This document shows positions 1 to 64,000 of a stretch of 64,000 nt of DNA, piece by piece (positions within the stretch are counted from its first letter, which is position 1; every line of letters starts with the position of its first letter). Made by a program: the position numbers and the translations under genes. This DNA comes from Candidatus Thorarchaeota archaeon (GTDB lineage: Archaea > Asgardarchaeota > Thorarchaeia > Thorarchaeales > Thorarchaeaceae): contig JBHLQH010000004.1 in assembly GCA_048884965.1 (NCBI GenBank), positions 1 through 64,000 of the forward strand. Direction: 5' to 3'. Below the pieces are notes generated by a model. It was not told the origin of the DNA. It did not search any database and saw only the letters and a list, made by a program, of their open reading frames with translations.

Positions 1-518
1 TTTATTATTTCGTAGGAAAATTCTAATGGACACAGTCCGCTTGCTGTTATTAGATTGTCGTCAACAACCACTGGTTGTTCTAAATAATTATTAGCTCCTG
101 AATATTCAGAGGCAAACATCTCTAGAAATCCTTTACCATTGCTGGTATGTTTTCTGCCATCTAATACCCCTTTTTTTGCTAGAGCAACAGTAGCTCCGCA
201 AATTGCCCCAACTATAATATTTCGAGTTAAAAGGTCAGGAACAATATCGATTACTTTTTTATTATTATCTTCTTCCCAGGTGTCAGCCCCAGGTAAAATC
301 AAAATATCTCCCTCATTAAATTCAATATTATCAATACATTCATCTGGAGTAATACTAATTCCTCCCATTGTTTTTGCGGACTCAGTAGTATTTCCAATTT
401 TGATTAACTCTATAGGTGGCTTTGTTTTATCAAAATATCTACCGCTGTTCAATTCAGAGGTAATATATGCAATTTCCCAATCTGCCAATGTGTTTAGTAT
501 GTATAAGTATGCTTTCAT
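1..518 (-). CDS. DJ-1/PfpI (type 1 glutamine amidotransferase-like, YdeA-type) protein, 3' end runs off window
   Basis: Manual translation from ATG at 518 (missed by ORF track): MKAYLYILNTLADWEIAY...ILILPGADTW...GAICGAT...HTSN...NLITASG. SD-like AGGAGA upstream. Confidence 0.85.
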   Translation of the reverse strand, partial: MKAYLYILNTLADWEIAYITSELNSGRYFDKTKPPIELIKIGNTTESAKTMGGISITPDECIDNIEFNEGDILILPGADTWEEDNNKKVIDIVPDLLTRNIIVGAICGATVALAKKGVLDGRKHTSNGKGFLEMFASEYSGANNYLEQPVVVDDNLITASGLCPLEFSYEII

Positions 519-550
519 TTTATTATCTCCTTTTCACGCTCCATCTGATA

Positions 551-1240
551 TTATTGGCTTAAGGATGCCAAGACCTCTTGATTGAAACCCTTGACTATCA
601 GCCAGACTCCTATTGCTATTTCGAAGAAGAGGGTAGGAAGCTCTAGGAACAAGGAGATGTCAGTGATTCCAAATAGTGTAAGGAATGAACCTGCAAATCC
701 CAGTAGAGTGACAATGACTCCAAACACTCCAAGCCACCTAGGAACCAATCTAGTTCTGAAGAAGATGTAGCAATACATGAAAGCTCCAGCATTAAACGCA
801 AACGTCGCAAGGACCCCTGTCATCTCATTCATACTGAGATAGGTGTGGGCTAAAATTGGATAGGTCGTATCAACAGGAGATCCAGCTGCAACATATGCGT
901 TGCTTACAATAAGCACTGCAATGAACAATAGGGAACCAACACTAAAGAGAGCGGTCTCTATCAGACGAAAACCTACAGCAGAAAGAGCAATTGACTCATT
1001 ATACTTCTTGAGAACTGGATACAGAAATATCGCAATGTTGGCAGTGAAGAGAGCCATAGAGAAGAATAGTAGTGAACCAATTAGAATACCTGTCTCATTC
1101 TGAGAGAAGAATGCTACATTTGTCTCCACTTGTTGATAATCGCCTAGAAGGATGGCGCCTACTATTCCCACTACTATTGCTAGTAGCCACATTAATCCTG
1201 CAACTTGTGCATTAAGTTTGTATGATTCGGTTTTACTCAT
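551..1240 (-). CDS. DUF4386-family multi-pass membrane protein
   Basis: Hydrophobic 229 aa with LYPVLKKYNE..AL...FRLIE, LVPRWLGVFG and FFEIAIGVWLIVKGF motifs. Confidence 0.75.
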   Translation of the reverse strand: MSKTESYKLNAQVAGLMWLLAIVVGIVGAILLGDYQQVETNVAFFSQNETGILIGSLLFFSMALFTANIAIFLYPVLKKYNESIALSAVGFRLIETALFSVGSLLFIAVLIVSNAYVAAGSPVDTTYPILAHTYLSMNEMTGVLATFAFNAGAFMYCYIFFRTRLVPRWLGVFGVIVTLLGFAGSFLTLFGITDISLFLELPTLFFEIAIGVWLIVKGFNQEVLASLSQ

Positions 1241-1279
1241 TTGAACACCTCATATAGTATACTTTCTTTTCGAACTATC

Positions 1280-1729
1280 TTACGCAACCTCTCTTGGCCA
1301 CTTGAAGGCAAACCATACAATTAGTACCAAGCATAGCAATTCGATACTGGCAAGTACGATGTAATAGCCTGTTATTGTATTAAGGAGTGTAGCTCCAAGT
1401 ACAATTATGTATACTACTCCTACGACGATGTTTAGTGGACGATTCACCTTGGGCATCAACATGAGGGATAGGAACACCATTACAATCGGGATTACCATAA
1501 GTACCGCCATGGCGAGTAGCATCTCTTGAGTCAGAGGTACACCAGCAATTTCACCAGTGAGTATCTCAGCCAAGTTGCCGGGAGAATAAAATCCCAGAAC
1601 ATCTGCATATGAATAACAGAACATCAGAGTGATCCATAGGGCAGAGAGCTTGATCTTCACGTTTACTTTCAAATCTTCAAGTTTCTTTGAACTCATTCTT
1701 AGTTTCTCCATTTCACGCTTCATCCACAT
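1280..1729 (-). CDS. DUF6326-family membrane protein (start may be slightly downstream)
   Basis: KIKLSALW..LMFCYSYADVLGFY.PG, NRPLNIVVG and terminal W..FKWP motifs. Confidence 0.7.
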   Translation of the reverse strand: MWMKREMEKLRMSSKKLEDLKVNVKIKLSALWITLMFCYSYADVLGFYSPGNLAEILTGEIAGVPLTQEMLLAMAVLMVIPIVMVFLSLMLMPKVNRPLNIVVGVVYIIVLGATLLNTITGYYIVLASIELLCLVLIVWFAFKWPREVA

Positions 1730-1746
1730 ATGCAGATGAGGACGAG

Positions 1747-1805
1747 TACAATATTATACAATATCATATAAAAAGTTTTACATAGTGTTCATAATTATAC
1801 AATAT
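1747..1805. promoter_or_regulatory. AT-rich divergent promoter with direct repeat ATTATACAATAT, candidate TetR operator
   Basis: ATTATACAATAT at 1753-1764 and 1794-1805, between DUF6326 (-) and TetR (+). Confidence 0.4.
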
Positions 1806-1864
1806 GTTAGATATTGATATTAATGTATAAATTTATAAGCCGTGTGGATAAATGACATTGTGAG

Positions 1865-2617
1865 ATGACGCAGAAAAAGAAAACAGAACAGAAGACCAAG
1901 ATGCTGCGGGTCAGGAAGAAGGAAAGGACCAGACAGGCGATTCTGACAGCCGCGGAGAAGTTCTTCTCAGAAAAGTCATACGACGAGGTAATTCTGGAGG
2001 AAATAGCTGATGCGGCGTTTGTCAGTCGAACAACATTATACAACTATTTCAAGAATAAGGATGCTATCTTCTTTGGGCTTGGCATCGAGAAGTTCGAAGA
2101 ATTGACCAATCGATATGGCGAGAGGTATTCTGACAAAGCATCAGGAATTGAGCAAGTTTTTGATTTATGCGACATTGATTTCAACTCAGCTCTGCATAAT
2201 CCTTGTATGCATACTATTATTCGAGAATTTTACAAGCGCATACAGTATCGCAAAATATCTCTCGAGAAAATAGATACCAAAATAGCCCAACTCAGAGAGA
2301 AAGGACTTAGGATGAAAACTCCTCTACAAGAAGTACTACGAAAGAACTTCGAAGAGCCCTACTTGATCGAGTTCTATATTGCACTGCAAAGACATACCCT
2401 GCTTTGGACTAATGCGATCAAAAAGGGAAAATCAGATGGAACAATTACCAATAACCTAAACGCGGACCAGATTGTCGAATTCATATACATGTTATTGATG
2501 GGGATTGAAGAAGAAATGATGCTTCGATCATCAACTCTTTCGAGGATTGGTCTTGAAAACACGATTACAACAAAGTATGTCATGATGCTAGTCCGAGCGT
2601 TTCTAGTAGCTCAGTAA
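1865..2617 (+). CDS. TetR/AcrR family transcriptional regulator
   Basis: RKKERTRQAILTAA..FF.EKSY....LEEIADAAFVSRTTLYNYFKNK HTH. Confidence 0.92.
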   Translation: MTQKKKTEQKTKMLRVRKKERTRQAILTAAEKFFSEKSYDEVILEEIADAAFVSRTTLYNYFKNKDAIFFGLGIEKFEELTNRYGERYSDKASGIEQVFDLCDIDFNSALHNPCMHTIIREFYKRIQYRKISLEKIDTKIAQLREKGLRMKTPLQEVLRKNFEEPYLIEFYIALQRHTLLWTNAIKKGKSDGTITNNLNADQIVEFIYMLLMGIEEEMMLRSSTLSRIGLENTITTKYVMMLVRAFLVAQ

Positions 2618-2716
2618 AGCAATTCGATCCAATTTTTTTGTATCTATCGAAGCTGAAAATCCCCAAGTATTATATTGCTACATTTGTTCTAAATCAAGAA
2701 GAGGGAAAGATCATCA

Positions 2717-3550
2717 ATGAGTCAGGGATTAGCTTTGGATAGAGTTGGGTGTGCAAGGAATGCAGGGATCTTCATCCTGCTTAGGATTCTAATTGGTTCA
2801 TTGATCTTTCTCTCAATGGGAACGCTATTCTATCTACCCACAGAGTCGATGCTCCCTGCAATCGGGTCCATCAAAGCAAATGTGCTGCTCTTCATCCTAG
2901 TAGTAATAGCGCTTATCCCATTGTCATTCTTTAGCTTGGTCTTTGGAATACCTCTCAGCAATGCGCTCGCATCTGTAAACAAAAAATACTCATTCTATGC
3001 ATCACGAGTGAGAGTACTTGAAGCTTTGATTTTCATAACAGGGCTGGTATTGCTAGTTGCAGAGATACCACTATTCTACCACGTCATGCTGTTTGGTATG
3101 ATCCTCTATGGAGTTCATCTAATAATAGTTGGTTACTTGGTTTTCATTTCCGGCTTTCTGAACAGGATTTCGGGTATACTTCTCATCATTGGAGGTGCTG
3201 CAGGATACCTTCTTGGAAGTCTTATCGGTTTCATTGAGCCAACCTTGATCCTGTTCTCAGCTATTGGCATTGCGCTTGCAATCATCTCCGAGGTGATCCT
3301 TGCCATTAGTCTAATTATCACTGCGAAAAGAACTACGTTTGGAGACCCTGATTCAAGGTCTCGAGTAAGAATGATTTTGAAGAAGTTGGGTGAAGCAACA
3401 ACAGCGGAGATAGTTGCTGAGGCTACAAAGGATTCAGATGAATGCAAGGATCGAGCTCCGAGAACTTTGAGAGAAATGGAACTAGAGAATGAGGTCACCA
3501 AAAGATTCTCAAAAGAGAAGAAGGGATACGTTTGGTCGTTGGTTAGCTAG
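2717..3550 (+). CDS. DUF4386-like membrane protein with C-terminal winged-helix-like domain
   Basis: About 200 hydrophobic aa (SRVRVLEA, GYLVFISGFLNRISGILL) followed by a soluble RVRMILKKLGEATTAEIV...RTLREME..NEVTKR....GYVWSL segment. Confidence 0.6.
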   Translation: MSQGLALDRVGCARNAGIFILLRILIGSLIFLSMGTLFYLPTESMLPAIGSIKANVLLFILVVIALIPLSFFSLVFGIPLSNALASVNKKYSFYASRVRVLEALIFITGLVLLVAEIPLFYHVMLFGMILYGVHLIIVGYLVFISGFLNRISGILLIIGGAAGYLLGSLIGFIEPTLILFSAIGIALAIISEVILAISLIITAKRTTFGDPDSRSRVRMILKKLGEATTAEIVAEATKDSDECKDRAPRTLREMELENEVTKRFSKEKKGYVWSLVS

Positions 3551-3648
3551 ATTTGCTCAAGAAACCTGCTCATCAAATCCAATTTTGTCTGTCCAAACTG
3601 AGTTAATATGCATCGGAATACATTAGTTAGTAATTTGAGGTTTTAACC

Positions 3649-4413
3649 ATGGGTCAAGATTTTGAGAAACTTCGGAAAGAAGTCATCGAAAAGATGAACA
3701 AAGGAAAATCTGGCGATGTCGGAAATGAGTTGAGAAAAGTATTCGAAAAAATCGATCCTTCCGAGTTCCAGATGTTTGGTGAGATCATGAAGGAGGCTAT
3801 TTTGATCGATCCTGCATTGTTCTCAGAAAAGGCATACATCCTCTTTGACAAGATGATGCGTGCAAGAAAAGGAGACAAGTTGGCTGAATTCGAACGATTC
3901 TTCGTCCAGAACTTTTGCAAGATACCAGGAGAAGAATTCCATGTTATTTGCGACGGATGGGTTGAGACAGGCAAGTCCGTAATTAAGGGACAAGTCTTCG
4001 TTTCAGACCATCGTGTCATTGCTACTGGAGTTCAAGAAGCTAAAGCTGCACGAGTAAGCGGCGGAGGTGTCTTCGCATTTCTCAGCTTAGTCCAACTTGG
4101 TAGCTATATGTACAACAAATCCATCATGGAACAGATCACCAAGGGAATAACTGATAGCGGATACCAGATGGTAAACTATGGAGTTCTGTATCCCATCAAA
4201 GGTGGCTACGAAGTAGAACAAGAAGCTAAAGGCTTCAGAGCAAAACAGGCAGATCGTGTCAATTACAAGGTTGATGTGCCGTACTCAGATAAGAAGGGCA
4301 ACCCACAGGTTGCTGATATCGATGTATCGATTGTAGTTAACATAAAAGACCCTGAAATCCAAGCCAAGCTCGATAAGATAGAGTCAATAGTTCGTGCTCA
4401 TGCTAAGGCATAG
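3649..4413 (+). CDS. Hypothetical protein with GRAM/PH-like central domain
   Basis: FCKIPGEEFHVICDG...KGQVFVSDHRVIA pattern. Confidence 0.5.
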   Translation: MGQDFEKLRKEVIEKMNKGKSGDVGNELRKVFEKIDPSEFQMFGEIMKEAILIDPALFSEKAYILFDKMMRARKGDKLAEFERFFVQNFCKIPGEEFHVICDGWVETGKSVIKGQVFVSDHRVIATGVQEAKAARVSGGGVFAFLSLVQLGSYMYNKSIMEQITKGITDSGYQMVNYGVLYPIKGGYEVEQEAKGFRAKQADRVNYKVDVPYSDKKGNPQVADIDVSIVVNIKDPEIQAKLDKIESIVRAHAKA

Positions 4414-4431
4414 AGTTTCTACGGAATTAGT

Positions 4432-4468
4432 TCGAACATGTATACTCTTTCAGGAGATACATGTTCTG
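4432..4468. terminator. Stem-loop between convergent genes
   Basis: GAACATGTAT...ATACATGTTC inverted repeat. Confidence 0.5.
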
Positions 4469-4561
4469 AATTCCATTTTTCTGAATCGTTCTGCAGGGTT
4501 GCTCAGACCTTATGAATTCCTCGAAAGTATGAATGGATTTTCTTGAGATCTGGTGCATTCT

Positions 4562-5539
4562 CTATAGAAATTTCGCCATGGATATGCTTTCTCGAATTTT
4601 CTTGAATCCAAGCTGTTCTATCTTCGCTATGGTATCTCCACGATGCATTGAGCAATTGATAGATGCTACATTCAGTCCCCGGATTTCTGATTCAATCTTC
4701 AAAATCCTTGGGATCACTTCGATAAGCATCTCGTTGTGCTTCTCAAGTAGAATTGGAGACGATAAGCTGATCTTAGCTTCGACATTAGATTGAGCTGCTT
4801 GAATGAAACCTTTCGGCTTTTCTTCGCCATTAGCATAGAATGCATAGGTGTTTATGGATTGACCTGCGAGTTGGCGAGCAAAGAAACGAATAGCTCTCGA
4901 AGGAACAAAATCCTTGACGAATTTCTCCCGACCCTTGATTTCTAGATGTGCTGCTGGAAAGCAATCATCCAACATATGACCAACTTCCTCGAAAGAAATC
5001 TTACTTATCTCGCGAATGATCAAGCTCTCGGAAGAATCCGTATCGAGAGCATTGAAAGAATCTGAGTCAAAGAGACCAGTATGATAGGTTGTTTCAAACC
5101 CCTCGGACTTGTAGAGACTCACTGCGTTAGTATTATCGGCTCTTGCTCCTAATCCTACTCTCTTGATTTGTTTCTCATGAGCGATTTGAAATGATATCCG
5201 AAGTAGTTCCCGCGCAAAGCCTTGCCGTCTATACTCAGGAAGAGTCATTAGATTTCCAACATAGACTTCATCCTTCTCTACACCAAGTTGGATTCCACTA
5301 GCAATCTTACCATCCTGAGTTCCTAAGTAGAACTCCATGTTCATTCCAAGTGCCTTTGTGATAATCTTGTAGAGAGGACTTTGAACTTTTTTCATAAGTC
5401 TTCGAATTTCATCCTCGTCAAGTCGATCTTCTTCTAAACTGTTCCTGAATGATATTTGCATCATTGTAACGAATTCGTCCATCTCGTCAGGTCGCATCCT
5501 GCGAATCTCACGAATTGAACTGCTATCTATTAATGTCAT
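4562..5539 (-). CDS. GNAT family N-acetyltransferase (tandem GNAT fold)
   Basis: PEYRRQGFARELL acetyl-CoA motif A; NTNAVSLYKSEGF; degenerate second domain ending IEQLGFKKI. Confidence 0.85.
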   Translation of the reverse strand: MTLIDSSSIREIRRMRPDEMDEFVTMMQISFRNSLEEDRLDEDEIRRLMKKVQSPLYKIITKALGMNMEFYLGTQDGKIASGIQLGVEKDEVYVGNLMTLPEYRRQGFARELLRISFQIAHEKQIKRVGLGARADNTNAVSLYKSEGFETTYHTGLFDSDSFNALDTDSSESLIIREISKISFEEVGHMLDDCFPAAHLEIKGREKFVKDFVPSRAIRFFARQLAGQSINTYAFYANGEEKPKGFIQAAQSNVEAKISLSSPILLEKHNEMLIEVIPRILKIESEIRGLNVASINCSMHRGDTIAKIEQLGFKKIRESISMAKFL

Positions 5540-5615
5540 AATGATCTACTCTAGATTGGTCACAATATATCTTGATACTGGGAAAAAGTGACCATAAAGA
5601 TGGTCACCTACGCAG

Positions 5616-6911
5616 CTAGGTAGCTTTGCTAGCGCTGATGTAGGATTTCTTGATTGTCTTTACAATGAGAAACTCAGGTCTTCGCTCATCATCCCAATAG
5701 GCGGTTCTTGGAAAGCGTTCTACTATTTCCTTCGGGATTTTTGGTTCGCTCATTTCAAGTATAATCAGATCATTCTTTGCCAGTTCATTAAAGTACGAGC
5801 TGATAGTTCTCTGAAAATGAAGACCGTAAGTTTGCGGGGGAAGTACATCTCCACCAAGATCGAAAAGAACAGGGCGTTCATCATAATAGTCCAATATGAC
5901 ACGTAGGCTATCTTCATTTCTCTCGCTGTCTGGAGGGACTCTGACACCTGTAGTTGCAGGGAACGAGAAGGCTGGATGAAGGATACTGAACACAAAGACA
6001 CCTTCTTCTTTTAGAGCATGTGAAACTTGTTTGATGACTGTCTGGTAGTTCTCAATATCCATGAGAGCCATATTGCATACTATCTTGTCAAATGGACCAT
6101 CAAGATGCTTTGATAGTTCTTCAGCATTGAGTTGCATATAGGAGATTCCCAAAGGCTCCTTTCTTTCTTCTTCAATTGCAAAATCAAGCATCTTCGAAAT
6201 ATCAATCCCTGTGACCTTAGCCCCATCTCGAGCTAGGTGTCTTGCAACATCACCTTTGCCACAGGCCACATCTAGAACCCTTTCATCATTCTTAACATCG
6301 AGCATGCGATAAACCTCAGGCAAAATCCTGTATTTGTGATGATAGTTTTCTTCCTCTACTGTTAGCCAGTGCGGAGCCATCGCATCCCAAGTAGATTTAG
6401 GATCGTGTTCTTCAAGTGATTCAAGTCTCTTGCTGAAGAAGCGTTTTCCCAGAGAGCGGATTCGTTCTACCCCCCATGCCAGGTGTGGGAATTCCTGTGG
6501 ACGGAATTCGGAATTTGAATCTGGTTTCCAAATCGCAACTTCATCATCTGGGAGAAGAGCACCTGTTTGGTAAGGGTGTATTCCTCTGTACTCTGCGAAA
6601 TCCAGTGCAGGGATGAGCTTTCCGCAAGAATGACAGGGAATATCATAATAGTAGTCATAGACCAAGAATTCCTTCCGAATCATCTTCTCTTCCGCACAGT
6701 CCACGCATGTGAATACCTGACAAACAGGACACCAAGATATTCCACCGAAATGAACCTCTCTGCCACATTTGCCACATTGATATTTCCAGTGTATTTCACA
6801 CCTCGGTGTGAATGACAGAACATCATTAGTTGCTGGATTCACTTGATATTCATGAACTACTTTCGTATATTCAGAGCAATAGAAGCATGCAACCTCATGT
6901 GAAGAAGTCAT
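5616..6911 (-). CDS. Class I SAM-dependent methyltransferase with N-terminal multi-Cys Zn-finger domain
   Basis: VLDVACGKG, TGIDIS, FDKIVCNMALMDI, LKEEGVFVFSILHP; five CxxC plus one CxxH in the first 96 aa. Confidence 0.85.
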   Translation of the reverse strand: MTSSHEVACFYCSEYTKVVHEYQVNPATNDVLSFTPRCEIHWKYQCGKCGREVHFGGISWCPVCQVFTCVDCAEEKMIRKEFLVYDYYYDIPCHSCGKLIPALDFAEYRGIHPYQTGALLPDDEVAIWKPDSNSEFRPQEFPHLAWGVERIRSLGKRFFSKRLESLEEHDPKSTWDAMAPHWLTVEEENYHHKYRILPEVYRMLDVKNDERVLDVACGKGDVARHLARDGAKVTGIDISKMLDFAIEEERKEPLGISYMQLNAEELSKHLDGPFDKIVCNMALMDIENYQTVIKQVSHALKEEGVFVFSILHPAFSFPATTGVRVPPDSERNEDSLRVILDYYDERPVLFDLGGDVLPPQTYGLHFQRTISSYFNELAKNDLIILEMSEPKIPKEIVERFPRTAYWDDERRPEFLIVKTIKKSYISASKAT

Positions 6912-7019
6912 AGGTAATCTCCCCCAATCATTGATTGAATGACATAGGATACTGAACTTCGTGATAAGTGTTTCATTGAACCTCTATCGAAATGCATCAT
7001 AGCACGTCAATTAGTCTGG

Positions 7020-7589
7020 TCACATCTTTGATAGAACGCCATATCTCTCAATGAAATCTGATTTGATGATGTCCATAATGACTGTGTCATCACGTTTGCC
7101 ATCAATGAACGCAGCTTCTCTAAGATGTCCCACTAATGAAAATCCAAACTTCTCGTAGAACTGTATTGCCTGATTATTGAATCGATAGACGTAGAGACAT
7201 ACATTATGGAGTCCGATGATATTGAAAGCGAAATCGAGTAGCAGTCGCATGGCGTCCTTGCCATATCCTTTTCGTCGGTTCTCCCTATCAAAGATAACAA
7301 AATTGTCTACCATACCTGTACTATTAATCCAGTTGATGTTTGACAAGTCAATAAATCCCACAAGATTACTATCTACCTTATCCTCAATTCCAAATGTGAA
7401 GACCCATCGACCTGCAAAACCTTGATTCCTTGATGCAATGAATTCCTGTATCTCACTGAGTGTTTTTGGGAATGGATTCGGGAAGTATTGCCTGAGCTGG
7501 TAATCATTCCAGAAATCAACTATGACATCTGCATCTGCTGGTTCAAGACGTCTTAGACTAACAACTTCTCCTTCATACATCAAAATCAA
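7020..7589 (-). CDS. RimJ/RimL-type GNAT acetyltransferase
   Basis: RRKGYGKDAM.LLLDFAF..GLHNV.L.V...N..AIQFYEKFGF...G.LRE. Confidence 0.9.
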   Translation of the reverse strand: MILMYEGEVVSLRRLEPADADVIVDFWNDYQLRQYFPNPFPKTLSEIQEFIASRNQGFAGRWVFTFGIEDKVDSNLVGFIDLSNINWINSTGMVDNFVIFDRENRRKGYGKDAMRLLLDFAFNIIGLHNVCLYVYRFNNQAIQFYEKFGFSLVGHLREAAFIDGKRDDTVIMDIIKSDFIERYGVLSKM

Positions 7590-7646
7590 TCAACACCAGG
7601 TCTATCGAATTTTAACTATTTAGATACACGCTGGTTTGAAAATGAT

Positions 7647-8816
7647 TTAGCCTAGAACACGTGTGAAACCAGGTATCATTCTGATCAGAGCACTTAGTCC
7701 AAAGATCAATGGCACTGCAATAATTGCAACAATGACAGCCTTCAACAGAGCTGGTGCAATGATTGGCAAAAACAGAATTTGAAGTTCTACTAGCACAATT
7801 GCATGAATTATGTACACAGTGTAGACACTGCCACCCATATTGTTCAAGATTCTGTTACTTCTATTCAATCTAGTTTTGAAAACATATAGAGTGCCAATGG
7901 AGATTGAGAGCAATGCAAAAGTTTCCCAGAAAGAATAGATGAAGGACTGGATAGTCAATCCTCCGAAGAATGGAGTGATATCTGGACTGCTCAAATCAAT
8001 CATTGAAAGCAACCCGATTGGTAGCATAATAACAGCTAGAACAGCCACGCCCATCCATCTCTTGGCTTGAGAACCTTCTAGTTTGTCAAACCACTTTCCA
8101 TTGTATGCTACAATGCCTATCCAGAACATAAAGGCATAATGTGTGAAGTGCCCGAATTGCATATTGAAGAAGAATGTGAATCCGATAGGACTAACTATTC
8201 GGATCAAGAACGTGATAATCGCTATAACCAAGATAGTTCCGAGAATCATCTTATCTTTGGGAAATGGCTTTGATTCATCACCTTTCCCTGCAGTTCGTAT
8301 GCTTTTGTATAGAATGTAGAATCCAGCAAAGATAAGTAATGCAAGGATGAACCACAGATGATCCACACCAATGCTTAGGGTGTTAATACGATTTGTAATG
8401 ACCTCCTCAAAAGTCCAGCCTTGACCATAGGCATAGTTTATTGTAATGTATTCTGTAATGGGTGATAATAATGCTGTATAAACCATGAGAGGTATCCCTA
8501 ATCGGACTAATCTGTCTTTTGAGAAACTTTTGTTTCCTTTCTTTTCAAAGGATCTTGGTGTAAAGTATCCTGCTAGAAGAAAGAAGAAGGCCATGAAATA
8601 TGATTGATTAATAACATTGAACAGTGTGAAAAGAATGACAGTCAAATCGTCAATTGGGTAGAAGCTGCTCTCATTTACCCACCATCCACCAGAACCCCCA
8701 TAACCAATGGTTATATGATGCAGAATGACAAGTACAGTCAAGTAGATTCGAATATTGTCAATATAGAAGATCCTTGATTTCTGAGATTCTGGACCTGATT
8801 CTTTAATCTCTGTCAT
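7647..8816 (-). CDS. Acyltransferase 3 family (OpgC/MdoC-like) membrane acyltransferase
   Basis: RIFYIDNIR..LT.LVILHH, FMAFFFLLAGYF, DRLVRLGIP, HLWFI, YTVYIIH. Confidence 0.9.
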   Translation of the reverse strand: MTEIKESGPESQKSRIFYIDNIRIYLTVLVILHHITIGYGGSGGWWVNESSFYPIDDLTVILFTLFNVINQSYFMAFFFLLAGYFTPRSFEKKGNKSFSKDRLVRLGIPLMVYTALLSPITEYITINYAYGQGWTFEEVITNRINTLSIGVDHLWFILALLIFAGFYILYKSIRTAGKGDESKPFPKDKMILGTILVIAIITFLIRIVSPIGFTFFFNMQFGHFTHYAFMFWIGIVAYNGKWFDKLEGSQAKRWMGVAVLAVIMLPIGLLSMIDLSSPDITPFFGGLTIQSFIYSFWETFALLSISIGTLYVFKTRLNRSNRILNNMGGSVYTVYIIHAIVLVELQILFLPIIAPALLKAVIVAIIAVPLIFGLSALIRMIPGFTRVLG

Positions 8817-8837
8817 TAATCTCTCCTCTGACCCTGT

Positions 8838-9824
8838 TTATGCGTTCATTGTGACTACCAACTTACCCAAGGCCTGTCCATTCTCAAGACGAGTCAAAGC
8901 TTCAGGAATCTCACTTAGAGAATACACCTTGTCGATGATAGGTTTGACATGACCTTCATCAAAGAGCTGTTCCAAGAAACTCATATCTTCTGCATTATAG
9001 GGTCTACCCCATAGATTGAGACCCAGATGTCGGCTATCACGCCTAGAGATAATAGGTCCGATAAATGCGGCTTCGAAGATTGCACGTCTGGATCCACCAA
9101 CCATCACGTATAGTCCATCAGGATTCAAGACACCCTTGCATTTACGCAGAGATCTCTTAGCAACAGTGTCAAGGACGATATCATAGGTTTCGCCAATCTT
9201 GGTGAAATCCTCTTGAGCATAATCAATTACGTTGTCAGCACCGATTGTACGGAGCATATCCAATTTCATAGCACTGTCAACAGCAGTAACTTCGGCTCCG
9301 TAGTATTTTGCGATCTGCACAGCAAATGTTCCCATTCCTCCACCTGCACCATTGATTAGGACCTTGTCGCCAGGCTCAATTTGTCTTTTGTCACGAAGAC
9401 ATTGAATGACTACGATGGCAGCATGAGGATATGCTGCCGCTTGTTCAAAAGTCATGTTCGGAGATTTATGAGTCAAGACATCCACTGGAGCACATACATA
9501 CTCTGCCCATGCACCCTTCCCAGAGTAAAATAGATCCCCTACTATCGCATCACCCGGTAGGAAATTGGAAACAGCACTGCCCACAGTTACAATGACTCCA
9601 GCGACATCGGAGCCAGGTATTCTTTGTCCAGGTCTCCTGAGTCCAGTAAATCGAGCTGTCCATGCGCCTCTTAGGATCTCAAAATCAGCGGCATTCAGAG
9701 ATGATGCGTGTACCTTGATTAAAACCTCGTTGGCCTTAGGATATGGTTGCTCTACTTCCAAGTATTGAAGACTCTCAGGAGACCCGTATCTGTCGCTCAC
9801 AATAGCTTTCATTGTGCTCCTCAC
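8838..9824 (-). CDS. Zn-independent MDR NAD(P)-dependent oxidoreductase (paralog 1)
   Basis: MKAIV..YGSP, PGSDVAG, NGAGGGMG, KPIIDKVY, GKLVV. Confidence 0.9.
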   Translation of the reverse strand: MRSTMKAIVSDRYGSPESLQYLEVEQPYPKANEVLIKVHASSLNAADFEILRGAWTARFTGLRRPGQRIPGSDVAGVIVTVGSAVSNFLPGDAIVGDLFYSGKGAWAEYVCAPVDVLTHKSPNMTFEQAAAYPHAAIVVIQCLRDKRQIEPGDKVLINGAGGGMGTFAVQIAKYYGAEVTAVDSAMKLDMLRTIGADNVIDYAQEDFTKIGETYDIVLDTVAKRSLRKCKGVLNPDGLYVMVGGSRRAIFEAAFIGPIISRRDSRHLGLNLWGRPYNAEDMSFLEQLFDEGHVKPIIDKVYSLSEIPEALTRLENGQALGKLVVTMNA

Positions 9825-9855
9825 TTGGGATGAGATTGAAAGTCACTAATAACAA

Positions 9856-10518
9856 CTATGGGATGAGAAATGGTGTGATTAGAAGCCATCCACCTAAGAC
9901 TAACTCGAAGATCCATATCAGCAATCCGCCAATATCCCACAGAGCTTTGAAGGTTGGTCGCACACGCGATACTGCATTCCCAAATCCATAGATAATGCTA
10001 GCTACAATCCCAAACCATCCAATAAGCTCGGGAAGAACTCCAGTGATGACAAATAAGATTGAGTATGCAAGTGTACCAATGGAAAAGAGAATCTGTGCAA
10101 GAGAGAATGTAGAGTTTTTGGACGTTAGAATACCAAGTGCGGTCTCAGACAATGTATCCTTGTCAGCACCACTAGACCCTGAGTATTGCTTCGCCAGATC
10201 TTCAAGCCCCAAGAACTTTCGCTTGTTGAGGATTTGCAAAAATCCTTCAGCTCCCCTAGCGAGTATCCATATGATTCCAAGTAAGAGGTTGAAAGGACTA
10301 AAAGCAAGAAACAGCGACACTGCTAGACAGATAATCACAACATGTTCCATAATGACTAACATAGTTCCTGTTCTAAACTTCCGAGGATCTTCGTTGATTT
10401 CAGTGAGTTTTGCATCTGCATCTAATTCACTAAATATCTCGTACCCATACTTCGATGTAGCAAGCATGAGGATTACGATAATGAGCAGAAATAGGAATCC
10501 AGATAATATTTCAAACAT
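9856..10518 (-). CDS. DUF4386-family membrane protein
   Basis: ARGAEG, VLPELIGWFGIVAS, IFELVLGGWLL motifs; paralog of 551..1240. Confidence 0.7.
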   Translation of the reverse strand: MFEILSGFLFLLIIVILMLATSKYGYEIFSELDADAKLTEINEDPRKFRTGTMLVIMEHVVIICLAVSLFLAFSPFNLLLGIIWILARGAEGFLQILNKRKFLGLEDLAKQYSGSSGADKDTLSETALGILTSKNSTFSLAQILFSIGTLAYSILFVITGVLPELIGWFGIVASIIYGFGNAVSRVRPTFKALWDIGGLLIWIFELVLGGWLLITPFLIP

Positions 10519-10532
10519 GAGTCAATTCTCCA

Positions 10533-10970
10533 CTATGAGTTTTCATACCAATTTTCATACCGGACCATGATGGCAAAGATGAGTGTAAGGAAGGGGAAAA
10601 GGAAGTTTGATACTGTAGCCCACCAACTGGTTAATGGACTATGCCAGCTAGGGTCCGGTACTGGTTCAGAGAAATAGACAGCGATGTATATTGTTTGCAT
10701 TATGAGAAGAATTATTGAAAGTGCTATCAGGCCGATAAGTCCGGTCCTTTTACGACCAATCATGAATAGAACCGTAAGAATTCCTATTATAGCATATATC
10801 ACTAGAACGCTAAACGCGCTTTCCGGGTCATTATAATAGTAAAGATCGAACCCTATTAGATATCCTCCGAAGAGTAAACGGAAGAGCTGAGTTACAACCA
10901 ATGCTATTCCACTTACTGTGAGACCCTCTGTACGTTTGACTTGGCTTGTGTTCATTTGCAGCCACTTCAA
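10533..10970 (-). CDS. Hypothetical 4-TM membrane protein
   Basis: Four hydrophobic segments, packed tightly between co-oriented genes. Confidence 0.65.
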   Translation of the reverse strand: MKWLQMNTSQVKRTEGLTVSGIALVVTQLFRLLFGGYLIGFDLYYYNDPESAFSVLVIYAIIGILTVLFMIGRKRTGLIGLIALSIILLIMQTIYIAVYFSEPVPDPSWHSPLTSWWATVSNFLFPFLTLIFAIMVRYENWYENS

Positions 10971-11914
10971 CTGCTTTCAATCACGTTTATTACGACACAA
11001 CCTCTTTTGCGTCCAGTTTCAACATACTTGTGAGCTTGAGGAATTTCTTCAAACGAATAAGTTCCGTCTATTACCGATTTAATCTCTCCAGCATCAAGAA
11101 GTCCTTTGAGGAGAATCAGGTATTCAATATGGTCCTTTGCTTTTCCCACACCACTACCTGAATCCTTACTGACATTGAGATAGATTCCCGTTTTATTCAA
11201 TGATGCTTTTCGTTGCGACGGCATTATCTTGTCTACAGCATCAAAGACAATGTCGTACATCTCACCATTTTGTGTGAAATCCTCTTTTGTGTAGTCCACG
11301 ACCTTATCTGCTCCTAAACCTCGCACCATCTCCAAGTTTCTGGTACTGCATACTCCAGTCACAATGGCTCCAAAGTGTTTGGCTATTTGTACTGCAAAGG
11401 TCCCTACATTTCCAGATGCACCATAAATCAGAACTTTGTGTCCAGGTTGAATGTTACCCTTCTTGAGAACCTTAGCTGCAGTGACTCCGCCTCCAAGAAG
11501 AGGAACAACTTCTTCGAATGATAAATTTGCGGGTTTAATTGCTATCATCCCATCTTCGGGGATACAATTATACTCTGCATGACCCCCCAAACCAGACCAA
11601 AAGGTTGATGCAAATACTTGGTCACCTACCTTGAATGTTGTGACCTCTGCACCTATTTCAACAATCTCACCAGCTACTTCCATTCCTAGGATGTCCTGTT
11701 TGGGTTTTGTCCACCCTAGAAACATACGTCCAAGAACCCTTTGCACGGGAGGGACATCCAAACTTCGCATTTTGACATCCCCCACTGAAACTGTTGTTGT
11801 ATGAACTTTAATCAGAACTTCATTCGCTTTGGGAATTGGTGTTTCTCGTTCTTGAATTTCTAGAACTTCAGGACCGCCGTATTTGGTGGTTACAACTGCT
11901 TTCATTAGAATCAT
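10967..11914 (-). CDS. Zn-independent MDR oxidoreductase (paralog 2)
   Basis: MKAVV..YGGPEVL, LGMEVAG, YGASGNVG, GRKRGCVV. Confidence 0.9.
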   Translation of the reverse strand: MILMKAVVTTKYGGPEVLEIQERETPIPKANEVLIKVHTTTVSVGDVKMRSLDVPPVQRVLGRMFLGWTKPKQDILGMEVAGEIVEIGAEVTTFKVGDQVFASTFWSGLGGHAEYNCIPEDGMIAIKPANLSFEEVVPLLGGGVTAAKVLKKGNIQPGHKVLIYGASGNVGTFAVQIAKHFGAIVTGVCSTRNLEMVRGLGADKVVDYTKEDFTQNGEMYDIVFDAVDKIMPSQRKASLNKTGIYLNVSKDSGSGVGKAKDHIEYLILLKGLLDAGEIKSVIDGTYSFEEIPQAHKYVETGRKRGCVVINVIESS

Positions 11915-11962
11915 TCCCGGTATGAAGGATTCCAGCAGAACTAGATGTTATATCTTGCGATT

Positions 11963-12856
11963 TCATGCTATGGTAATTGCAACATTCCCTTTCTTACGTC
12001 CAGTATCCACATACCTATGTGCTTCGATAATATCCTCCAACATATATCGTCTATCTATGATTGGCCTCAGTTTCCCCAACTCTATGATTTCCTTAAGGAA
12101 TTCTAGATTCTCAATACTTTCCTTTGTGGAGAAAGTAGATGACAGAAAGATTCCGTTCTCTTTCAGTAATCCTTTTGCTTTTGAAGAGGATATCTTACGT
12201 ACTGTATCAAATATGACATCATAGGTTTCTTCACTCTCGGTGAAGTCTTCCTTCTGATAGTCAATCACATTGTCCGCTCCTAAGGATTTCACCATATCCA
12301 AGTTTGGGCCGCTGCAGACACCAGTCACTTCCGCTCCCCAGTACTTCGCCAGCTGAACAGCGTATGTTCCAACACTTCCAGAAGCCCCATAGACAAGGAC
12401 CTTCTGTCCATCCTGAATATCCCCTTGACGAAGGATGTACAAAGCGGTATTTCCACCTACAGGAACAACAGCTGCCTCCTCAAAGGACATACTTGTAGAC
12501 ATTGTCGTAACCGCGGCGTCTTCGGGTAAGCAGATGTACTCAGCACATGCACCGCCTTTTACACCAGTAGTACCAAAGACACGATCACCAATCTTGAATC
12601 GGGTTACATTCTCACCAACTGTTTCAATTTCACCTGCGAACTCATGACCCAATGCATTTTTCTTCCCGACTCTTAAAGCTAAACGAAAAAATGGTCCAGC
12701 AGGAAAAGTCATACGTCGCAGCAACGCATCACCAAAAGTCACTGAAGTCGCGCGAATCCTCACACGCACTTCATCCTCATTAGGCACTGGAGTGTCCAAT
12801 TCGGTAACATGAAGTCCATCAGGAACCCCGAATTTCTTTACTACAACTGCTTTCAT
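11963..12856 (-). CDS. Zn-independent MDR oxidoreductase (paralog 3)
   Basis: LGHEFAG, YGASGSVG, RPIIDRRY, GRKKGNVAI. Confidence 0.9.
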   Translation of the reverse strand: MKAVVVKKFGVPDGLHVTELDTPVPNEDEVRVRIRATSVTFGDALLRRMTFPAGPFFRLALRVGKKNALGHEFAGEIETVGENVTRFKIGDRVFGTTGVKGGACAEYICLPEDAAVTTMSTSMSFEEAAVVPVGGNTALYILRQGDIQDGQKVLVYGASGSVGTYAVQLAKYWGAEVTGVCSGPNLDMVKSLGADNVIDYQKEDFTESEETYDVIFDTVRKISSSKAKGLLKENGIFLSSTFSTKESIENLEFLKEIIELGKLRPIIDRRYMLEDIIEAHRYVDTGRKKGNVAITIA

Positions 12857-13335
12857 TATTCGACCCCAATCTGCGAAATCAGACTCCTTGCAAATACCTC
12901 CGCGTTCTTTAGGTCTTCCGTATTTGGTCTACCTTTGTTCATCCCGCCAAGATATTTCATGAAGCTATTCGTGTTAAATCCTCTACATTGGAATTCGCCA
13001 ACTATTGTATACCCTTTTGATTCCAATTTTTCTCTAAGAGGCATGTGATCCTTCGCAGCTTTATCCTTGTTTGCAAGACCACCTGTTGAGAACAGGAAGG
13101 ATTTCTTGTGTTCGACTTGTGGCAATCTATCTGCAAGTTCTAACAATGTCCGGTGGTGTTTCTCATCATATATCCCTGAAGCAAAACCAATCAATGAGTA
13201 ATTCTGAAGCTCATCAATATCCACCTCTCTCGGAGCTATAATTTTGGCATCCAAAACTTTCGCAATGACCTTTGCGACTTTTTCTGTATTCTTATGATGA
13301 TAGGAGAATAATATGATTAAAGCCTTTGATGTCAA
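12856..13335 (-). CDS. Flavodoxin family protein
   Basis: SYHHKNTEKVA, IGFASGIY, FLFSTGG, GEFQCRGF, GRPNTEDL. Confidence 0.88.
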   Translation of the reverse strand: MTSKALIILFSYHHKNTEKVAKVIAKVLDAKIIAPREVDIDELQNYSLIGFASGIYDEKHHRTLLELADRLPQVEHKKSFLFSTGGLANKDKAAKDHMPLREKLESKGYTIVGEFQCRGFNTNSFMKYLGGMNKGRPNTEDLKNAEVFARSLISQIGVE

Positions 13336-13485
13336 CTACTCTCTCTCCGTTCGAGAATTCACAAGCAATCTGCTAGGATAGATATGTAACAGGTCTATGA
13401 CTGGAAACACAAAAAGGCTTGTATAAATTCAGAAGAATAGAAATACCAAATTGGTCAGTCAGGTTCAACATATTCTTTGCTCTTT

Positions 13486-14490
13486 TCATTCGCTAGCAAT
13501 TACTGCGATAGTAACATTTCCTTTCTTTCCACCCTGCTCCACGAACCTATGGGCTTCAACCATCTCATCTAATGAGAAGCTCCTGTCAATTATGGTCTTA
13601 ACGGTCCCTGATTCAATCAATTCTCTTAGTTTTGTTAGGTTCTCAGTACTATACTTGGCAGGACCAGCGAGCGCTTTCATCCCATGCTTCTCTGCAAGTG
13701 ATTTGTTGCCTCGCGAAATAGATCCATTTCCCTGAAGATATACACCATTCTCATCTAGTGAATTAAGGCAATCAGAGAAGTGAGTTACTCCAACAACATC
13801 AAAGATGACATCATATCTCTCACCATTCTCATGGAAGTTCTCCTGTTTATAATCGATGAAATAGTCTGCACCGATGGATGTCAACATCTCATATTTTCCA
13901 GCACTATCTACAGCGGTCACCTCAGCTCCCTTCGACTTTGCAAGCTGTATTGCGATTGTGCCTATGCTTCCACCAGCACCGTTGATCAAGACTTTCTGAC
14001 CTTGTCTGAGCTCAGCCTTGTTCATATAATGTAGTGCTTCGGTCCCACCTATGGGAATCGTTGAAGCTTCTTCATAGCTCATGTTTGAAGGTTTGAGAGA
14101 GACAATTCCATCTTCTGGCATACAAGTATACTCTGCATAGGTTCCAAGACCGAACTCGGTTGCAGCGAAAACTTGATCACCAAGCTTAAACAGCGTAACA
14201 TCTTCGCCTATTGCCTCGATTTCACCAGCACACTGTTGACCAAGTATCTTCTTCCTTGGACCTCTAATCCCAAAACCAAGTCGAATGAGGAACTTCATTC
14301 CGATGCCATAATGGGGAAAGTTCTGGCCTCTTAGCTCACAATCCCCCAGAATAACCGCGGTTGCATGAATCTTGATGAGTATCTCATCCTTCTTGGGAAT
14401 GGGCTTCTTAACCTCTCTAAGCTCAAGAACTTCTGGTGGTCCGTATCGAGGACAGACTATCGCCTTCATAGAAGTCACAATCCTATTCAC
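13486..14490 (-). CDS. Zn-independent MDR oxidoreductase (paralog 4)
   Basis: MKAIVC..YGPPEVL, NGAGGSIG, IIDRSF, GGKKGNV. Confidence 0.9.
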   Translation of the reverse strand: MNRIVTSMKAIVCPRYGPPEVLELREVKKPIPKKDEILIKIHATAVILGDCELRGQNFPHYGIGMKFLIRLGFGIRGPRKKILGQQCAGEIEAIGEDVTLFKLGDQVFAATEFGLGTYAEYTCMPEDGIVSLKPSNMSYEEASTIPIGGTEALHYMNKAELRQGQKVLINGAGGSIGTIAIQLAKSKGAEVTAVDSAGKYEMLTSIGADYFIDYKQENFHENGERYDVIFDVVGVTHFSDCLNSLDENGVYLQGNGSISRGNKSLAEKHGMKALAGPAKYSTENLTKLRELIESGTVKTIIDRSFSLDEMVEAHRFVEQGGKKGNVTIAVIASE

Positions 14491-14588
14491 CTATTCGACT
14501 TAATTAATCATTACAATGGACGTTTCTAGAGAACTAGACGAAGTCTATAATATCAGAGTCAATAACAAGGACATTCAGAAAAAAGAAG

Positions 14589-14612
14589 GAGGGACCATGT
14601 TTTGGTCCCCTT
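14589..14612. terminator. Stem-loop with T-tract on - strand
   Basis: GGGACCA-TGTTT-TGGTCCC downstream of 14619..14999, with an adjacent A-run. Confidence 0.45.
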
Positions 14613-14618
14613 GGTTTC

Positions 14619-14999
14619 TCATTGTTCCTCAAGAAGGAGTCCAGGAAGAATGATAAATAGTCCAGGAAGACTGAAGCCCATCAGTAAGTTGAGAATCCCA
14701 ACAATTGTTAGACCAGTTCTGTGGGCTATGGGATCTTTTCGCCACATATAGATAACTAGAAGATAGATTACTTCAAGAGCAGCAAAGAAGAAGATTACCA
14801 ATGGAATAGCCAATGGATACGTTTCAATGAATGCTAATACACTCGGATCTGATATGAAGGATCCAAGATCAATAAATGCGATTGCCAAAGCTGCACCAAC
14901 ACCTGCTCCAATCGTTGCGATGATTGTTAGGATGATGAAGATTATAGCAAACCACAATATTCTTTGTGCGTTTTCAACTTTCATTTGTTTTCTCTCCAC
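14619..14999 (-). CDS. Hypothetical membrane protein
   Basis: 126 aa with three hydrophobic segments. Confidence 0.65.
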   Translation of the reverse strand: MERKQMKVENAQRILWFAIIFIILTIIATIGAGVGAALAIAFIDLGSFISDPSVLAFIETYPLAIPLVIFFFAALEVIYLLVIYMWRKDPIAHRTGLTIVGILNLLMGFSLPGLFIILPGLLLEEQ

Positions 15000-15401
15000 G
15001 TGAAGGTTGCGAAGAGCAACCCACCAATTATTAAGCCCAAACTATCCCATAAGTGTTCTCAAATTCAGCTAATCAATATCTTACACCATCATTTCATCAT
15101 GGTATTTTTATTATACCAAAGAGTGGAAACGTGGTAAATCGAAATGCAGGCAGAATTTGATTTGACGATTGTTTTAACTATTCTTGGTTTGGGCAGCATA
15201 ATTATTAGAATAATCGCAACATTGCACTCAATTCAACGATTCGCAAAGGCCACAAAAAAAAGGAGTGTTCTTAGAGTTTCACAAACTGCTCTGCGATTTG
15301 GATTTCATTAAGGACATGACCAAATGCAGCAATTTCACTGAAGAGAAAATAAACGCATGCCCTCATAAGGTAGCAAGTGCCATAGTATGTGATGATAGAC
15401 A

Positions 15402-15758
15402 TTGAAACTATCTAGATTGCAATCTATTGCTAACAATGCTGTAAGAGGCTCAATCTGGTCGCATGAACCAACAGGAGAAGATCCATTCAATTATCATGCA
15501 CCGCCATTTGAGATAGTGGTGGATTTGGTGAAAGGGATATTGACACCAAATATGGAGGGAGATAGTGTGGAGCAGTTCTACACCACAATGTCAAGATGGT
15601 TTCACGATGTATTGGTGAAGGAAGGAATTCCGCTGGATATGATTAAAGATGCAACCATTACAATCACTCCGTCCGGGGGAAAGACTTGCGTAATCGTTGC
15701 AGAAGGTCGAAGATTCGAGTCATATTCTAGACAAAGGGAAACACACTCAAAGGAATAG
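15402..15758 (+). CDS. Hypothetical protein
   Basis: 118-aa ORF with globular composition and TTG start. Confidence 0.55.
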   Translation: MKLSRLQSIANNAVRGSIWSHEPTGEDPFNYHAPPFEIVVDLVKGILTPNMEGDSVEQFYTTMSRWFHDVLVKEGIPLDMIKDATITITPSGGKTCVIVAEGRRFESYSRQRETHSKE

Positions 15759-15911
15759 AAGCTACGAATCCTATTCAACGTAATCCAGAATAGTCATTTC
15801 CTATCAGATTTCTCTAATAAATCTGGATTCTCACTAATTCCGAGAGATTCTCTTAATTCTTAGGCACTTGACCTCAGGCTCTATCTCTATTCTAATTATT
15901 AAGGTGATTTA

Positions 15912-16895
15912 ATGAAAGAGATTCGCATCAAAGGAAATTATCTCCAAATGGGAAGAACATTTGGGAAAACACTCTCTCAATTTCATCGTGAGTTCTCACC
16001 CAAAGTAGAACATCTAGAATTCGGAGAGAAGTGCGAGACTGCTGTAAAGAAATATGCACCAGATCTACTTGATGAGATCAAAGGCATAGCTGAAGCTACT
16101 AAGAAGGAATATGAATCACTTGTTGTTTCAATGCTTTCTCCATGGTTCATCTTTGGATGTACGTTATTCGCTGTCAAGGGTGAGTTCACACAAAATGGCA
16201 ATCCAGTTTTTGCCAGGCATATGGATTGGCTGAAACAAGATATCGATGCATTACATGTTATCCACACTGAGCCAGAAGATGGATACAAGAGTGTCGGTTT
16301 TAGTTTTGGTGACTGTGGCAGGTATGGTGGTCAAAATGAACATGGCTTGACCATAGCTAGTGCAGCGATCGCTGGGTACAATGGTAGAATCAAGCCAGGA
16401 GTTAGAATGAATGTGTCCACGAGATGGGCTCTTGATAAACTAACAAATACAGAAGAAGCAGTCAAATATCTTACAAGGATACCTCACACAGAAGCGATGG
16501 CATTTCTCATTAATGATAGATCAGGAACCATTGCGCGAGTCGAAGCTGCTCCAGAGAAGACGGATTTCGAGTTTATCGATGAAGGTATAGGTATTGCAAC
16601 AAACGTATTTGTCATGGATAGTATGAAAGATTTGGATCAAGGATTGCCAAAGGACAATCATGTGTACAAATACATTGACAGGCTAGAGTCGTGGTTTGAT
16701 GCAAATCAAGGACGAATCAATCTGGATGATGTGATATCGATCTGTAGCGATGAGAAGGAGGGTATTTGTCAAGCGGATGAAGCATTCATGGAAGTGACAA
16801 TCTGGTCTTGGATTGCTGAAACAAATCCATGCTCTATGCAGCTTGCTCCGGGACCTCCATGCAAAACGGATTATCGATATATAGACAGAGACTAG
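15912..16895 (+). CDS. Peptidase C45 / acyl-CoA:6-APA acyltransferase-like Ntn hydrolase
   Basis: DEIKGIA, G|CTLFA autoprocessing Cys, ARHMDW, GQNEHGL. Confidence 0.85.
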   Translation: MKEIRIKGNYLQMGRTFGKTLSQFHREFSPKVEHLEFGEKCETAVKKYAPDLLDEIKGIAEATKKEYESLVVSMLSPWFIFGCTLFAVKGEFTQNGNPVFARHMDWLKQDIDALHVIHTEPEDGYKSVGFSFGDCGRYGGQNEHGLTIASAAIAGYNGRIKPGVRMNVSTRWALDKLTNTEEAVKYLTRIPHTEAMAFLINDRSGTIARVEAAPEKTDFEFIDEGIGIATNVFVMDSMKDLDQGLPKDNHVYKYIDRLESWFDANQGRINLDDVISICSDEKEGICQADEAFMEVTIWSWIAETNPCSMQLAPGPPCKTDYRYIDRD

Positions 16896-16962
16896 TCCGT
16901 AGTTGATAAGAGTAATCAGATAGGTATTGACCTAGAGAGGACGTTCCCTAATATTCAAGTGA

Positions 16963-17475
16963 GTGAGCGAGCTTGTTCTCTTGATGATCGATTCCAAAGA
17001 AGTTCTCAAGATCCTACATTCAGAAGGCATTTCATTTGCAAGTGGAGTACCATGCTCTTACTTCTCACGCTTGATCACCGAATTATCAGAATTCGAAGGA
17101 ATTAGTTACATACCTGCAACGAGAGAAGATGAAGCTATTGGGATCGCATCTGGAATCTCTTTTGGTAATGGCAAAGCCATGGTCCTAATGCAGAACTCCG
17201 GCTATGCAACGATAGGAGATGCTTTGACTTCACTCGCACAACTCTACGAGCTTCCAATGTTGCTGATTATTAGTTATCGAGGACTAGAGCCAGACATGGA
17301 TTTCCCAGAGCACTCGCTGATGGGAGAAGTCACTGAAAGCTCTCTTGATTGTTATAATGTGCCATATTGGAACTTGGAGGAATCTGGTTGGAGAGAAACC
17401 ATAGGATTAGCAATCACGAATATGGAACAGACATCTAGACCTGTAGCACTATTAGTAAAACAGGGGGTACTTTGA
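16963..17475 (+). CDS. comD: Sulfopyruvate/phosphonopyruvate decarboxylase alpha subunit (ComD-like; start probably 16984)
   Basis: GVPCS, TREDEAIGIASG, MQNSG, YRG...PEH. Confidence 0.8.
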   Translation: MSELVLLMIDSKEVLKILHSEGISFASGVPCSYFSRLITELSEFEGISYIPATREDEAIGIASGISFGNGKAMVLMQNSGYATIGDALTSLAQLYELPMLLIISYRGLEPDMDFPEHSLMGEVTESSLDCYNVPYWNLEESGWRETIGLAITNMEQTSRPVALLVKQGVL

Positions 17476-17479
17476 GGAG

Positions 17480-18043
17480 ATGTTTGGCTATCAAATCATC
17501 CAAGAATTGGCAGGTGTTCTTACAGGCGAGGAGGTCATCATCAGCAGCAATGGAAACATCAGCCGTCAGGTCTATCATTTTCTCCCTAGACCTCAAATCT
17601 ATCTACGAGGAAGTATGGGATTGGCAGTTCCCGTTGGTCTTGGAGTCGCTCTAGCGAAACCGATGAAAAAGGTACTGGTAATTGTAGGGGACGGAAATCT
17701 TTTGATGGGTCTGGGATCCCTTGCCACAACCGCCTATCTACGACCAAGGAATATGAGAATACTGATACTGGATAATAACGAGTACGCGACAACAGGACAT
17801 CAGCAAACGGCTTCAGGGATTCTAGATTATCCGCAGTTACTGAAAGGATTAGGAATGCCCTACATCGAGCCAATCAAAATTGAGGAGTCGATAGAGGAAA
17901 TGAGGACCAAGCTAGAAAGATTGATGCAGACTGATGATTTGTGTGCTCTTCCTTCAATAATTGGAAACGAATCGCCTACCCTTTCCAATATCCCTTGGCA
18001 TCCAGAGAAAATAGCCGCTTTGCAAAAGCAGAGAGAAAATTAG
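17480..18043 (+). CDS. comE: Sulfopyruvate/phosphonopyruvate decarboxylase beta subunit (ComE-like)
   Basis: NGNISR, YLRGSMG, GDGNLLM...LDN ThDP-binding motif, TGHQ.T. Confidence 0.8.
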   Translation: MFGYQIIQELAGVLTGEEVIISSNGNISRQVYHFLPRPQIYLRGSMGLAVPVGLGVALAKPMKKVLVIVGDGNLLMGLGSLATTAYLRPRNMRILILDNNEYATTGHQQTASGILDYPQLLKGLGMPYIEPIKIEESIEEMRTKLERLMQTDDLCALPSIIGNESPTLSNIPWHPEKIAALQKQREN

Positions 18044-18170
18044 ACTAATAGAGCGTTTGTATGAATCCGTAAGCTGTTCTGTATCAAGGCGCTTCACCCT
18101 TTTCTATTGACATAAAAGATATGATATGCTATTCTGCCAGTAATATCGGATTCATGGAGGACTCCTTCTC

Positions 18171-19484
18171 TCAAGATTGAGTCGTGATGTCCTGCATTCC
18201 ATTCTCTTTTGAGTACGAGTGTGATTTTGCTAGAATGATAATGCCAATTAGTATCAGAACGATGGCGGCTACAAAACTTCCGCGATAACCATCTGCGTTG
18301 CTGAATCCTTGACCTATGAGAATATCTGCAACAGGACCTGCAATAAATGTGGCTGCTATTCCCCAGCTAAGGAAGAAGGTCGCGTTGTAATATGCAAATA
18401 ACCTCCCACGATATTCCTCTGGAGCTATCTTTGCTACAATGGAGTAGCTAGAAGACTCGATGACAACATGAGATGCACCTACGAGGAATGAGGAGATGAT
18501 CGCCAGCACGAAGGTTGGTGTGAAAATTAGCCATGTGATTGCTGTTATTGAAAGCGTGACACCAAACACCAAGACCTTGTTATCATCAGCCTTCGAGATC
18601 ACAGAGCCAACCAAAATTCCAGCAAGCATAGAAGCGATACTACCGATATTACTATAGAGAGCAATCTGTTCCCCAGTTGCACCAAAGCCAGTTGGGTCAG
18701 CTAGAAAGAGGCTTGTAATGATTGCGATTGAATTCCTTCCAAAATTAAGGAATATCAATGCAGCTATGAAAATCAGGTACCCTTTGCGTAATACCAAGGG
18801 CAAATCGCTTAGAGGTTTGTTCTTTGTGGGTTCATTATCCATAGATTCAAGAAAACTAATCTCATTCTTGATGCGAATCGAGAAGTAGACAATTAGGCTA
18901 GAGAATATCATCACAAGAGCCGCAATGAAGAAGATACTCCCATTGGCAAACCCTAGCCCGTTATCAAATAGGAATCCTCCAAGATATGCACCTCCAATCC
19001 CGCCAAAGCCGCCAATAATTGATAGCTGCCCCATAATCTTCTTTCGCTCATCATAGTCCGTGAGCTCTGAGATCAATGCGGACCATCCAACATTTGACAT
19101 ACTCCAAAAAATCTCAATGATGCCCAAGCTGAATATTATTACGTATCCAGCTGCAATAGGTTGAGTCAAACCGAGGAAGAATTGGTATCCAAAGACCATG
19201 AAGATATGTCCGAAACCCGCGAATAGCTCCCCTATAGCTACGAAATCTGTTGGTTTCCTATACTTGTCAAGCGCGTTCCCCCAAAGGAAGGATTGAGTCC
19301 CAGCATTTGCAATCATACCTACTGTAGCCATCAATGTGACTTCAGTTGTTGAGAGACCCAAGGAGCGAAGATAGATGGACAGAAATGTATAGACAATCGA
19401 CCTACGAAAATATGACAAGAATTGGAAGGTAGAAAGACCACTGAATTCTCTGGCTTTCAATCTTGAATATTGTAAGAAACTCAA
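18171..19484 (-). CDS. MFS transporter
   Basis: About 12 TM segments; ISELT...ERKKIMG and APEEYRGR loops. Confidence 0.88.
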   Translation of the reverse strand: MSFLQYSRLKAREFSGLSTFQFLSYFRRSIVYTFLSIYLRSLGLSTTEVTLMATVGMIANAGTQSFLWGNALDKYRKPTDFVAIGELFAGFGHIFMVFGYQFFLGLTQPIAAGYVIIFSLGIIEIFWSMSNVGWSALISELTDYDERKKIMGQLSIIGGFGGIGGAYLGGFLFDNGLGFANGSIFFIAALVMIFSSLIVYFSIRIKNEISFLESMDNEPTKNKPLSDLPLVLRKGYLIFIAALIFLNFGRNSIAIITSLFLADPTGFGATGEQIALYSNIGSIASMLAGILVGSVISKADDNKVLVFGVTLSITAITWLIFTPTFVLAIISSFLVGASHVVIESSSYSIVAKIAPEEYRGRLFAYYNATFFLSWGIAATFIAGPVADILIGQGFSNADGYRGSFVAAIVLILIGIIILAKSHSYSKENGMQDITTQS

Positions 19485-19766
19485 CTTAGATTTTGGTCGC
19501 CAATCTGTATCTTAAATACTATTTTCTATGGCGAATGTTCGATGGTCAATTCTGTACCACTTGGAATGCCAATGTTATGGAGTACGGAAGTCTAAAGGAA
19601 ACCCTAGCATATGTGAGGAACCTGAGTTTCGAAGCCCTCTACGACGGAGTGCTTAATTTGGGGCAGAACCCCAAGAAGGGATTTTCGCCAAAAAATGAAA
19701 GCCATAAGTAACTTACAGGGAGATTTAATGCTCATAAAACGAGGAGTATAGAATTGGGCGAGGACA

Positions 19767-20270
19767 CTACAACTCCTTGTCCCCAATTACTCTATCATCA
19801 ATAGGTTCTCCTATATCTAGGAGTTCAGGGAAGATCTTCATTGCGGTCTTGTTGTGTCTTACACTCCTACTAATCCAATTCAGCCATTCATCCTCTTTGA
19901 TATCACATTCCTCTAGACGCTTCATGATGGTTTCTAAGACATGGTCTCTAGGAACATAGACAAAAGCTTCGCCAAATTCGGTATCTACTGTGATTCTATC
20001 ATAATGGTATGGGTACCCCTCAGCATCATCGATGAGTTTCAGATTCTTCTTGTTTGTCTCAGTGACTAACATAAGAACGCTCGAATTGCTATCTTTGATG
20101 ATATATGGATGTGTATCTCTTGGTAGTAGAATTCGCTTCCACCCTTTTACTTCTGAAAATCCTTTTACTTTCACATCCCAATAATACTGCTTTGCAGTCA
20201 TATCATCACTTATGGTTTCAAGTGCATCGGTGATAAAAGTACCATAGCCAGCTATTATGACATTCTTCAT
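19767..20270 (-). CDS. Gamma-glutamylcyclotransferase (AIG2/GGCT)-like protein
   Basis: N-terminal AGYGTF; LIDDAEGYPYHYDRITV; AFVYV. Confidence 0.7.
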   Translation of the reverse strand: MKNVIIAGYGTFITDALETISDDMTAKQYYWDVKVKGFSEVKGWKRILLPRDTHPYIIKDSNSSVLMLVTETNKKNLKLIDDAEGYPYHYDRITVDTEFGEAFVYVPRDHVLETIMKRLEECDIKEDEWLNWISRSVRHNKTAMKIFPELLDIGEPIDDRVIGDKEL

Positions 20271-21373
20271 CGAATCACCTGTTTCGCACGTTTGTAGAGT
20301 CTGATGGTTTTCTTCGTTAGTTCATTAGTCTTATACTCATAATGACTTCGAGGTGGTGTGGCAATATATTCGTCTAGAAACTCTATAGTTATACCAAGGA
20401 CTCTGGTGAAATACTCCTTCTCTGATGCTTCTTCCTCAGGAGTATAATGAGGGATCTCAAGCTCTTTTAGGGCTTCTTCACGAGTCAATTGACCTGCACA
20501 GATCAGACATGAATAGTGTGCTCTTCGCTTGTCAAAGCCAAATTTCTTGGGAAAGATGTAGCTCTCGACAAACTTGGTATATCGATCTTCGCTATGCTTT
20601 CGACCATAGTCAATCCAACCAAACTCCTTTGCCAAATCTTCCTTCGCTTTGAATTTATTGTAAGGCGGATCTACATGATTCAGTAGTCTAAACTCCTTGA
20701 AGCCTTTGAAGCTATGCATAACTGTTCGACTGAAGAGATTCAGGAGTTTTGTTTCTTTGAGTGGTATTGTCCCATGTCGCTTGTGTATGTCTAGAATGTT
20801 CGTCGCATCGCCATTATCGTAGCCCCAATTACTTGGTAGAAAGCCCTCTGTAATGAAATTTCCACCATTAAGTAAGCTATGAATTTTATTATCATGACAT
20901 GCTTGATAGCAGAATGTTCGAAGAATGTTATCTGTCGGTGCTTCAAGACCAACAACACTTGCCTTTAGGTAGGAGTTGATTATATCACGATACTCTCGAT
21001 GATTAAAGCGCGGATGAAAGAAATCGAAACCAGTTGTATTCACTATATTTTGGACATTCAACCATGCTGCTTTTGTATTCCATCCAGAGTCTGCATGAAC
21101 GAGAAGAACATTCAATCCATGTTTCCATACAAGTCTAGCAAGCTCACTACTATCAACTCCACCACTTAGACCAAGCACAGCATCATATTTTCCGTCTCTT
21201 CTGTTTTCAAGGAGCTCATCTATGATTACTTCAATTGGCCTTCGGTCCACTTTATGTTCCCAGTTTATGTGCCAGTCTTTGCAGTAATTACAGACTCCAT
21301 CCTCATCAAATGTGATATCGCCTGCTGTGGTGTCCATAACGCATCGAGTGCATATCTGATATTCTTGCGTCAT
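20267..21373 (-). CDS. N-acetyl sugar amidotransferase (WbpG-like)
   Basis: CTRCVMDT, GVCNYC, YDAVLGLSGGVDSS PP-loop, YGRKHSE, FGFDKRR, GQLTREEAL. Confidence 0.88.
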   Translation of the reverse strand: MTQEYQICTRCVMDTTAGDITFDEDGVCNYCKDWHINWEHKVDRRPIEVIIDELLENRRDGKYDAVLGLSGGVDSSELARLVWKHGLNVLLVHADSGWNTKAAWLNVQNIVNTTGFDFFHPRFNHREYRDIINSYLKASVVGLEAPTDNILRTFCYQACHDNKIHSLLNGGNFITEGFLPSNWGYDNGDATNILDIHKRHGTIPLKETKLLNLFSRTVMHSFKGFKEFRLLNHVDPPYNKFKAKEDLAKEFGWIDYGRKHSEDRYTKFVESYIFPKKFGFDKRRAHYSCLICAGQLTREEALKELEIPHYTPEEEASEKEYFTRVLGITIEFLDEYIATPPRSHYEYKTNELTKKTIRLYKRAKQVIR

Positions 21374-21621
21374 GATGGCTCAGTGAAACACTCAGTATAT
21401 TATGTATAAAGTTTCTGTACCTAGAATTCAGAGATCAAAGCAATGAAAGACTGCTAATCCTATAGAGGTGTCTCAGTTCCGTTTATTCTGTACTGAATCC
21501 GAACTTTCCTTATCCTGAACAAGGTATATTCCACTTAGTTCACTGTCATCATAGAATTCATGTCAGGAGCTAGAACGAAAACATTCACATCATTGGCTAC
21601 AGGGACATCCTCTTAGTTTTA

Positions 21622-21810
21622 ATGACAAATGTCGCGACCAGATATCCAGGCAGTAGTGAAGTACTCGATGCACCAGAAACAACTGAAACATCGACGATGA
21701 CAACATCAGAACTAGACTTGACTCCCATATTTCTTACAATCAGTAGTATCGAGCTGGTTGCCATTGTTCTTCTGGTGGCATTATACTTCAAGCAACGTAA
21801 ATCAGGTTGA
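21622..21810 (+). pseudogene. Remnant C-terminus of a membrane-anchored surface protein
   Basis: Thr-rich linker, TM helix and basic tail (ETTETSTMTTSE...LVAIVLLVALYFKQRK) with no upstream ectodomain. Confidence 0.45.
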
Positions 21811-21844
21811 AAGACCATTACAGGAGCTGTATGAGGAAATCAGA

Positions 21845-22264
21845 TTACCTCCTATCTAGTACAAGGACCTTCGGGAGCTTCAGTAGTTTACCCATATTAC
21901 GACCAGTTGTTCCGCCTTTGTAGCGAAGCCGCCTCTTCCCAAAGCGATTCTTTCCGGTCATCATTTTGACGGTGGAATATTCACCATTTGTGAAATACAT
22001 AAGATCCTCAGGATCTGATATGAGTTCCAGGTCATATTCATCCAATTTCCCCTTACTCAGAGTGTATTCTCCATCGTGAGCGATTAGATTTAGCCAGAAT
22101 ATGAATTCCTCCTCAACATGCAGTCCGAGATTGATTCTTGCCTCGAACTCATCAAGTGTCTTGGAATTCTCAGGATTCTTACGTTTGTCAGCAATAACAT
22201 CATCGATGACCGTCTTGAAGGTTAGGAACAAGGTCTCTTGCGCCGATTCATCCATTGCATTCAC
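21845..22264 (-). CDS. SCP2 sterol/lipid-binding-like domain protein (divergent)
   Basis: SCP2-like topology (strands, DLELISDPEDLMYFTNGE, LRYKG..MGKLLKL); directly downstream of a clear SCP2 gene. Confidence 0.55.
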   Translation of the reverse strand: MNAMDESAQETLFLTFKTVIDDVIADKRKNPENSKTLDEFEARINLGLHVEEEFIFWLNLIAHDGEYTLSKGKLDEYDLELISDPEDLMYFTNGEYSTVKMMTGKNRFGKRRLRYKGGTTGRNMGKLLKLPKVLVLDRR

Positions 22265-22273
22265 CCCATAAGT

Positions 22274-22723
22274 CTAGAAATAGTCTGTTTCAATCATACC
22301 AGCGGTTCTGACGAGTTCTTTAGCAGCATCTGTCGCCTTGAGAACCTTTGCCATGTTCCCCTGTATCTTTGCCTTGCCGCTTAGCAATCCACGAATTGGG
22401 TCAAGTTCACCCTTCAATATTAGCACCCAAGTGTCATAGCTTGCCGCATAGGTATACTCTACGCCAAGCTTGCTAGCATTACTTGCGCTCTCTCCTTCAC
22501 CAACTACTTCATAATCACTCTCACCGGAGAGCGCCTTGACTCCTGTACACTTACCATGCTCTAATCCAACATAGGCGAAGATGTCATGATCTAGATTCCC
22601 ACTAGATCGTACAATGAAAACAAAATCTCCAGTCCACCAAGATGCGGCCTTGGCATAGTCTTCATTCTTATTCAAAGCAACTTCGTAGAGTTCCAACCAC
22701 TCTGGTGAAAATAGTACCGGCAT
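22274..22723 (-). CDS. SCP2 sterol-binding domain protein
   Basis: FSPEW...ALN...YAKAA.WW.GDF; YDTW..ILKGELDPIRGLLSGKAKIQGNM. Confidence 0.85.
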   Translation of the reverse strand: MPVLFSPEWLELYEVALNKNEDYAKAASWWTGDFVFIVRSSGNLDHDIFAYVGLEHGKCTGVKALSGESDYEVVGEGESASNASKLGVEYTYAASYDTWVLILKGELDPIRGLLSGKAKIQGNMAKVLKATDAAKELVRTAGMIETDYF

Positions 22724-22790
22724 TCTCTTACCTCTCCATGACTCAAGAATTCATCTTAGAATTAAAAGGAAAACGACTAGATAAATGGTT

Positions 22791-23072
22791 TCAACCGCCA
22801 GCGACTAGTGGAAAGATTGCTAAGATATCTCCCTCTTCAAGAGTTGTTTCAAGTCCATCCAGAAATTTTATCTCGCGGCCATTCTTCAGAAGCGTAATAT
22901 CTGCCTTTACTTCTTCATTCTCGTTCATCAGTGCCTGTCTGATTTTGGAGTTCTCGCATATCTTGCTAAGAACCTGTGAAACCTTTGTAGGTTCATCCAC
23001 GTCAAGCTCCAGTACAGAATGACCTCCAATCAGGTTTCGGAGGTGAGCGTAGAACTTGACTGCGATTTTCAT
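22791..23072 (-). CDS. MoaD/ThiS/SAMP ubiquitin-like sulfur carrier
   Basis: MKIAVKFYAHLR...LKNGREI..LDGLET.LEEGD.LAIFPLVAGG with C-terminal diglycine. Start set at ATG 23072. Confidence 0.9.
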   Translation of the reverse strand: MKIAVKFYAHLRNLIGGHSVLELDVDEPTKVSQVLSKICENSKIRQALMNENEEVKADITLLKNGREIKFLDGLETTLEEGDILAIFPLVAGG

Positions 23073-23104
23073 CCAATCACCTTGTATACGTCTAGACAGC
23101 ACGC

Positions 23105-23112
23105 TTATAAAA
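23105..23112. promoter_or_regulatory. TATA-like box in divergent moaD-like / AOR-ACS promoter
   Basis: TTATAAAA in the 80-bp intergenic region. Confidence 0.4.
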
Positions 23113-23152
23113 CCGTACAGACACGGTGCTGTGATTAGGGGTCCTTCTCGAA

Positions 23153-26100
23153 ATGTATGGATACATGGGAAAAATCCTGAGAGTCAATCTTTCGACTGGC
23201 TCTATCACTGAAGAGTTTCCAGATGAAGAAACACTAAGAAAATATCTTGGTGGGTCAGGATTGGCAACGAAATATCTCTTTGACGAAACTGAAGCTGGAA
23301 TCGACCCACTTGGACCTGAGAATAAGCTCATCTTCATGACTGGTCCATTGACAGGAACACATTCTCCCAGCACGGGCAGGTACAGTGTTGTCACGAAGGC
23401 ACCTCTCACAAATGGTTGGGGACAAGCAAACTCAGCAGGATTCTGGGGACGTGATTTCAAGCGCTCAGGATTCGATGGAGTGATTTTTGAAGGAATATCC
23501 CCCAAACCTGTGTATCTTCTTACAGAGGATGGCAAAGCGGAGCTTGTTGATGCAAGCGAACTCTGGGGTAAGAACACCTCTGAAACGACTAGAATCTTGA
23601 AAGAGAAGCATGGTCCAAAATTCAATGTGGCATGTATTGGTATTGCTGGTGAGAAGCTAGTCAAATATGCAGCCATCATGAATGACTGCGATGAAGAGAA
23701 TTGGGGACGGGCCGCAGGTAGATGTGGTGTAGGCGCTGTAATGGGCTCAAAGAATCTCAAAGCAATAGCTTCGAAAGGGACATTGCAGATACCAATTGCT
23801 GACCCAGAGAAGTATCGAGAGGAAGCCAAGCAGAGATTCGATTGGGTAAACCAGAGCATCTTGAAGATGACACTCGAGGTCTATGGAACTGCAACAATGG
23901 TAGATCTTGTGAATGTAAAGGGAGGAATCCCCACCAAGAATTGGCAGACTGGAGTGTTCGAGAATGCTGAAGCAATCAATGGCACTGCAATCAACGACAA
24001 GATCCTTGTTAAGAGAAAGCCATGCTTTGCCTGCCCAATACATTGTGGAAGAATAGCAGAGATCAAAGCAGGTCCATTCAAGAGTAAGGGGGAGGGTCCC
24101 GAATATGAAACTATTAGCTCTTTCGGAACAATGTGTGGCGTAGACAATCTTGAAGCCATTACACTTGCTCATTTCCTTTGTAACGAATATGGCTTGGATA
24201 CGATCTCAGCGGGCAGCTCGGTTGCATTTGCTATGGAGTGCTATCAACGTGGAATCCTGAAACCAGAGGATGTGGATGGTCTAGACTTCTCATGGGGTAA
24301 TGCTCAACTGATCGTGGATATAGTAGAGAAGATAGCAAAGCGAGAGGGCGTAGGTGACTTCCTTGCGGAAGGAACGATGAGGATGTCTCAGAAGCTTGGT
24401 CAAGGTTCAGAGCATTTTGCAATGCATGTCAAGGGTCTCGAACTCCCCGGCTATGATAGCCGTGCGGCAAAGGTGACGGGACTTGCCTATGCAGTCGCCA
24501 ATCGCGGAGGAGACCACATTACAGCATACATTGAAGGACCAGCATTTCTGTCGATGCCTTTTATGATAGTCGAGGATGCAGATGTTGGAGACCCGTTGAA
24601 GGAGATTCCTGAAACAGCGCTTATCGTGAAGAACTTTGAAGACTCCCTCGGCAACTTTGATGCGATTGGTGGATGCAAATTCATGGGGATGGTCCTTACA
24701 GCTGATGATTGGGCAAGTTTGATTTCCAGCTTGATGGGCATCGATATGTCAGCAGATGAGTTCCGTAGAACTGGAGAGCGTATCTACAATCTTGAACGCG
24801 CATACATTCTACGGGAAGGATTCACAAGGGCAGATGACACCCTACCACCAAGACTGCTGGAGGACCCATTACCCGAAGGTCCTGCGGAAGGCCATGTTGT
24901 AGACCTCGACATTCTATTGGACGCGTATTATCAATATCGAGGGTGGGATGAATATGGAAGACCCACAATTGAGAAGCTGAAAGAGCTTGACTTGGAATGG
25001 CTGGTAGAAGTCGTACATGGTGATATTGTACCAATTCAAGAGGTTGTTAGGAAGAAGGTAAAGGATCTACCAGAAGTGGAGCGAAAGCAAGTATACGCAG
25101 GGACCAAAGTATCACTCAGCGACAAGCCTTGGCTTGATAACTACTTCATCGGACCATTCAAGCTTGCACAATCAATGAAGCCCTATCCTCAAATAAACAT
25201 CTACAAATTCCTAGAAGACACAGCAAGTGAGTTTCCAGACCTTATTGCTTGCGAGTACGCAGGTGAGGAGATGACATACCCTGAGCTGAAGGACAAGGTG
25301 GACAGACTTGCTTCAGCATTTGTGTCACTCGGAGTTAAGAAAGGTGATAAAGTAGCCACAGTTCTACCATCATGTCCTGAATTTATCATTGCAGACTATG
25401 CGGCGATGAAGATTGGTGCGGTACACGTACCTTTGAGCATACTGCATAAGGCGGATGATTTAGAGTACGAGCTAGGGGAGAGTGCAGCAGAGGTCGTTGT
25501 GTGCTCCTATAGAAGGATAGAACGAGTCAATCAGGTAAAGCCGAAGACTAAGGTGAAGAAAGTAATCTATGCGCCAACCAAACTCTATCCGGATTATCAA
25601 TATCCCGAAATGAAGATGATTGATGATACTGACTACTATCTGATGAGTGATTTGCTCGAGAAATATGAGCCGCATTCTCAAACTGTGGAGATTGACCCAA
25701 TGGAAGATATCGCGCTGTTGCCTTTCACAGGAGGCACTACAGGTCTTCCAAAAGGAACGATGCTTACGCACTATAATATTACATCCAACGTAAGGCAAAG
25801 CATTCACTGGATGATGGAGCCGCTGAAAGAAGGAATCATTGGGAAGAGCTCTGCTGTCGTCTGCATTCCCATCTTCCATGCCTACGGGCATTGGGCGATT
25901 CATGCATGCATTTCATGGGGCATCAAGATGTACCTTCTAGACCCTAGAGACATCCCCAAGATCGTAGATGTGATTAACAAGCATCGTCCATTCATTGTCT
26001 TCGCTGTACCAACACACTACGCATTATTCTCCAGCTTCGATCTAGCCAAGGCACAGATCTTTTACTTCTCAGGCGCTGCAGCTTTAGCAGAAGAACTAGC

Positions 26101-26785
26101 CGAAGAATTCGAGAGAAAGGCGGGGGTTCCAATGGGAGAGGGATACGGTGCGACAGAAACTTCCTGTGTAGCAACCATCAATATCTCAGCCCTCTCAAAA
26201 GTAACAGGATTCATGGCTGAAACTAAGAGAGGTGTAGGGATACCAATACCAGATACAGAGATCAAGATCGTCGACCCCGACACAGGAGAGGAACTTCCTA
26301 TTGGTGAACGAGGAGAGATCTGGATAAGAGGACCGCAGATTATGGCAGGTTATTTCCCTAACAGGGGAAGTGGTCTCAAAGCGGAGGGCTGGTTGCCAAT
26401 GGGGGACATTGTTGAGATGGACCAAGAAGGATACTTCAAAGTCGTAGATAGAATCAAGGATATGATCAATGTGTCCGGAAACAAAGTGTACAGTCGGGTC
26501 ATTGACGATATCCTTCATGAGCATGAAGCAGTCGAAATTGCTGGCGTCATTGGCATCCCTGATCCGGATAGACCAGGAAGTGAGAGAGTCAAGGCTTTCA
26601 TCCAACTCAAGCCCGAATTCAGGGGGCAGATAACAGAGAGCGATATCATAGAGTTTCTGAAAGGGAAGGTAAAACCCTACGCAGTTCCGAAGTCTGTCGA
26701 GTTTAGAGATGAACTCCCACTCACAATAGTCATGAAGTTGTTCAAGAAGAAATTGAGAGAAGAAGAGCTAGAAAAATCTCGTTGA
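23153..26785 (+). CDS. Fusion: aldehyde:ferredoxin oxidoreductase (W/Mo-AOR family) + long-chain acyl-CoA synthetase
   Basis: aa 1-~620: GKILRVNLS, GRCGVGAVMGSKNLKA, CFACPIHC, GPEYET, GLDTIS, YYQYRGWD..GRPT. aa ~660-1210: KPWL, FTGGTTGLPKG, EGYGATE, GEIWIRGPQ, GD, DRIKDMINVSG. Confidence 0.92.
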   Translation: MYGYMGKILRVNLSTGSITEEFPDEETLRKYLGGSGLATKYLFDETEAGIDPLGPENKLIFMTGPLTGTHSPSTGRYSVVTKAPLTNGWGQANSAGFWGRDFKRSGFDGVIFEGISPKPVYLLTEDGKAELVDASELWGKNTSETTRILKEKHGPKFNVACIGIAGEKLVKYAAIMNDCDEENWGRAAGRCGVGAVMGSKNLKAIASKGTLQIPIADPEKYREEAKQRFDWVNQSILKMTLEVYGTATMVDLVNVKGGIPTKNWQTGVFENAEAINGTAINDKILVKRKPCFACPIHCGRIAEIKAGPFKSKGEGPEYETISSFGTMCGVDNLEAITLAHFLCNEYGLDTISAGSSVAFAMECYQRGILKPEDVDGLDFSWGNAQLIVDIVEKIAKREGVGDFLAEGTMRMSQKLGQGSEHFAMHVKGLELPGYDSRAAKVTGLAYAVANRGGDHITAYIEGPAFLSMPFMIVEDADVGDPLKEIPETALIVKNFEDSLGNFDAIGGCKFMGMVLTADDWASLISSLMGIDMSADEFRRTGERIYNLERAYILREGFTRADDTLPPRLLEDPLPEGPAEGHVVDLDILLDAYYQYRGWDEYGRPTIEKLKELDLEWLVEVVHGDIVPIQEVVRKKVKDLPEVERKQVYAGTKVSLSDKPWLDNYFIGPFKLAQSMKPYPQINIYKFLEDTASEFPDLIACEYAGEEMTYPELKDKVDRLASAFVSLGVKKGDKVATVLPSCPEFIIADYAAMKIGAVHVPLSILHKADDLEYELGESAAEVVVCSYRRIERVNQVKPKTKVKKVIYAPTKLYPDYQYPEMKMIDDTDYYLMSDLLEKYEPHSQTVEIDPMEDIALLPFTGGTTGLPKGTMLTHYNITSNVRQSIHWMMEPLKEGIIGKSSAVVCIPIFHAYGHWAIHACISWGIKMYLLDPRDIPKIVDVINKHRPFIVFAVPTHYALFSSFDLAKAQIFYFSGAAALAEELAEEFERKAGVPMGEGYGATETSCVATINISALSKVTGFMAETKRGVGIPIPDTEIKIVDPDTGEELPIGERGEIWIRGPQIMAGYFPNRGSGLKAEGWLPMGDIVEMDQEGYFKVVDRIKDMINVSGNKVYSRVIDDILHEHEAVEIAGVIGIPDPDRPGSERVKAFIQLKPEFRGQITESDIIEFLKGKVKPYAVPKSVEFRDELPLTIVMKLFKKKLREEELEKSR

Positions 26786-26811
26786 TCATACGACTCCTAG
26801 GAGAGAACAAT

Positions 26812-27414
26812 ATGGGAAAGGCAATTCTTCTCGATATGGACGGAGTAATTCGACATTTAGATTTACAGAATGCAGAGAAATATGCAAAAAAGATTGGTGT
26901 GACATTTACGGAACTCTCTGCGATTATTTGGGATAGGAGATTTATCAAGGACCTGATCTGTGGAAAAATCAACAGGGAGGAATGGTGGATTTGTCTTCAG
27001 AAGTCGTATGATATTCTTGCAGATGTGAATCAAGAAATCATATGGCAGGGAGTTCTAGGTGAAAATTATTTCAATGAGGAACTAATTTCATTCGTTAGAT
27101 CACTCAAGGATAAAGCGACCATTGCCATTCTAACGAACTGTGATTCAATCTCAAAAGCACGAATTGTCAAGGAGTTGGAAAGATTCGATGCATTTCATGA
27201 AATCTTCTCCTCTAGCGACTTAGGTCATGCTAAACCAGAGATTGAGATATTCTTAGAAGTACAGAAGGAGTTAAAGAAACAGCCCAATGAAATCATCTTC
27301 TTCGACGATAGTGTGGATAATGTTGAAGCTGCTTCCATCATCGGAATACATGCATTTGTCTATGATACGGTTGAGAATGCAAAGCAACGGATTTATGAAT
27401 TCCTTGGAATCTAG
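26812..27414 (+). CDS. HAD-superfamily hydrolase
   Basis: LLDMDGVI, ILTN, GHAKPE, FFDDSVDNV. Confidence 0.88.
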   Translation: MGKAILLDMDGVIRHLDLQNAEKYAKKIGVTFTELSAIIWDRRFIKDLICGKINREEWWICLQKSYDILADVNQEIIWQGVLGENYFNEELISFVRSLKDKATIAILTNCDSISKARIVKELERFDAFHEIFSSSDLGHAKPEIEIFLEVQKELKKQPNEIIFFDDSVDNVEAASIIGIHAFVYDTVENAKQRIYEFLGI

Positions 27415-28082
27415 CATTCCCTAACTTCAACCATCATTCCAGAGTCTTTGGGTAGACCTTTGGGATTGAGAGAAACAACACTGACGGAGATTGCAACAGG
27501 ATGCACCAATGGTTGTTTGAAATCTCGTTTCGTATCCGTTTCCTTTTGATCGATATATTCCACAATCGAGTTCAGTTTCTTATGCAATGAACCTACATCA
27601 TCTATGTCAGTGACTCTGAATGATAGATACTTTGAAACAACATTGCAGGAGCCATCTTCACCTGCTGATGTCTGTGCTGCTAGGAGAATCGCCTGTGATG
27701 TTTTTTGATGCAGGAGATAGGGAAGAACCTCAATCAGACTTAGCCACTCTTTGATGAGATCAGACCTTCCTATAGCTTCAGCGTATTTTCTCATTTCCAT
27801 TGAGTATAATCCTTTTGTCAAATCCATCAGATTTTCAGAGATGTAGTAGTGAGTGCTATACCTTTTGTCCTCGACGAGTTCGATTTCTTCCTTCTGTATG
27901 ATTCCTGCATCGAAAAGTCTTGCAAGATTCCGGAACATCGTCGCCTTACTCTGACCAGTTACCTCTCTTAGCCTAGCAGGAGTCGTCTTACCAAATATCA
28001 TCAAGTAGGAGTATATCATCAGACATGATTCAAGACTCATAATCTCAACAAGATACTCCATTTTACCGAGTTTCTTATCCAT
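27411..28082 (-). CDS. Winged-HTH transcriptional regulator (ArsR/TrmB-like)
   Basis: TTPARLREVTGQSKATMFRNLARLFDAGII. Confidence 0.8.
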   Translation of the reverse strand: MDKKLGKMEYLVEIMSLESCLMIYSYLMIFGKTTPARLREVTGQSKATMFRNLARLFDAGIIQKEEIELVEDKRYSTHYYISENLMDLTKGLYSMEMRKYAEAIGRSDLIKEWLSLIEVLPYLLHQKTSQAILLAAQTSAGEDGSCNVVSKYLSFRVTDIDDVGSLHKKLNSIVEYIDQKETDTKRDFKQPLVHPVAISVSVVSLNPKGLPKDSGMMVEVREC

Positions 28083-28183
28083 TGCTTTGAACTGCCCCTT
28101 GGAAGAAGTAATGACGAATCACCTCACTGGTGAACCTATCTCACCAAAGAGTCAATTAAAGGATTCGTCATCACCTGCTTTTG

Positions 28184-29056
28184 TCAGTTATCTGTATGCT
28201 GGGGTATGAACGCGAGCTTCTTGTTCGGATAGTCGATGATCAGCTCAAGATCTTTCATGAAAGGATATCCAATAATCCCATCCGTGATAATTGAACCACG
28301 TGGTGAAACCAATCCCAAATCAATGACAGCAAGCACTGCATTCTCTTGAACGATGCCACCTGCCTTAATCGATTGGACTTGGACTGCGTACCCCGGAGCA
28401 AACCCTCCAACACCTTGACACCCGTCCCCGCAACCTTCTGAGAGAGGAGACACAACCTTCACAGCACCTACTGCGCTGTCACGAGTCATCCCAAGACGCT
28501 CAGCTGCATTAGGAGTGATCACGGTACCTCCAGAGCCTGTATCGACAACTAAGCGAAAGGGACCTTTATCGTTGAGTGTCGTTTCAACCGTCACCAAGTG
28601 AGTGTCATCGATGTACTGAAAATCAGTCCATTCAAAATCATGATCCTGAGATAATTCATGACCATTTGCGTCGAAAGACATAGTGTGGGCCGGATAGTTC
28701 ACATGTAGACGATAATCCTTCAAGAAGGAATGTCCTATGACTCCAGCAGTGCAACATCCTCCTAGTGCTGAATCGAGGTCTATGACAAGTACCTCTTCAT
28801 CTTGTACAGTGATGTCACCTATCTGAAGACTCTCTACTCTAGCGAAGCTGACAGGGATCTTTCCACCTCCAACTCCTGTCGCGAGCGCTTTATCGCCCTG
28901 GTATGTATCGATTCCTAGTTCTTGTACGAGGCGAGTGGTGAGTGTTGTTGCTGTTGCCCCCGTATCCAATGTGAAAGTGAAAGGACCCTTTCCATTGACA
29001 TATACAGGGATTTGTGGATGGCCGGAGCCTTTACCTAATTCGAACGTGATATTCAT
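28184..29056 (-). CDS. Two-domain retropepsin-like aspartic protease
   Basis: FTLDTGA...GVIGHSFL and LVVDTGS...DGIIGYPFM. Confidence 0.88.
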   Translation of the reverse strand: MNITFELGKGSGHPQIPVYVNGKGPFTFTLDTGATATTLTTRLVQELGIDTYQGDKALATGVGGGKIPVSFARVESLQIGDITVQDEEVLVIDLDSALGGCCTAGVIGHSFLKDYRLHVNYPAHTMSFDANGHELSQDHDFEWTDFQYIDDTHLVTVETTLNDKGPFRLVVDTGSGGTVITPNAAERLGMTRDSAVGAVKVVSPLSEGCGDGCQGVGGFAPGYAVQVQSIKAGGIVQENAVLAVIDLGLVSPRGSIITDGIIGYPFMKDLELIIDYPNKKLAFIPQHTDN

Positions 29057-29066
29057 CTTTATTCAT

Positions 29067-29118
29067 CCTATCTCATTAGTGAGATATATTAACCTATCTC
29101 AATAATGAGATATATTAA
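29067..29118. promoter_or_regulatory. Two tandem 26-bp repeats, each with palindrome TATCTCA-N4-TGAGATA (operator)
   Basis: cctatctcattagtgagatatattaa / cctatctcaataatgagatatattaa, directly upstream of the protease start. Confidence 0.75.
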
Positions 29119-29209
29119 GCTTCTTATCAAGACATTACTGAATGAAGATGCAATGAGAACAGCAGCATGTCTTGCATAGAACTATATTACACAGGACGTA
29201 TTGACCACT

Positions 29210-30167
29210 ATGAAGTATCTCAAGGAGGTTTTGGACCACTGGCATCTTAGAGGTTCTGTAACGCCTATCACCGACCGGTGGCAATGTCAATAGCAATTGG
29301 TAACTTGATACAGGGGCGAATAAGTATATCATTCGTCAAGTAGCTCAATGGAAAAATCGAGATGATGTTCTATTTGAGCATCAATATCTCAGGGAATTCC
29401 AGCGATCTAATTTGGGTTATGCAGTCCCATCACCACTGATCGCAGAAGATGGAAGCAGCTATCTTCAAATCAATGATGGGGCAAATGCAAGTCTCATATG
29501 GTTATATCCTAGGATATCAGGCATTTCAGTTTCCAGTAAAAATCTGACTGAGCACAACATCATTCAAGTCGCAAAATTATTGGGAGATTACCACTCATGG
29601 ATTGTCAACTCAGAGATTACACCAAGATCATTTCGAACTGATTCTCTCAATAGGGATGCTCTGCATGAAGAATTGAATGAACTCATGGATATAATCTCGC
29701 AAAACCCAAAGACACCAACCAACATACTTGACCTGATCTCTCAGGTCGGAACAGCATTGAACTTACTGTCTGAACACACTGCACCGCACGGAAGGCAACA
29801 TCCGATTCACAGAGATTTGAGACCTTCGAACATACTGTGGGATAATGAGAATAGGATATGTGGAATCCTTGATTTCGAAAACGTCAGTGATTCAGGAGAT
29901 ATCTTGCTAAGGGATCTCTCTATCTCGTTACTTTCACTTGGTATAGCTTCTCATAAGGTATTATCTGATGTTTTCTTAGCAGAGTATCAAATATGACAAC
30001 CTCTACCATCAGATCATCTCCAATCGCTCCTCTTGATTCATCTCTCAGGCATCATTGAAGACGTCTTGTATGCGTTCTGGCAGTGGACGCATCAAGGAAG
30101 AGCAATAGATGTCGCAACTTGGTCTCATTGCATTAGACTGCATTCAACTCCGTTTATCCAACTCTGA
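29210..30167 (+). pseudogene. Disrupted APH/homoserine kinase type II-like phosphotransferase
   Basis: IHRDLRPSNILW and GILDFE motifs. ACCG duplication (29270-29277) causes a frameshift; in-frame TAA at 29301 and TGA at 29994. Confidence 0.8.
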
Positions 30168-31052
30168 AAAGACTTGATCGATAAAATCAGCTGCCATACG
30201 ACCTTCTTCTTTCTCTTTCTTGAGATACCTAGAAAGTCCAGGACTTATCATAAGAACTCGTTGAAAGGCTTGCACTGCCTTCTCTCGTAGACCTAGTTCT
30301 AAGCTCGTTTCTCCAACGAAAGTATGATAGTCGACGACGGTTCTATCAACCTTATCAGAGAGATAAAGTTCCATTTCCTCTAGTGCAGATATCTTCTCAT
30401 CGCTTTCTGCCTTCTCTACAGCTTGTTGGAGTTGGTACGCTCTGTAGACTTTTTTCAGGACGCCCAGTAGACGTCCAATCTCATGTACAGGTTCATCGTG
30501 ATCTTCAACGGTGAAATCGATGTAGGTATCCTCTAATCCAGCTCCCTTCTTCTTCACTAGAACGCGAGCACTCATCTTGCCACGAAGATCCCCACCAACA
30601 TCATCACCTGCCTGAAGTGCCGCATATAGACGCTCCGCGAGCATACCCTTGGTGGATTCAAATGCCTTCGCCATGCTTTCCAACACATCACGACCTGTCA
30701 GAATGTTTCCTTGGCATGTATAGCCATTACCGATGATATGACCTGCGTAGTCATCAGTTTCTGTTCCTGTGAATGCGAAGGCCTCACCTGTAAATGAAAC
30801 CATACCAACTTGCCTTGTTTCAAAGTCCTCGTCGGTCTTTCTGAATTCCTCGAGAATCTCACTCACCTTCAAGCCTTCCGAGAGCTTCTCATAGAAGAGA
30901 GAATGAAATGGGAAATATCCTTGAGCTTGCGAACATAAAGCACCTAACTCAGCCACTGCAGTACCAACCATTCCAGCGTCCCACGTGCATGAGGCGATCG
31001 CAAATCCGATCTCTCTTCTTTCAATATCAATGCCTACGATAGAGAATGTCAT
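30144..31052 (-). CDS. DUF1028 (Ntn-like) domain protein with helical/TPR-like C-terminus
   Basis: MTFSIVG, RQVGMV, QGNIL, LAERL..ALQAGD..GGDLRG.MSA. Confidence 0.85.
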   Translation of the reverse strand: MTFSIVGIDIERREIGFAIASCTWDAGMVGTAVAELGALCSQAQGYFPFHSLFYEKLSEGLKVSEILEEFRKTDEDFETRQVGMVSFTGEAFAFTGTETDDYAGHIIGNGYTCQGNILTGRDVLESMAKAFESTKGMLAERLYAALQAGDDVGGDLRGKMSARVLVKKKGAGLEDTYIDFTVEDHDEPVHEIGRLLGVLKKVYRAYQLQQAVEKAESDEKISALEEMELYLSDKVDRTVVDYHTFVGETSLELGLREKAVQAFQRVLMISPGLSRYLKKEKEEGRMAADFIDQVFSELDKRS

Positions 31053-31325
31053 AGCATCACCAGCTGTCTACATCTATGAAAAATCAGCATGAATAATATC
31101 AAGATTGCAGAACCAGCAAGTTCGGATTTTGGCCGAGGCTTGATCCAAAAAACCAGAGGGGAGGGCGCTCCCCCCTCCCCATCCGAACAAGGGTTGGAGA
31201 TTGAGCCTATGAGAAAGTAGCTCGAAGCGAGGAGAATTACGGAATGAGGACAGTTCACGGGTGAGAACTTGACTCCTTGTTTCGAGCCATCATCAATCGG
31301 CTTAGCTAACAGCTGTCTGCTATAT
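31052..31325. ncRNA. Putative structured non-coding RNA, class and strand unknown
   Basis: Nested helices: 31061-67/31309-15, 31120-27/31181-88, 31158-65/31173-80, 31220-34/31273-87. Overlapping ORFs are not protein-like. Confidence 0.45.
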
Positions 31326-31366
31326 GATGGAATCATGTTATCTATATCTGGAACCCAGGTATATTA

Positions 31367-31403
31367 CAAAAGGGACCCAAAGCATTGTGTTTGGGACCTT
31401 TTG
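31367..31403. terminator. Stem-loop downstream of beta-galactosidase
   Basis: CAAAAGG-GA-CCCAAA...TTTGGG-A-CCTTTTG imperfect inverted repeat. Confidence 0.5.
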
Positions 31404-31415
31404 CAAACCTCTTCT

Positions 31416-34577
<3,162 letters not shown>

Positions 34578-34660
34578 TTATGAAGATGGTTGCAGAGCTA
34601 GCTGCTTTCATAGTTGGAGATATATTAGAGACTCCTACTGATGCATATGGTGCATAGATT

Positions 34661-35509
34661 ATGATAACCCTATCAAAGGATGATCCTAGAGCTGAAAAGC
34701 ATAGGGACACCATAAGACCTTATGTGGGAGGCTATGACTCCAGGAAAGTACCCTATTACATTATTGAAGATAATGATCAAGCAGTGGGTGTTGTCATTGT
34801 CGGGGAGGAACCACTGAAGATCATAGAACCGATTGGCACAATGGTTTCAGTAGTGTTGATTATAGATTATAACCAACATGCTAGTGCCTTTGATGAATTT
34901 GCTGGGCTTGCCTTGGAGATCGCAAAAGAATCCAAAGCAGCATACTCTTTCATCGATTTGCCAAATAAATATCCAATCCCGATATCTAGCTTTATGAATT
35001 GCGGGTACAAGGAACTTGCCCATAGTCTCAGAATGTCCCGTATCTTAGAGGACATAATGGAAAATGAAACATCTCTAAGATTCGAAAAGGTAGAGAGAAG
35101 GGAAGTGATAGATTTTCTTGACAAGATGAAGGAATTCATGGTGGGCTCTCATGATGCGATGGTGGACATCATTTTCAGTAACCTCGGAAGACTGCCAGAT
35201 AGTTTCCAAGACCAGTTCTATGGAACCGAACTACTGTTCTGGGTATACCTGGAAAAGGAGCTCATCGGAATCCTAGATATTTGTCCGGGTGGCGTTGCGA
35301 GTATTGCAAATATAGGAGTAAATCCAGTATATAGGGGAAGGAAGTACAGCCGTCAAATTATGCTATATGCGATGAATCTGCTGAAAGACCTTGGGAAAGA
35401 GAGAGCAGGACTACGAGTACATATGGAAAATAAAGTAGCCCTACAACTGTATGAATCCCTAGGTTTCTCAAAGGAAGCAAGTCATAGGGCTCTTATTTGG
35501 AGGAAATGA
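34661..35509 (+). CDS. GNAT acetyltransferase (two-domain)
   Basis: IGVNPVYRGRKYS; LRVHMENKVALQLYESLGF; similar to 49246..50121. Confidence 0.85.
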   Translation: MITLSKDDPRAEKHRDTIRPYVGGYDSRKVPYYIIEDNDQAVGVVIVGEEPLKIIEPIGTMVSVVLIIDYNQHASAFDEFAGLALEIAKESKAAYSFIDLPNKYPIPISSFMNCGYKELAHSLRMSRILEDIMENETSLRFEKVERREVIDFLDKMKEFMVGSHDAMVDIIFSNLGRLPDSFQDQFYGTELLFWVYLEKELIGILDICPGGVASIANIGVNPVYRGRKYSRQIMLYAMNLLKDLGKERAGLRVHMENKVALQLYESLGFSKEASHRALIWRK

Positions 35510-35511
35510 AT

Positions 35512-36177
35512 CTAGGAACAGTATGGTTTCGCGTCGAGAACCGCGTCTACACCATTCGCCTTCGCCAACTGCTTCCATCCTCTTTGTGCCATCATGATGT
35601 ACAGCCGCTTTGGAACAACCTGTTTCTTGATCTGTCCGATTGCAGCAGTCGGTACATCTTCCATATTCATTATTGCTGAGACTAAGAGGTCCATGGATAG
35701 TTTGGCATTTCTTCCACGCCCACCGGTTTCATCTAGAGGGACGCCACCAATTATCCCACCACCTCCGAAGGGAATTCCCCCGGCCCATTGATAGCCTATC
35801 TTTAGGCAGAAGTTCCTAAGGATATCAAGAGCCAGACTATTGTGCTCACTTTCTGGGAATCCGCTATTGAGAATTCCAATGAATCGAGACTTTCTCCCGT
35901 CCACTCCGGATCTATGGCGATCTATATCCAGCATTGTCTGCAGTACATGGGCAGGCAACGTATCAATGTATAGCGGAGCTGCCAATACGATATAATCAGC
36001 TGAATCCAAATCAGTTAGCAATCGATTCATGGATTCTTCACTTCGAATCGAGTTGCTGAGAATGTGAACTACTGTCTGCAAACCATTCCTCTCTAATTCA
36101 TTTGACACATAGTTCACCAAGGAGAAGGATGTTGAGACTTTTCCTTTTGGCGACCCTGATAGCAATACTACCTTCAT
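35512..36177 (-). CDS. NAD(P)H-dependent flavodoxin-fold oxidoreductase
   Basis: LSGSPKG, AAPLYIDTLPA, NSGFPE. Confidence 0.8.
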   Translation of the reverse strand: MKVVLLSGSPKGKVSTSFSLVNYVSNELERNGLQTVVHILSNSIRSEESMNRLLTDLDSADYIVLAAPLYIDTLPAHVLQTMLDIDRHRSGVDGRKSRFIGILNSGFPESEHNSLALDILRNFCLKIGYQWAGGIPFGGGGIIGGVPLDETGGRGRNAKLSMDLLVSAIMNMEDVPTAAIGQIKKQVVPKRLYIMMAQRGWKQLAKANGVDAVLDAKPYCS

Positions 36178-36749
36178 GAGATAACCTCCATAGTGGAGAG
36201 ATATCCTTCTATCTCGGGTTGGATTCCTCTCGGTGGTTTATCCATATGGTATATCGCAACGTGACTTGATTGAGCATGCATGTTCAATGCATTCCTTGAA
36301 ACATTCAATCTAAAGAGGCTCTCCGATACTGAGTCCTCTGCATCGAGCAAGCCAATTGCGAAAATTGAGGGATACTTATTGTACCGTTTCTGATGATGGT
36401 ATTCACCCTGAATCTTTTTGAAGAATGGATGTATCAACGGGATGGATCGATCTAAAAGAACTTTGAGCGTGGGAGAGTACGCTCCAAAAACGATAGGAGT
36501 GAGATAGATCACGATATCGGAGTTGATTATCTTAGCACAGATATTTCGTGCGTCATCATCAATAACACATTCACCTGGAGTCTTCACCCAACAGCCAAAG
36601 CAACCTCTGCAATAGGATATCTTATGCTCTTTGAGATGTACTACTTCAAGCTCAAATGAAGAATGCTCTGATATGACTCTGAAGGATTCGAGTATATCTG
36701 TTGAAATCCTGTTTGATTCCGAAATTCCGTCAAGAACTAGTATTTTCAT
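36174..36749 (-). CDS. Iron-sulfur flavoprotein / multimeric flavodoxin family protein
   Basis: CRGCFGCWVKTPGECVIDDD; TPIVFG; LLDR.IP. Confidence 0.85.
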   Translation of the reverse strand: MKILVLDGISESNRISTDILESFRVISEHSSFELEVVHLKEHKISYCRGCFGCWVKTPGECVIDDDARNICAKIINSDIVIYLTPIVFGAYSPTLKVLLDRSIPLIHPFFKKIQGEYHHQKRYNKYPSIFAIGLLDAEDSVSESLFRLNVSRNALNMHAQSSHVAIYHMDKPPRGIQPEIEGYLSTMEVIS

Positions 36750-36803
36750 TATTATCAGAAGATACTTGTGCTAAAATCAGATAATCCTAGCTAAAGAGAA
36801 ATC

Positions 36804-36815
36804 CTGAAATTTCAG
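36804..36815. promoter_or_regulatory. Perfect palindrome CTGAAATTTCAG, candidate operator
   Basis: Lies in the divergent promoter between the flavodoxin pair and the HTH regulator. Confidence 0.4.
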
Positions 36816-36833
36816 TATTGGACTTGATAACTT

Positions 36834-37592
36834 ATGGTCGGGACAGAGGATATTGCAGCACTCTTCTTTGAATTATCAAGTTCATCAAGACTAGACATCA
36901 TCTTAAAACTGGATGAACAGGCGTTGAAGCTGAGCCAGATTTCTAAAGAATTGGATATGTCTATTCAAGAAGCCTCTCGACATATCGCTAGGCTTTGTGA
37001 TGCAAAACTCGTGGATAAATGCCAGGATGGGCAATATTCTCTCACACCATATGGAAGACAGATTCGTAGACTTTTTCCGAGTATGAGATTCATCTCGGAG
37101 AATTCGGATTTCTTCTCAACACATGATTTCTTCGTGGTTCCTGAGCAATTTCACTATGGATTGGGAATAATAGAATCATATGAGCGCTCGCGGCATGTTA
37201 TGGAAGCATTCAGGTATACTGAAGAATTAATCAAGAATGCAGAGAAGTTCATCTGGATTCATTCTGATCAGGTCCTGTCAAGTGCATTGCCTTTGATAGA
37301 AGATGCCGTATCAAGGGGAGTCGAGTTCAGACTTGTACTTCCAAGTTCCATTATCGAGGAAGATTATGGCCAGAATACCAATGCAGAGATACCTGAGAAC
37401 TATCGAGCACTTGTACAACAAAGATTCCCTGAGAAAGTCGAAATGATCATTGTAATGTCTGAGAAGGAGGCATTACTTGCATTCCCGGATTTAGAGGGAA
37501 AAATGGATTATGTTGGTTTCTCAGTGGAGGGTCCAAAGGCTATTCAATGGTGTGAAGAGATCTTCCTCTATTTTTGGAACAAGGCAGCCTAG
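36834..37592 (+). CDS. ArsR-HTH + DUF1724-like archaeal transcriptional regulator
   Basis: LFFELSSSSRLDII...EASRHIARL...YSLTPYG; C-terminal AIQWCEEIFLYFW. Confidence 0.82.
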   Translation: MVGTEDIAALFFELSSSSRLDIILKLDEQALKLSQISKELDMSIQEASRHIARLCDAKLVDKCQDGQYSLTPYGRQIRRLFPSMRFISENSDFFSTHDFFVVPEQFHYGLGIIESYERSRHVMEAFRYTEELIKNAEKFIWIHSDQVLSSALPLIEDAVSRGVEFRLVLPSSIIEEDYGQNTNAEIPENYRALVQQRFPEKVEMIIVMSEKEALLAFPDLEGKMDYVGFSVEGPKAIQWCEEIFLYFWNKAA

Positions 37593-37637
37593 GCATATCA
37601 CATTGAACTTTATTAAGTAAGGATGAAAGGCTAGCAA

Positions 37638-38090
37638 ATGAGCTATTCAAAGATACCTGCCAAAGGAAAGTCCATCAGAGACCTTGCCCTCTTCATTGGA
37701 TGCTGGGAGGGAATGAGCGGTGATGACCTCATTGAAGAACACTGGATGTCGGCAGCCTATGGAAATATGACAGGAATGTTCCGATGGATGAAAAATGGAG
37801 ATGTCTTTATTTACGAGCTCATGGCACTTGTCGAAAAGAACAAGGAAGTTCTACTATATCTCCGACACTTCGACAAGGATTTCATCGGATGGGAAGAAAA
37901 AAGCACTCCAATGATCTTCCATCTTACAGAAGCAAATGGTACTAAGGCAGTATTCACCCTGAGAGATAATCCAGAGAAAGGATGGATTATCTACGAATTG
38001 TTAAACAGTGATATACTACGATTCTCTGACATCAATGCAGATGGATCTATCTCATTCGAATTGATTTTCAAAAGGCAACCAAAAGGATGA
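37638..38090 (+). CDS. DUF6265-like protein
   Basis: L.LFIGCWEG....IEEHW....GNMTG; YE; LRHF. Confidence 0.65.
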   Translation: MSYSKIPAKGKSIRDLALFIGCWEGMSGDDLIEEHWMSAAYGNMTGMFRWMKNGDVFIYELMALVEKNKEVLLYLRHFDKDFIGWEEKSTPMIFHLTEANGTKAVFTLRDNPEKGWIIYELLNSDILRFSDINADGSISFELIFKRQPKG

Positions 38091-38128
38091 AACAAAAAGG
38101 AAGAAAGGCACAAGTGTGCCGTTTCTAC

Positions 38129-40018
38129 CTATACTTCCCGTGAAAAGATTGGTTGTTTTGATATCAATGGAGGGAGGAGTAGTTGTTGCTTTGGTGCAAA
38201 GGCAGTCTTTTCTGAGATACCTTTCGCCAACTCGTTAATGGTCATTTTCACTTGATCCTTTTCGCGTCTGATTCTGATAGCAAGTTCTCCAGTTTCTTTC
38301 TCTTTCTCTCCCACCACACAGATATAGGGAATCCAGAGCTTCTCTGCAGAACGTATCTTCTTTCCTAGAGTCATCGAACGATCATCAATCTCATATCTTA
38401 TGCCAAATTCATCTAGAGCTTTTCCCAGCTCCTCAGCGTATGACACAAGATTGTCATCAATTGGAAGGAAGCGAACTTGAACTGGAGTCATCCAGAGAGG
38501 TAACATAGGCTTGATGCCCTTCTTCTTGTCCTTATTCGCCTGCTCAAGAACTCCATAAAGGACTCTTTCAATTGATCCAGAAGGTGAAGTATGTAGGATA
38601 AGAGGTCGTTTCTCTTTTCCATCCTCACCAATATACTTGATATCGAATCTTTCTGCGTTCTCCACATCGATCTGAACAGTGGCCAAGCAGGCAGATTTCT
38701 CCTGTTCATCGACAACATTCCATTCTCCTTTGAAGAGGAAGTATGCATAGCGTTCATCAAATATCTCGATCATGACAGGTTTTCCGACTTTCTTAACGAC
38801 ACCCTTGATGAAATCCTCATTTTCCTCGTAGAACTCCTTTAGAACTCTGAAAGATACTTCATAGCTTACTTCAAGTTCGTTCATTAGCTTCGTGACGAAC
38901 ACTAACTGATTATTAACGGAATCCTTTGCCATCTCAACATCAGCTACGAATTCGTGAATATCAGGCATCGTGAATGCTCGAAGCCTTCGCATTCCAGCAA
39001 GCTCTCCACTCTGCTCTCTTCGATAGCTCTGTGAAATCTCGAACATCTTCAAAGGCAGTTGCTTGTGCGAAACTGTTGCCTGAGATAACAGTAGAAACTG
39101 ACCAAAGCAAGCGGAGAAGCGAGCGAAGTAATCACGATCTCCTGATCTCACAACATACTGTCGGGAGGGAAATCGTTGAAGATAGGACTTGAGAGAGGGA
39201 TGCTCGTAATCGTAAATTAAGGGAGTTTGGACTACATGAGCTCCATAGTCGACCATTTCCTTGGTCACTCTCTCTTCAACAGTCCTCTTCAGGGTATAAC
39301 CTCTGGGAGGCCACCTGAAGTTCCCAGCATCCGAGCCGGGTTCGTAATCCACTAGTTCCAAGCTCTTCATCAGCTCTATATGTGAGGGAGGTTCCTGCGC
39401 GGTCCTATCTTTTGCAGTTTCATAGCTGACATAAAGACGAAGTTCTTCGTAACCAGTATAGTCGAACTTTTTGACCTCGGTTATTTCACCATCAGGAGTG
39501 AAGATATAGAACTGTGACTTGACACCTTGCTCAGCTTGTATTGCAGTGAGATCCTCACCTTCAGTAATTTCTCCCTTTGCGTCTAGTTTCACCTTGGTGA
39601 TATCGAGTACCTTTGATCGTTCAGCAAGAGGGTGTCCTTTACAATGAATCATGAACGACTTGTACCACCCAAATGGGATTCTCAGCACATCATAGCCCTG
39701 TTTCTTCAATTCCTTCTCTACACCCTTTAGGAGCTTGAGAGCGGCACTAGGTTGTGCAGGACTTTCGCTAAGGTGCACCCAAGGATAGACAATCACCTTC
39801 TTCTCTTTGACTTCGTCTGCCGCCTGAGCAATCATCTGCGCAGTCATCAATGCTGCTTGTGCGAGGTTTGTTGTATCAGAGGTCTCGGCAGCTATGAAGT
39901 TGACTAGACATGATTCGTCAGTCGAATAGCTCTTCGAGTCAATACTTTCCGCATTCTTCAATGCCTTTCGTTTGGCTTCAAATGCAAAGCCATCACTGTG
40001 TATCTGTAGCATTCTCAT
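38129..40018 (-). CDS. thrS: Threonine--tRNA ligase, archaeal type
   Basis: Archaeal editing domain (MRMLQIH, YPWVHLS, PFGWYKSF..CKGHPLAE), FSACFGQF, YRREQSGEL.GMRRLRAFTMPD.H, HTSPSGSIER, anticodon-binding domain. Confidence 0.97.
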   Translation of the reverse strand: MRMLQIHSDGFAFEAKRKALKNAESIDSKSYSTDESCLVNFIAAETSDTTNLAQAALMTAQMIAQAADEVKEKKVIVYPWVHLSESPAQPSAALKLLKGVEKELKKQGYDVLRIPFGWYKSFMIHCKGHPLAERSKVLDITKVKLDAKGEITEGEDLTAIQAEQGVKSQFYIFTPDGEITEVKKFDYTGYEELRLYVSYETAKDRTAQEPPSHIELMKSLELVDYEPGSDAGNFRWPPRGYTLKRTVEERVTKEMVDYGAHVVQTPLIYDYEHPSLKSYLQRFPSRQYVVRSGDRDYFARFSACFGQFLLLSQATVSHKQLPLKMFEISQSYRREQSGELAGMRRLRAFTMPDIHEFVADVEMAKDSVNNQLVFVTKLMNELEVSYEVSFRVLKEFYEENEDFIKGVVKKVGKPVMIEIFDERYAYFLFKGEWNVVDEQEKSACLATVQIDVENAERFDIKYIGEDGKEKRPLILHTSPSGSIERVLYGVLEQANKDKKKGIKPMLPLWMTPVQVRFLPIDDNLVSYAEELGKALDEFGIRYEIDDRSMTLGKKIRSAEKLWIPYICVVGEKEKETGELAIRIRREKDQVKMTINELAKGISEKTAFAPKQQLLLPPLISKQPIFSREV

Positions 40019-40125
40019 TATTAGAGACCTCTAGAACACCATCTTCTCGGTTCTACACTTAAGCTTGGCGCATTATGCCAATAGAGCCATTTACAATTTA
40101 AGGGACGGTTCATACTAGAAGTAAT

Positions 40126-41340
40126 ATGAAAGAGGTCGTTGTTGTATCAGCTGTACGAAGTCCAATAGGAGCCTTTGGTGGGTCTCTGAAGGAACTGCAA
40201 GCCCCTGAACTTGCGGCTCAAGTGATGAAAGCAGCTGTTGAGAGAGCAGGAATCGATGCTCATCTTATTGGCGATGTTCGATTTGGGAATTGCTTGGAGC
40301 CACCCAAAGCGCTGAATATAGCAAGAGTAGCAATGCTCTTGGCAGGAATTCCATACACCGTGCCTGCCGTAACCATCAATAGAGTATGTACTTCGGCGAT
40401 GGAAGCAATCGTGAGCGGTTCACTACAAATAGAAACAGGATTCACGGACATAGTGTTAGCGGGAGGAGTAGAGAGCATGTCAAATGTGCCATATTGCGTT
40501 GAAAATGCGAGATGGGGAGTACGCCTCTTTGATGGAGTGTTTCTAGACATGCTTACTACTGGACTACATGCAGGAAGTCACTTCTTCCCTCACCCAGTGA
40601 CGGGCAAGCATTACATCATGGGTGAGACAGCTGAATTCCTCAATGAGAAACACGGATTCACAAGAGAGCAACAGGATGAAGTGGCATTAAGGTCTCAGAA
40701 CAACGCTGAGAGAGCAACCAAAGAAGGTGACTTCAAAGATGAAATCATACCAATTGAAGTACCAGGTCGAAAAGGAGAAGTATCACTCGTGGAGAAGGAT
40801 GAGCATTTCAGACCAGGTCTGACGATGGAGGACCTTGGTAAGCTGAAGCCGGCTTTTAGAAAGGATGGTACAGTGACCGCAGGCAACTCAAGTGGTATCA
40901 ACGATGGATCTGCTGCAATGATACTGATGTCCTCAGAAAAGGCAGATGAGCTTGGCATCAAGCCTATTGCGAAACTCAGTGGATATGGAATGGGTTGCAG
41001 TGAACCACATCTTATGGGAGAGTCACCTATACCTGCAGTGACAAATCTTATTGAGCGTACTTCTGAGTCTTTTGATCAATGGGATCTAGTGGAAGTCAAC
41101 GAGGCGTTTGCTAGTCAATATCTAGCTGTTGAGAAAGGTCTCGAACCTTTGGGATTCGACCGTGATAAAACAAACATAAACGGTTCAGGAATAGGTCTGG
41201 GCCACCCTGTTGGATGTACAGGTGCTCGTATCATCATTACTCTTCTTCATGCGTTGAAGAACAGAGGAATGACTAAGGGTATGGCTACATTATGTGGAGG
41301 CGGCGGCATCAGTATAGCTACGTCATGGGAATTATTGTAA
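40126..41340 (+). CDS. Acetyl-CoA C-acyltransferase (thiolase)
   Basis: NRVCTS, GGVESMS, NEAFA, GHPVGCTG, LCGGGG. Confidence 0.95.
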   Translation: MKEVVVVSAVRSPIGAFGGSLKELQAPELAAQVMKAAVERAGIDAHLIGDVRFGNCLEPPKALNIARVAMLLAGIPYTVPAVTINRVCTSAMEAIVSGSLQIETGFTDIVLAGGVESMSNVPYCVENARWGVRLFDGVFLDMLTTGLHAGSHFFPHPVTGKHYIMGETAEFLNEKHGFTREQQDEVALRSQNNAERATKEGDFKDEIIPIEVPGRKGEVSLVEKDEHFRPGLTMEDLGKLKPAFRKDGTVTAGNSSGINDGSAAMILMSSEKADELGIKPIAKLSGYGMGCSEPHLMGESPIPAVTNLIERTSESFDQWDLVEVNEAFASQYLAVEKGLEPLGFDRDKTNINGSGIGLGHPVGCTGARIIITLLHALKNRGMTKGMATLCGGGGISIATSWELL

Positions 41341-41389
41341 GAGAAAGGAACCCCAGGGGGCTATTGCCCCCTTGGATGTATTTCAATCA

Positions 41390-41640
41390 TCATTGTTTTG
41401 ACCTGAATATCAAGACCAACAAGACGATGATAATTGCGACAGCACCGATTGTTATAATTATGGAAATTATTTGCATCACATCTTGCGGGAATGGAAATGT
41501 AGGATTTGCTGTAGGTGTTGTTGCGGCAGTGGGGGAGTAAGTATTGCCACATCATGAGAATTGATGTAGAAAAGGAGAGATGAAAGGAGGTAACGCCCCA
41601 TTTCCTCAAATCTATGCTAGCTCGCATTGGTATCATCCAT
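41390..41640 (-). pseudogene. Remnant C-terminus of a membrane-anchored surface protein
   Basis: Reads ...PTAATTPTANPTFPFPQDVMQIISIIITIGAVAIIIVLLVLIFRSKQ*. Upstream part is broken by a frameshift near a C5 run and a TAG. Confidence 0.45.
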
Positions 41641-41658
41641 CAATGGCGATATGAGACT

Positions 41659-42168
41659 TCAATGCGCGTCAGCTCTACAAATACAAGATTGAAGAGAAGA
41701 AACCAGTTGAGTAAAATTGTCACCAGTCTTCGCACTAATCAAGACATATTCGGACCCCAGTTCAGATGCTTTTCTTTCAATTTCCTCAATGGGTATCGCA
41801 CTGCCTTCATCAGTTTTATTCCCGACAAGCAGCCATCGCTCCTTTGGAATCCTGTCGATTAATCCAAGCCATTCATCGAGGTCGAAAAGGGAGCGTATCT
41901 TATTGACATCGAAAACAAGTAGAAGAGCATGAGCTCCGCCAACAAATCCCTCTTGAAAGAATCTGAATTGTTCTTGGCCGCCCAGATCGAAGACTGACGT
42001 CTGAATGATGGCACCGTTTCCATCATTCTGGAATTGCCATGACTCAACATCTATTCCTATCGTCATCTCTTGATCGATGAAATCACCAGTAACTAGGCGG
42101 GATGCGATTGTACTCTTGCCAGAGCCTCCAGCGCCTACCATCACTACTTTTGCGTATGTCTTCTCCAA
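41659..42168 (-). CDS. Small GTPase, Rab/Ras-like (Asgard eukaryotic-signature type); TTG start inferred
   Basis: G1 GAGGSGKS, G2 TIGID, G3 DLGGQEQFR, G4 NKTD, G5 SAK. Confidence 0.9.
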   Translation of the reverse strand: MEKTYAKVVMVGAGGSGKSTIASRLVTGDFIDQEMTIGIDVESWQFQNDGNGAIIQTSVFDLGGQEQFRFFQEGFVGGAHALLLVFDVNKIRSLFDLDEWLGLIDRIPKERWLLVGNKTDEGSAIPIEEIERKASELGSEYVLISAKTGDNFTQLVSSLQSCICRADAH

Positions 42169-42325
42169 TGCTAGCACCCGGGGGAATGATAGAGTAATGA
42201 AAAAGAATACTCTCCACAACACATAATGTGCAATAGCCTTCTCATAAGACTTGTTGAGATGAAATCCTCTCCTTTTGGCATCACTTACCAATATGCTTAA
42301 CAATAATGAAATGATTATATTGATT

Positions 42326-43753
42326 ATGCGGAAATATGACATGCTGGTTTTAGGCTCAGGTGCTGGAGCAAATGTCGCATCTAACGCCTATCAACAAGGT
42401 CTTTCAGTTGCAATTGTTGATAATGGACGATTCGGTGGAACTTGTCTTAATCGAGGATGTATCCCAACGAAGATCCTTACGTATGTAGCGGATGTGATCA
42501 TGGAAATCAATCATGCCAAGAAAGTCAATCTTCATGCCAAAGTAGAAGGAGTTGATTTTAAGCCGCTCATGGAAAGAATGAGAAAAGAAACATGGGGAGA
42601 AGCGGCTGAGATGGAGGAATCAATCGCCCAGGTAGAGAACTATGATTTTTACAAGGGAACAGGAGAATTCACAAACGACTATACAATGGAGGTCAGCGGA
42701 GAACAACTGAAAGCTGACCATGTGATAATAGCAGCAGGTTCACGGCCATTGATTCCTAAGATTCAGGGATTGGATGATGTCGATTATCTTACTAACAAAA
42801 CGATTCTTTCGTTAGACGAGCAACCGGAATCTATGATCATCGTCGGAGGCGGGTATATCGCAACTGAATTTGCACATTTCTTCTCAGCAATTGGAACAGA
42901 AGTCACGATACTTGGTAGGAATCCATACCTTGTCAAGAATGAAGACAATGACGTATCAGAGCTGCTTCAAGAGGAACTATCGAAACGAATGCATGTGCTA
43001 ACAAATCACGAAGTTATCAAAGTGAGTCAAGATGGTGAATCCAAAAAGGTAACAGCAAAAGATAGAGCATCTGGTAAAGAACGCGATTTCCAAGCTGAAA
43101 CACTACTACTGGCTGCAGGGAGAGTATCGAATGCGGACCTCTTCAAACCTGAAAAAACAGGGGTCAAAGTTGACAAACAGGGATGGGTAACAGTTGACGA
43201 CTTCTTCAGAACATCCAAGAAGAACATCTGGGCTTTTGGTGATGCGATTGGTAGATATCAATTCAGGCATGTAGCAAATGAAGAGGCTGCAATAGCATGG
43301 TATAACTTCGTTAGCACCTTAAACTCGCAACACCATGGTGGAAAACCAGAATTACAGTCAATGTCATATCATGCTATTCCAAGAGCGGTCTTCTCGTATC
43401 CTCAGATCGCAACGGTGGGGATGACACTAACAGAAGCTAAGACTTCCAAGAGGAAATTACTAGTTGGCCAAATTGGATATGATGGTGCAGCTAAAGGCGC
43501 AGCCATGGGATATCCCTCAGGATTCCTTCGGGTCATTGCAGATGCGAATGATCGAACAATACTAGGAGCAACGATAGTAGGACCTGAAGCCCCAACCCTC
43601 ATTCAAGAGATTATCAATCTAATGTACACTGATGACAGAACCTTCAGTCCAATGTTCAATGCGATCCACATCCATCCTGCACTTCCAGAATTGGTACAGC
43701 GTGCGTTTGGAAGATTGGCACCTCTTAACATTGAACATCAACATCTTCAATGA
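42326..43753 (+). CDS. Pyridine nucleotide-disulfide oxidoreductase (dihydrolipoamide dehydrogenase / mycothione reductase-like)
   Basis: GGTCLNRGCIP, GGGYIATE, IWAFGD, HIHPALPE. Confidence 0.88.
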   Translation: MRKYDMLVLGSGAGANVASNAYQQGLSVAIVDNGRFGGTCLNRGCIPTKILTYVADVIMEINHAKKVNLHAKVEGVDFKPLMERMRKETWGEAAEMEESIAQVENYDFYKGTGEFTNDYTMEVSGEQLKADHVIIAAGSRPLIPKIQGLDDVDYLTNKTILSLDEQPESMIIVGGGYIATEFAHFFSAIGTEVTILGRNPYLVKNEDNDVSELLQEELSKRMHVLTNHEVIKVSQDGESKKVTAKDRASGKERDFQAETLLLAAGRVSNADLFKPEKTGVKVDKQGWVTVDDFFRTSKKNIWAFGDAIGRYQFRHVANEEAAIAWYNFVSTLNSQHHGGKPELQSMSYHAIPRAVFSYPQIATVGMTLTEAKTSKRKLLVGQIGYDGAAKGAAMGYPSGFLRVIADANDRTILGATIVGPEAPTLIQEIINLMYTDDRTFSPMFNAIHIHPALPELVQRAFGRLAPLNIEHQHLQ

Positions 43754-43857
43754 GTTAGGAGTAGAAGAATCAATTAATTATATATGGATGGAGTCCCCTA
43801 CCTATACTCCGTATCGAGTATAGCAAGAAAGCTGAACCTGAACGGAAGGGATTCCAG

Positions 43858-44757
43858 ATGGATCTAATAAACAAGCGAATCCTAATTCTACTGGATAATA
43901 ATTGCAGGATGAGTTATAGAACCATCGCAGATATGATGGGTATGACAGCGAACGCGGTCAAGAAAAGAATAGAAGCAATGGTAGAGAATGGAACTATCGT
44001 CAAGTTCAATCTCATGCCAACGCAAGCAATGTCAGGTCTCTCGTTCTTCTTTGGCATAATAGAAACCCATGGTAATGAAGATACGGAGAAGTTCATGAAC
44101 CAAGTAGGAAGTACCTCTATCGTAGCTCATGTGAGTCAGCTAGCTTATGGTGAAGGCGGAGGCTATGCAATCTATGGACAATATCAACATGCAAAATCCC
44201 TTGCAGATTCCCTGGGCGAGATCAGAAGGATGGACTGTGTCCAAGATATTGAGTTCCATAATGCCCTTACCTTTGAGGGCACCAAGATATCTCTAACAGG
44301 CCCTCAGAAGAAATTACTGCGTGCCATTGTTGACGATCCACGAATGACAATCTCTGATATAGCAGATGAGACCAATCTGAGTGCACGTAGAGTTCGACGT
44401 GAGCTTGATTTCCTTATCGAGTCAAGAGCATTCCATTTTGGATTGAGATGGAATCTAGCTACAGAGAAACGTTCACAGATTCTTGTCTATACTCAGTATT
44501 CGAAGGAATTCAACGTGCAGGAATTCGTTGAATGGGTGTATGATCGTTTCGAGCTCGAAGCTTGGGCGGTCACGCCTTCAGCGATGGAACCAATCCTCGC
44601 AACACCCTTTGTTACAGACTCACTAGGCAAGATACCTGAGATAATTCGTGAGCTCAGAGAGTATAACGGGATTGAGAATATCAGACATTATGTCGTTTAC
44701 ACGACACGGAAGTTCCCGTGGCCTGCAGAGCGTATGATGAATGAATTGATTGCTTAG
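43858..44757 (+). CDS. Double-domain Lrp/AsnC transcriptional regulator
   Basis: Two AsnC HTHs: NCRMSYRTIAD.MGMTANAVKKRI and DPRMTISDIADETNLSARRVRREL. Confidence 0.88.
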   Translation: MDLINKRILILLDNNCRMSYRTIADMMGMTANAVKKRIEAMVENGTIVKFNLMPTQAMSGLSFFFGIIETHGNEDTEKFMNQVGSTSIVAHVSQLAYGEGGGYAIYGQYQHAKSLADSLGEIRRMDCVQDIEFHNALTFEGTKISLTGPQKKLLRAIVDDPRMTISDIADETNLSARRVRRELDFLIESRAFHFGLRWNLATEKRSQILVYTQYSKEFNVQEFVEWVYDRFELEAWAVTPSAMEPILATPFVTDSLGKIPEIIRELREYNGIENIRHYVVYTTRKFPWPAERMMNELIA

Positions 44758-44849
44758 GCCAGAATTTGATTAACCCCCTACAAGAGATATCCACAAGACA
44801 ATATAGGCGGTTTGCATGAGGCTCTCTAGTCGTTCGAATCCGTGGTTGG

Positions 44850-45728
44850 GTGAAGAAGATGTGTGAGTGGTGCTTCAAGCATGGCGCAGGAAAGAAGTGG
44901 TATCTCAACTCCCAGAACTATCTAAGAGAAACAGCAGAGCAGGTTGGGGCAGAGGAGTATATCTTCGAACTGTGGAAGCAATTCGAAAAGGTCTATCTCC
45001 AAAAGATATACGGAATATCTACAAGAGGACCGGGCTACAAATTCGACATGCCAATTGTAGGAAGACTTATGCATCGCTACATTAACTCATGGTTCAAGAA
45101 AGAGAAACCGGTGAAGGGACGGAATCCACGACGAGCAGAGGGACATCCCGGACAGATTGTAATCTTGGAGGACGCAAAGAAAATCCTCGAGATCGCAGAT
45201 CCTATCATTCGAGTGAATTGTGCATGTCGACATATGACCAGAGGAATAAAGGATCCTTGTTGCATGGCATTTGGCGCATTGGCTGAATCGGTTCCCAAGC
45301 TTCCAAGATATGTACCAGACAGGGGAGTAGAGCCGCTGCATGTAGATGAGGCACAAGAATTCGCAACACAAATGCAAGAAGCAGGACGAGTGAATACTGT
45401 CTGGATGGGTCCAAGCCCTTACATTGCTGCTCTATGTAGCTGCGAGCTACCAGAATGCGTCGCGACAAAGCTAAGGACCACCTATGACTTGAATGCATTA
45501 TACAAAGGTGAGTATGTAGCGAAGGTGGACTTCTCGAAATGTGATGGTTGCGAAACTTGCGCATCCCGATGTCAATTTGGAGCTTTGGCATTTTCTGATT
45601 CCATGAACAGACCATTCATTGACCAATGGAAATGCTATGGTTGCGGTCTGTGTCAGGTTAGCTGTCCGAGGGGAGCTATCTCCATGGAGGATAGGAACAA
45701 TCTAGATATCTTCAAGGAGGTCTGGTAG
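44850..45728 (+). CDS. 4Fe-4S dicluster protein with Cys-rich N-terminal domain
   Basis: MCEWC.KHG, CACR, LCSC...C, CDGCETC...CQ, CYGCGLC...CP. Confidence 0.85.
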   Translation: MKKMCEWCFKHGAGKKWYLNSQNYLRETAEQVGAEEYIFELWKQFEKVYLQKIYGISTRGPGYKFDMPIVGRLMHRYINSWFKKEKPVKGRNPRRAEGHPGQIVILEDAKKILEIADPIIRVNCACRHMTRGIKDPCCMAFGALAESVPKLPRYVPDRGVEPLHVDEAQEFATQMQEAGRVNTVWMGPSPYIAALCSCELPECVATKLRTTYDLNALYKGEYVAKVDFSKCDGCETCASRCQFGALAFSDSMNRPFIDQWKCYGCGLCQVSCPRGAISMEDRNNLDIFKEVW

Positions 45729-45729
45729 T

Positions 45730-45951
45730 ATGAAGACGGACATCGTCGTAGATTATGCAAAGTGCGGGGATCCAAGGGAGTGTAAGAAGTGTCTGCAGAT
45801 ATGTCCCCCAGCCCTATTCATGATGTACTCACCTGACTACGAATCCAATAATCCAACAGAGTGGCGAGTAGATGTTGCATTCACTGATCAATGCACAAGA
45901 TGTGGAGACTGTGTGTCTGTGTGTCCAAATGATGCAATTAAGCTGAAGTGA
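45730..45951 (+). CDS. Ferredoxin (2x[4Fe-4S])
   Basis: CGDPRECKKCLQICP and CTRCGDCVSVCP. Confidence 0.85.
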   Translation: MKTDIVVDYAKCGDPRECKKCLQICPPALFMMYSPDYESNNPTEWRVDVAFTDQCTRCGDCVSVCPNDAIKLK

Positions 45952-46125
45952 CTCTAACACATCTTCACCTTCATCTAGAGCTCATATGCTCCTCAAAGCT
46001 CTAGCTAGACTATCTGATTCGACTTTTGCCTTGATGTCAATTTCCTCTGATTCTGCCATCTTCAGCACATCTAATTACTAATGAAGTAAGTCACTGAATG
46101 TAACAGCACTGAAGAATGATGAAGC

Positions 46126-46692
46126 TCATTTCGAGCCAAATTTCTGTTTGACGAAAAAGTAGCTACGGTATTCAGGGAACTTCCCAAAGTTCCTACGATC
46201 CAACGTAGCGACCTTTGTGTATCCTTGCCTTTCATGAAATTTTTCTGATGCAATATTCCTTATTGGCTTGTTTGCAGTAAATGCTACAAGGTGAACATTC
46301 AGGTATCTTTCGAGCTCCTGATAGAGGAATGATGCGACCCCCTGATGCTGAAATCCTTTTCGAACAGCTAGTTGCTTCACATAGGCATAGTCTTCGGAAA
46401 GAATTGCTTTGCATAATCCTTCTATCTTCACAGAGTCCCATCGCAACGCATCTAACAGAGAGATTTCCAAGCCACGAACCACTTCAACATATGCTAGCAC
46501 CAAGCCATCAATGTTCATAGCTACAAAGAATGAAGATTGCATTGATCGAATTAAGAACGCAATGTCATCTGTGTCATGGGCTATAACTAAGAATCCACCT
46601 TCAGCCCCAGATTCAAGATGTTGCATATTTATCTCAGCTATTTGTGCAGCGTCCTCAATACTTGCTGATGAGAAGGTTAGGGATTTCATCAA
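46126..46692 (-). CDS. GNAT acetyltransferase
   Basis: QLAVRKGFQHQGVASFLY; NIASEKFHERQGY. Confidence 0.82.
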   Translation of the reverse strand: MMKSLTFSSASIEDAAQIAEINMQHLESGAEGGFLVIAHDTDDIAFLIRSMQSSFFVAMNIDGLVLAYVEVVRGLEISLLDALRWDSVKIEGLCKAILSEDYAYVKQLAVRKGFQHQGVASFLYQELERYLNVHLVAFTANKPIRNIASEKFHERQGYTKVATLDRRNFGKFPEYRSYFFVKQKFGSK

Positions 46693-46779
46693 TAGACGAG
46701 ATGATATGAATCATATTTAAGATAAACTGGACCCTGTCCAAAAAATCAGGATTTATCTGGCTTCAAGTCCAAAGTAGGT

Positions 46780-47484
46780 ATGGGGAAAAGAGTGCATGAT
46801 AAAAACGATGATGACACAGAGGACATGATAGGACAATCCACGATTACCGATAGCATAGTCAAGGTCAGGCACAAACAGGCAAGTGAGAAAGCAAAACGAA
46901 AGACAAGTTCCAAGAAACTCTATAAAATGATTAGTGAGGACCCTGATCATGAGGTCTATGGAGTTCCTCCGAATATCAGCTATTGGCAGATGATCAGCTT
47001 TATGGTTGTGATCAGTCTGATTGGTATGGCTGAAGTGTACTTGCTGATCATTGCCTTTGTTGGAGTGATGAATGATATCGCAGCTGCCATTCTACTTCTG
47101 GGTTCATTGATATTGATTATCGTTGTATCACTCCTATACGCAATTCTTGAAGGCTACCTCTTTGATAAACTGCTAGTGAATGAACTTGGAATTGGAAAGG
47201 AACTACGTGGAAGAACACTCAAAGGTCACCCATCAAGAGTATACGGACGCCGTGCCTTAGAATGGGAACACATTGATAGAATTGATATTGGTAGCAAGAA
47301 GAACACAATCACTGCAATCAGGATGAGAAGTGGAAATCGAGAGCTCCTCTTTTCTAGAAGATACTTCTGCAGAGAGATGACATTCAAGGATATTGAGAGA
47401 TATATCCCCGATTTCGAAACATGGAAAATGGAACGAACATCTGGGAACAAATATGATATCTCGTATATTAGACCGATAACATAA
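46780..47484 (+). CDS. Hypothetical 2-TM membrane protein (tandem paralog A)
   Basis: ISEDPDHEVYG, two TM segments, LEWEHIDRI. Confidence 0.65.
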   Translation: MGKRVHDKNDDDTEDMIGQSTITDSIVKVRHKQASEKAKRKTSSKKLYKMISEDPDHEVYGVPPNISYWQMISFMVVISLIGMAEVYLLIIAFVGVMNDIAAAILLLGSLILIIVVSLLYAILEGYLFDKLLVNELGIGKELRGRTLKGHPSRVYGRRALEWEHIDRIDIGSKKNTITAIRMRSGNRELLFSRRYFCREMTFKDIERYIPDFETWKMERTSGNKYDISYIRPIT

Positions 47485-47630
47485 ATCCTTGATATGCGTC
47501 AGATTATCATGAGAAGGAGGGAAAACAGATAGAATCAAACAACGAAGAGGTACAGGATACTACAAGGCATGGAGAGAAAGTAGTTGTACGCTTTTCAGAC
47601 ATCAATGTATCAACGAAGCCACTACCTGAA

Positions 47631-48179
47631 ATGGCTCCCAGGTTGAACTCCAAAGAAATCTATGCAATAATTTCGGGAGACCCTAATCATGAGGTGTTTG
47701 GTGATTCTAAACTGCCAAAAGGATTGCTAGCATCCTGTATCGCACTTGTTGTGGTTCCTCCAGTAATTCTGCTCTGTTATTCATTGAATTTCCCAGATCT
47801 AGTAGATATGTTTCTTCTGAGTCCATTGATGATGATATCAGTTCTACTTGATATACTGATCATCTTGCCAATTAGTATGTGCCACCCTAGTGGTCGCTCG
47901 AAGATAATAATAAACAATAGAGGAGTTGGACAGGTTCAATTCCAGAATCGGGTCTTAGCCTTTGAATGGAAGCATATTGATAGGATTTCAATTAGATGGA
48001 GCGATGGCGATATCGATAAGCTTTGGTTCGCGAGAGGTTCTCGATATATCAGAACAGGAAGAGGACAATACTGTAGGAATTTTACACTGAGGGACCTCAA
48101 GAGATTTATCGTAGACTTTGATTCATGGCCATCTAAGGGGAAGAATATGACTTATCATACGAATCCTCATTATCAATAA
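47631..48179 (+). CDS. Hypothetical 2-TM membrane protein (tandem paralog B)
   Basis: ISGDPNHEVFG, two TM segments, FEWKHIDRI. Confidence 0.65.
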   Translation: MAPRLNSKEIYAIISGDPNHEVFGDSKLPKGLLASCIALVVVPPVILLCYSLNFPDLVDMFLLSPLMMISVLLDILIILPISMCHPSGRSKIIINNRGVGQVQFQNRVLAFEWKHIDRISIRWSDGDIDKLWFARGSRYIRTGRGQYCRNFTLRDLKRFIVDFDSWPSKGKNMTYHTNPHYQ

Positions 48180-48198
48180 GTGAAAATACAGGTTGTAG

Positions 48199-49200
48199 AT
48201 GACTATGGTTCATTGCTTTGTTACTGGAGGAAATGGTTTCGTAGGATCACACATTGTACGAGAACTCGAGAAGCGAGGACATGACATCACCCTACTTCTC
48301 CGGAAATCTTCGAATCTCGATCTCATTAGTGGAGTGTCCTTCAAAACAGTCACAGGAGATGTCACTGATTTCAGCAGTCTCATTTCTGGAATTCCAAATG
48401 ACACGGAATGGCTCTTCCATAATGCCGCCATCATGGCTGATTGGGGAGGCAAGCAACATTTCTTCCCAGTGAATGTGGAAGGCACACGAAACATCCTTGA
48501 AGTTGTTAGGAAGAAGGACATCCCATGTCTAATCCATACGTCTTCTACAGCAGTCTATGGATTTCCAAACAAGGTCGAGCCAATGGTTGAGGATGATGAG
48601 TGGAAACCCATGAACACATATCAGAAATCGAAGGCAGAGGCTGAGAAACTGATTCTTGAATATACAGAAACCTATGGTGTCAAAGTAACACGAGTCCGAC
48701 CTCCTACGGTAGTAGGAAAAGGAGATCTCTTCACAGGCCCTCAGATTATTGAAAGAATCAAGAACGAATCGATGGTGACTTTTGGAGGAGGTAACAACCT
48801 CCAGAGCTTTGCTCACGGAGAGGATGTTGGTAGTTGTATTGTCCTTGCGGCAGAGCATTTTGAAAAGTCAGCGGGCAATGCCTACAATGTCTGTTCGTTC
48901 ACATCAACCATGAGAGAGTTCATCGAGGGTATAGCGGATGAGGTGAATGCGAAGAAGAAGTTCCAGAATTTCCCGTACACAATGGCATTGGGACTTGGTA
49001 GGATGGCTGGTGGATTGTATCGAGCTTTCAATCGGAAGAAAGCACCTCCAATCACAGCATTTGTAGTCAAACTCTTCGGAAGCAATTATGTTGTGAGTGC
49101 TCAAAAGGCAATCCATGAGCTCGGATTCAGACCAAAATGGGATTTGGAATCTACTGTGAAGGATATGGTCGCTTGGGGAGGGTATGTTAAGCCTCGGTGA
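48199..49200 (+). CDS. Extended SDR, NAD-dependent epimerase/dehydratase (3-beta-HSD-like)
   Basis: TGGNGFVG, HNAA, NVEGT, TSS, YQKSK. Confidence 0.9.
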   Translation: MTMVHCFVTGGNGFVGSHIVRELEKRGHDITLLLRKSSNLDLISGVSFKTVTGDVTDFSSLISGIPNDTEWLFHNAAIMADWGGKQHFFPVNVEGTRNILEVVRKKDIPCLIHTSSTAVYGFPNKVEPMVEDDEWKPMNTYQKSKAEAEKLILEYTETYGVKVTRVRPPTVVGKGDLFTGPQIIERIKNESMVTFGGGNNLQSFAHGEDVGSCIVLAAEHFEKSAGNAYNVCSFTSTMREFIEGIADEVNAKKKFQNFPYTMALGLGRMAGGLYRAFNRKKAPPITAFVVKLFGSNYVVSAQKAIHELGFRPKWDLESTVKDMVAWGGYVKPR

Positions 49201-49245
49201 AATGGGACTGGATAGAAGGAGAGAAAAGAACGATTGGATTTCTGA

Positions 49246-50121
49246 TTGTATCGAATCCCTATGAAGATCTACAAGCCCTATGATCAAGAAGCTTTATCAA
49301 TTCTAGAAGGTATATCGTCAAAAGTACGAAACCTTCAACAAGACGAAATCCCATTCTTCACTCTAGCCAAGAACGATGTTCCAAAAGGAATTCTTGCAAT
49401 ACAACAAGAGCCGTGCTACTTTGTTGCTGAAGCGGGGTCAACTCTGGGAGAGATTGCCTGTTTTAACGTGAACGTACAGGAATTCCAGGATATCATCCGT
49501 ACCTCAATCGATTTGATGAAGCAAGAAGATTTCGTCTACCTTATTCATTTTGGCGGTGACTTATCTGAGGAAGAACAAGATGTGCTAAAGGCGAATAAGT
49601 TCAGACTTAATGACCACTATTATATGATGGGAATCGAAGTGAGTGATTTCTATGACATCCCTCAAGGACTTCTCCTTAAACCTATCACCATTGAGGGGCG
49701 TAGTCAATTCCTTGATGTAGAGAAGGAATACTATGAGGGTACTGGAGATTCTTCAACGGAGTCTATGATGGACATGATTAGGAATATGCCATCAAGCGAT
49801 TTGGATGCGATTTATAATGAGGACACATCCTATTACGTGATGGATGGAGAATCCATCATTGCAATCGTAGTCATTTTCATAGATAGGGGAGGAATTGCAT
49901 CCATTGCTGTTCGACCAGATTTGAGGAGGAAAGGTTACGGACGCAGGGTTCTGCATATGGCAATGAACAGACTCAAAGAGTTTGGATGGAGCAAGATCAT
50001 GTTGAGGGTTCACGCAGATAACGAAGCTGCATTGAAACTGTACAAGAGAACTGGATTTGAGATACTCGTTGAAAGGAAGGCCTATGTCGCGTTCTCGAGA
50101 GATATGGATGAGCGTCTATGA
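49246..50121 (+). CDS. GNAT acetyltransferase (two-domain)
   Basis: IAVRPDLRRKGYG; LRVHADNEAALKLYKRTGF. Confidence 0.85.
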   Translation: MYRIPMKIYKPYDQEALSILEGISSKVRNLQQDEIPFFTLAKNDVPKGILAIQQEPCYFVAEAGSTLGEIACFNVNVQEFQDIIRTSIDLMKQEDFVYLIHFGGDLSEEEQDVLKANKFRLNDHYYMMGIEVSDFYDIPQGLLLKPITIEGRSQFLDVEKEYYEGTGDSSTESMMDMIRNMPSSDLDAIYNEDTSYYVMDGESIIAIVVIFIDRGGIASIAVRPDLRRKGYGRRVLHMAMNRLKEFGWSKIMLRVHADNEAALKLYKRTGFEILVERKAYVAFSRDMDERL

Positions 50122-51249
50122 TAGCCTGTCTACCAATTCAGCAATATCTAGAACCTTCATCTTCGAGAACTCAGAAGCATCACGTAGGTTTCGTACACAG
50201 AATGGGCATCCCGTAACAATTGCTGATGCTCCCACATCCTGTGCCTGCGCGATTCTACTCGTGGCAGTTTCCAAGCTCCAGTCAGCATAGGCAGACTTGC
50301 ATCCTCCGCCTGCTCCACAACACCACGCATTCTCACGAGAAGTTTCCATCTCAAGGAGTGGAACTCTCATTTTTTCCAAGACATTTCGAGGTGAATCGTA
50401 AACATCCATATGCCGCCCCAAGTGGCAGGGGTCATGCCATGTGTATGGCACAATATTCAAGGAATCCTTGATGTGAAGCGAACCTTGATCGATGAGATGT
50501 TCGATGAACTCTGTGATGTGCAGGATGTCGAATTCATATCGGACACCCATTCTTGGGTAATCTCGTTTCAATGTCCTATAGCATCCAGAGCAGGAAGTGA
50601 CCACTGTCCGAGCCCCCGCTTGAGATACCTGGTCTGAATTATATTGAGCTATCTGAGAGGTTCCCTCAAGCTGTCCAGTTCGTAGGAGAGGAGATGTACA
50701 ACAATACTCATCAATAATTGTAAACTCGACACCAGCTTTCTTTAGAATGGAGATAGTTGCATCCCGAATGCTTGTTTCACGATAATTGGACGTGCAGCCT
50801 ATGAAGTAAACGACTTCTGCTTTGTCTGGCAATCCATGGAGATCCTTCAGAGACCGAGCATGATGCTCAACACCGTAGGGATTGTGATGTTGAGCAATAT
50901 TCTCACTAAACTTCATGTGAGATGGCAAAGCTCCGAGATTCGCAACTGCGCTCGCCCGAAGTTCTTCAATGATATCAACGATGTGTTCATGATGAGGAGC
51001 AAGACACTGTACCTCGCAATTCCCACAAGTTGTACATGCGAAGATTGGATCAAGTAAATCTTCATTCCATTCTAGCTCACCCATAGACAGTCCTTGTGCT
51101 AATCGTATCCTTCCAGATGCAAAATAGGTCTCAAATTGGAAATGTGAGCCAGATGGACATGAATCAATATAGTCCTTGAAGACATATTTGCAATTGCCGC
51201 AACGCATGCACCGATGATTCCATTCTTCAATGATCGTCACAGGTCCCAC
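50116..51249 (-). CDS. HdrD/GlpC-like Fe-S oxidoreductase with CCG domains
   Basis: CMRCGNC..CP, CTTCGNCEVQC, FIGC, YCCT, SCSGC, HDPCHLGR, CCGAGGG, GCPFC. Confidence 0.9.
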   Translation of the reverse strand: MGPVTIIEEWNHRCMRCGNCKYVFKDYIDSCPSGSHFQFETYFASGRIRLAQGLSMGELEWNEDLLDPIFACTTCGNCEVQCLAPHHEHIVDIIEELRASAVANLGALPSHMKFSENIAQHHNPYGVEHHARSLKDLHGLPDKAEVVYFIGCTSNYRETSIRDATISILKKAGVEFTIIDEYCCTSPLLRTGQLEGTSQIAQYNSDQVSQAGARTVVTSCSGCYRTLKRDYPRMGVRYEFDILHITEFIEHLIDQGSLHIKDSLNIVPYTWHDPCHLGRHMDVYDSPRNVLEKMRVPLLEMETSRENAWCCGAGGGCKSAYADWSLETATSRIAQAQDVGASAIVTGCPFCVRNLRDASEFSKMKVLDIAELVDRLS

Positions 51250-52661
51250 CTCCCAGGATTAAAGATACCATTAGGATCTAGACTGTCCTTAATCTTCTTC
51301 ATGAGTTCTAGGAATCCTGGATGTATCTTCTTCTTGAGAATGTCGAATGCCCATGCTGGAGTCTTGTATGGAATGGCTCCAAGATCAATCGCGAAAGTTA
51401 GCAGGTCTCGATTGCATTGCCGAACGCGTTCAATAGTTCTTGCGTCCTTTTGAAATCTAATAATGAACTTGAACTCGCCAAAATGCATTCCATTCATTGG
51501 CTTCAGAAAAGCCATTAGCTCAAATCCATGTTTCTCAACAATCTTCCGCCCGCCCTCTAGAGCAGTAGCCCAGTTCTTCGGATGAATGTAGGTACCTGCC
51601 CAGGTCAATCCATCAAATTCAGCAAGGATTTTGAATGCATCAGAGGGAAAATCTACCCAAGCGTTCGCTTGATCTCCCATCATCTTCGAGATTGCGTCCC
51701 ATCTCACGAGCAGATGTCGTGATTCTTTCATCTTTGCGTCATCTATTACTCCTGTGAGTAGCCGTATCTTCTCATCAACCTCGAGCTGAGAATTTCCAGA
51801 GATACTTATCAGAGTTCCATAGTCAGGTTCTCCTTCAAACACCTCAACTGGGTATCTAACACCAAGCAGCATCTTCACCATGGAAAGGGACATGCAATCT
51901 GCATCGTCGACAAGATCCAACCGAGTTATCTTGGTTAGAAGATCAGTTGTATTCCGCTCACCAAAAGTGAATATTGCAGCATACTCTACAAATGGAGGTC
52001 TTGGCCAGAGCTGGAGCGCGATCTTTGTGACGATACCAGTCATCCCCTGCCAACCTGAGAATAGACCTACTAAGTCAGGGAGGGGATAACGTCCAAACCA
52101 GTTACCATCTCCAAGAATGCCACTTCCAGCACGAATCAATGTCCCTGTGGGAAGGACTGCCTCAAGTCCATTTACAAAATCAGCCATTGCTCCATGCACA
52201 GTTGATAGATCACAGAGCCCTTGCAGGAGTGCATTTGCCATCACTGATGTATAGGGAGGAGCCAAGGGGAAAGTATATCGTAACTCAGGAGCGTGCTCAT
52301 CCAAGAATCTTCGAAGATGACCAAAGGTCACACCAGGTTCAACGACAACGTACATGGCATTGTGATCGAGCTCTATAACCCGATTCATTCTCTTTAGGTC
52401 TACAATAACAGCTCCGTCTACTTGAGGTATTGTTAACCCGCCGACATTCTGACCCGATACAAATGGTATCAATGGAGTTCGGGTTTCATTCGCGAGTCTA
52501 ACGATCGCTTGTATTTCCTCAACAGATTCTGGCATGACAACCAAGCGAGGTTTTCGAGGTTCATTCTCCGTCATATCCATAGAATAAACAAATTGCTCTC
52601 CACTTCCTGATGCAACATGGCGGTCTCCCAGAATATCTCGAAAACGTGCCTCAAGATCCAT
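51237..52661 (-). CDS. FAD-binding oxidoreductase (FAD_binding_4; VAO/PCMH/GlcD superfamily)
   Basis: P.LVVMPES, VDLKRMNRV, VEPGVTF, GLEAVLPTG, GIVTK, DPNGIFNPG. Confidence 0.9.
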   Translation of the reverse strand: MDLEARFRDILGDRHVASGSGEQFVYSMDMTENEPRKPRLVVMPESVEEIQAIVRLANETRTPLIPFVSGQNVGGLTIPQVDGAVIVDLKRMNRVIELDHNAMYVVVEPGVTFGHLRRFLDEHAPELRYTFPLAPPYTSVMANALLQGLCDLSTVHGAMADFVNGLEAVLPTGTLIRAGSGILGDGNWFGRYPLPDLVGLFSGWQGMTGIVTKIALQLWPRPPFVEYAAIFTFGERNTTDLLTKITRLDLVDDADCMSLSMVKMLLGVRYPVEVFEGEPDYGTLISISGNSQLEVDEKIRLLTGVIDDAKMKESRHLLVRWDAISKMMGDQANAWVDFPSDAFKILAEFDGLTWAGTYIHPKNWATALEGGRKIVEKHGFELMAFLKPMNGMHFGEFKFIIRFQKDARTIERVRQCNRDLLTFAIDLGAIPYKTPAWAFDILKKKIHPGFLELMKKIKDSLDPNGIFNPGRWDL

Positions 52662-52665
52662 TCAA

Positions 52666-53061
52666 TCAACCTCCCAAGATGACCTGCATCAATCTGTAGA
52701 ATCTCATTGTAGCGATGGGATGACGAAGAAGTCCTTTAATCTGAATTTGGCGTCTTATTACCTCCTTGACCATGGAAGTCTTCCCACGCACAAGCTCAAT
52801 CATTGTATCAAAACTCATGACAATCTCAAGTGTCGGGTGCTCTACAAGATCACGAGATATTGTAACACCATTTTCGAAGGTGATGGAAATTGGATAGAAA
52901 TTCGTTCGCAGAAGTACAATCATTCTCCAATTCTGAATCTTCTTAGCGTTCTCAGGATCCTTCAAGTGTTCAGATAGCATCATCGCGAGAATGTTACCAA
53001 CAAAGTCGCGGGGATTGTTCAGCATAATTCTCTCAACCCACGGGGGCTCTTCGAGTCTCAT
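52666..53061 (-). CDS. SCP2 sterol-binding domain protein
   Basis: ISITFENG..., PTLEIVMSFDTMIELVRGKTSMVKEVIRRQIQIKG; ATG at 53061 inferred. Confidence 0.65.
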   Translation of the reverse strand: MRLEEPPWVERIMLNNPRDFVGNILAMMLSEHLKDPENAKKIQNWRMIVLLRTNFYPISITFENGVTISRDLVEHPTLEIVMSFDTMIELVRGKTSMVKEVIRRQIQIKGLLRHPIATMRFYRLMQVILGG

Positions 53062-53231
53062 GTAAAGCAAAGGTGCTTTTGAATATGGCTGTATCATGTG
53101 AGCAATTTCATAAGTGCATGTAATGATGTAAGTATTGGCGGTATCGATGAGGCATAGGTCTAATTCTGAGCCTCGGCTATGACGAATCGGTGAGCAGCTG
53201 AGAACCGCCACCTCTAAGCAAAAAGAGGAAT

Positions 53232-53275
53232 CATAATTCTTATTTATTTTAAAGTAAAGTCCATAATTCTTATTT
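53232..53275. repeat. Direct repeat CATAATTCTTATTT x2, 30-bp period
   Basis: Exact copies at 53232-53245 and 53262-53275 in an AT-rich intergenic region. Confidence 0.7.
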
Positions 53276-53621
53276 TTATAATATGAAATGTCATATTTCC
53301 GAATGCTTATAAGGTTAGGAATCTATTTCACTTAAGGAAAACGTAGGTTAATGAACGAATGACGTTCGGACCTGGCACATATTAGACAGGTTGTGACAAT
53401 CAAACTATCAGACAGTATCCGATCCTACTTTTTTCTCCAAATATCTGTCTGATCAAATGGTGAAATAAAATGTGCGAAGAGAAAATAGTAAGTATACCAA
53501 TACGCGTTAGTGAATGGCCTGAACTTGATAGAAATGGAGTGATTGTTAGTAGAATGACAGCTGAACCCCAACCAACAAGAATACATCTTGTTACAAGTAA
53601 GGTTCAGGAGAATAGCGACTA

Positions 53622-54137
53622 GTGTCGCTGAACTTGGTAGAATCGACCATGTCCGAAGCATGGTCACATGATCTACCACCCATTGGATTCACAATCAATA
53701 GGACAGGAACAGCTATGAATGTGAGGCGATTTCCTGAACCAGAGTGTTATCTGAAACTTAGTAGGCCACCTCAAGGTGCGCTTGAATTTTCAGTATATTC
53801 GTTCAAAGGGTCATCGCTAGATTATGAGAATCTTGACCATCATCTTATGAAGAGATTCGAAAATGGATATGCTCGACAAGTGGTGCTTGGAAAAAGAATC
53901 TATATCGAGTTAGCTGGGGTATCACGTCTAGCTAGAATATTCAGAATTGGCAGTGGTTTATCTCAGAAGGTGTGTTTCTCCTGCTTGATTCCTTCTCCAG
54001 ATGGTGGACCTTATGGACTCATGCTTGTCTATGGTAGATATTCAAGAACTCAGAAACTGCCCTCTGCAATTCATAGAATTATTGACACTGATCTACATAC
54101 CCTTCTTGAGAGTTTCATAGTGTATGGAGCAAGGTAG
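53622..54137 (+). CDS. Hypothetical protein
   Basis: 171-aa ORF; probable ATG at 53649. Confidence 0.55.
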   Translation: MSLNLVESTMSEAWSHDLPPIGFTINRTGTAMNVRRFPEPECYLKLSRPPQGALEFSVYSFKGSSLDYENLDHHLMKRFENGYARQVVLGKRIYIELAGVSRLARIFRIGSGLSQKVCFSCLIPSPDGGPYGLMLVYGRYSRTQKLPSAIHRIIDTDLHTLLESFIVYGAR

Positions 54138-54186
54138 TACTAGACCACTACAGTGTCACATCATTCTTCATTTCATGGATGCTTGA

Positions 54187-54240
54187 TTACTAGAAGACCG
54201 ACCAAGCAAATGATTTGCAGGTCGGTGGTCTTTCTAGTAA
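54187..54240. terminator. Long imperfect inverted repeat between convergent genes
   Basis: TTACTAGAAGACCGACC...GGTCGGTGGTCTTTCTAGTAA. Confidence 0.55.
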
Positions 54241-54245
54241 AGAAT

Positions 54246-57200
54246 CTACTCATCCAAAAGGAACTCTAGATTCCTTTGAAGTCCATCTAGCTCAGCGTCA
54301 GATTTTGGATCCACAAGGAAACAAGAAGTAAAGACCTTTGTTTCTTGTGGATTGGTCCTGGCACCTAATCCCATTGTACCAGATATAATCATCCCACCAA
54401 CCCCAAGTCCTAAGATGCCTGTATACTTACCAGCTTGAATTATAGCTAATCCATCTGGAGAAGCATCAAGATCTCCATTCCTCATCCAGATGACATTATT
54501 CGAAGGAACTGCGACAGATGGGACTTGAGAAGTATGATAATCTGTCATACGGTCATTCTCAAGAGCACGGAAAAGAGTATCAGGCACTACACCATCAAAT
54601 CCGGAATCCACGATAAGACTAGGTATTAACCTGAGAGGAGATTCTGTGGTATTCTCAATAATCCATCTTGTGAGGACTAGAGGACTACCACCTGTTGTAA
54701 GATACTGAAGTCGGAGTCGAACCCCTCGAGTCGATCGCTGTGTTTGTCCAATCCAAGAAATCTCAACTCCTTTCCATATGCCAAGGGAAATGGGCTTTCC
54801 ATCCATCGATTCTCGATTTGTTATGGCATTTGTGAACTGCTCATCGAGTGAGTCGTCCCATATAACAGGTTGAATGCCTCCATAGTAGTTGTTGAGGAAT
54901 CCACCTGGTTTCGCCTCAGCTGTTGGGTAGGATGATATTAAGAGTTCAGTACCTTTGCTATTCTTCAGAGAATAAAGACATCCTCCATACTCATGGGAAA
55001 CCTTGTACTCAATCAGTCCATTCTTGACAAGGTAACCTTTAGTGCCATCTTCCTCAATCTCTATCACTTCCACCTCCAGTCCAGAGGACCCTAGCTGGAT
55101 TATATCAAAGGGGAAGACTTTGGTTGTGAGAGCTTTAAGATGAAGAGTGCCTTCAAACACTTTGAATCCATCGACAGCCTCTTTTGTTGGTTTCAGTTTG
55201 ATCTCCAGTTCTTCATTATCATCAAGAGTATGCATCTCCAATTGATTTGAAGGATCAGTATTATCTGAAGGGGATGTAATCGATTTGATCGTTGGATGCC
55301 ACACAGCTGTAGCTTCAACCTCCAGATTAACGGGGAAAGGTGCAAGGATAGCCTTCTTAGCCTTCACGGATACAGATGCTTCGCGGAGTGAAGGAATCAC
55401 TGCAGGTTTGGTTTCAAAGTCGTAGAGCTGTCGTGTTGATGATTCTAAGTCGTCATCAAGCGATAGAATCTTCTTGCCGATCCTCAGACGATAGATTCTT
55501 TGGACGTCACGCCAGTCAGCAGCATTTAGCACCATGAACATCTCTGAAATCATCTTCCTTTCTCCGGATTCAAGGCTCATATTTGGATATTGCATGATTT
55601 GGACTTGATTTCCGCCCATCCGGATATCCTCTACCTTGGTCAGATCCCATATCTCACCCATGGTAGCGTGACTTCCCTGTATAGCGATCCAACCTTCTTC
55701 ATATGCCTCAGGAGATGAAGGGAAGGCAGGATAATTAAGGATGAGATGATTTGTGCTATCGCCCACTACACCTCCTTTTAGCGGAACGTACTTCTTGCCA
55801 ACGTTCAGACCTATCCCTTGACCACCTCCATAGAGCCTAAGCTGGAAAGCATGAGGTTCGTGTCCGGTATTAGTTACCCAGACCTGATGAATAATGACTC
55901 CAGTCCCCTTTTCGAATACTGCACGATCTTCAATAATCAACGGACGCTCAGGATGCTCACCTTTCATAGATACAACTGTATTCTCGCCCTCCATTGATAC
56001 ATCCACATCTCTGGGGGAGAATCTGAAGGAATCGATGCCAAAGGGTGGTCCAATCTGTGCGCGCAACATGATAGTACCTTGAAGATCAGCATAAGCATAT
56101 CGTGCCCTAAAGATGGCTCCTTCATAATCAAAGGTCGCATTGTAGTCTTTGGAAATAATCGTCCTCTGGAGCAGCCGGTCATCCACCCCAGTTGTAACTG
56201 TTCCATCGAATAAGCAATATACCGGGACTCGGAATTTCCTTGTTGTTAGTGATATTCCATTATTAGTGAGCTTTAGATACACCCACAAATCATATGTTCC
56301 TGGATCAAGTCCAATGTCTGCTTGAACATCAAAGATGATACCAGATTGTCCTTCTGGAGTCAGATGTATTTCTTTTTGAACCGGTGATACATGAAGCGAT
56401 TTTGAGGGACTCTCAATATGCACTGAGCCTTTCAATGCAAAGTCAGCGGCACTCATTATTGAAACTGGAATGCGAGTAGATCCCCCAGGGATGATTCTGA
56501 TATGATTTCCTTTATTCATTATTTCTGCAGCTGGCTTGATGATGAGCCCAGTTCGAAATGTGAACTTGATACCATCCAATTCAAACGAGGCATCAATTGT
56601 GGGAGTGCGTATATTTCTCCGGTGGATAGGAGCCTCAGGTCCAACAGTGAAACCAACCTCCCAATTTACGCTCCCTCCAGCGGGTATCTTTAGTGATGTT
56701 GAATCCTTGTCTTCAAAGGAAAGGGCTGAGAAAGCCTTTAGCTTGCCTTTGAAAGAAATATCCCTTGTCCCACCATTCTCCAACTCGATAATATATTTTG
56801 AAGGAACTCCACACAGGACTTTGTGCTGGTCAACCCGAGCTCGAATCTTAATCTTCGAACCGTCAACAATGCGTTCAATTGCTGTGATATAACGGGAATG
56901 CTTGTCAATAGTTACAGATAGAGAGTCTTCACCATGACTGAATTTGTATGGAAAGACTTCCATGTTGTCCTCGTGATAGTCATCAGGAGCTTGAATAAGC
57001 TCTCTCTGATGTGTTTCATACCAAGTGATACCATCAGGGAGTGAGGCAAAGAATGGCTCAGCTAGAGGATGATCGAGGATTCCGGGTACATAATCCTCCA
57101 TCTGGACACCATCGCCTGACGGATTCCACATGAGGCCAACCTTCTTGTAAAGAGGGACAGCTCTCATGTTTCCGGGCCATGTGTTCAAGTCTACCCTCTT

Positions 57201-57557
57201 TCGTCCATCCTTACGGGAGATTTCGATGGCTCGCAAGAGGAGACGTTTCCCTACCTTCTTGTTCAGCGCGTCAGGAGAAACACCGAGGGTTCCAACATAA
57301 GCAGCATCAGAGTCTCGAACATGAGGGTGCAATGTGCAAGAGCCTACAGGCTTATTCGTTTCATTGTCAATAGCAACTAGAATGGCAATGGAACTCATGG
57401 TGCCAAACAGCTTCTTTACACGTTCCTCATCATATGGAACTCCTTGTGTGTAGCCACCAGGCCAAAGATCTTCCCAGGTATTGTACATGTCCGCGAGATC
57501 CTTTGCCAATTTATCTTCATACTCAATAATAGTAATATCCGTCATTTCACTCATCAT
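54246..57557 (-). CDS. Large GNAT-domain protein (N-terminal GNAT plus ~900 aa beta-rich extension)
   Basis: LGVSPDALNKKVGKRLL; DLNTWPGNMRAVPLYKKVG. Confidence 0.8.
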   Translation of the reverse strand: MMSEMTDITIIEYEDKLAKDLADMYNTWEDLWPGGYTQGVPYDEERVKKLFGTMSSIAILVAIDNETNKPVGSCTLHPHVRDSDAAYVGTLGVSPDALNKKVGKRLLLRAIEISRKDGRKRVDLNTWPGNMRAVPLYKKVGLMWNPSGDGVQMEDYVPGILDHPLAEPFFASLPDGITWYETHQRELIQAPDDYHEDNMEVFPYKFSHGEDSLSVTIDKHSRYITAIERIVDGSKIKIRARVDQHKVLCGVPSKYIIELENGGTRDISFKGKLKAFSALSFEDKDSTSLKIPAGGSVNWEVGFTVGPEAPIHRRNIRTPTIDASFELDGIKFTFRTGLIIKPAAEIMNKGNHIRIIPGGSTRIPVSIMSAADFALKGSVHIESPSKSLHVSPVQKEIHLTPEGQSGIIFDVQADIGLDPGTYDLWVYLKLTNNGISLTTRKFRVPVYCLFDGTVTTGVDDRLLQRTIISKDYNATFDYEGAIFRARYAYADLQGTIMLRAQIGPPFGIDSFRFSPRDVDVSMEGENTVVSMKGEHPERPLIIEDRAVFEKGTGVIIHQVWVTNTGHEPHAFQLRLYGGGQGIGLNVGKKYVPLKGGVVGDSTNHLILNYPAFPSSPEAYEEGWIAIQGSHATMGEIWDLTKVEDIRMGGNQVQIMQYPNMSLESGERKMISEMFMVLNAADWRDVQRIYRLRIGKKILSLDDDLESSTRQLYDFETKPAVIPSLREASVSVKAKKAILAPFPVNLEVEATAVWHPTIKSITSPSDNTDPSNQLEMHTLDDNEELEIKLKPTKEAVDGFKVFEGTLHLKALTTKVFPFDIIQLGSSGLEVEVIEIEEDGTKGYLVKNGLIEYKVSHEYGGCLYSLKNSKGTELLISSYPTAEAKPGGFLNNYYGGIQPVIWDDSLDEQFTNAITNRESMDGKPISLGIWKGVEISWIGQTQRSTRGVRLRLQYLTTGGSPLVLTRWIIENTTESPLRLIPSLIVDSGFDGVVPDTLFRALENDRMTDYHTSQVPSVAVPSNNVIWMRNGDLDASPDGLAIIQAGKYTGILGLGVGGMIISGTMGLGARTNPQETKVFTSCFLVDPKSDAELDGLQRNLEFLLDE

Positions 57558-57725
57558 TCATCGCCACGTAGAACAGGACGTGCTTTTTCTTTCCTGCGGG
57601 GTAATAATGTTTCCAATAGTAGCAATGTGTGGTCACTGCATATGGTCTTTATGAAAAAAAGTGACCACTTCTGCGAAAGGGATAGCAAGAGTTATCCCTC
57701 TATACAAATATGGGACATCTACAAC

Positions 57726-60098
57726 ATGCCAGTCCAAAAGTACTACTCAGCTTGTGCACTCAATTGTCCGGATATTTGCGCCTATATAGTACATGTTGAG
57801 AATGGTATGATTACCCGATTGGAAGGTGACCCAAATCATCCATACACTTTGGGGAGATGTTGTCCAAAAGGGTATGCCCATGTTTTGAGGACCTACTATC
57901 AAGATAGATTGAGATATCCTATGCGCAAGCAGGAGAATGGTGAATTTCAAAGGATAACCTGGGAGGAGGCATTAGATGAGATTGCTCGCAAAATGAGAGA
58001 GGCGAAGGAAACCTATGGACCACAAGCTATTGGAATATACTCAGGATCTGGGAATGATGGCATGGCTCCACGGTATGCATCTCGCTTCTCCAATGCCTTT
58101 GGATGTAGGATGATTCCGGGAATTGTCGAGATATGCTTTGAAGGAGCCTATGAAGGGGCAAGATTCAATGTCGGACCATTTCCACCTCATGAGCTTAGTG
58201 ATTGGGTAAACTCACGTTGCATCGTCATTTGGGGCACAAACAAATTCGAGTCTGGGATACATAGCAAACGCATCTTTCAAGAGGCAATCGATAAAGGTGC
58301 CAAGCTTATCGTCATAGATCCTAGAAGGACTCCCTACGCAAAGATTGCAGATATTCATACAACTATACGTCCAGGGACTGATGCTGCCCTTGCATTGGGC
58401 ATAGCAAATGAGATAATTCAACGAGACCTGTATGACCATGAGTTTGTGAGCAAATACATTGCTGGTTTTGAGGAGTACAGGAAACGTGTAGCTCAATATC
58501 CAAAGAAGAAAGTTGGCGAGATTACTTGGGTTGATGTCAATACCATCGAAAGAATTGCAGAAGTCTTCGCAACCCACGGACCGGCACTTATCACTACCGC
58601 CCCTGCAGGTATGAACCACTATACAAATGGGACATGGGCAGCAAGAGCTGTGCATAGTCTACTAGCAATCTGTGGCTACATAGGAGTGTCTGGCGGGGGA
58701 TTTCAATATCTCTCATCGGATCATAGCCCTTTCAACGGAAACGCTGTGACTCTTAATCATCTACTTGATAGTTCAATCACTCCTCTTGTCCCGTCAGGAA
58801 CCTACATCCCCGAGTATGTTCTAGGGCAAAAAGATACGCCATTTCAGGTCTTTGTGATTCAAGCTGCGAGTCCATTGACTCAGTGGCCAAATACCAACAA
58901 AGTTATCGCAGCCTTTGAGAGGATACCCTTCAAAGTATGCATCGATCTTGAGATGACAGATACAGCAAAGTTATGTGATATTGTTCTTCCAGCCACCTTA
59001 ATCTTCGAACATCATAACCTCGTCCACAGTGAGCTTCATAGAATAGTCCAATATGCTCCGAAGATAATTGAGCCAGTGGGAGAGGCTAGAAGCGAGCTAG
59101 AGATCTGGAAGGACCTAGCATATCTTCTAGGGATGGGAGAACATTTCGATCTGACTGAGCTTGATGCAATACGACTTGCACTCAAGTCCGAGGAATGCTC
59201 TCATATAACCCTAGAGGATTTGATGAATCATCCACAAGGCATCAGAACAAGCGCACCATCAATCATATTCGAAGATAGGAAATTTGGCACACCTTCAGGA
59301 AAGATAGAGCTATTTTCTGAAACCCTTGCAGACCTCGGTCATGATCCTCTTCCGTTCCATGAAGAACCTGCTGAGAGCCCACTAAGTACACCAGAAGTGT
59401 TTCAGGAGTATCCACATATCATGATCTCAGGAAGACTTAGAGAAAGACTTCATTCACAATACACAACCGTGGAAGTCGGAGGATCTGTGAGAAGCTTCTC
59501 TCATTGCACTAGCTGCCAGAAATGTGTGAAAGACTGTCCAGAAGAAGCAATATCTCTAGTGGCACCAACTGCAAAACAGATGCAACACCAAGCAACAATA
59601 GAGCGAACAAAAGCGCCTCTCAGACAAACACTCGGTAGGTTGGTTAAAGGACTGGCAGTGGGATTTGAGGAGGGTCCTATTGATATCCCGAAAAACATCA
59701 CGGGATTCCTTCTTCCGGAATGGGACCAAAAGAAATGCATCGGATGTCAAGAGTGCTCTCTTGAGTTCTGTTCCTATGAAGTAGTTGAAACACCAATCCG
59801 AATGAAAGCAAGAAAAGAAGCTGACCAGAAACGAATGTTTCTGATAATGCATCCAAAAACCGCAGCAAGTCTTGGACTTCAGCACAATGATAGAATTGAC
59901 ATAGAATCCAAGAGGGGCAAGATCGAGGATGTTAGATTGGAGGTCTCGGAAGACATTGACCCAAGAGTAGTATGGTCATCAGATGGATGGTGGAAAGCAG
60001 ATGGCAATATCAATATCCTAACTGATGACAAACACACTGTATATGGTCATACTCCAGGATTCAATTCAGTGCTCGTTCGAGTTTCCAAGCATAAGTAA
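57726..60098 (+). CDS. Mo/W-bisPGD oxidoreductase (DMSO reductase family) with inserted 2x[4Fe-4S] ferredoxin
   Basis: CALNCPDIC...CPKG, RLRYP, IWGTN, IDPR.T, RPGTDAALAL, DIVLPA, TPSGKIE, domain IV. Start set at ATG 57726. Confidence 0.9.
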   Translation: MPVQKYYSACALNCPDICAYIVHVENGMITRLEGDPNHPYTLGRCCPKGYAHVLRTYYQDRLRYPMRKQENGEFQRITWEEALDEIARKMREAKETYGPQAIGIYSGSGNDGMAPRYASRFSNAFGCRMIPGIVEICFEGAYEGARFNVGPFPPHELSDWVNSRCIVIWGTNKFESGIHSKRIFQEAIDKGAKLIVIDPRRTPYAKIADIHTTIRPGTDAALALGIANEIIQRDLYDHEFVSKYIAGFEEYRKRVAQYPKKKVGEITWVDVNTIERIAEVFATHGPALITTAPAGMNHYTNGTWAARAVHSLLAICGYIGVSGGGFQYLSSDHSPFNGNAVTLNHLLDSSITPLVPSGTYIPEYVLGQKDTPFQVFVIQAASPLTQWPNTNKVIAAFERIPFKVCIDLEMTDTAKLCDIVLPATLIFEHHNLVHSELHRIVQYAPKIIEPVGEARSELEIWKDLAYLLGMGEHFDLTELDAIRLALKSEECSHITLEDLMNHPQGIRTSAPSIIFEDRKFGTPSGKIELFSETLADLGHDPLPFHEEPAESPLSTPEVFQEYPHIMISGRLRERLHSQYTTVEVGGSVRSFSHCTSCQKCVKDCPEEAISLVAPTAKQMQHQATIERTKAPLRQTLGRLVKGLAVGFEEGPIDIPKNITGFLLPEWDQKKCIGCQECSLEFCSYEVVETPIRMKARKEADQKRMFLIMHPKTAASLGLQHNDRIDIESKRGKIEDVRLEVSEDIDPRVVWSSDGWWKADGNINILTDDKHTVYGHTPGFNSVLVRVSKHK

Positions 60099-60102
60099 TA
60101 GA

Positions 60103-60573
60103 CTATTCTTTTGGCCAGCTATTGAGTAATTGGCGAAGAGTGACTATCTGCCCCAAGTGGTATGAATTATGCTGCGCTATCATCTGTAGTGCCCAGATCT
60201 TCGTACCCTGAGGCCAAGCAGGCATATTCGAGTCGAGATCCACCGTTTCTGCTCGCTTTGAGAATTCCCCTACACCTTCAAGGAATCTCTGGATAGTTCC
60301 ATCCAGTACACCCTGATCGATTTTCTTCTCAGTAGAAGGCCAATTCTCAGTTTTTGATCGGGACCAATCAACCTCTTTGTCATCGATGGCATCAAGCGTG
60401 AGATCTTGCCAGAAAGTCAGATGGTGAATCAAGTCCCAGATGGTATGGGTATTCTCTCCAACCTTCTTCAATGCTATTTCAACTGATATGCCTTTGAGCA
60501 CCTTCTCAGGATGTGCATGAATATGAAAGGCAATCATAGCCTGCTTTAGTGATGTGCGTATCTGTTCACTCAT
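60103..60573 (-). CDS. DinB family protein
   Basis: HTIWDLIHHL.FWQ; HNSYHLGQIV.LR. Confidence 0.88.
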   Translation of the reverse strand: MSEQIRTSLKQAMIAFHIHAHPEKVLKGISVEIALKKVGENTHTIWDLIHHLTFWQDLTLDAIDDKEVDWSRSKTENWPSTEKKIDQGVLDGTIQRFLEGVGEFSKRAETVDLDSNMPAWPQGTKIWALQMIAQHNSYHLGQIVTLRQLLNSWPKE

Positions 60574-60627
60574 CTATTACACCGATCGCAACGGATGCAT
60601 CATACTGGAATAACTGTTTGGTTCCCA

Positions 60628-61203
60628 TCAATCATAAAATTTCACGCCACGATCCATATCTGAATACTCATCCTTTGAATCTTGAGTGTCAAGATCATCT
60701 CTTGTTGACTCGTATTTCTCGATGGGCAGGATCGATTGTATTCGGGCAATTCCTTGGTAGCTCGTCAAGCGAGCATTGGTGATGTCATTACCTTTCTCAT
60801 CAGTGACGATCCAGCCGCTACGCTTATTGAGTGATTTAAAGGGCCAGTCACTCAGGCAAGCATCTCTATAGGTATTATCAGGTGCTCCAGATATGATATG
60901 CTCACTATTTGTGTACGGATCTATGACGACTCTAGTTATCAGTTCATTGTCACGTGCCTTATACATGGACATGGACGTATCTAACTCCTGAACGTCCATT
61001 GAATAGCCACCACGTCTGACAACACGAAAGGACCTATTTTTACTGCCAAACGCGACAGGCATTAGAACCACGAATAGTACCAAGACTACAGCAAACACCA
61101 GAACAGAGTTATTGGGAGTTAGTATTGATACAGTGATAGCCACTATTGCAAGTACGGATAGCACCATAAGTAGTCCACATGCCCCTCCATATCTATTCGA
61201 CAT
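60628..61203 (-). CDS. Hypothetical protein with two N-terminal TM helices
   Basis: 191 aa, hydrophobic N-terminus followed by a soluble domain. Confidence 0.6.
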   Translation of the reverse strand: MSNRYGGACGLLMVLSVLAIVAITVSILTPNNSVLVFAVVLVLFVVLMPVAFGSKNRSFRVVRRGGYSMDVQELDTSMSMYKARDNELITRVVIDPYTNSEHIISGAPDNTYRDACLSDWPFKSLNKRSGWIVTDEKGNDITNARLTSYQGIARIQSILPIEKYESTRDDLDTQDSKDEYSDMDRGVKFYD

Positions 61204-61468
61204 CTCTCATCCTCCATCTAATTGTAGAACTTCACTCCTTTGTCTATATCTGAGATTTCATCAGTCCTGTCGCAAGCTGTTAAGCAACTCAAAGTAGCAC
61301 CTTTTATTTTTGTCTCAATGTTAGCCTCTCTCTGAGCGAAACTTGAATTTAGCTATACTCGAAGACTCGCAACCACGATATCTCCAACTACTACTACATT
61401 TGAAAGGATATATAATTTGCATATGCCAAATGATGTATCCTGTTAACACAATTACGTAAGGGAGTGCA

Positions 61469-62254
61469 ATGATCCAAAAGGCGAATGACTCAGATATTGA
61501 AGATATTCTCAAGATAGTAGCACAAGCGCCACTTGAGAACATTATTCTCATTGCAGATATCACTCAGCTCAAGGAGTGGTGTGATATTCGAATATATTGG
61601 GATAATGATTCTATCAAGGGTGTCTTCTCCCTCTACAAAGATCTGGATTTCCTTGCGGGAGCGTTCTGGGTGGATAATAGCGATACACTAGCTGCATTGA
61701 TAGGTGACTTTGGAGAGGTCCTGAAAGGAGCTAGAATGGTCTTCATGTGTACTTCCGAACAGCTTAGAACTTTGCAGGCAATTGCGAAACATGTTGAAGC
61801 AATTGAAGAGAGACAAATGGTTATGGAAGACCCTTCACAGCTAAAATGCAAGGAGTTCTCAGAAACTCATAGACTGACTAAAGAAGACATAGAGGACTTG
61901 CGTGAAGTATATGCGCTTTCGGGTACTCCAGCATGGACTCCAAATGCTTTGGACTTGGGACCTTTCTTTGGCGTTCGAAATGATGAAGGGAGAGTCATTG
62001 CAGTTGCAGGTGTTCACTTTGTGAGTAAATATGGAGCTGAACTAGGAAATATAGCAACACATCCAGCTTATCGGAGAAAAGGATATGCTCAATGTGTGGT
62101 AGCTGCGGCAACAAAGGAGTTACTTAAGGAATCAGACAGAGTAGTACTTCATTTCTTTAGCGATAATGTTGCCGCGCAAAAACTGTATGAACGAATGGGA
62201 TTTGTGTACTCATCAGCAGACCCTGTATTCTTCACCAGGGTTGAATTGCACTAG
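61469..62254 (+). CDS. GNAT acetyltransferase (FR47-like)
   Basis: VAGVH, LGNIATHPAYRRKGYA, NVAAQKLYERMGF. Confidence 0.88.
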   Translation: MIQKANDSDIEDILKIVAQAPLENIILIADITQLKEWCDIRIYWDNDSIKGVFSLYKDLDFLAGAFWVDNSDTLAALIGDFGEVLKGARMVFMCTSEQLRTLQAIAKHVEAIEERQMVMEDPSQLKCKEFSETHRLTKEDIEDLREVYALSGTPAWTPNALDLGPFFGVRNDEGRVIAVAGVHFVSKYGAELGNIATHPAYRRKGYAQCVVAAATKELLKESDRVVLHFFSDNVAAQKLYERMGFVYSSADPVFFTRVELH

Positions 62255-63540
62255 ATGAAGAACAAAGCGACCAATGAACAATAGACTGTAATGATAATAA
62301 GATGAAATATGGCAATGGGCAGGACTACCTTTGTGAATTGAATGAATGTTATGGGGCGGTGGCCTTTCTCAGCTAGAGAAACAGCAATCATATTCGGAGC
62401 ATCACCAAACGGAATCGCATACCCACCTACATTTGTTCCTGCTAAGAGGGCCATAGGTACAACAGGATTCATTCCCCCGAACTGAACAGCGAGGGGAGCC
62501 AAAACTGCAGCTACAGGGATGTTATCAACGATGGATAATGCGAATCCGGGAATCCAAATCATCAATATGATGGCAATGAAGATATTCCCTCCAGTTACTG
62601 CACCTAATCCATTTGCCAGATCCGATACCGTTCCAGTCATGTTTAGCGCCACAACAAGACCAAAGAGACCTATGAGAAAGAAAATTGTATCCCAAGACAG
62701 TTGACGAATAAACTCCTTCGCACGCTTTTCTGAGAAGATAAGCATCCCCGATGCGATGAGCAATGCGATCATGGTGACATCTATCTCAAAGGTAGGAGCC
62801 AACATGAAACCTGTAAGAAGTATCGCCATCGCAATTACGGAAAGATAGAAGTCGCGTTTGGAATTAATCATGACTCTTGGGGGGAGGAGGAAGATGAAAT
62901 CAGATTCGTGTGATTCGTTCTCAGCTAATGAGTCTTTGAATTGTCTTAGCAGAATGGGAATAGTCAGAATGAAAAGGATTATTGACAGTGGCATTAGAAT
63001 GATGAACATAAGACTTGCATTAACACCGGTCCACAGTGCAATGACGAGGTTCGGCACCGATCCGACAATTGTTGGGAATGATGCGAAGTTAGCTATTATG
63101 ACTTCGGATATCAATAATGGTCTGAAGTCCATGTCAATAGCTCTACAGATCTCGACCGTGAATGTACCTATGACTAGCATGGTTGGAAGAGGATCGAGAA
63201 AGAGTGATATCGCGAATACAAAGCCCATCATATATAGAAAGACCTTCCGTGGGTTGCCTTCGGTCCTTCTGACAAGAATCAGTGCAAGATATTGAAACAT
63301 CCCAGATGATGCTGCCACTGCAACTATAATCAACATAGCAGCAATGAACAAAATAGATCCCCACTCAATCGCTACAAGATACTCTGAGAATGATATACCA
63401 TCCACAACAAAAAGGACTACACCTGCAAGGGACATTCCGAAGATTGTAATGGCAGTTTCATCGGTTCGTTCAGACATGATTAGCAGGAGGACGATGATGA
63501 AAATAGCAAGAACAAGAATCGAAGATAATCCCATACACAA
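62251..63540 (-). CDS. ArsB/NhaD/SLC13-family ion transporter
   Basis: TIVGSVPN, WDTIFFLIGLF, VDNIP, GTNVGG..IPFG.APN. Confidence 0.88.
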   Translation of the reverse strand: MCMGLSSILVLAIFIIVLLLIMSERTDETAITIFGMSLAGVVLFVVDGISFSEYLVAIEWGSILFIAAMLIIVAVAASSGMFQYLALILVRRTEGNPRKVFLYMMGFVFAISLFLDPLPTMLVIGTFTVEICRAIDMDFRPLLISEVIIANFASFPTIVGSVPNLVIALWTGVNASLMFIILMPLSIILFILTIPILLRQFKDSLAENESHESDFIFLLPPRVMINSKRDFYLSVIAMAILLTGFMLAPTFEIDVTMIALLIASGMLIFSEKRAKEFIRQLSWDTIFFLIGLFGLVVALNMTGTVSDLANGLGAVTGGNIFIAIILMIWIPGFALSIVDNIPVAAVLAPLAVQFGGMNPVVPMALLAGTNVGGYAIPFGDAPNMIAVSLAEKGHRPITFIQFTKVVLPIAIFHLIIITVYCSLVALFFI

Positions 63541-63636
63541 TCACGTATATGAGCTCTCCATACCAACCTATAAACTGTACTAGAATCGTCAAGAAAAAAG
63601 AAGGGGAGAGGGGATGGTCCCCTCATTGTACTACTA

Positions 63637-64000
63637 TTACTTGTTCCTCATAAGCACATATCCGCCAACGAGGACAACTACTGCGGCTCCGATACCACCA
63701 ACAACAAGGGCCAGTGTTATATCAACTGGAGGTTCACCAGTATTTGTCGTAGGAGTGGTACTCCTGTCAAGACCATAGAAGAAATTGGGATTTCGACTTA
63801 GCTCAACGAACTCACCGTCAATTGCTTCAGTGATATTGAATGGTCCAGAGGTTACCATTGGCGATGCGGGAGGATCTGGCTGGTATTGTTGCCAGTCATC
63901 AGGATCAAGATCTTCAAAGATATGCTTGGGGATAATTGGGTCATAGCCACACAGATGCAGATTCCAGAATGACTCGGTGGAGTACTCGACTACTACCTGA
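63637..64000 (-). CDS. ABC peptide-type substrate-binding protein (family 5), C-terminal part; 5' end outside window
   Basis: IIPKHIF, VTSGPF, VELSRNPNF, followed by Thr-rich linker and TM anchor. Confidence 0.8.
   Translation of the reverse strand, partial: QVVVEYSTESFWNLHLCGYDPIIPKHIFEDLDPDDWQQYQPDPPASPMVTSGPFNITEAIDGEFVELSRNPNFFYGLDRSTTPTTNTGEPPVDITLALVVGGIGAAVVVLVGGYVLMRNK

Follow-up and report, generated by a model that had tools for sequence, protein, structure and literature searches.

The locus at positions 21845–27414 of a 64,000-nt window (the whole stretch of DNA that was analysed) of Candidatus Thorarchaeota archaeon (GCA_048884965.1, contig JBHLQH010000004.1) raises the question of why an aldehyde oxidoreductase (AOR) fused to an acyl-CoA synthetase (ACS) is encoded beside small SCP2-like proteins, and what these genes may do together. 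A sequence-only reading had proposed a self-contained system for the use of lipid aldehydes, with two SCP2-like genes and a MoaD-like gene on one side of an 80-bp divergent promoter and the fusion and a HAD hydrolase on the other. All five genes were present, and the spacer was exactly 80 bp:

21845–22255, minus strand: X139 (P0002), the second SCP2-fold protein, 136 aa (structural match)
22274–22723, minus strand: SCP2 carrier (P0003) of the TT1886-like subfamily, 149 aa (Pfam SCP2, fold)
22791–23072, minus strand: MoaD/SAMP1-like beta-grasp sulfur carrier, 93 aa (ThiS/MoaD, C-terminal Gly-Gly)
23073–23152, no strand: divergent promoter region, 80 bp (sequence read)
23153–26785, plus strand: AOR–acyl-CoA-synthetase fusion, 1210 aa (Pfam AFOR_N, AFOR_C, AMP-binding, AMP-binding_C)
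23153–25018, plus strand: AOR domain of the fusion, aa 1–622 (AFOR_N, AFOR_C)
25019–25120, plus strand: fusion linker, ~34 aa (junction alignment)
25121–26785, plus strand: AMP-forming acyl-CoA synthetase domain, FadD-like, aa 657–1210 (AMP-binding, AMP-binding_C)
26812–27414, plus strand: HAD-IA hydrolase, 200 aa (Pfam Hydrolase, DMDGV motif)

X139 was 139 aa long from a GTG in the ORF list and was shortened to 136 aa on the basis of Met4, the start in its orthologues and in the database copy. Within the divergent spacer, a TTATAAAA box at 23105–23112 was invariant or nearly so across 11 Thorarchaeota loci, the CA-C-A context upstream of the TATA element was also kept in these loci, and a GGGG run resembling a ribosome-binding site was found at 23138–23141. 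An inverted repeat of 7 bp that surrounds the TATA box was considered as an operator and rejected, because it was specific to the window and not conserved in 10 related loci.

We compared the neighbours of the genes in 44 AOR/ACS-anchored Asgard loci. The results showed that a P0003-type SCP2 gene adjoins the fusion, or unfused AOR and ACS genes, in 39 of the 44, confirming that the SCP2 linkage on which the earlier proposal depended is conserved. X139 was found in 24 and an Fe-type alcohol dehydrogenase (Fe-ADH) in 10 of these loci, and X139 adjoined SCP2 in every Thorarchaeota locus. Since the association of these genes is repeated in several Asgard families, the arrangement is a conserved unit rather than the product of chance. 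SCP2 is not tied to AOR throughout: among 48 SCP2-anchored loci with full flanks, 20 had no AOR, and 19 of those 20 contained a shared housekeeping block (DUF1512-SCP2-CBS-Zn ribbon-HAD-PPDK). Because the SCP2 subfamily occurs in this block without AOR, the Loki-type AOR-ACS-SCP2 order may reflect insertion beside a resident SCP2.

The HAD-IA hydrolase had been included in the proposed system as a possible lipid phosphatase. Its gene starts 27 nt after the fusion stop and is probably co-transcribed with the fusion at this locus; the protein matched Pfam Hydrolase (E 4.5e-16), and its best NCBIfam match, TIGR02247 (sEH-N-like phosphatase), scored 51 bits, below the cut-off of 125. A phmmer search found it in this locus and in none of the other 43, that of a same-genus genome included. 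We therefore place it outside the unit and do not retain the suggested role. The HAD-IIA gene of Loki-type loci was likewise rejected as a module member, being part of an unrelated housekeeping block that exists without AOR-ACS.

In the fusion, AFOR_N (E 1e-77) and AFOR_C (E 5e-138) matched over the full length of the AOR domain. Its best PDB match, also full-length, was the broad-specificity AOR of P. furiosus (1AOR, E 4e-162), with weaker matches to FOR (1e-112), WOR5 (5e-76) and BamB (6e-67). Judged by these matches, the domain is of the tungstopterin aldehyde:ferredoxin oxidoreductase type and belongs to the AOR-proper subfamily, a placement made by ranking PDB E-values rather than by a tree of reference subfamilies. 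The four [4Fe-4S] ligands (Cys291, Cys294, Cys298 and Cys508) and the tungsten-site residues Glu319 and His455 (Glu313 and His448 in P. furiosus) align to 1AOR and were invariant in 27 orthologues, and a tungsten bis-pterin cofactor and a ferredoxin acceptor are predicted for the domain. As with the single-subunit P. furiosus enzyme, there are no adjacent AorA/AorC-type partner subunits at the fusion locus; unlike that enzyme, the Thorarchaeota AOR has small insertions, carries an acyl-CoA ligase fused to its C-terminus and is linked to SCP2 carriers. The SCP2-linked AORs were also considered as one clade, which was rejected: their mutual identity was only 35–42%, no closer than to unlinked paralogues, and they were spread over different AOR subclades. 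No SCP2 domain was found within AOR proteins among 83 long proteins checked, of which the AORs of 710–750 aa bear N-terminal extensions that are not SCP2.

The ligase domain matched AMP-binding (E 1.5e-86) and AMP-binding_C (E 4e-13). Its best PDB match was A. fulgidus FadD-1 (3G7S, E 3e-62), with 4-coumarate and feruloyl-CoA ligases also ranking high, and long-chain-fatty-acid CoA ligase was the name of 6 of its 7 best NCBIfam matches and of most of the top ten, in agreement with the long-chain substrate suggested beforehand. All those NCBIfam matches fell below cut-off (the best, NF004837, at 372 bits against 476), and because every equivalog cut-off was missed we term the domain FadD-like instead of assigning it to an equivalog. 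The P-loop (859–867), the A5-type motif (E996/G997/G999/T1001/E1002), G1084-D1085, D1099/R1100/K1102/D1103 and Lys1195 were kept in at least 95% of 42 orthologue rows, and P-loop, A5-type motif, hinge Asp and A10 Lys are all present. By alignment, the catalytic residues examined in both domains of the fusion are intact. The domain shares the two-domain ANL architecture, the core motifs and the catalytic Lys with FadD-type synthetases (3G7S; T. thermophilus LC-FACS, 1ULT), but it is fused behind an N-terminal AOR rather than free-standing, and its C-terminal motif is atypical (LPLTIVMK against LP.T..GK).

In most lineages AOR and ACS are separate neighbouring genes, with a gap of 5–72 nt at the junction and a single exception (L065, 988 nt). 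The fused forms fell into two distinct clades, both well supported and each nested within split forms. The linker is poorly conserved and rich in Lys, Glu and Val, and the linkers of the Thorarchaeota and Hodarchaeota-family fusions differ in both length and sequence. These comparisons indicate at least two fusion events between AOR and ACS, one in Thorarchaeota and another in a Hodarchaeota family. Since the two are neighbours in many Asgard genomes and were fused twice with different linkers, they are likely to act in consecutive steps.

An SCP2 fold was predicted for both small genes, in line with the initial assignment of two SCP2-like proteins. P0003 gave a partial match to Pfam SCP2 (25 bits, cut-off 21.3). 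Its AF2 model (pLDDT 93) was closest by Foldseek to Thermus TT1886 (2CX7/1WFR; 30% identity, E 4e-11; TM 0.74–0.86 to 2CX7), and its profile also matched TT1886 in the PDB (E 8e-25). The TT1886-like subfamily contains 467 clusters at 50% identity (E <= 1e-10). X139 had no Pfam or NCBIfam match; the top ~40 Foldseek PDB matches of its AF2 model (pLDDT 89) were all SCP2 folds, the best being 3BN8 (E 9e-6, TM 0.5–0.6). We therefore describe X139 as having an SCP2-like fold and not as a family member by sequence. Its family comprises 807 proteins, all named ones Asgard, and it is single-copy in this Thorarchaeota genome. Because hhalign gave no significant relation between the X139 and P0003 families, their kinship is one of fold. 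Both proteins are predicted to bind lipid or acyl-CoA ligands in an internal cavity.

The same fold is common to Thermus TT1886, the SCP2 domains of eukaryotic SCPx and MFE-2, and the SCP2-like C-domain of SdsA1. In SCPx, MFE-2 and the alkylsulfatase SdsA1, the SCP2 domain is tied to enzymes that act on hydrophobic acyl or alkyl substrates. The Thorarchaeota SCP2 proteins, in contrast, are free-standing and linked to an oxygen-sensitive tungsten enzyme, and this genome has two P0003-type (A1-type) SCP2 genes, each no more than about 5 kb from an AOR. The P0003 subfamily is further set apart from other SCP2 proteins by a conserved His-Gly-x-Cys motif, in which Cys59 is invariant; a W-x-G-D motif is also conserved. 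X139 differs from the others in its lack of a Pfam SCP2 match.

The MoaD-like gene matched Pfam ThiS (E 2e-10) and passed the NCBIfam cut-offs of both SAMP1 (69.5 against 60 bits) and moaD_arch (59.9 against 49.5 bits). The expectation that MoaD accompanies AOR held beyond the window: a MoaD-like gene occurred with AOR/ACS in 21 of the 44 loci, in three different arrangements, and, on contig C58 of the same genome, another AOR has a second ThiS/MoaD gene upstream of it. MoaD-like genes also accompany the tungsten AOR of Aromatoleum aromaticum (AorABC with aorD/aorE), where they are thought to serve maturation of the W-cofactor, whereas the bacterial complex has three subunits, is NAD-linked and lacks both ligase fusion and SCP2 (PMC6365974). 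One E1-like ThiF gene was found in this 95.7%-complete MAG; searches of the MAG found no MoaE, MoaC or MoeA, and for MoaE both PF02391 and tblastn with the congeneric protein were negative. A canonical MPT-synthase role can therefore be ascribed to the MoaD-like protein only provisionally. Because the congeneric moaE neighbourhood is likewise missing from the MAG, a gap in the assembly would look the same as true loss of these genes. Given these results and the AOR-less SCP2 loci, "self-contained" was too strong a term for the system.

Distant members of the SCP2 subfamily, some of them in Heimdall-, Theion- and Nitrososphaerota-labelled MAGs, gave further indications of the substrate. We found an alkylsulfatase-SulP-SCP2-FeADH-AOR order, SCP2-FeADH pairs, an SCP2-AOR pair in Heimdallarchaeota, SCP2 paired with an NAD-type aldehyde dehydrogenase (ALDH) in a Nitrososphaerota MAG, and glycerol kinase-SCP2 beside AOR-FeADH in Theionarchaea. 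The alkylsulfatase, Fe-ADH and ALDH point to hydrophobic alcohols or aldehydes, consistent with the hydrophobic substrate that the SCP2 neighbours had suggested; none of the results pointed to isoprenoid chains in particular, which had also been named. In the AOR/ACS-anchored set, a MaoC hydratase lies downstream of ACS in five Thorarchaeota loci, and a class-III (omega-type) aminotransferase occurs in the f11 loci. Alkylsulfatases yield primary alcohols and omega-type aminotransferases yield aldehydes; together with the downstream MaoC, they are hints of an oxidative direction.

We consider it reasonably probable that the module converts a hydrophobic alcohol or aldehyde to the acid and then to acyl-CoA, yielding reduced ferredoxin without oxygen, and that its substrates may be medium or long alkyl chains. 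The aldehyde could be derived from an alcohol by Fe-ADH, whose gene belongs to the cluster in certain lineages and is found at another place in the Thorarchaeota genome studied here. At its tungstopterin/[4Fe-4S] site, the N-terminal AOR domain would oxidise the aldehyde to the free acid and pass two electrons to ferredoxin, and the acid would then be adenylated and joined to CoA by the C-terminal FadD-like domain. The acyl-CoA could enter beta-oxidation, for instance; six acyl-CoA dehydrogenase genes are present in the genome. The two SCP2-fold proteins may retain the hydrophobic substrate or intermediate and pass it on to the fusion enzyme, and the MoaD/SAMP1-like protein may act in maturation of the sulfur-rich cofactor of the AOR. 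A predicted complex of the AOR domain with SCP2 (score 0.02, mark 0.32) carries no weight either way on binding. Compared with an energy-conserving CoA-acylating aldehyde dehydrogenase, the cost of ATP to AMP calls for a rationale, which may be the gain of low-potential ferredoxin.

AORs are reported to be reversible (PMC10816221), which counts against a fixed oxidative direction. Run reductively, the module could turn fatty acids or acyl-CoA into aldehydes or alcohols, and so dispose of electrons or provide fatty alcohols for lipids; the ligase would work in reverse (acyl-CoA + AMP + PPi to acid + ATP) or activate the acid, followed by AOR reduction with reduced ferredoxin and by Fe-ADH to the alcohol. 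Thermoanaerobacter and acetogen AORs are reported to turn acids into aldehydes that ADHs then reduce (PMC10816221, PMC8466923), and both the linkage of Fe-ADH in 10 loci and the SCP2 carriers, which suit lipid products just as well, agree with this direction. We nevertheless regard it as unlikely, since canonical AOR acts on the free acid and on neither acyl-AMP nor acyl-CoA, the forward reaction is the usual one for AMP-forming ligases, the fusion has no CAR-type carrier or reductase domain, and the alkylsulfatase, the class-III aminotransferase and the hydratase after ACS suit catabolism better.

The substrates could instead be amino-acid-derived or aromatic aldehydes (arylacetaldehydes, branched-chain), like those of the P. 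furiosus and Aromatoleum AORs, with the SCP2 proteins as general carriers that are merely nearby. P. furiosus AOR, the best match of the AOR domain, has physiological substrates thought to be amino-acid-derived, and the high rank of 4-coumarate and feruloyl-CoA ligases, the f11 aminotransferase and the retention of SCP2 without AOR in many genomes point the same way. The top NCBIfam matches of the ligase, however, are nearly all long-chain fatty-acid ligases, the SCP2 adjacency survives rearrangements, across AOR subclades and even with ALDH, and one SCP2 relative is linked to alkylsulfatase, which makes such substrates improbable. We consider it very improbable that SCP2, MoaD and HAD are functionally unrelated to the fusion and adjacent through inherited synteny: the restriction of HAD to this locus and the Loki-type SCP2 block without AOR-ACS would fit, but at least four gene orders retain SCP2 next to AOR/ACS with AOR-ACS proteins down to ~60% identity, other archaeal groups have SCP2-AOR, SCP2-FeADH and SCP2-ALDH pairs, and the five loci without SCP2 are explained by an AOR part that is not intact (L047 and L066) or by a contig boundary (the other three).

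There is likewise only a slight chance that the fusion is a tungsten analogue of carboxylic acid reductase (CAR) that is driven by ATP and depends on ferredoxin, in which the ligase would activate a fatty acid as acyl-AMP or acyl-CoA, the AOR would reduce the activated acyl group to the aldehyde, and SCP2 would ferry it to Fe-ADH, perhaps bound to the invariant Cys as a thiohemiacetal; if true, Asgard archaea could make fatty aldehydes and alcohols anaerobically, for instance for lipids of the ether type. Like CAR (A-PCP-R), the fusion combines an adenylating domain and an acid/aldehyde-interconverting domain in a single polypeptide, but Pfam found only AFOR and AMP-binding domains in it and no PP-binding carrier or NAD(P)H reductase domain. 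Its redox domain is a tungstopterin enzyme and its likely direction is opposite; CAR is an analogue at most, and the fusion is not a member.

For alkane-oxidising archaea, a route through ADH, AOR and FadD from long-chain alcohols or alkyl-CoM to acyl-CoA has been proposed (PMC10811742); the same three activities are scattered there without linkage evidence, whereas in Asgard archaea they are clustered or fused and accompanied by carriers. An Asgard paper mentions many AORs and not the AOR-ACS fusion (PMC11291895). A limited search, in which absence is not proof, found no literature combining "aldehyde ferredoxin oxidoreductase" with "sterol carrier protein" and no paper describing an AOR–ACS–SCP2 module.

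How long-chain alcohols and aldehydes enter beta-oxidation in strict anaerobes, archaea especially, is largely guesswork. The oxidative module favoured here offers a concrete, testable enzyme system, in which clustered and twice-fused activities are coupled to proteins of a lipid-carrier fold, and it gives a first likely context to the abundant TT1886-like SCP2 subfamily and to the unannotated Asgard X139 family. If SCP2 does supply the tungsten enzyme, this would be a new mode of handling reactive, insoluble aldehydes. Eukaryotic SCP2 domains act in peroxisomal beta-oxidation, and the module may be relevant to how lipids are turned over in the archaea related to eukaryotes.

The window belongs to contig C4 of a 4.09-Mb MAG with a completeness of 95.7%, assigned to Thorarchaeota from the names that nearly identical proteins bear in the database. 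The ORF list, the Pfam scan and the translations confirmed five genes where the sequence-only reading had placed them, and the divergent spacer measured exactly 80 bp, as claimed:

21845-22255, minus strand: P0002 (family X139), second SCP2-fold protein, 136 aa, starting at Met4 of the listed ORF
22274-22723, minus strand: P0003, SCP2 protein, 149 aa (ORF list, Pfam scan)
22791-23072, minus strand: ThiS/MoaD protein, 93 aa, C-terminal Gly-Gly (ORF list, Pfam scan)
23105-23112, divergent spacer: TTATAAAA box, 40 nt ahead of the ATG that starts the fusion, about 33 nt away from that of MoaD
23153-26785, plus strand: AOR-ACS fusion, 1210 aa, with AFOR_N, AFOR_C, AMP-binding and AMP-binding_C (ORF list, Pfam scan)
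26812-27414, plus strand: HAD-IA hydrolase, 200 aa (ORF list, Pfam scan)

The TTATAAAA box was kept in ten other Thorarchaeota loci, and the 7-bp inverted repeat flanking it showed no conservation when compared with other Thorarchaeota loci. Beyond the SCP2 operon lie two ORFs of 368 aa (20267-21373, minus strand) and 73 aa (21597-21818, minus strand), which lacked Pfam hits and matched no cluster conserved with the module; a BtrH_N/DUF4872 protein takes their position in locus L011.

To assess linkage, all ORFs in about 20 kb around 40 further AOR/ACS loci were scored, and neighbours were counted among 44 loci. A P0003-type SCP2 gene was found near AOR/ACS in 39/44 loci, X139 in 24/44, MoaD in 21/44 and Fe-ADH in 10/44. 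The linkage of SCP2 genes with the fusion, whose absence would have spoken against the earlier reading, was therefore kept, and across varied gene orders; among the five SCP2-less loci, three were cut by a contig end and two had no intact AOR part. The HAD hydrolase, which had been counted as a member of the locus, did not hold up, being present in 1/44 loci, the window alone. The gene orders were as follows:

Thorarchaeota, fused: X139-SCP2-MoaD <> fusion
Thorarchaeota, split: X139-SCP2-AOR-ACS
Hodarchaeota-labelled family f11: FeADH-SCP2 <> AOR-ACS-MoaD
Family f22, genus g70: AOR-ACS-SCP2
Family f22, genera g60 and g71: AOR-ACS-MoaD-SCP2, then X139 on the opposite strand (g72, related order)

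In five Thorarchaeota loci ACS was directly followed by a MaoC-type double-hotdog hydratase; in f11 loci a class-III aminotransferase lay near the module.

We then compared the two SCP2-like proteins using orthologue alignments of P0003 (23 sequences) and P0002 (16 sequences). The AF2 model of P0003 (pLDDT 93) best matched Thermus TT1886 (2CX7/1WFR; E 4e-11, 30% identity), followed by other SCP2 structures only, and the P0002 model (pLDDT 89) matched SCP2 folds alone, best 3BN8 (E 9e-6). These models support, at the level of fold, the claim of two SCP2-like genes. Pfam and NCBIfam searches with P0002 gave no hit, and its profile-profile comparison with the P0003 alignment was not significant; P0002 is no SCP2 member by sequence and is SCP2 at fold level. 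Its family comprised 807 proteins, all named ones being Asgard, and the P0003 subfamily 1086 clusters at 50% identity (E <= 1e-3). Within that subfamily Cys59 was invariant inside a conserved His-Gly-x-Cys motif shared with TT1886, and His56 was nearly invariant in the P0003 alignment; the motif at residues 54-59 is L-x-H-G-x-C in this alignment and in TT1886. This pairing is unusual in a passive lipid carrier, and the motif could bind an aldehyde as a thiohemiacetal, or a metal. Subfamily members also occurred fused to a B12-binding radical-SAM enzyme (P0462, 820 aa), a Zn-ADH GroES-like domain (P0493, 283 aa) and a methyltransferase (P0466, 382 aa).

We further examined the 80 genome loci that scored best with the SCP2 profile; they bore Asgard labels except for one Nanopelagicaceae-bacterium contig and several 'uncultured archaeon' entries. 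Among the 48 flanked by 3 kb or more on each side, 28 carried AOR (27 within 3 kb) and 26 carried ACS. A common, housekeeping-looking block was found in 19 of the 20 AOR-less loci, in the order PheRS-beta, PheRS-alpha, cytidylyltransferase, x, then DUF1512, SCP2, CBS, Zn ribbon, x, HAD-IIA, PPDK, indicating that DUF1512, HAD-IIA and PPDK belong to the block rather than to the module and that the carrier persists without AOR-ACS. Asgard block loci include L117-L169 (e.g. L147:4319-5488 and L158:6427-7251) and L067-L076. The g70 loci carried the block genes, with AOR-ACS exactly between DUF1512 and SCP2. SCP2 adjoined AOR-ACS almost always and the converse was false, an asymmetry that would fit a general carrier employed by an accessory enzyme.

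The fusion occurs once in the genome, which has ten AOR-like genes. Its AOR domain best matched P. furiosus AOR (E 4e-162), with FOR, WOR5 and BamB well behind, and 27 orthologues all retain the four cysteines of the cluster and the residues equivalent to Glu313 and His448. The closest match of the ligase domain was A. fulgidus FadD-1; six of its seven best NCBIfam matches are named long-chain-fatty-acid CoA ligase, the domain scoring below the cut-off of every NCBIfam model. The P-loop, the conserved A5-type motif residues, the hinge and the A10 Lys recur in 95% or more of the 42 orthologue rows. When 5.8 billion proteins were searched, the fused form turned up in two groups only, Thorarchaeota (78-87% identity) and a Hodarchaeota-labelled clade (61-64%). 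A junction query across 400 Asgard genomes showed AOR and ACS as separate neighbouring genes outside these clades, in part of Thorarchaeota, f11, several f22 genera and f32. The gap measured 5-72 nt, except in L065 (988 nt), and the split genes frequently shared frame. In L053-L059 (Thorarchaeota, split) they are in frame and 2-7 codons apart, including one or two stops (TGA/TAG); the loss of one stop would fuse them, and read-through could yield some fused protein. A quick maximum-likelihood tree built from 41 concatenated AOR+ACS rows divided the fused forms into two separate clades, one of Thorarchaeota (12 rows, support 100) and one of f11 (4 rows, support 98), both nested among split forms and forcing at least two changes; their linkers were unlike in length and sequence. 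That neighbouring genes were fused twice independently argues strongly for the two predicted activities being consecutive steps. The nearest non-orthologous AORs (P0056-P0099 and others; 43-48% identity, 810-860 aa) have a 3-hexulose-6-phosphate synthase/OMP-decarboxylase-type domain as their fusion partner, a combination suggestive of formaldehyde handling; their MAGs bear the labels Methanomethylicaceae, Nezhaarchaeales, Thermoprotei and Hodarchaeales.

The MoaD-like protein passed both SAMP1 and archaeal MoaD models. In the Aromatoleum aor operon, the MoaD-like aorD and aorE are putative W-cofactor maturation factors (PMC6365974), and a second ThiS/MoaD gene preceded another AOR on contig C58 of the MAG, where ThiS/MoaD, amidohydrolase, polyferredoxin and AOR form one run (5320-9342). 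By analogy, the protein likely acts in cofactor maturation; a SAMP-type protein modifier is possible. The MAG had one E1-like gene. Despite the ten AOR-like genes, no MoaE, MoaC or MoeA (MoeA_N) was detected in it; tblastn with a congeneric MoaE was negative, and the neighbours of congeneric moaE were absent too. MoaE was found in only 14 of 40 genomes of Thorarchaeota family f1 at least 90% complete. Either a Moco island is systematically lost during binning, or these archaea truly depend on another route or on scavenging.

We also looked at the surroundings of distant SCP2 relatives (35-50% mutual identity). Two JGI metagenome contigs (L086:762-10414 and L087) carried alkylsulfatase, SulP sulfate transporter, DUF308, SCP2, FeADH, AOR, x and a second AOR, which looks like a candidate cluster for anaerobic degradation of alkyl sulfates (detergent or lipid sulfate). 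Other contexts were SCP2-FeADH pairs, an SCP2-AOR pair in Heimdallarchaeota and, in a Nitrososphaerota MAG, SCP2 beside an aldehyde dehydrogenase (PF00171) that is fragmented. On contig C2 (180843-188286), the only other strong P0003-type SCP2 of our MAG, together with an NMO-like FMN enzyme, lay about 4 kb upstream of neighbouring FeADH and AOR genes; this run and the one on C58 are paralogous modules. In a Theionarchaea MAG (L173:752-8932), GlpA/B-like flavoproteins, DUF1667, glycerol kinase and SCP2 stood tail-to-tail with an FeADH-AOR operon; these genes recur around P0365, and an FGGY kinase lies near the module in L010. Such glycerol-kinase contexts may reflect glycerolipid or ether-lipid breakdown. 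The SCP2-linked AORs share only 35-42% mutual identity, and in one case the enzyme beside SCP2 is an aldehyde dehydrogenase unrelated to them; what these contexts have in common is therefore alcohol/aldehyde chemistry and not the inheritance of a single operon.

On balance, we favor conversion of a hydrophobic alcohol or aldehyde through the acid to acyl-CoA, with ferredoxin reduced. The reductive direction, which the reversibility of AORs would allow (PMC10816221), is doubtful. The alkylsulfatase context points to long alkyl chains and the oxidative direction. Amino-acid-derived or aromatic aldehydes as substrates, with the SCP2 proteins incidental, are still less likely. A CAR-like ATP-driven reductase and adjacency as pure synteny without functional tie are both very improbable. 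Our literature search, limited in coverage, found no paper linking AOR with SCP2 or describing an AOR-ACS fusion, and for alkane-oxidising archaea the joint action of ADH, AOR and FadD is only postulated (PMC10811742). In the favored oxidative route, Fe-ADH, where encoded, would oxidise a hydrophobic alcohol to the aldehyde, the AOR domain would oxidise this to the acid while reducing ferredoxin, and the ligase domain would form the acyl-CoA, with the SCP2-fold proteins shuttling insoluble or reactive species throughout.

What the first reader, a model, noticed from the sequence alone, without database searches (positions are those of the whole stretch)
23153..26785. AOR-acyl-CoA synthetase fusion enzyme (1210 aa)
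Seen: a complete AOR-family module (pterin/Fe-S motifs GAVMGSKNLKA, CFACPIHC, EYET, DAIGGC) joined in frame by a ~35-40 aa charged linker to a complete adenylate-forming ligase (TGGTTGLPKG, GYGATE, GD, DRIKD, terminal Lys). There is no internal stop or obvious Met restart at the junction. Established: AOR interconverts aldehyde and acid using ferredoxin, and ACS activates acids to CoA esters. Inference: one polypeptide channels hydrophobic aldehyde to acid to acyl-CoA, feeding beta-oxidation. An alternative is a ferredoxin-driven analogue of carboxylic acid reductase. I know no characterised enzyme with this architecture.
Basis: partly seen in the sequence, partly recalled or inferred. Interest (0 to 1): 0.88.

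Follow-up and report, generated by a model that had tools for sequence, protein, structure and literature searches.

The report
Tungsten aldehyde oxidoreductase fused to acyl-CoA ligase
A Thorarchaeota (Asgard archaeon) gene really does join a complete tungsten-type aldehyde:ferredoxin oxidoreductase to a complete AMP-forming acyl-CoA ligase; the two are normally adjacent genes next to a lipid-carrier (SCP2-like) gene and fused at least twice, which points to an uncharacterised one-protein route from aldehyde to acyl-CoA.

Summary
Window 23153-26785(+) is one uninterrupted 1210-aa ORF with full-length AFOR_N, AFOR_C, AMP-binding and AMP-binding_C domains, and the cofactor and catalytic residues checked are present in both halves apart from two pterin-site substitutions. 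It is not a misassembly: more than 40 protein clusters from NCBI, JGI, ENA and Logan, and at least 26 genomes, carry the same open junction.

New here:
- The fusion derives from a widespread Asgard gene pair, AOR then ligase, 35-80 nt apart and often in the same frame.
- An SCP2-like gene lies beside the pair in nearly every locus whose flanks were read.
- An archaeal MoaD/SAMP1-like gene usually accompanies it, and in one family an Fe-alcohol dehydrogenase.
- A concatenated tree and an AU test (p about 1e-54) show at least two independent fusions.
- The linker (41-48 aa) keeps its length but not its sequence and is predicted disordered.

Best reading (about 0.6): ferredoxin-linked oxidation of hydrophobic aldehydes to acids, then ATP-dependent CoA activation. 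This genome has beta-oxidation genes to take the product. Direct channelling, the substrate and the direction are unproven. A CAR-like, ATP-driven acid reduction is not excluded (about 0.1).

No paper found and no solved structure covers this architecture. Another first-stage note of this scan flagged the same locus.

The parts
23153..26785 (+). Fusion gene, 1210 aa: AOR module + linker + AMP-forming acyl-CoA ligase module
   Evidence: the same architecture in more than 40 clusters
23168..23782 (+). AFOR_N domain (res 6-210), with GRY (R76) and RAAGR (186-190) pterin-phosphate motifs
   Evidence: alignment to 1AOR
23861..24994 (+). AFOR_C domains 2-3 (res 237-614): [4Fe-4S] Cys291/294/298/508, E319 and H455 (= P. 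furiosus E313/H448), pterin motifs NEYGLDT (344-350) and DAIGGC (503-508)
25025..25120 (+). Inter-module linker (res 625-656): predicted disordered, length conserved, sequence not conserved
25211..26356 (+). AMP-binding (ANL) N-terminal domain (res 687-1068): A3 P-loop 859-868, A5 GYGATE 997-1002. The ligase module proper begins at about res 653-657 (DKPW), where the separate ligases of relatives start.
26501..26728 (+). AMP-binding_C domain (res 1117-1192). The hinge/A8 motif DRIKD 1099-1103 lies just before it and the A10 Lys K1195 just after it.
22791..23072 (-). Archaeal MoaD/SAMP1-like small protein ending in Gly-Gly. The likely start is the ATG at 23072 (the ORF is callable to 23102). 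Probably the sulfur carrier for the tungstopterin cofactor.
   Evidence: (NF041918 69.5 bits against cut-off 60; TIGR01687 59.9 against 49.5)
22274..22723 (-). SCP2-like lipid-binding protein (149 aa), next to the AOR and ligase genes in all but three of the loci read (L017, L020, L021, which have under 1 kb of flank)
21845..22264 (-). 139-aa protein of unknown family, found beside the SCP2 gene only in the window's own family (fused and split loci)
26813..27414 (+). HAD-IA phosphatase. The likely start is the ATG at 26813 (MGKAILLDMDG), 27 nt after the fusion's stop, so it is probably co-transcribed.
23105..23112 (+). TTATAAAA, a TATA-box-like element about 41 nt upstream of the fusion's ATG, in the 80-nt divergent intergenic region
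   Evidence: sequence only; its function is inferred

Best explanation
The gene encodes a bifunctional enzyme of a Thorarchaeota (Asgard) archaeon.

The N-terminal module is a tungsten (or molybdenum) bis-pterin/[4Fe-4S] aldehyde:ferredoxin oxidoreductase of the AOR-proper type. It oxidises an aldehyde to the free acid and reduces ferredoxin. The C-terminal module is an ANL-superfamily AMP-forming ligase. It adenylates that acid and transfers it to CoA (ATP to AMP + PPi). Because the ligase step is effectively irreversible, it pulls the freely reversible AOR step in the oxidative direction.

The two modules are held about 40 residues apart by a flexible tether, so the poorly soluble acid is made next to the enzyme that consumes it.

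The enzyme belongs to a conserved Asgard module: an SCP2-like carrier, AOR, ligase, usually a MoaD/SAMP1-like cofactor-maturation protein, and in one family an Fe-alcohol dehydrogenase. Together these amount to an alcohol to aldehyde to acid to acyl-CoA funnel for hydrophobic substrates. The product goes to beta-oxidation or to lipid acylation.

Shown: the architecture, the intact catalytic residues, the conservation, the conserved gene set and the recurrent fusion. Inferred: the direction, substrate class, electron partner, metal and any direct channelling.
For: - **AOR half.** It is about 52% identical to P. furiosus AOR 1AOR (E 4e-162) and well ahead of FOR, WOR5 and BamB. All four cluster Cys and the E313 and H448 equivalents are present. 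The model superposes on AORs at TM 0.95-0.96.
- **Ligase half.** Its best solved match is A. fulgidus FadD-1, and its best NCBIfam models are long-chain fatty-acid-CoA ligases. A3, A5, A8 and the A10 Lys are conserved in all 27 relatives examined.
- **Real and under selection.** Fused forms of 1204-1226 aa at 61-87% identity occur in more than 40 clusters from four data sources. In the phylum survey, 24 genomes of the window's family and 2 of family f11 have a junction-spanning open frame.
- **Functional coupling.** Relatives carry AOR and ligase as adjacent genes 35-80 nt apart, often in frame with one or two stops exactly at the junction. The pair recurs at about 45-55% identity in L005 and L028.
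- **Recurrent fusion.** The tree needs at least two fusions, and the AU test rejects a single fused clade at p 1.3e-54.
- **Substrate hints.** An SCP2-like gene is adjacent in nearly every locus read, in four different gene orders. Fe-ADH lies next to SCP2 in the eight family-f11 loci whose fetched flank reaches it, and in one f22 locus. A PlsC-type acyltransferase lies between AOR and ligase in L026/L027.
- **Sink.** The genome has 6 acyl-CoA dehydrogenases, 3 enoyl-CoA hydratases and 2 3-hydroxyacyl-CoA dehydrogenases.
- **Model.** pLDDT 90.6, pTM 0.84, and only the linker is disordered.
Against: - No biochemical data exist, and no tool here reports tunnels, interfaces or substrate.
- The ligase scores below every NCBIfam equivalog cut-off (best 368.9 bits against 476), so chain-length specificity cannot be assigned.
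- The neighbouring Fe-ADH resembles short-chain group-III ADHs (AdhE C-terminal domain, FucO). That sits awkwardly with a long-chain lipid substrate.
- No beta-oxidation or ferredoxin gene lies beside the locus in this window.
- Two pterin-site residues of 1AOR differ (D338 to N344, K450 to T457). Their roles are from my memory of the 1AOR paper.
- The route costs two ATP equivalents where a CoA-acylating aldehyde dehydrogenase would cost none, so its physiological rationale is an argument and not a result.
- pTM is the model's own confidence, and I could not inspect the predicted inter-module contacts.
Confidence: 0.6

Rival explanations
1. ATP-driven, ferredoxin-dependent carboxylic acid reduction, a CAR analogue. 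The ligase module adenylates a fatty acid, and the acyl-AMP (or the acyl-CoA) is handed to the tungsten site and reduced by reduced ferredoxin to the aldehyde. The neighbouring Fe-ADH then reduces the aldehyde to the alcohol.
For: AORs are reversible, and acid reduction is thermodynamically hard (E0' about -580 mV; established knowledge), so coupling to ATP would make sense. The A-domain-like module is the same superfamily as the CAR adenylation domain. An Fe-ADH neighbour fits either direction. Recurrent fusion would also be expected if a labile acyl-AMP had to be handed over.
Against: There is no carrier (PP-binding) domain and no thioester-reductase domain. No AOR is known to act on acyl-adenylates or thioesters apart from the distant BamB. 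The A8 Gly and the full C-terminal domain typical of CoA-thioester-forming ligases are kept. The AOR active site matches ordinary aldehyde-oxidising AORs.
Confidence: 0.1
2. The two activities belong to one pathway but have no physical hand-over. Fusion only fixes 1:1 stoichiometry and co-expression of two enzymes that act independently on freely diffusing (or SCP2-carried) intermediates.
For: The linker is disordered and its sequence is unconstrained. Most lineages manage with separate genes. The fused-only state evolved simply by losing a stop codon in an in-frame spacer.
Against: Linker length is tightly kept within each fused clade (41-46 and 48 aa). pTM of 0.84 for a two-module, 1200-residue chain hints at a defined mutual arrangement. 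Two independent fusions were each retained across several genera.
Confidence: 0.2
3. The substrates are small, soluble aldehydes from amino-acid or sugar fermentation (as for classical AOR), not lipids. The ligase recaptures short or branched acids as CoA esters.
For: The AOR half is closest to the broad-specificity AORs of Pyrococcus and Clostridium. The Fe-ADH neighbour looks like short-chain ADHs. The ligase is below all long-chain equivalog cut-offs.
Against: The SCP2-like lipid-binding gene is almost invariably adjacent. A PlsC-type acyltransferase is inserted in the pair in two genomes. Fermenters normally excrete such acids to gain ATP rather than spend two ATP equivalents re-activating them (established physiology).
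Confidence: 0.2
4. BamB-like chemistry: the ligase makes an (aryl)acyl-CoA that the AOR-family module then reduces, as in class II benzoyl-CoA reductase.
For: BamB is an AOR-family tungsten enzyme that acts on a CoA ester (PDB 4Z3W is among the hits).
Against: BamB is the most distant solved hit (E 6e-67 against 4e-162 for 1AOR; TM 0.79-0.80 against 0.95). No BamC-I-like genes are in the neighbourhood.
Confidence: 0.03
5. Assembly or annotation artefact: two genes joined by a sequencing error at the junction.
For: Close relatives have a stop exactly at the junction. This genome is a 99-contig MAG with 7% contamination.
Against: The open junction is reproduced in more than 40 protein clusters and at least 26 genomes from independent samples and assemblers. 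The fused clades carry their own longer linkers (41-48 aa), unlike the 12-27-codon spacers of split pairs.
Confidence: 0.01

Closest known systems
Aldehyde:ferredoxin oxidoreductase proper (P. furiosus AOR, PDB 1AOR; C. autoethanogenum AOR 9G7J)
   Same: The N-terminal 620 residues share the three-domain fold (TM 0.95-0.96), about 52% identity by my count of the alignment (Foldseek 45%), the [4Fe-4S] Cys quartet, the catalytic Glu/His and the pterin motifs.
   Different: It is covalently joined to a 557-residue ligase. It has a clade-specific 5-residue insert (DEENW, 180-184) before RAAGR, which the split relatives also have. D338 is Asn and K450 is Thr. Metal, oligomeric state and substrates are untested.
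AMP-forming fatty acyl-CoA synthetases (FadD; A. fulgidus FadD-1, PDB 3G7S)
   Same: The C-terminal 557 residues have the two ANL domains and motifs A3, A5, A7/A8 and A10.
   Different: It is only about 30% identical to any solved ligase and scores below every NCBIfam equivalog cut-off. A10 reads MK/LK instead of GK. It is fused behind an AOR.
Carboxylic acid reductase (CAR: A domain, PCP, R domain)
   Same: One polypeptide combines an ANL adenylating module with a module that interconverts acid and aldehyde.
   Different: There is no carrier domain, no NADPH-dependent reductase domain and no phosphopantetheine. The redox module is a tungstopterin/Fe-S enzyme that uses ferredoxin. The likely net direction is the opposite.
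Proposed ADH, AOR and FadD steps in alkane- and alcohol-oxidising archaea (e.g. Ca. Cerberiarchaeum; PMC10811742)
   Same: The same three activities are proposed in series, from alcohol or aldehyde to fatty acid to acyl-CoA.
   Different: There they are unlinked genes inferred from genome content. Here they form a conserved cluster with an SCP2-like carrier and, in two lineages, a single polypeptide. The organisms here are Asgard archaea, and I did not search this genome for alkyl-CoM reductase.
CoA-acylating aldehyde dehydrogenases (e.g. the AdhE N-terminal domain, PduP/EutE)
   Same: The net conversion is aldehyde to acyl-CoA.
   Different: Those use NAD+ and conserve the energy in the thioester without ATP. 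This route would yield low-potential reduced ferredoxin and spend ATP to AMP. The two protein families are unrelated.

Membership tests
AOR family (Pfam AFOR_N + AFOR_C), AOR-proper subgroup | Full-length AFOR_N and AFOR_C domains | tested here: met
   260.7 and 460.8 bits, profiles covered 1-199/199 and 16-385/385
AOR family (Pfam AFOR_N + AFOR_C), AOR-proper subgroup | Four Cys ligands of the [4Fe-4S] cluster (Pf C288, C291, C295, C494) | tested here: met
   C291, C294, C298 and C508; invariant or nearly invariant in 36 relatives
AOR family (Pfam AFOR_N + AFOR_C), AOR-proper subgroup | Active-site Glu313 and His448 equivalents | tested here: met
   E319 and H455 aligned to 1AOR. The residue roles are from my memory of the 1AOR literature.
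AOR family (Pfam AFOR_N + AFOR_C), AOR-proper subgroup | Two pterin-binding D-x-x-G-L-(C/D)-x motifs | tested here: inconclusive
   The second motif, DAIGGCK, is intact. The first reads NEYGLDT (Asn for Asp338) throughout this clade.
AOR family (Pfam AFOR_N + AFOR_C), AOR-proper subgroup | Closer to AOR than to FOR, GAPOR, WOR5 or BamB | tested here: met
   1AOR 544 bits, FOR 381, WOR5 260, BamB 230. Fold TM scores.
AOR family (Pfam AFOR_N + AFOR_C), AOR-proper subgroup | Tungsten (or Mo) bis-pterin content and aldehyde oxidation activity | not testable with these tools
   Needs the purified protein.
ANL superfamily, AMP-forming acyl-CoA synthetase | AMP-binding and AMP-binding_C domains | tested here: met
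   291.1 and 50.6 bits, both above their cut-offs
ANL superfamily, AMP-forming acyl-CoA synthetase | Core motifs A3 (P-loop), A5, A7/A8 hinge and A10 catalytic Lys | tested here: met
   TGGTTGLPKG 859-868, GYGATE 997-1002, GD 1084-1085, DRIKD 1099-1103, K1195
ANL superfamily, AMP-forming acyl-CoA synthetase | Assignment to a named long-chain fatty-acid-CoA ligase equivalog | tested here: not met
   the best model, NF004837, scores 368.9 bits against a cut-off of 476, and all the others are further below theirs. The substrate class is therefore open.
Carboxylic acid reductase (CAR) | Phosphopantetheine carrier domain and NAD(P)H thioester-reductase domain after the A domain | tested here: not met
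   only four Pfam families are found, with no PP-binding or NAD_binding_4
Class II benzoyl-CoA reductase BamB | Closest similarity to BamB and BamC-I partner genes nearby | tested here: not met
   most distant solved hit; no such neighbours
SCP2 sterol/lipid-transfer family (neighbour 22274-22723) | Match to Pfam PF02036 above the gathering score | tested here: met
   25.0 bits against 21.3 for the window protein; 11 of 12 orthologues match, best E 2.5e-12. Lipid binding itself was not tested.
Archaeal MoaD / SAMP1 (neighbour 22791-23072) | Match above the curated cut-off and a C-terminal Gly-Gly | tested here: met
   NF041918 69.5 against 60; TIGR01687 59.9 against 49.5; sequence ends ...VAGG

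The most novel reading that the evidence does not exclude
The fusion is a ferredoxin- and ATP-dependent carboxylic acid reductase. The ligase module makes an acyl-adenylate (or acyl-CoA), and the tungstopterin site reduces it to the aldehyde. That would give anaerobic archaea a CAR-like route from fatty acids to fatty aldehydes and alcohols (for example for ether-type or wax lipids) by chemistry never shown for an AOR.
Probability: 0.08. Interest if true: 0.9.

Novelty: new variant of a known kind. Interest (0 to 1): 0.62.

Why it matters
- **A coupling signal.** Two well-known enzyme families joined in one chain, twice independently, is a strong sign that Asgard archaea obligatorily couple ferredoxin-linked aldehyde oxidation to CoA activation. 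This route has only been guessed at from unlinked genes in hydrocarbon- and alcohol-degrading archaea.
- **Asgard fatty-acid metabolism.** The conserved SCP2-like partner and the occasional PlsC-type acyltransferase tie the module to fatty-acid and lipid metabolism in the archaeal lineage closest to eukaryotes. How these organisms handle fatty acids bears on the origin of eukaryotic membranes.
- **Biocatalysis.** A single-chain aldehyde-to-acyl-CoA enzyme, or a ferredoxin-driven CAR analogue if it runs backwards, would be a useful part.
- **Annotation.** Current annotations ('AOR C-terminal domain-containing protein', 'hypothetical protein') hide all of this.

Tried and rejected
- **Complex prediction, AOR module + SCP2-like protein.** Score 0.02, no verdict. 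It is not evidence either way.
- **Fusion-specific insert.** I first thought the DEENW insert (180-184) marked the fused forms. It is present in all close split forms too, so I dropped that idea.
No Pfam or NCBIfam hit. hhalign against the SCP2-like alignment gives probability 0.2%. The AlphaFold2 model has pLDDT 48 and is unusable. The atlas gives only a weak lead: rank 18, score 0.92, SCP2 on a third of that cluster's members. Not established.
- **A possible third fusion in G173.** The survey listed a '1276-aa open frame', but there are two separate ORFs of 632 and 581 aa.
- **The G320 '982-aa AOR'.** The ligase part is cut by a run of N and followed by ETF genes. This is an assembly gap, not a new architecture.
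- **BamB-like and misassembly readings.** Both rejected; see the rival explanations.
- **Literature.** Seven full-text searches and three papers read gave no mention of the fusion or of the AOR-ligase-SCP2 cluster. Subscription-only papers were not searched.
- **Exhaustive representative search.** No further fused architecture appeared among the 150 best of 191,156 hits. More distant fusions could be hidden below that list.


Full report
**1. The observation**

Window 23153-26785 on the + strand is a single 1210-codon ORF with no internal stop. Pfam finds four full-length domains in order: AFOR_N (6-210), AFOR_C (237-614), AMP-binding (687-1068) and AMP-binding_C (1117-1192), all far above their gathering scores.

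**2. Are both halves intact?**

The AOR half aligns end to end with P. furiosus AOR (1AOR, E 4e-162, about 52% identity). It is much closer to AOR proper than to FOR, WOR5 or the benzoyl-CoA reductase subunit BamB.

- The three clustered cysteines and the fourth cysteine of the [4Fe-4S] cluster are present (C291, C294, C298, C508).
- So are the equivalents of Glu313 and His448 (E319, H455) and the second pterin motif.
- Two pterin-site residues differ: Asp338 is Asn344 and Lys450 is Thr457. The residue roles are from my recollection of the 1AOR work.

The ligase half is most like A. fulgidus FadD-1 (3G7S, E 3e-62). It keeps the P-loop (859-868), GYGATE, the DRIKD hinge and the A10 lysine (K1195). 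That lysine is kept in all 27 relatives examined.

NCBIfam's best models are long-chain fatty-acid-CoA ligases, but all score below their curated cut-offs. The superfamily is certain; the substrate class is not.

**3. Is the fusion real?**

- A word-indexed search of 5.8 billion proteins returns more than 40 clusters of 1204-1226 aa with the same four domains. They are 78-87% identical (labelled Thorarchaeota) or 61-64% identical (labelled Hodarchaeota), and come from NCBI, JGI, ENA and Logan assemblies.
- A search restricted to long proteins with the AOR half finds no other AOR-ligase fusion clade.
- In a six-frame survey of 400 genomes of the phylum, 24 genomes of the window's family (f1) and 2 of family f11 have an open frame across the junction.
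Misassembly is nonetheless excluded for practical purposes.
- The window's own genome (4.09 Mb, 99 contigs, 95.7% complete) has eight or nine other, unfused AOR paralogues at 43% identity or less, and four ligases at 41% or less. The fusion is therefore not a join of local paralogues.

**4. Where it came from**

The nearest unfused AORs lie immediately upstream of a separate ligase gene. The L005 ligase is 46% identical to the fusion's ligase half and starts exactly at fusion residue 656, 'S-D/E-KPWL'.

The phylum survey shows much closer split pairs, at 69-75% (AOR) and 56-73% (ligase) identity, in families f22, f11 and f1 itself. Source labels for these are Promethearchaeota, Hermodarchaeota, Hodarchaeota and Thorarchaeota SMTZ-45.

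Many 'full-length' matches contain one to three stop codons. In the four I read, every stop sits at residues 622-632, beginning right after '...IY'. A 10-20-codon in-frame spacer follows, and then the ligase's own Met. Gaps between the aligned parts of the two genes are 35-80 nt in most loci (184 nt in L018). The exception is two genomes where about 1 kb holds another gene.

A concatenated AOR + ligase tree (27 rows, LG+G4, rooted on the distant L005 pair) gives this picture:
- The six family-f1 fusions form one clade (support 100). It sits in an unresolved group with split pairs of f1 and of f22.
- The four f11 fusions form a second clade (support 99), nested among split f11 pairs.
- At least two changes of state are forced.

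Constraining all fusions to one clade costs 503 log-likelihood units (AU p 1.3e-54). The fused/split labels were set from stop codons before the tree was built.

The fused linkers are longer than the split spacers. They are 41-46 aa in f1 and 48 aa in f11, with length conserved, sequence free, and composition rich in E, T, K, S, V and I. The fusion was therefore not a bare stop-codon loss left untouched afterwards.

**5. Gene neighbourhood**

Mapping the window's neighbours onto 31 related loci shows the following (also 21-23 and 88).

| Neighbour | Where it occurs |
|---|---|
| SCP2-like gene | Beside AOR/ligase in all but three short-flank loci (L017, L020, L021), in four arrangements: divergent upstream, co-directional upstream, co-directional downstream, and after the ligase in the distant L005 |
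| MoaD/SAMP1-like gene | Present in most loci |
| Fe-dependent alcohol dehydrogenase | Next to SCP2 in eight of the ten f11 loci (the other two have short flanks) and in one f22 locus |
| HAD phosphatase | After SCP2 in f22 genera g69 and g70; a different HAD follows the fusion here, 27 nt downstream |
| PlsC-type acyltransferase (PF01553) | Between AOR and ligase in two f11 genomes |

- Eleven of 12 SCP2-like proteins match Pfam SCP2.
- The MoaD/SAMP1-like protein scores above the curated cut-offs and ends in Gly-Gly. It most simply supplies sulfur for the pterin dithiolene.
- A further SCP2-AOR-ligase triad at about 45% identity (L028) sits beside CoA-transferase and MaoC-type genes.
- Beyond the immediate cluster the window holds unrelated genes: beta-galactosidase, DUF1028, a GNAT acetyltransferase and ThrRS.
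- Beta-oxidation genes exist elsewhere in the genome.

**6. Structure**

AlphaFold2 on residues 11-1210 with a 93-row alignment gives mean pLDDT 90.6 and pTM 0.84. The only long low-confidence stretch is protein residues 625-656, the linker.

A pTM this high for two roughly 600-residue modules suggests that the model places them in a defined mutual arrangement. I cannot see the PAE or the contacts, so this is only a hint.

Foldseek finds no solved chain that covers both modules (best query TM 0.49). The AOR module matches AORs at TM 0.95-0.96, and the ligase module matches FadD1 at about 0.75.

**7. Mechanism**

The most economical reading is sequential. The aldehyde, possibly made by the neighbouring ADH and carried by the SCP2-like protein, is oxidised at the tungsten site, with electrons leaving through the [4Fe-4S] cluster to ferredoxin. 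The acid is then adenylated and thioesterified by the tethered ligase.

The AOR step is reversible and the ligase step is effectively irreversible. Tethering would keep a detergent-like, poorly soluble acid from escaping and would pull the oxidation forward. These steps are inferred from family knowledge and gene context; none is shown. I put this reading at about 0.6.

The rivals are:
- same pathway but no physical hand-over (0.2);
- small fermentation aldehydes rather than lipids as substrates (0.2; this overlaps the main reading, because it concerns only the substrate);
- CAR-like ATP-driven acid reduction (0.1);
- BamB-like chemistry (0.03);
- artefact (0.01).

**8. Comparison with what is known, and novelty**

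Each half is an ordinary member of its family. The combination is not described in the 8.4 million full texts searched or in the PDB.

The nearest idea in the literature is the proposed, unlinked ADH, AOR and FadD sequence in alkane- or alcohol-oxidising archaea (PMC10811742).

The sequences are already public but carry generic names. One split-pair AOR is a 'hypothetical protein' of the original Thorarchaeota SMTZ-45 genome.

I class the finding as a new variant of a known kind. It is a real, conserved and twice-evolved bifunctional enzyme within a conserved, undescribed gene module. The chemistry most likely combines two known reactions, and the function is still untested.

Noticed in passing
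proteins P0052-P0113, not in the window: A large set of about 810-840-aa proteins fuses an AOR (43-48% identical to this one) to a 3-hexulose-6-phosphate synthase / OMP-decarboxylase-fold domain (PF00215). Source labels are Nezhaarchaeota, Methanomethylicaceae, Hodarchaeales and Heimdallarchaeota. This could couple formaldehyde release by reverse HPS to its oxidation, analogous to the known Fae-HPS fusions.
   Followed up: no
protein P0121, not in the window: A 1144-aa Bathyarchaeota protein joins thiamine-diphosphate enzyme domains (PF02776/PF00205/PF02775) to a complete AOR. This may be a 2-oxoacid decarboxylase-AOR fusion. P0119 (837 aa, Chloroflexi) is an AOR fused to 4Fe-4S ferredoxin domains.
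   Followed up: no
L026:2845-3726(-) and L027:2851-3729(+): In two family-f11 genomes a PlsC-type acyltransferase gene (PF01553) sits between the AOR and ligase genes. This hints that the acyl-CoA may go to glycerolipid acylation.
   Followed up: partly
G000:C8:89728-91494(-) and G000:C3:146050-147801(+) (same genome, other contigs): Two of the genome's other AOR paralogues contain in-frame stops (TAG + TAA, and TAG) in the six-frame match. They could be pseudogenes, sequencing errors or recoding; I did not examine them.
   Followed up: no
window 50116-53211 (-): Operon of a CCG/Fer4_8 (HdrD/GlcF-like) protein, a FAD_binding_4 flavoprotein and a 181-aa protein that earlier notes call SCP2-like. 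Pfam confirms the first two. The 181-aa protein has no Pfam hit and only a motif-level resemblance to the SCP2-like alignment (hhalign probability 3.6%).
   Followed up: partly
window 28184-29056 (-): 290-aa protein with two retropepsin-like aspartyl protease domains (Asp_protease_2, two stretches), next to a weak MarR-like regulator at 27411-28082.
   Followed up: no
window 20267-21373 (-): 368-aa protein that matches the WbuX N-acetyl sugar amidotransferase subfamily just above its cut-off (207 against 203 bits). It has no Pfam family and is unrelated to the AOR locus.
   Followed up: no
L032 (G320:C1:153500-159500): In a single-contig relative, the fused gene is cut by a run of N right after 'ERPWLDNYRIGPFK' and reads on in frame into an ETF-beta gene, followed by an ETF-alpha/ferredoxin gene. 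This is an assembly gap or withheld bases, and the public protein is flagged partial.
   Followed up: yes
L003:2-331(-), L004:6382-6765(+), L009:10622-11002(+): A small (110-127 aa) protein that matches only the HMG-CoA_red_N Pfam family accompanies the fused locus in the Hodarchaeota-type genomes. Its role is unknown.
   Followed up: no
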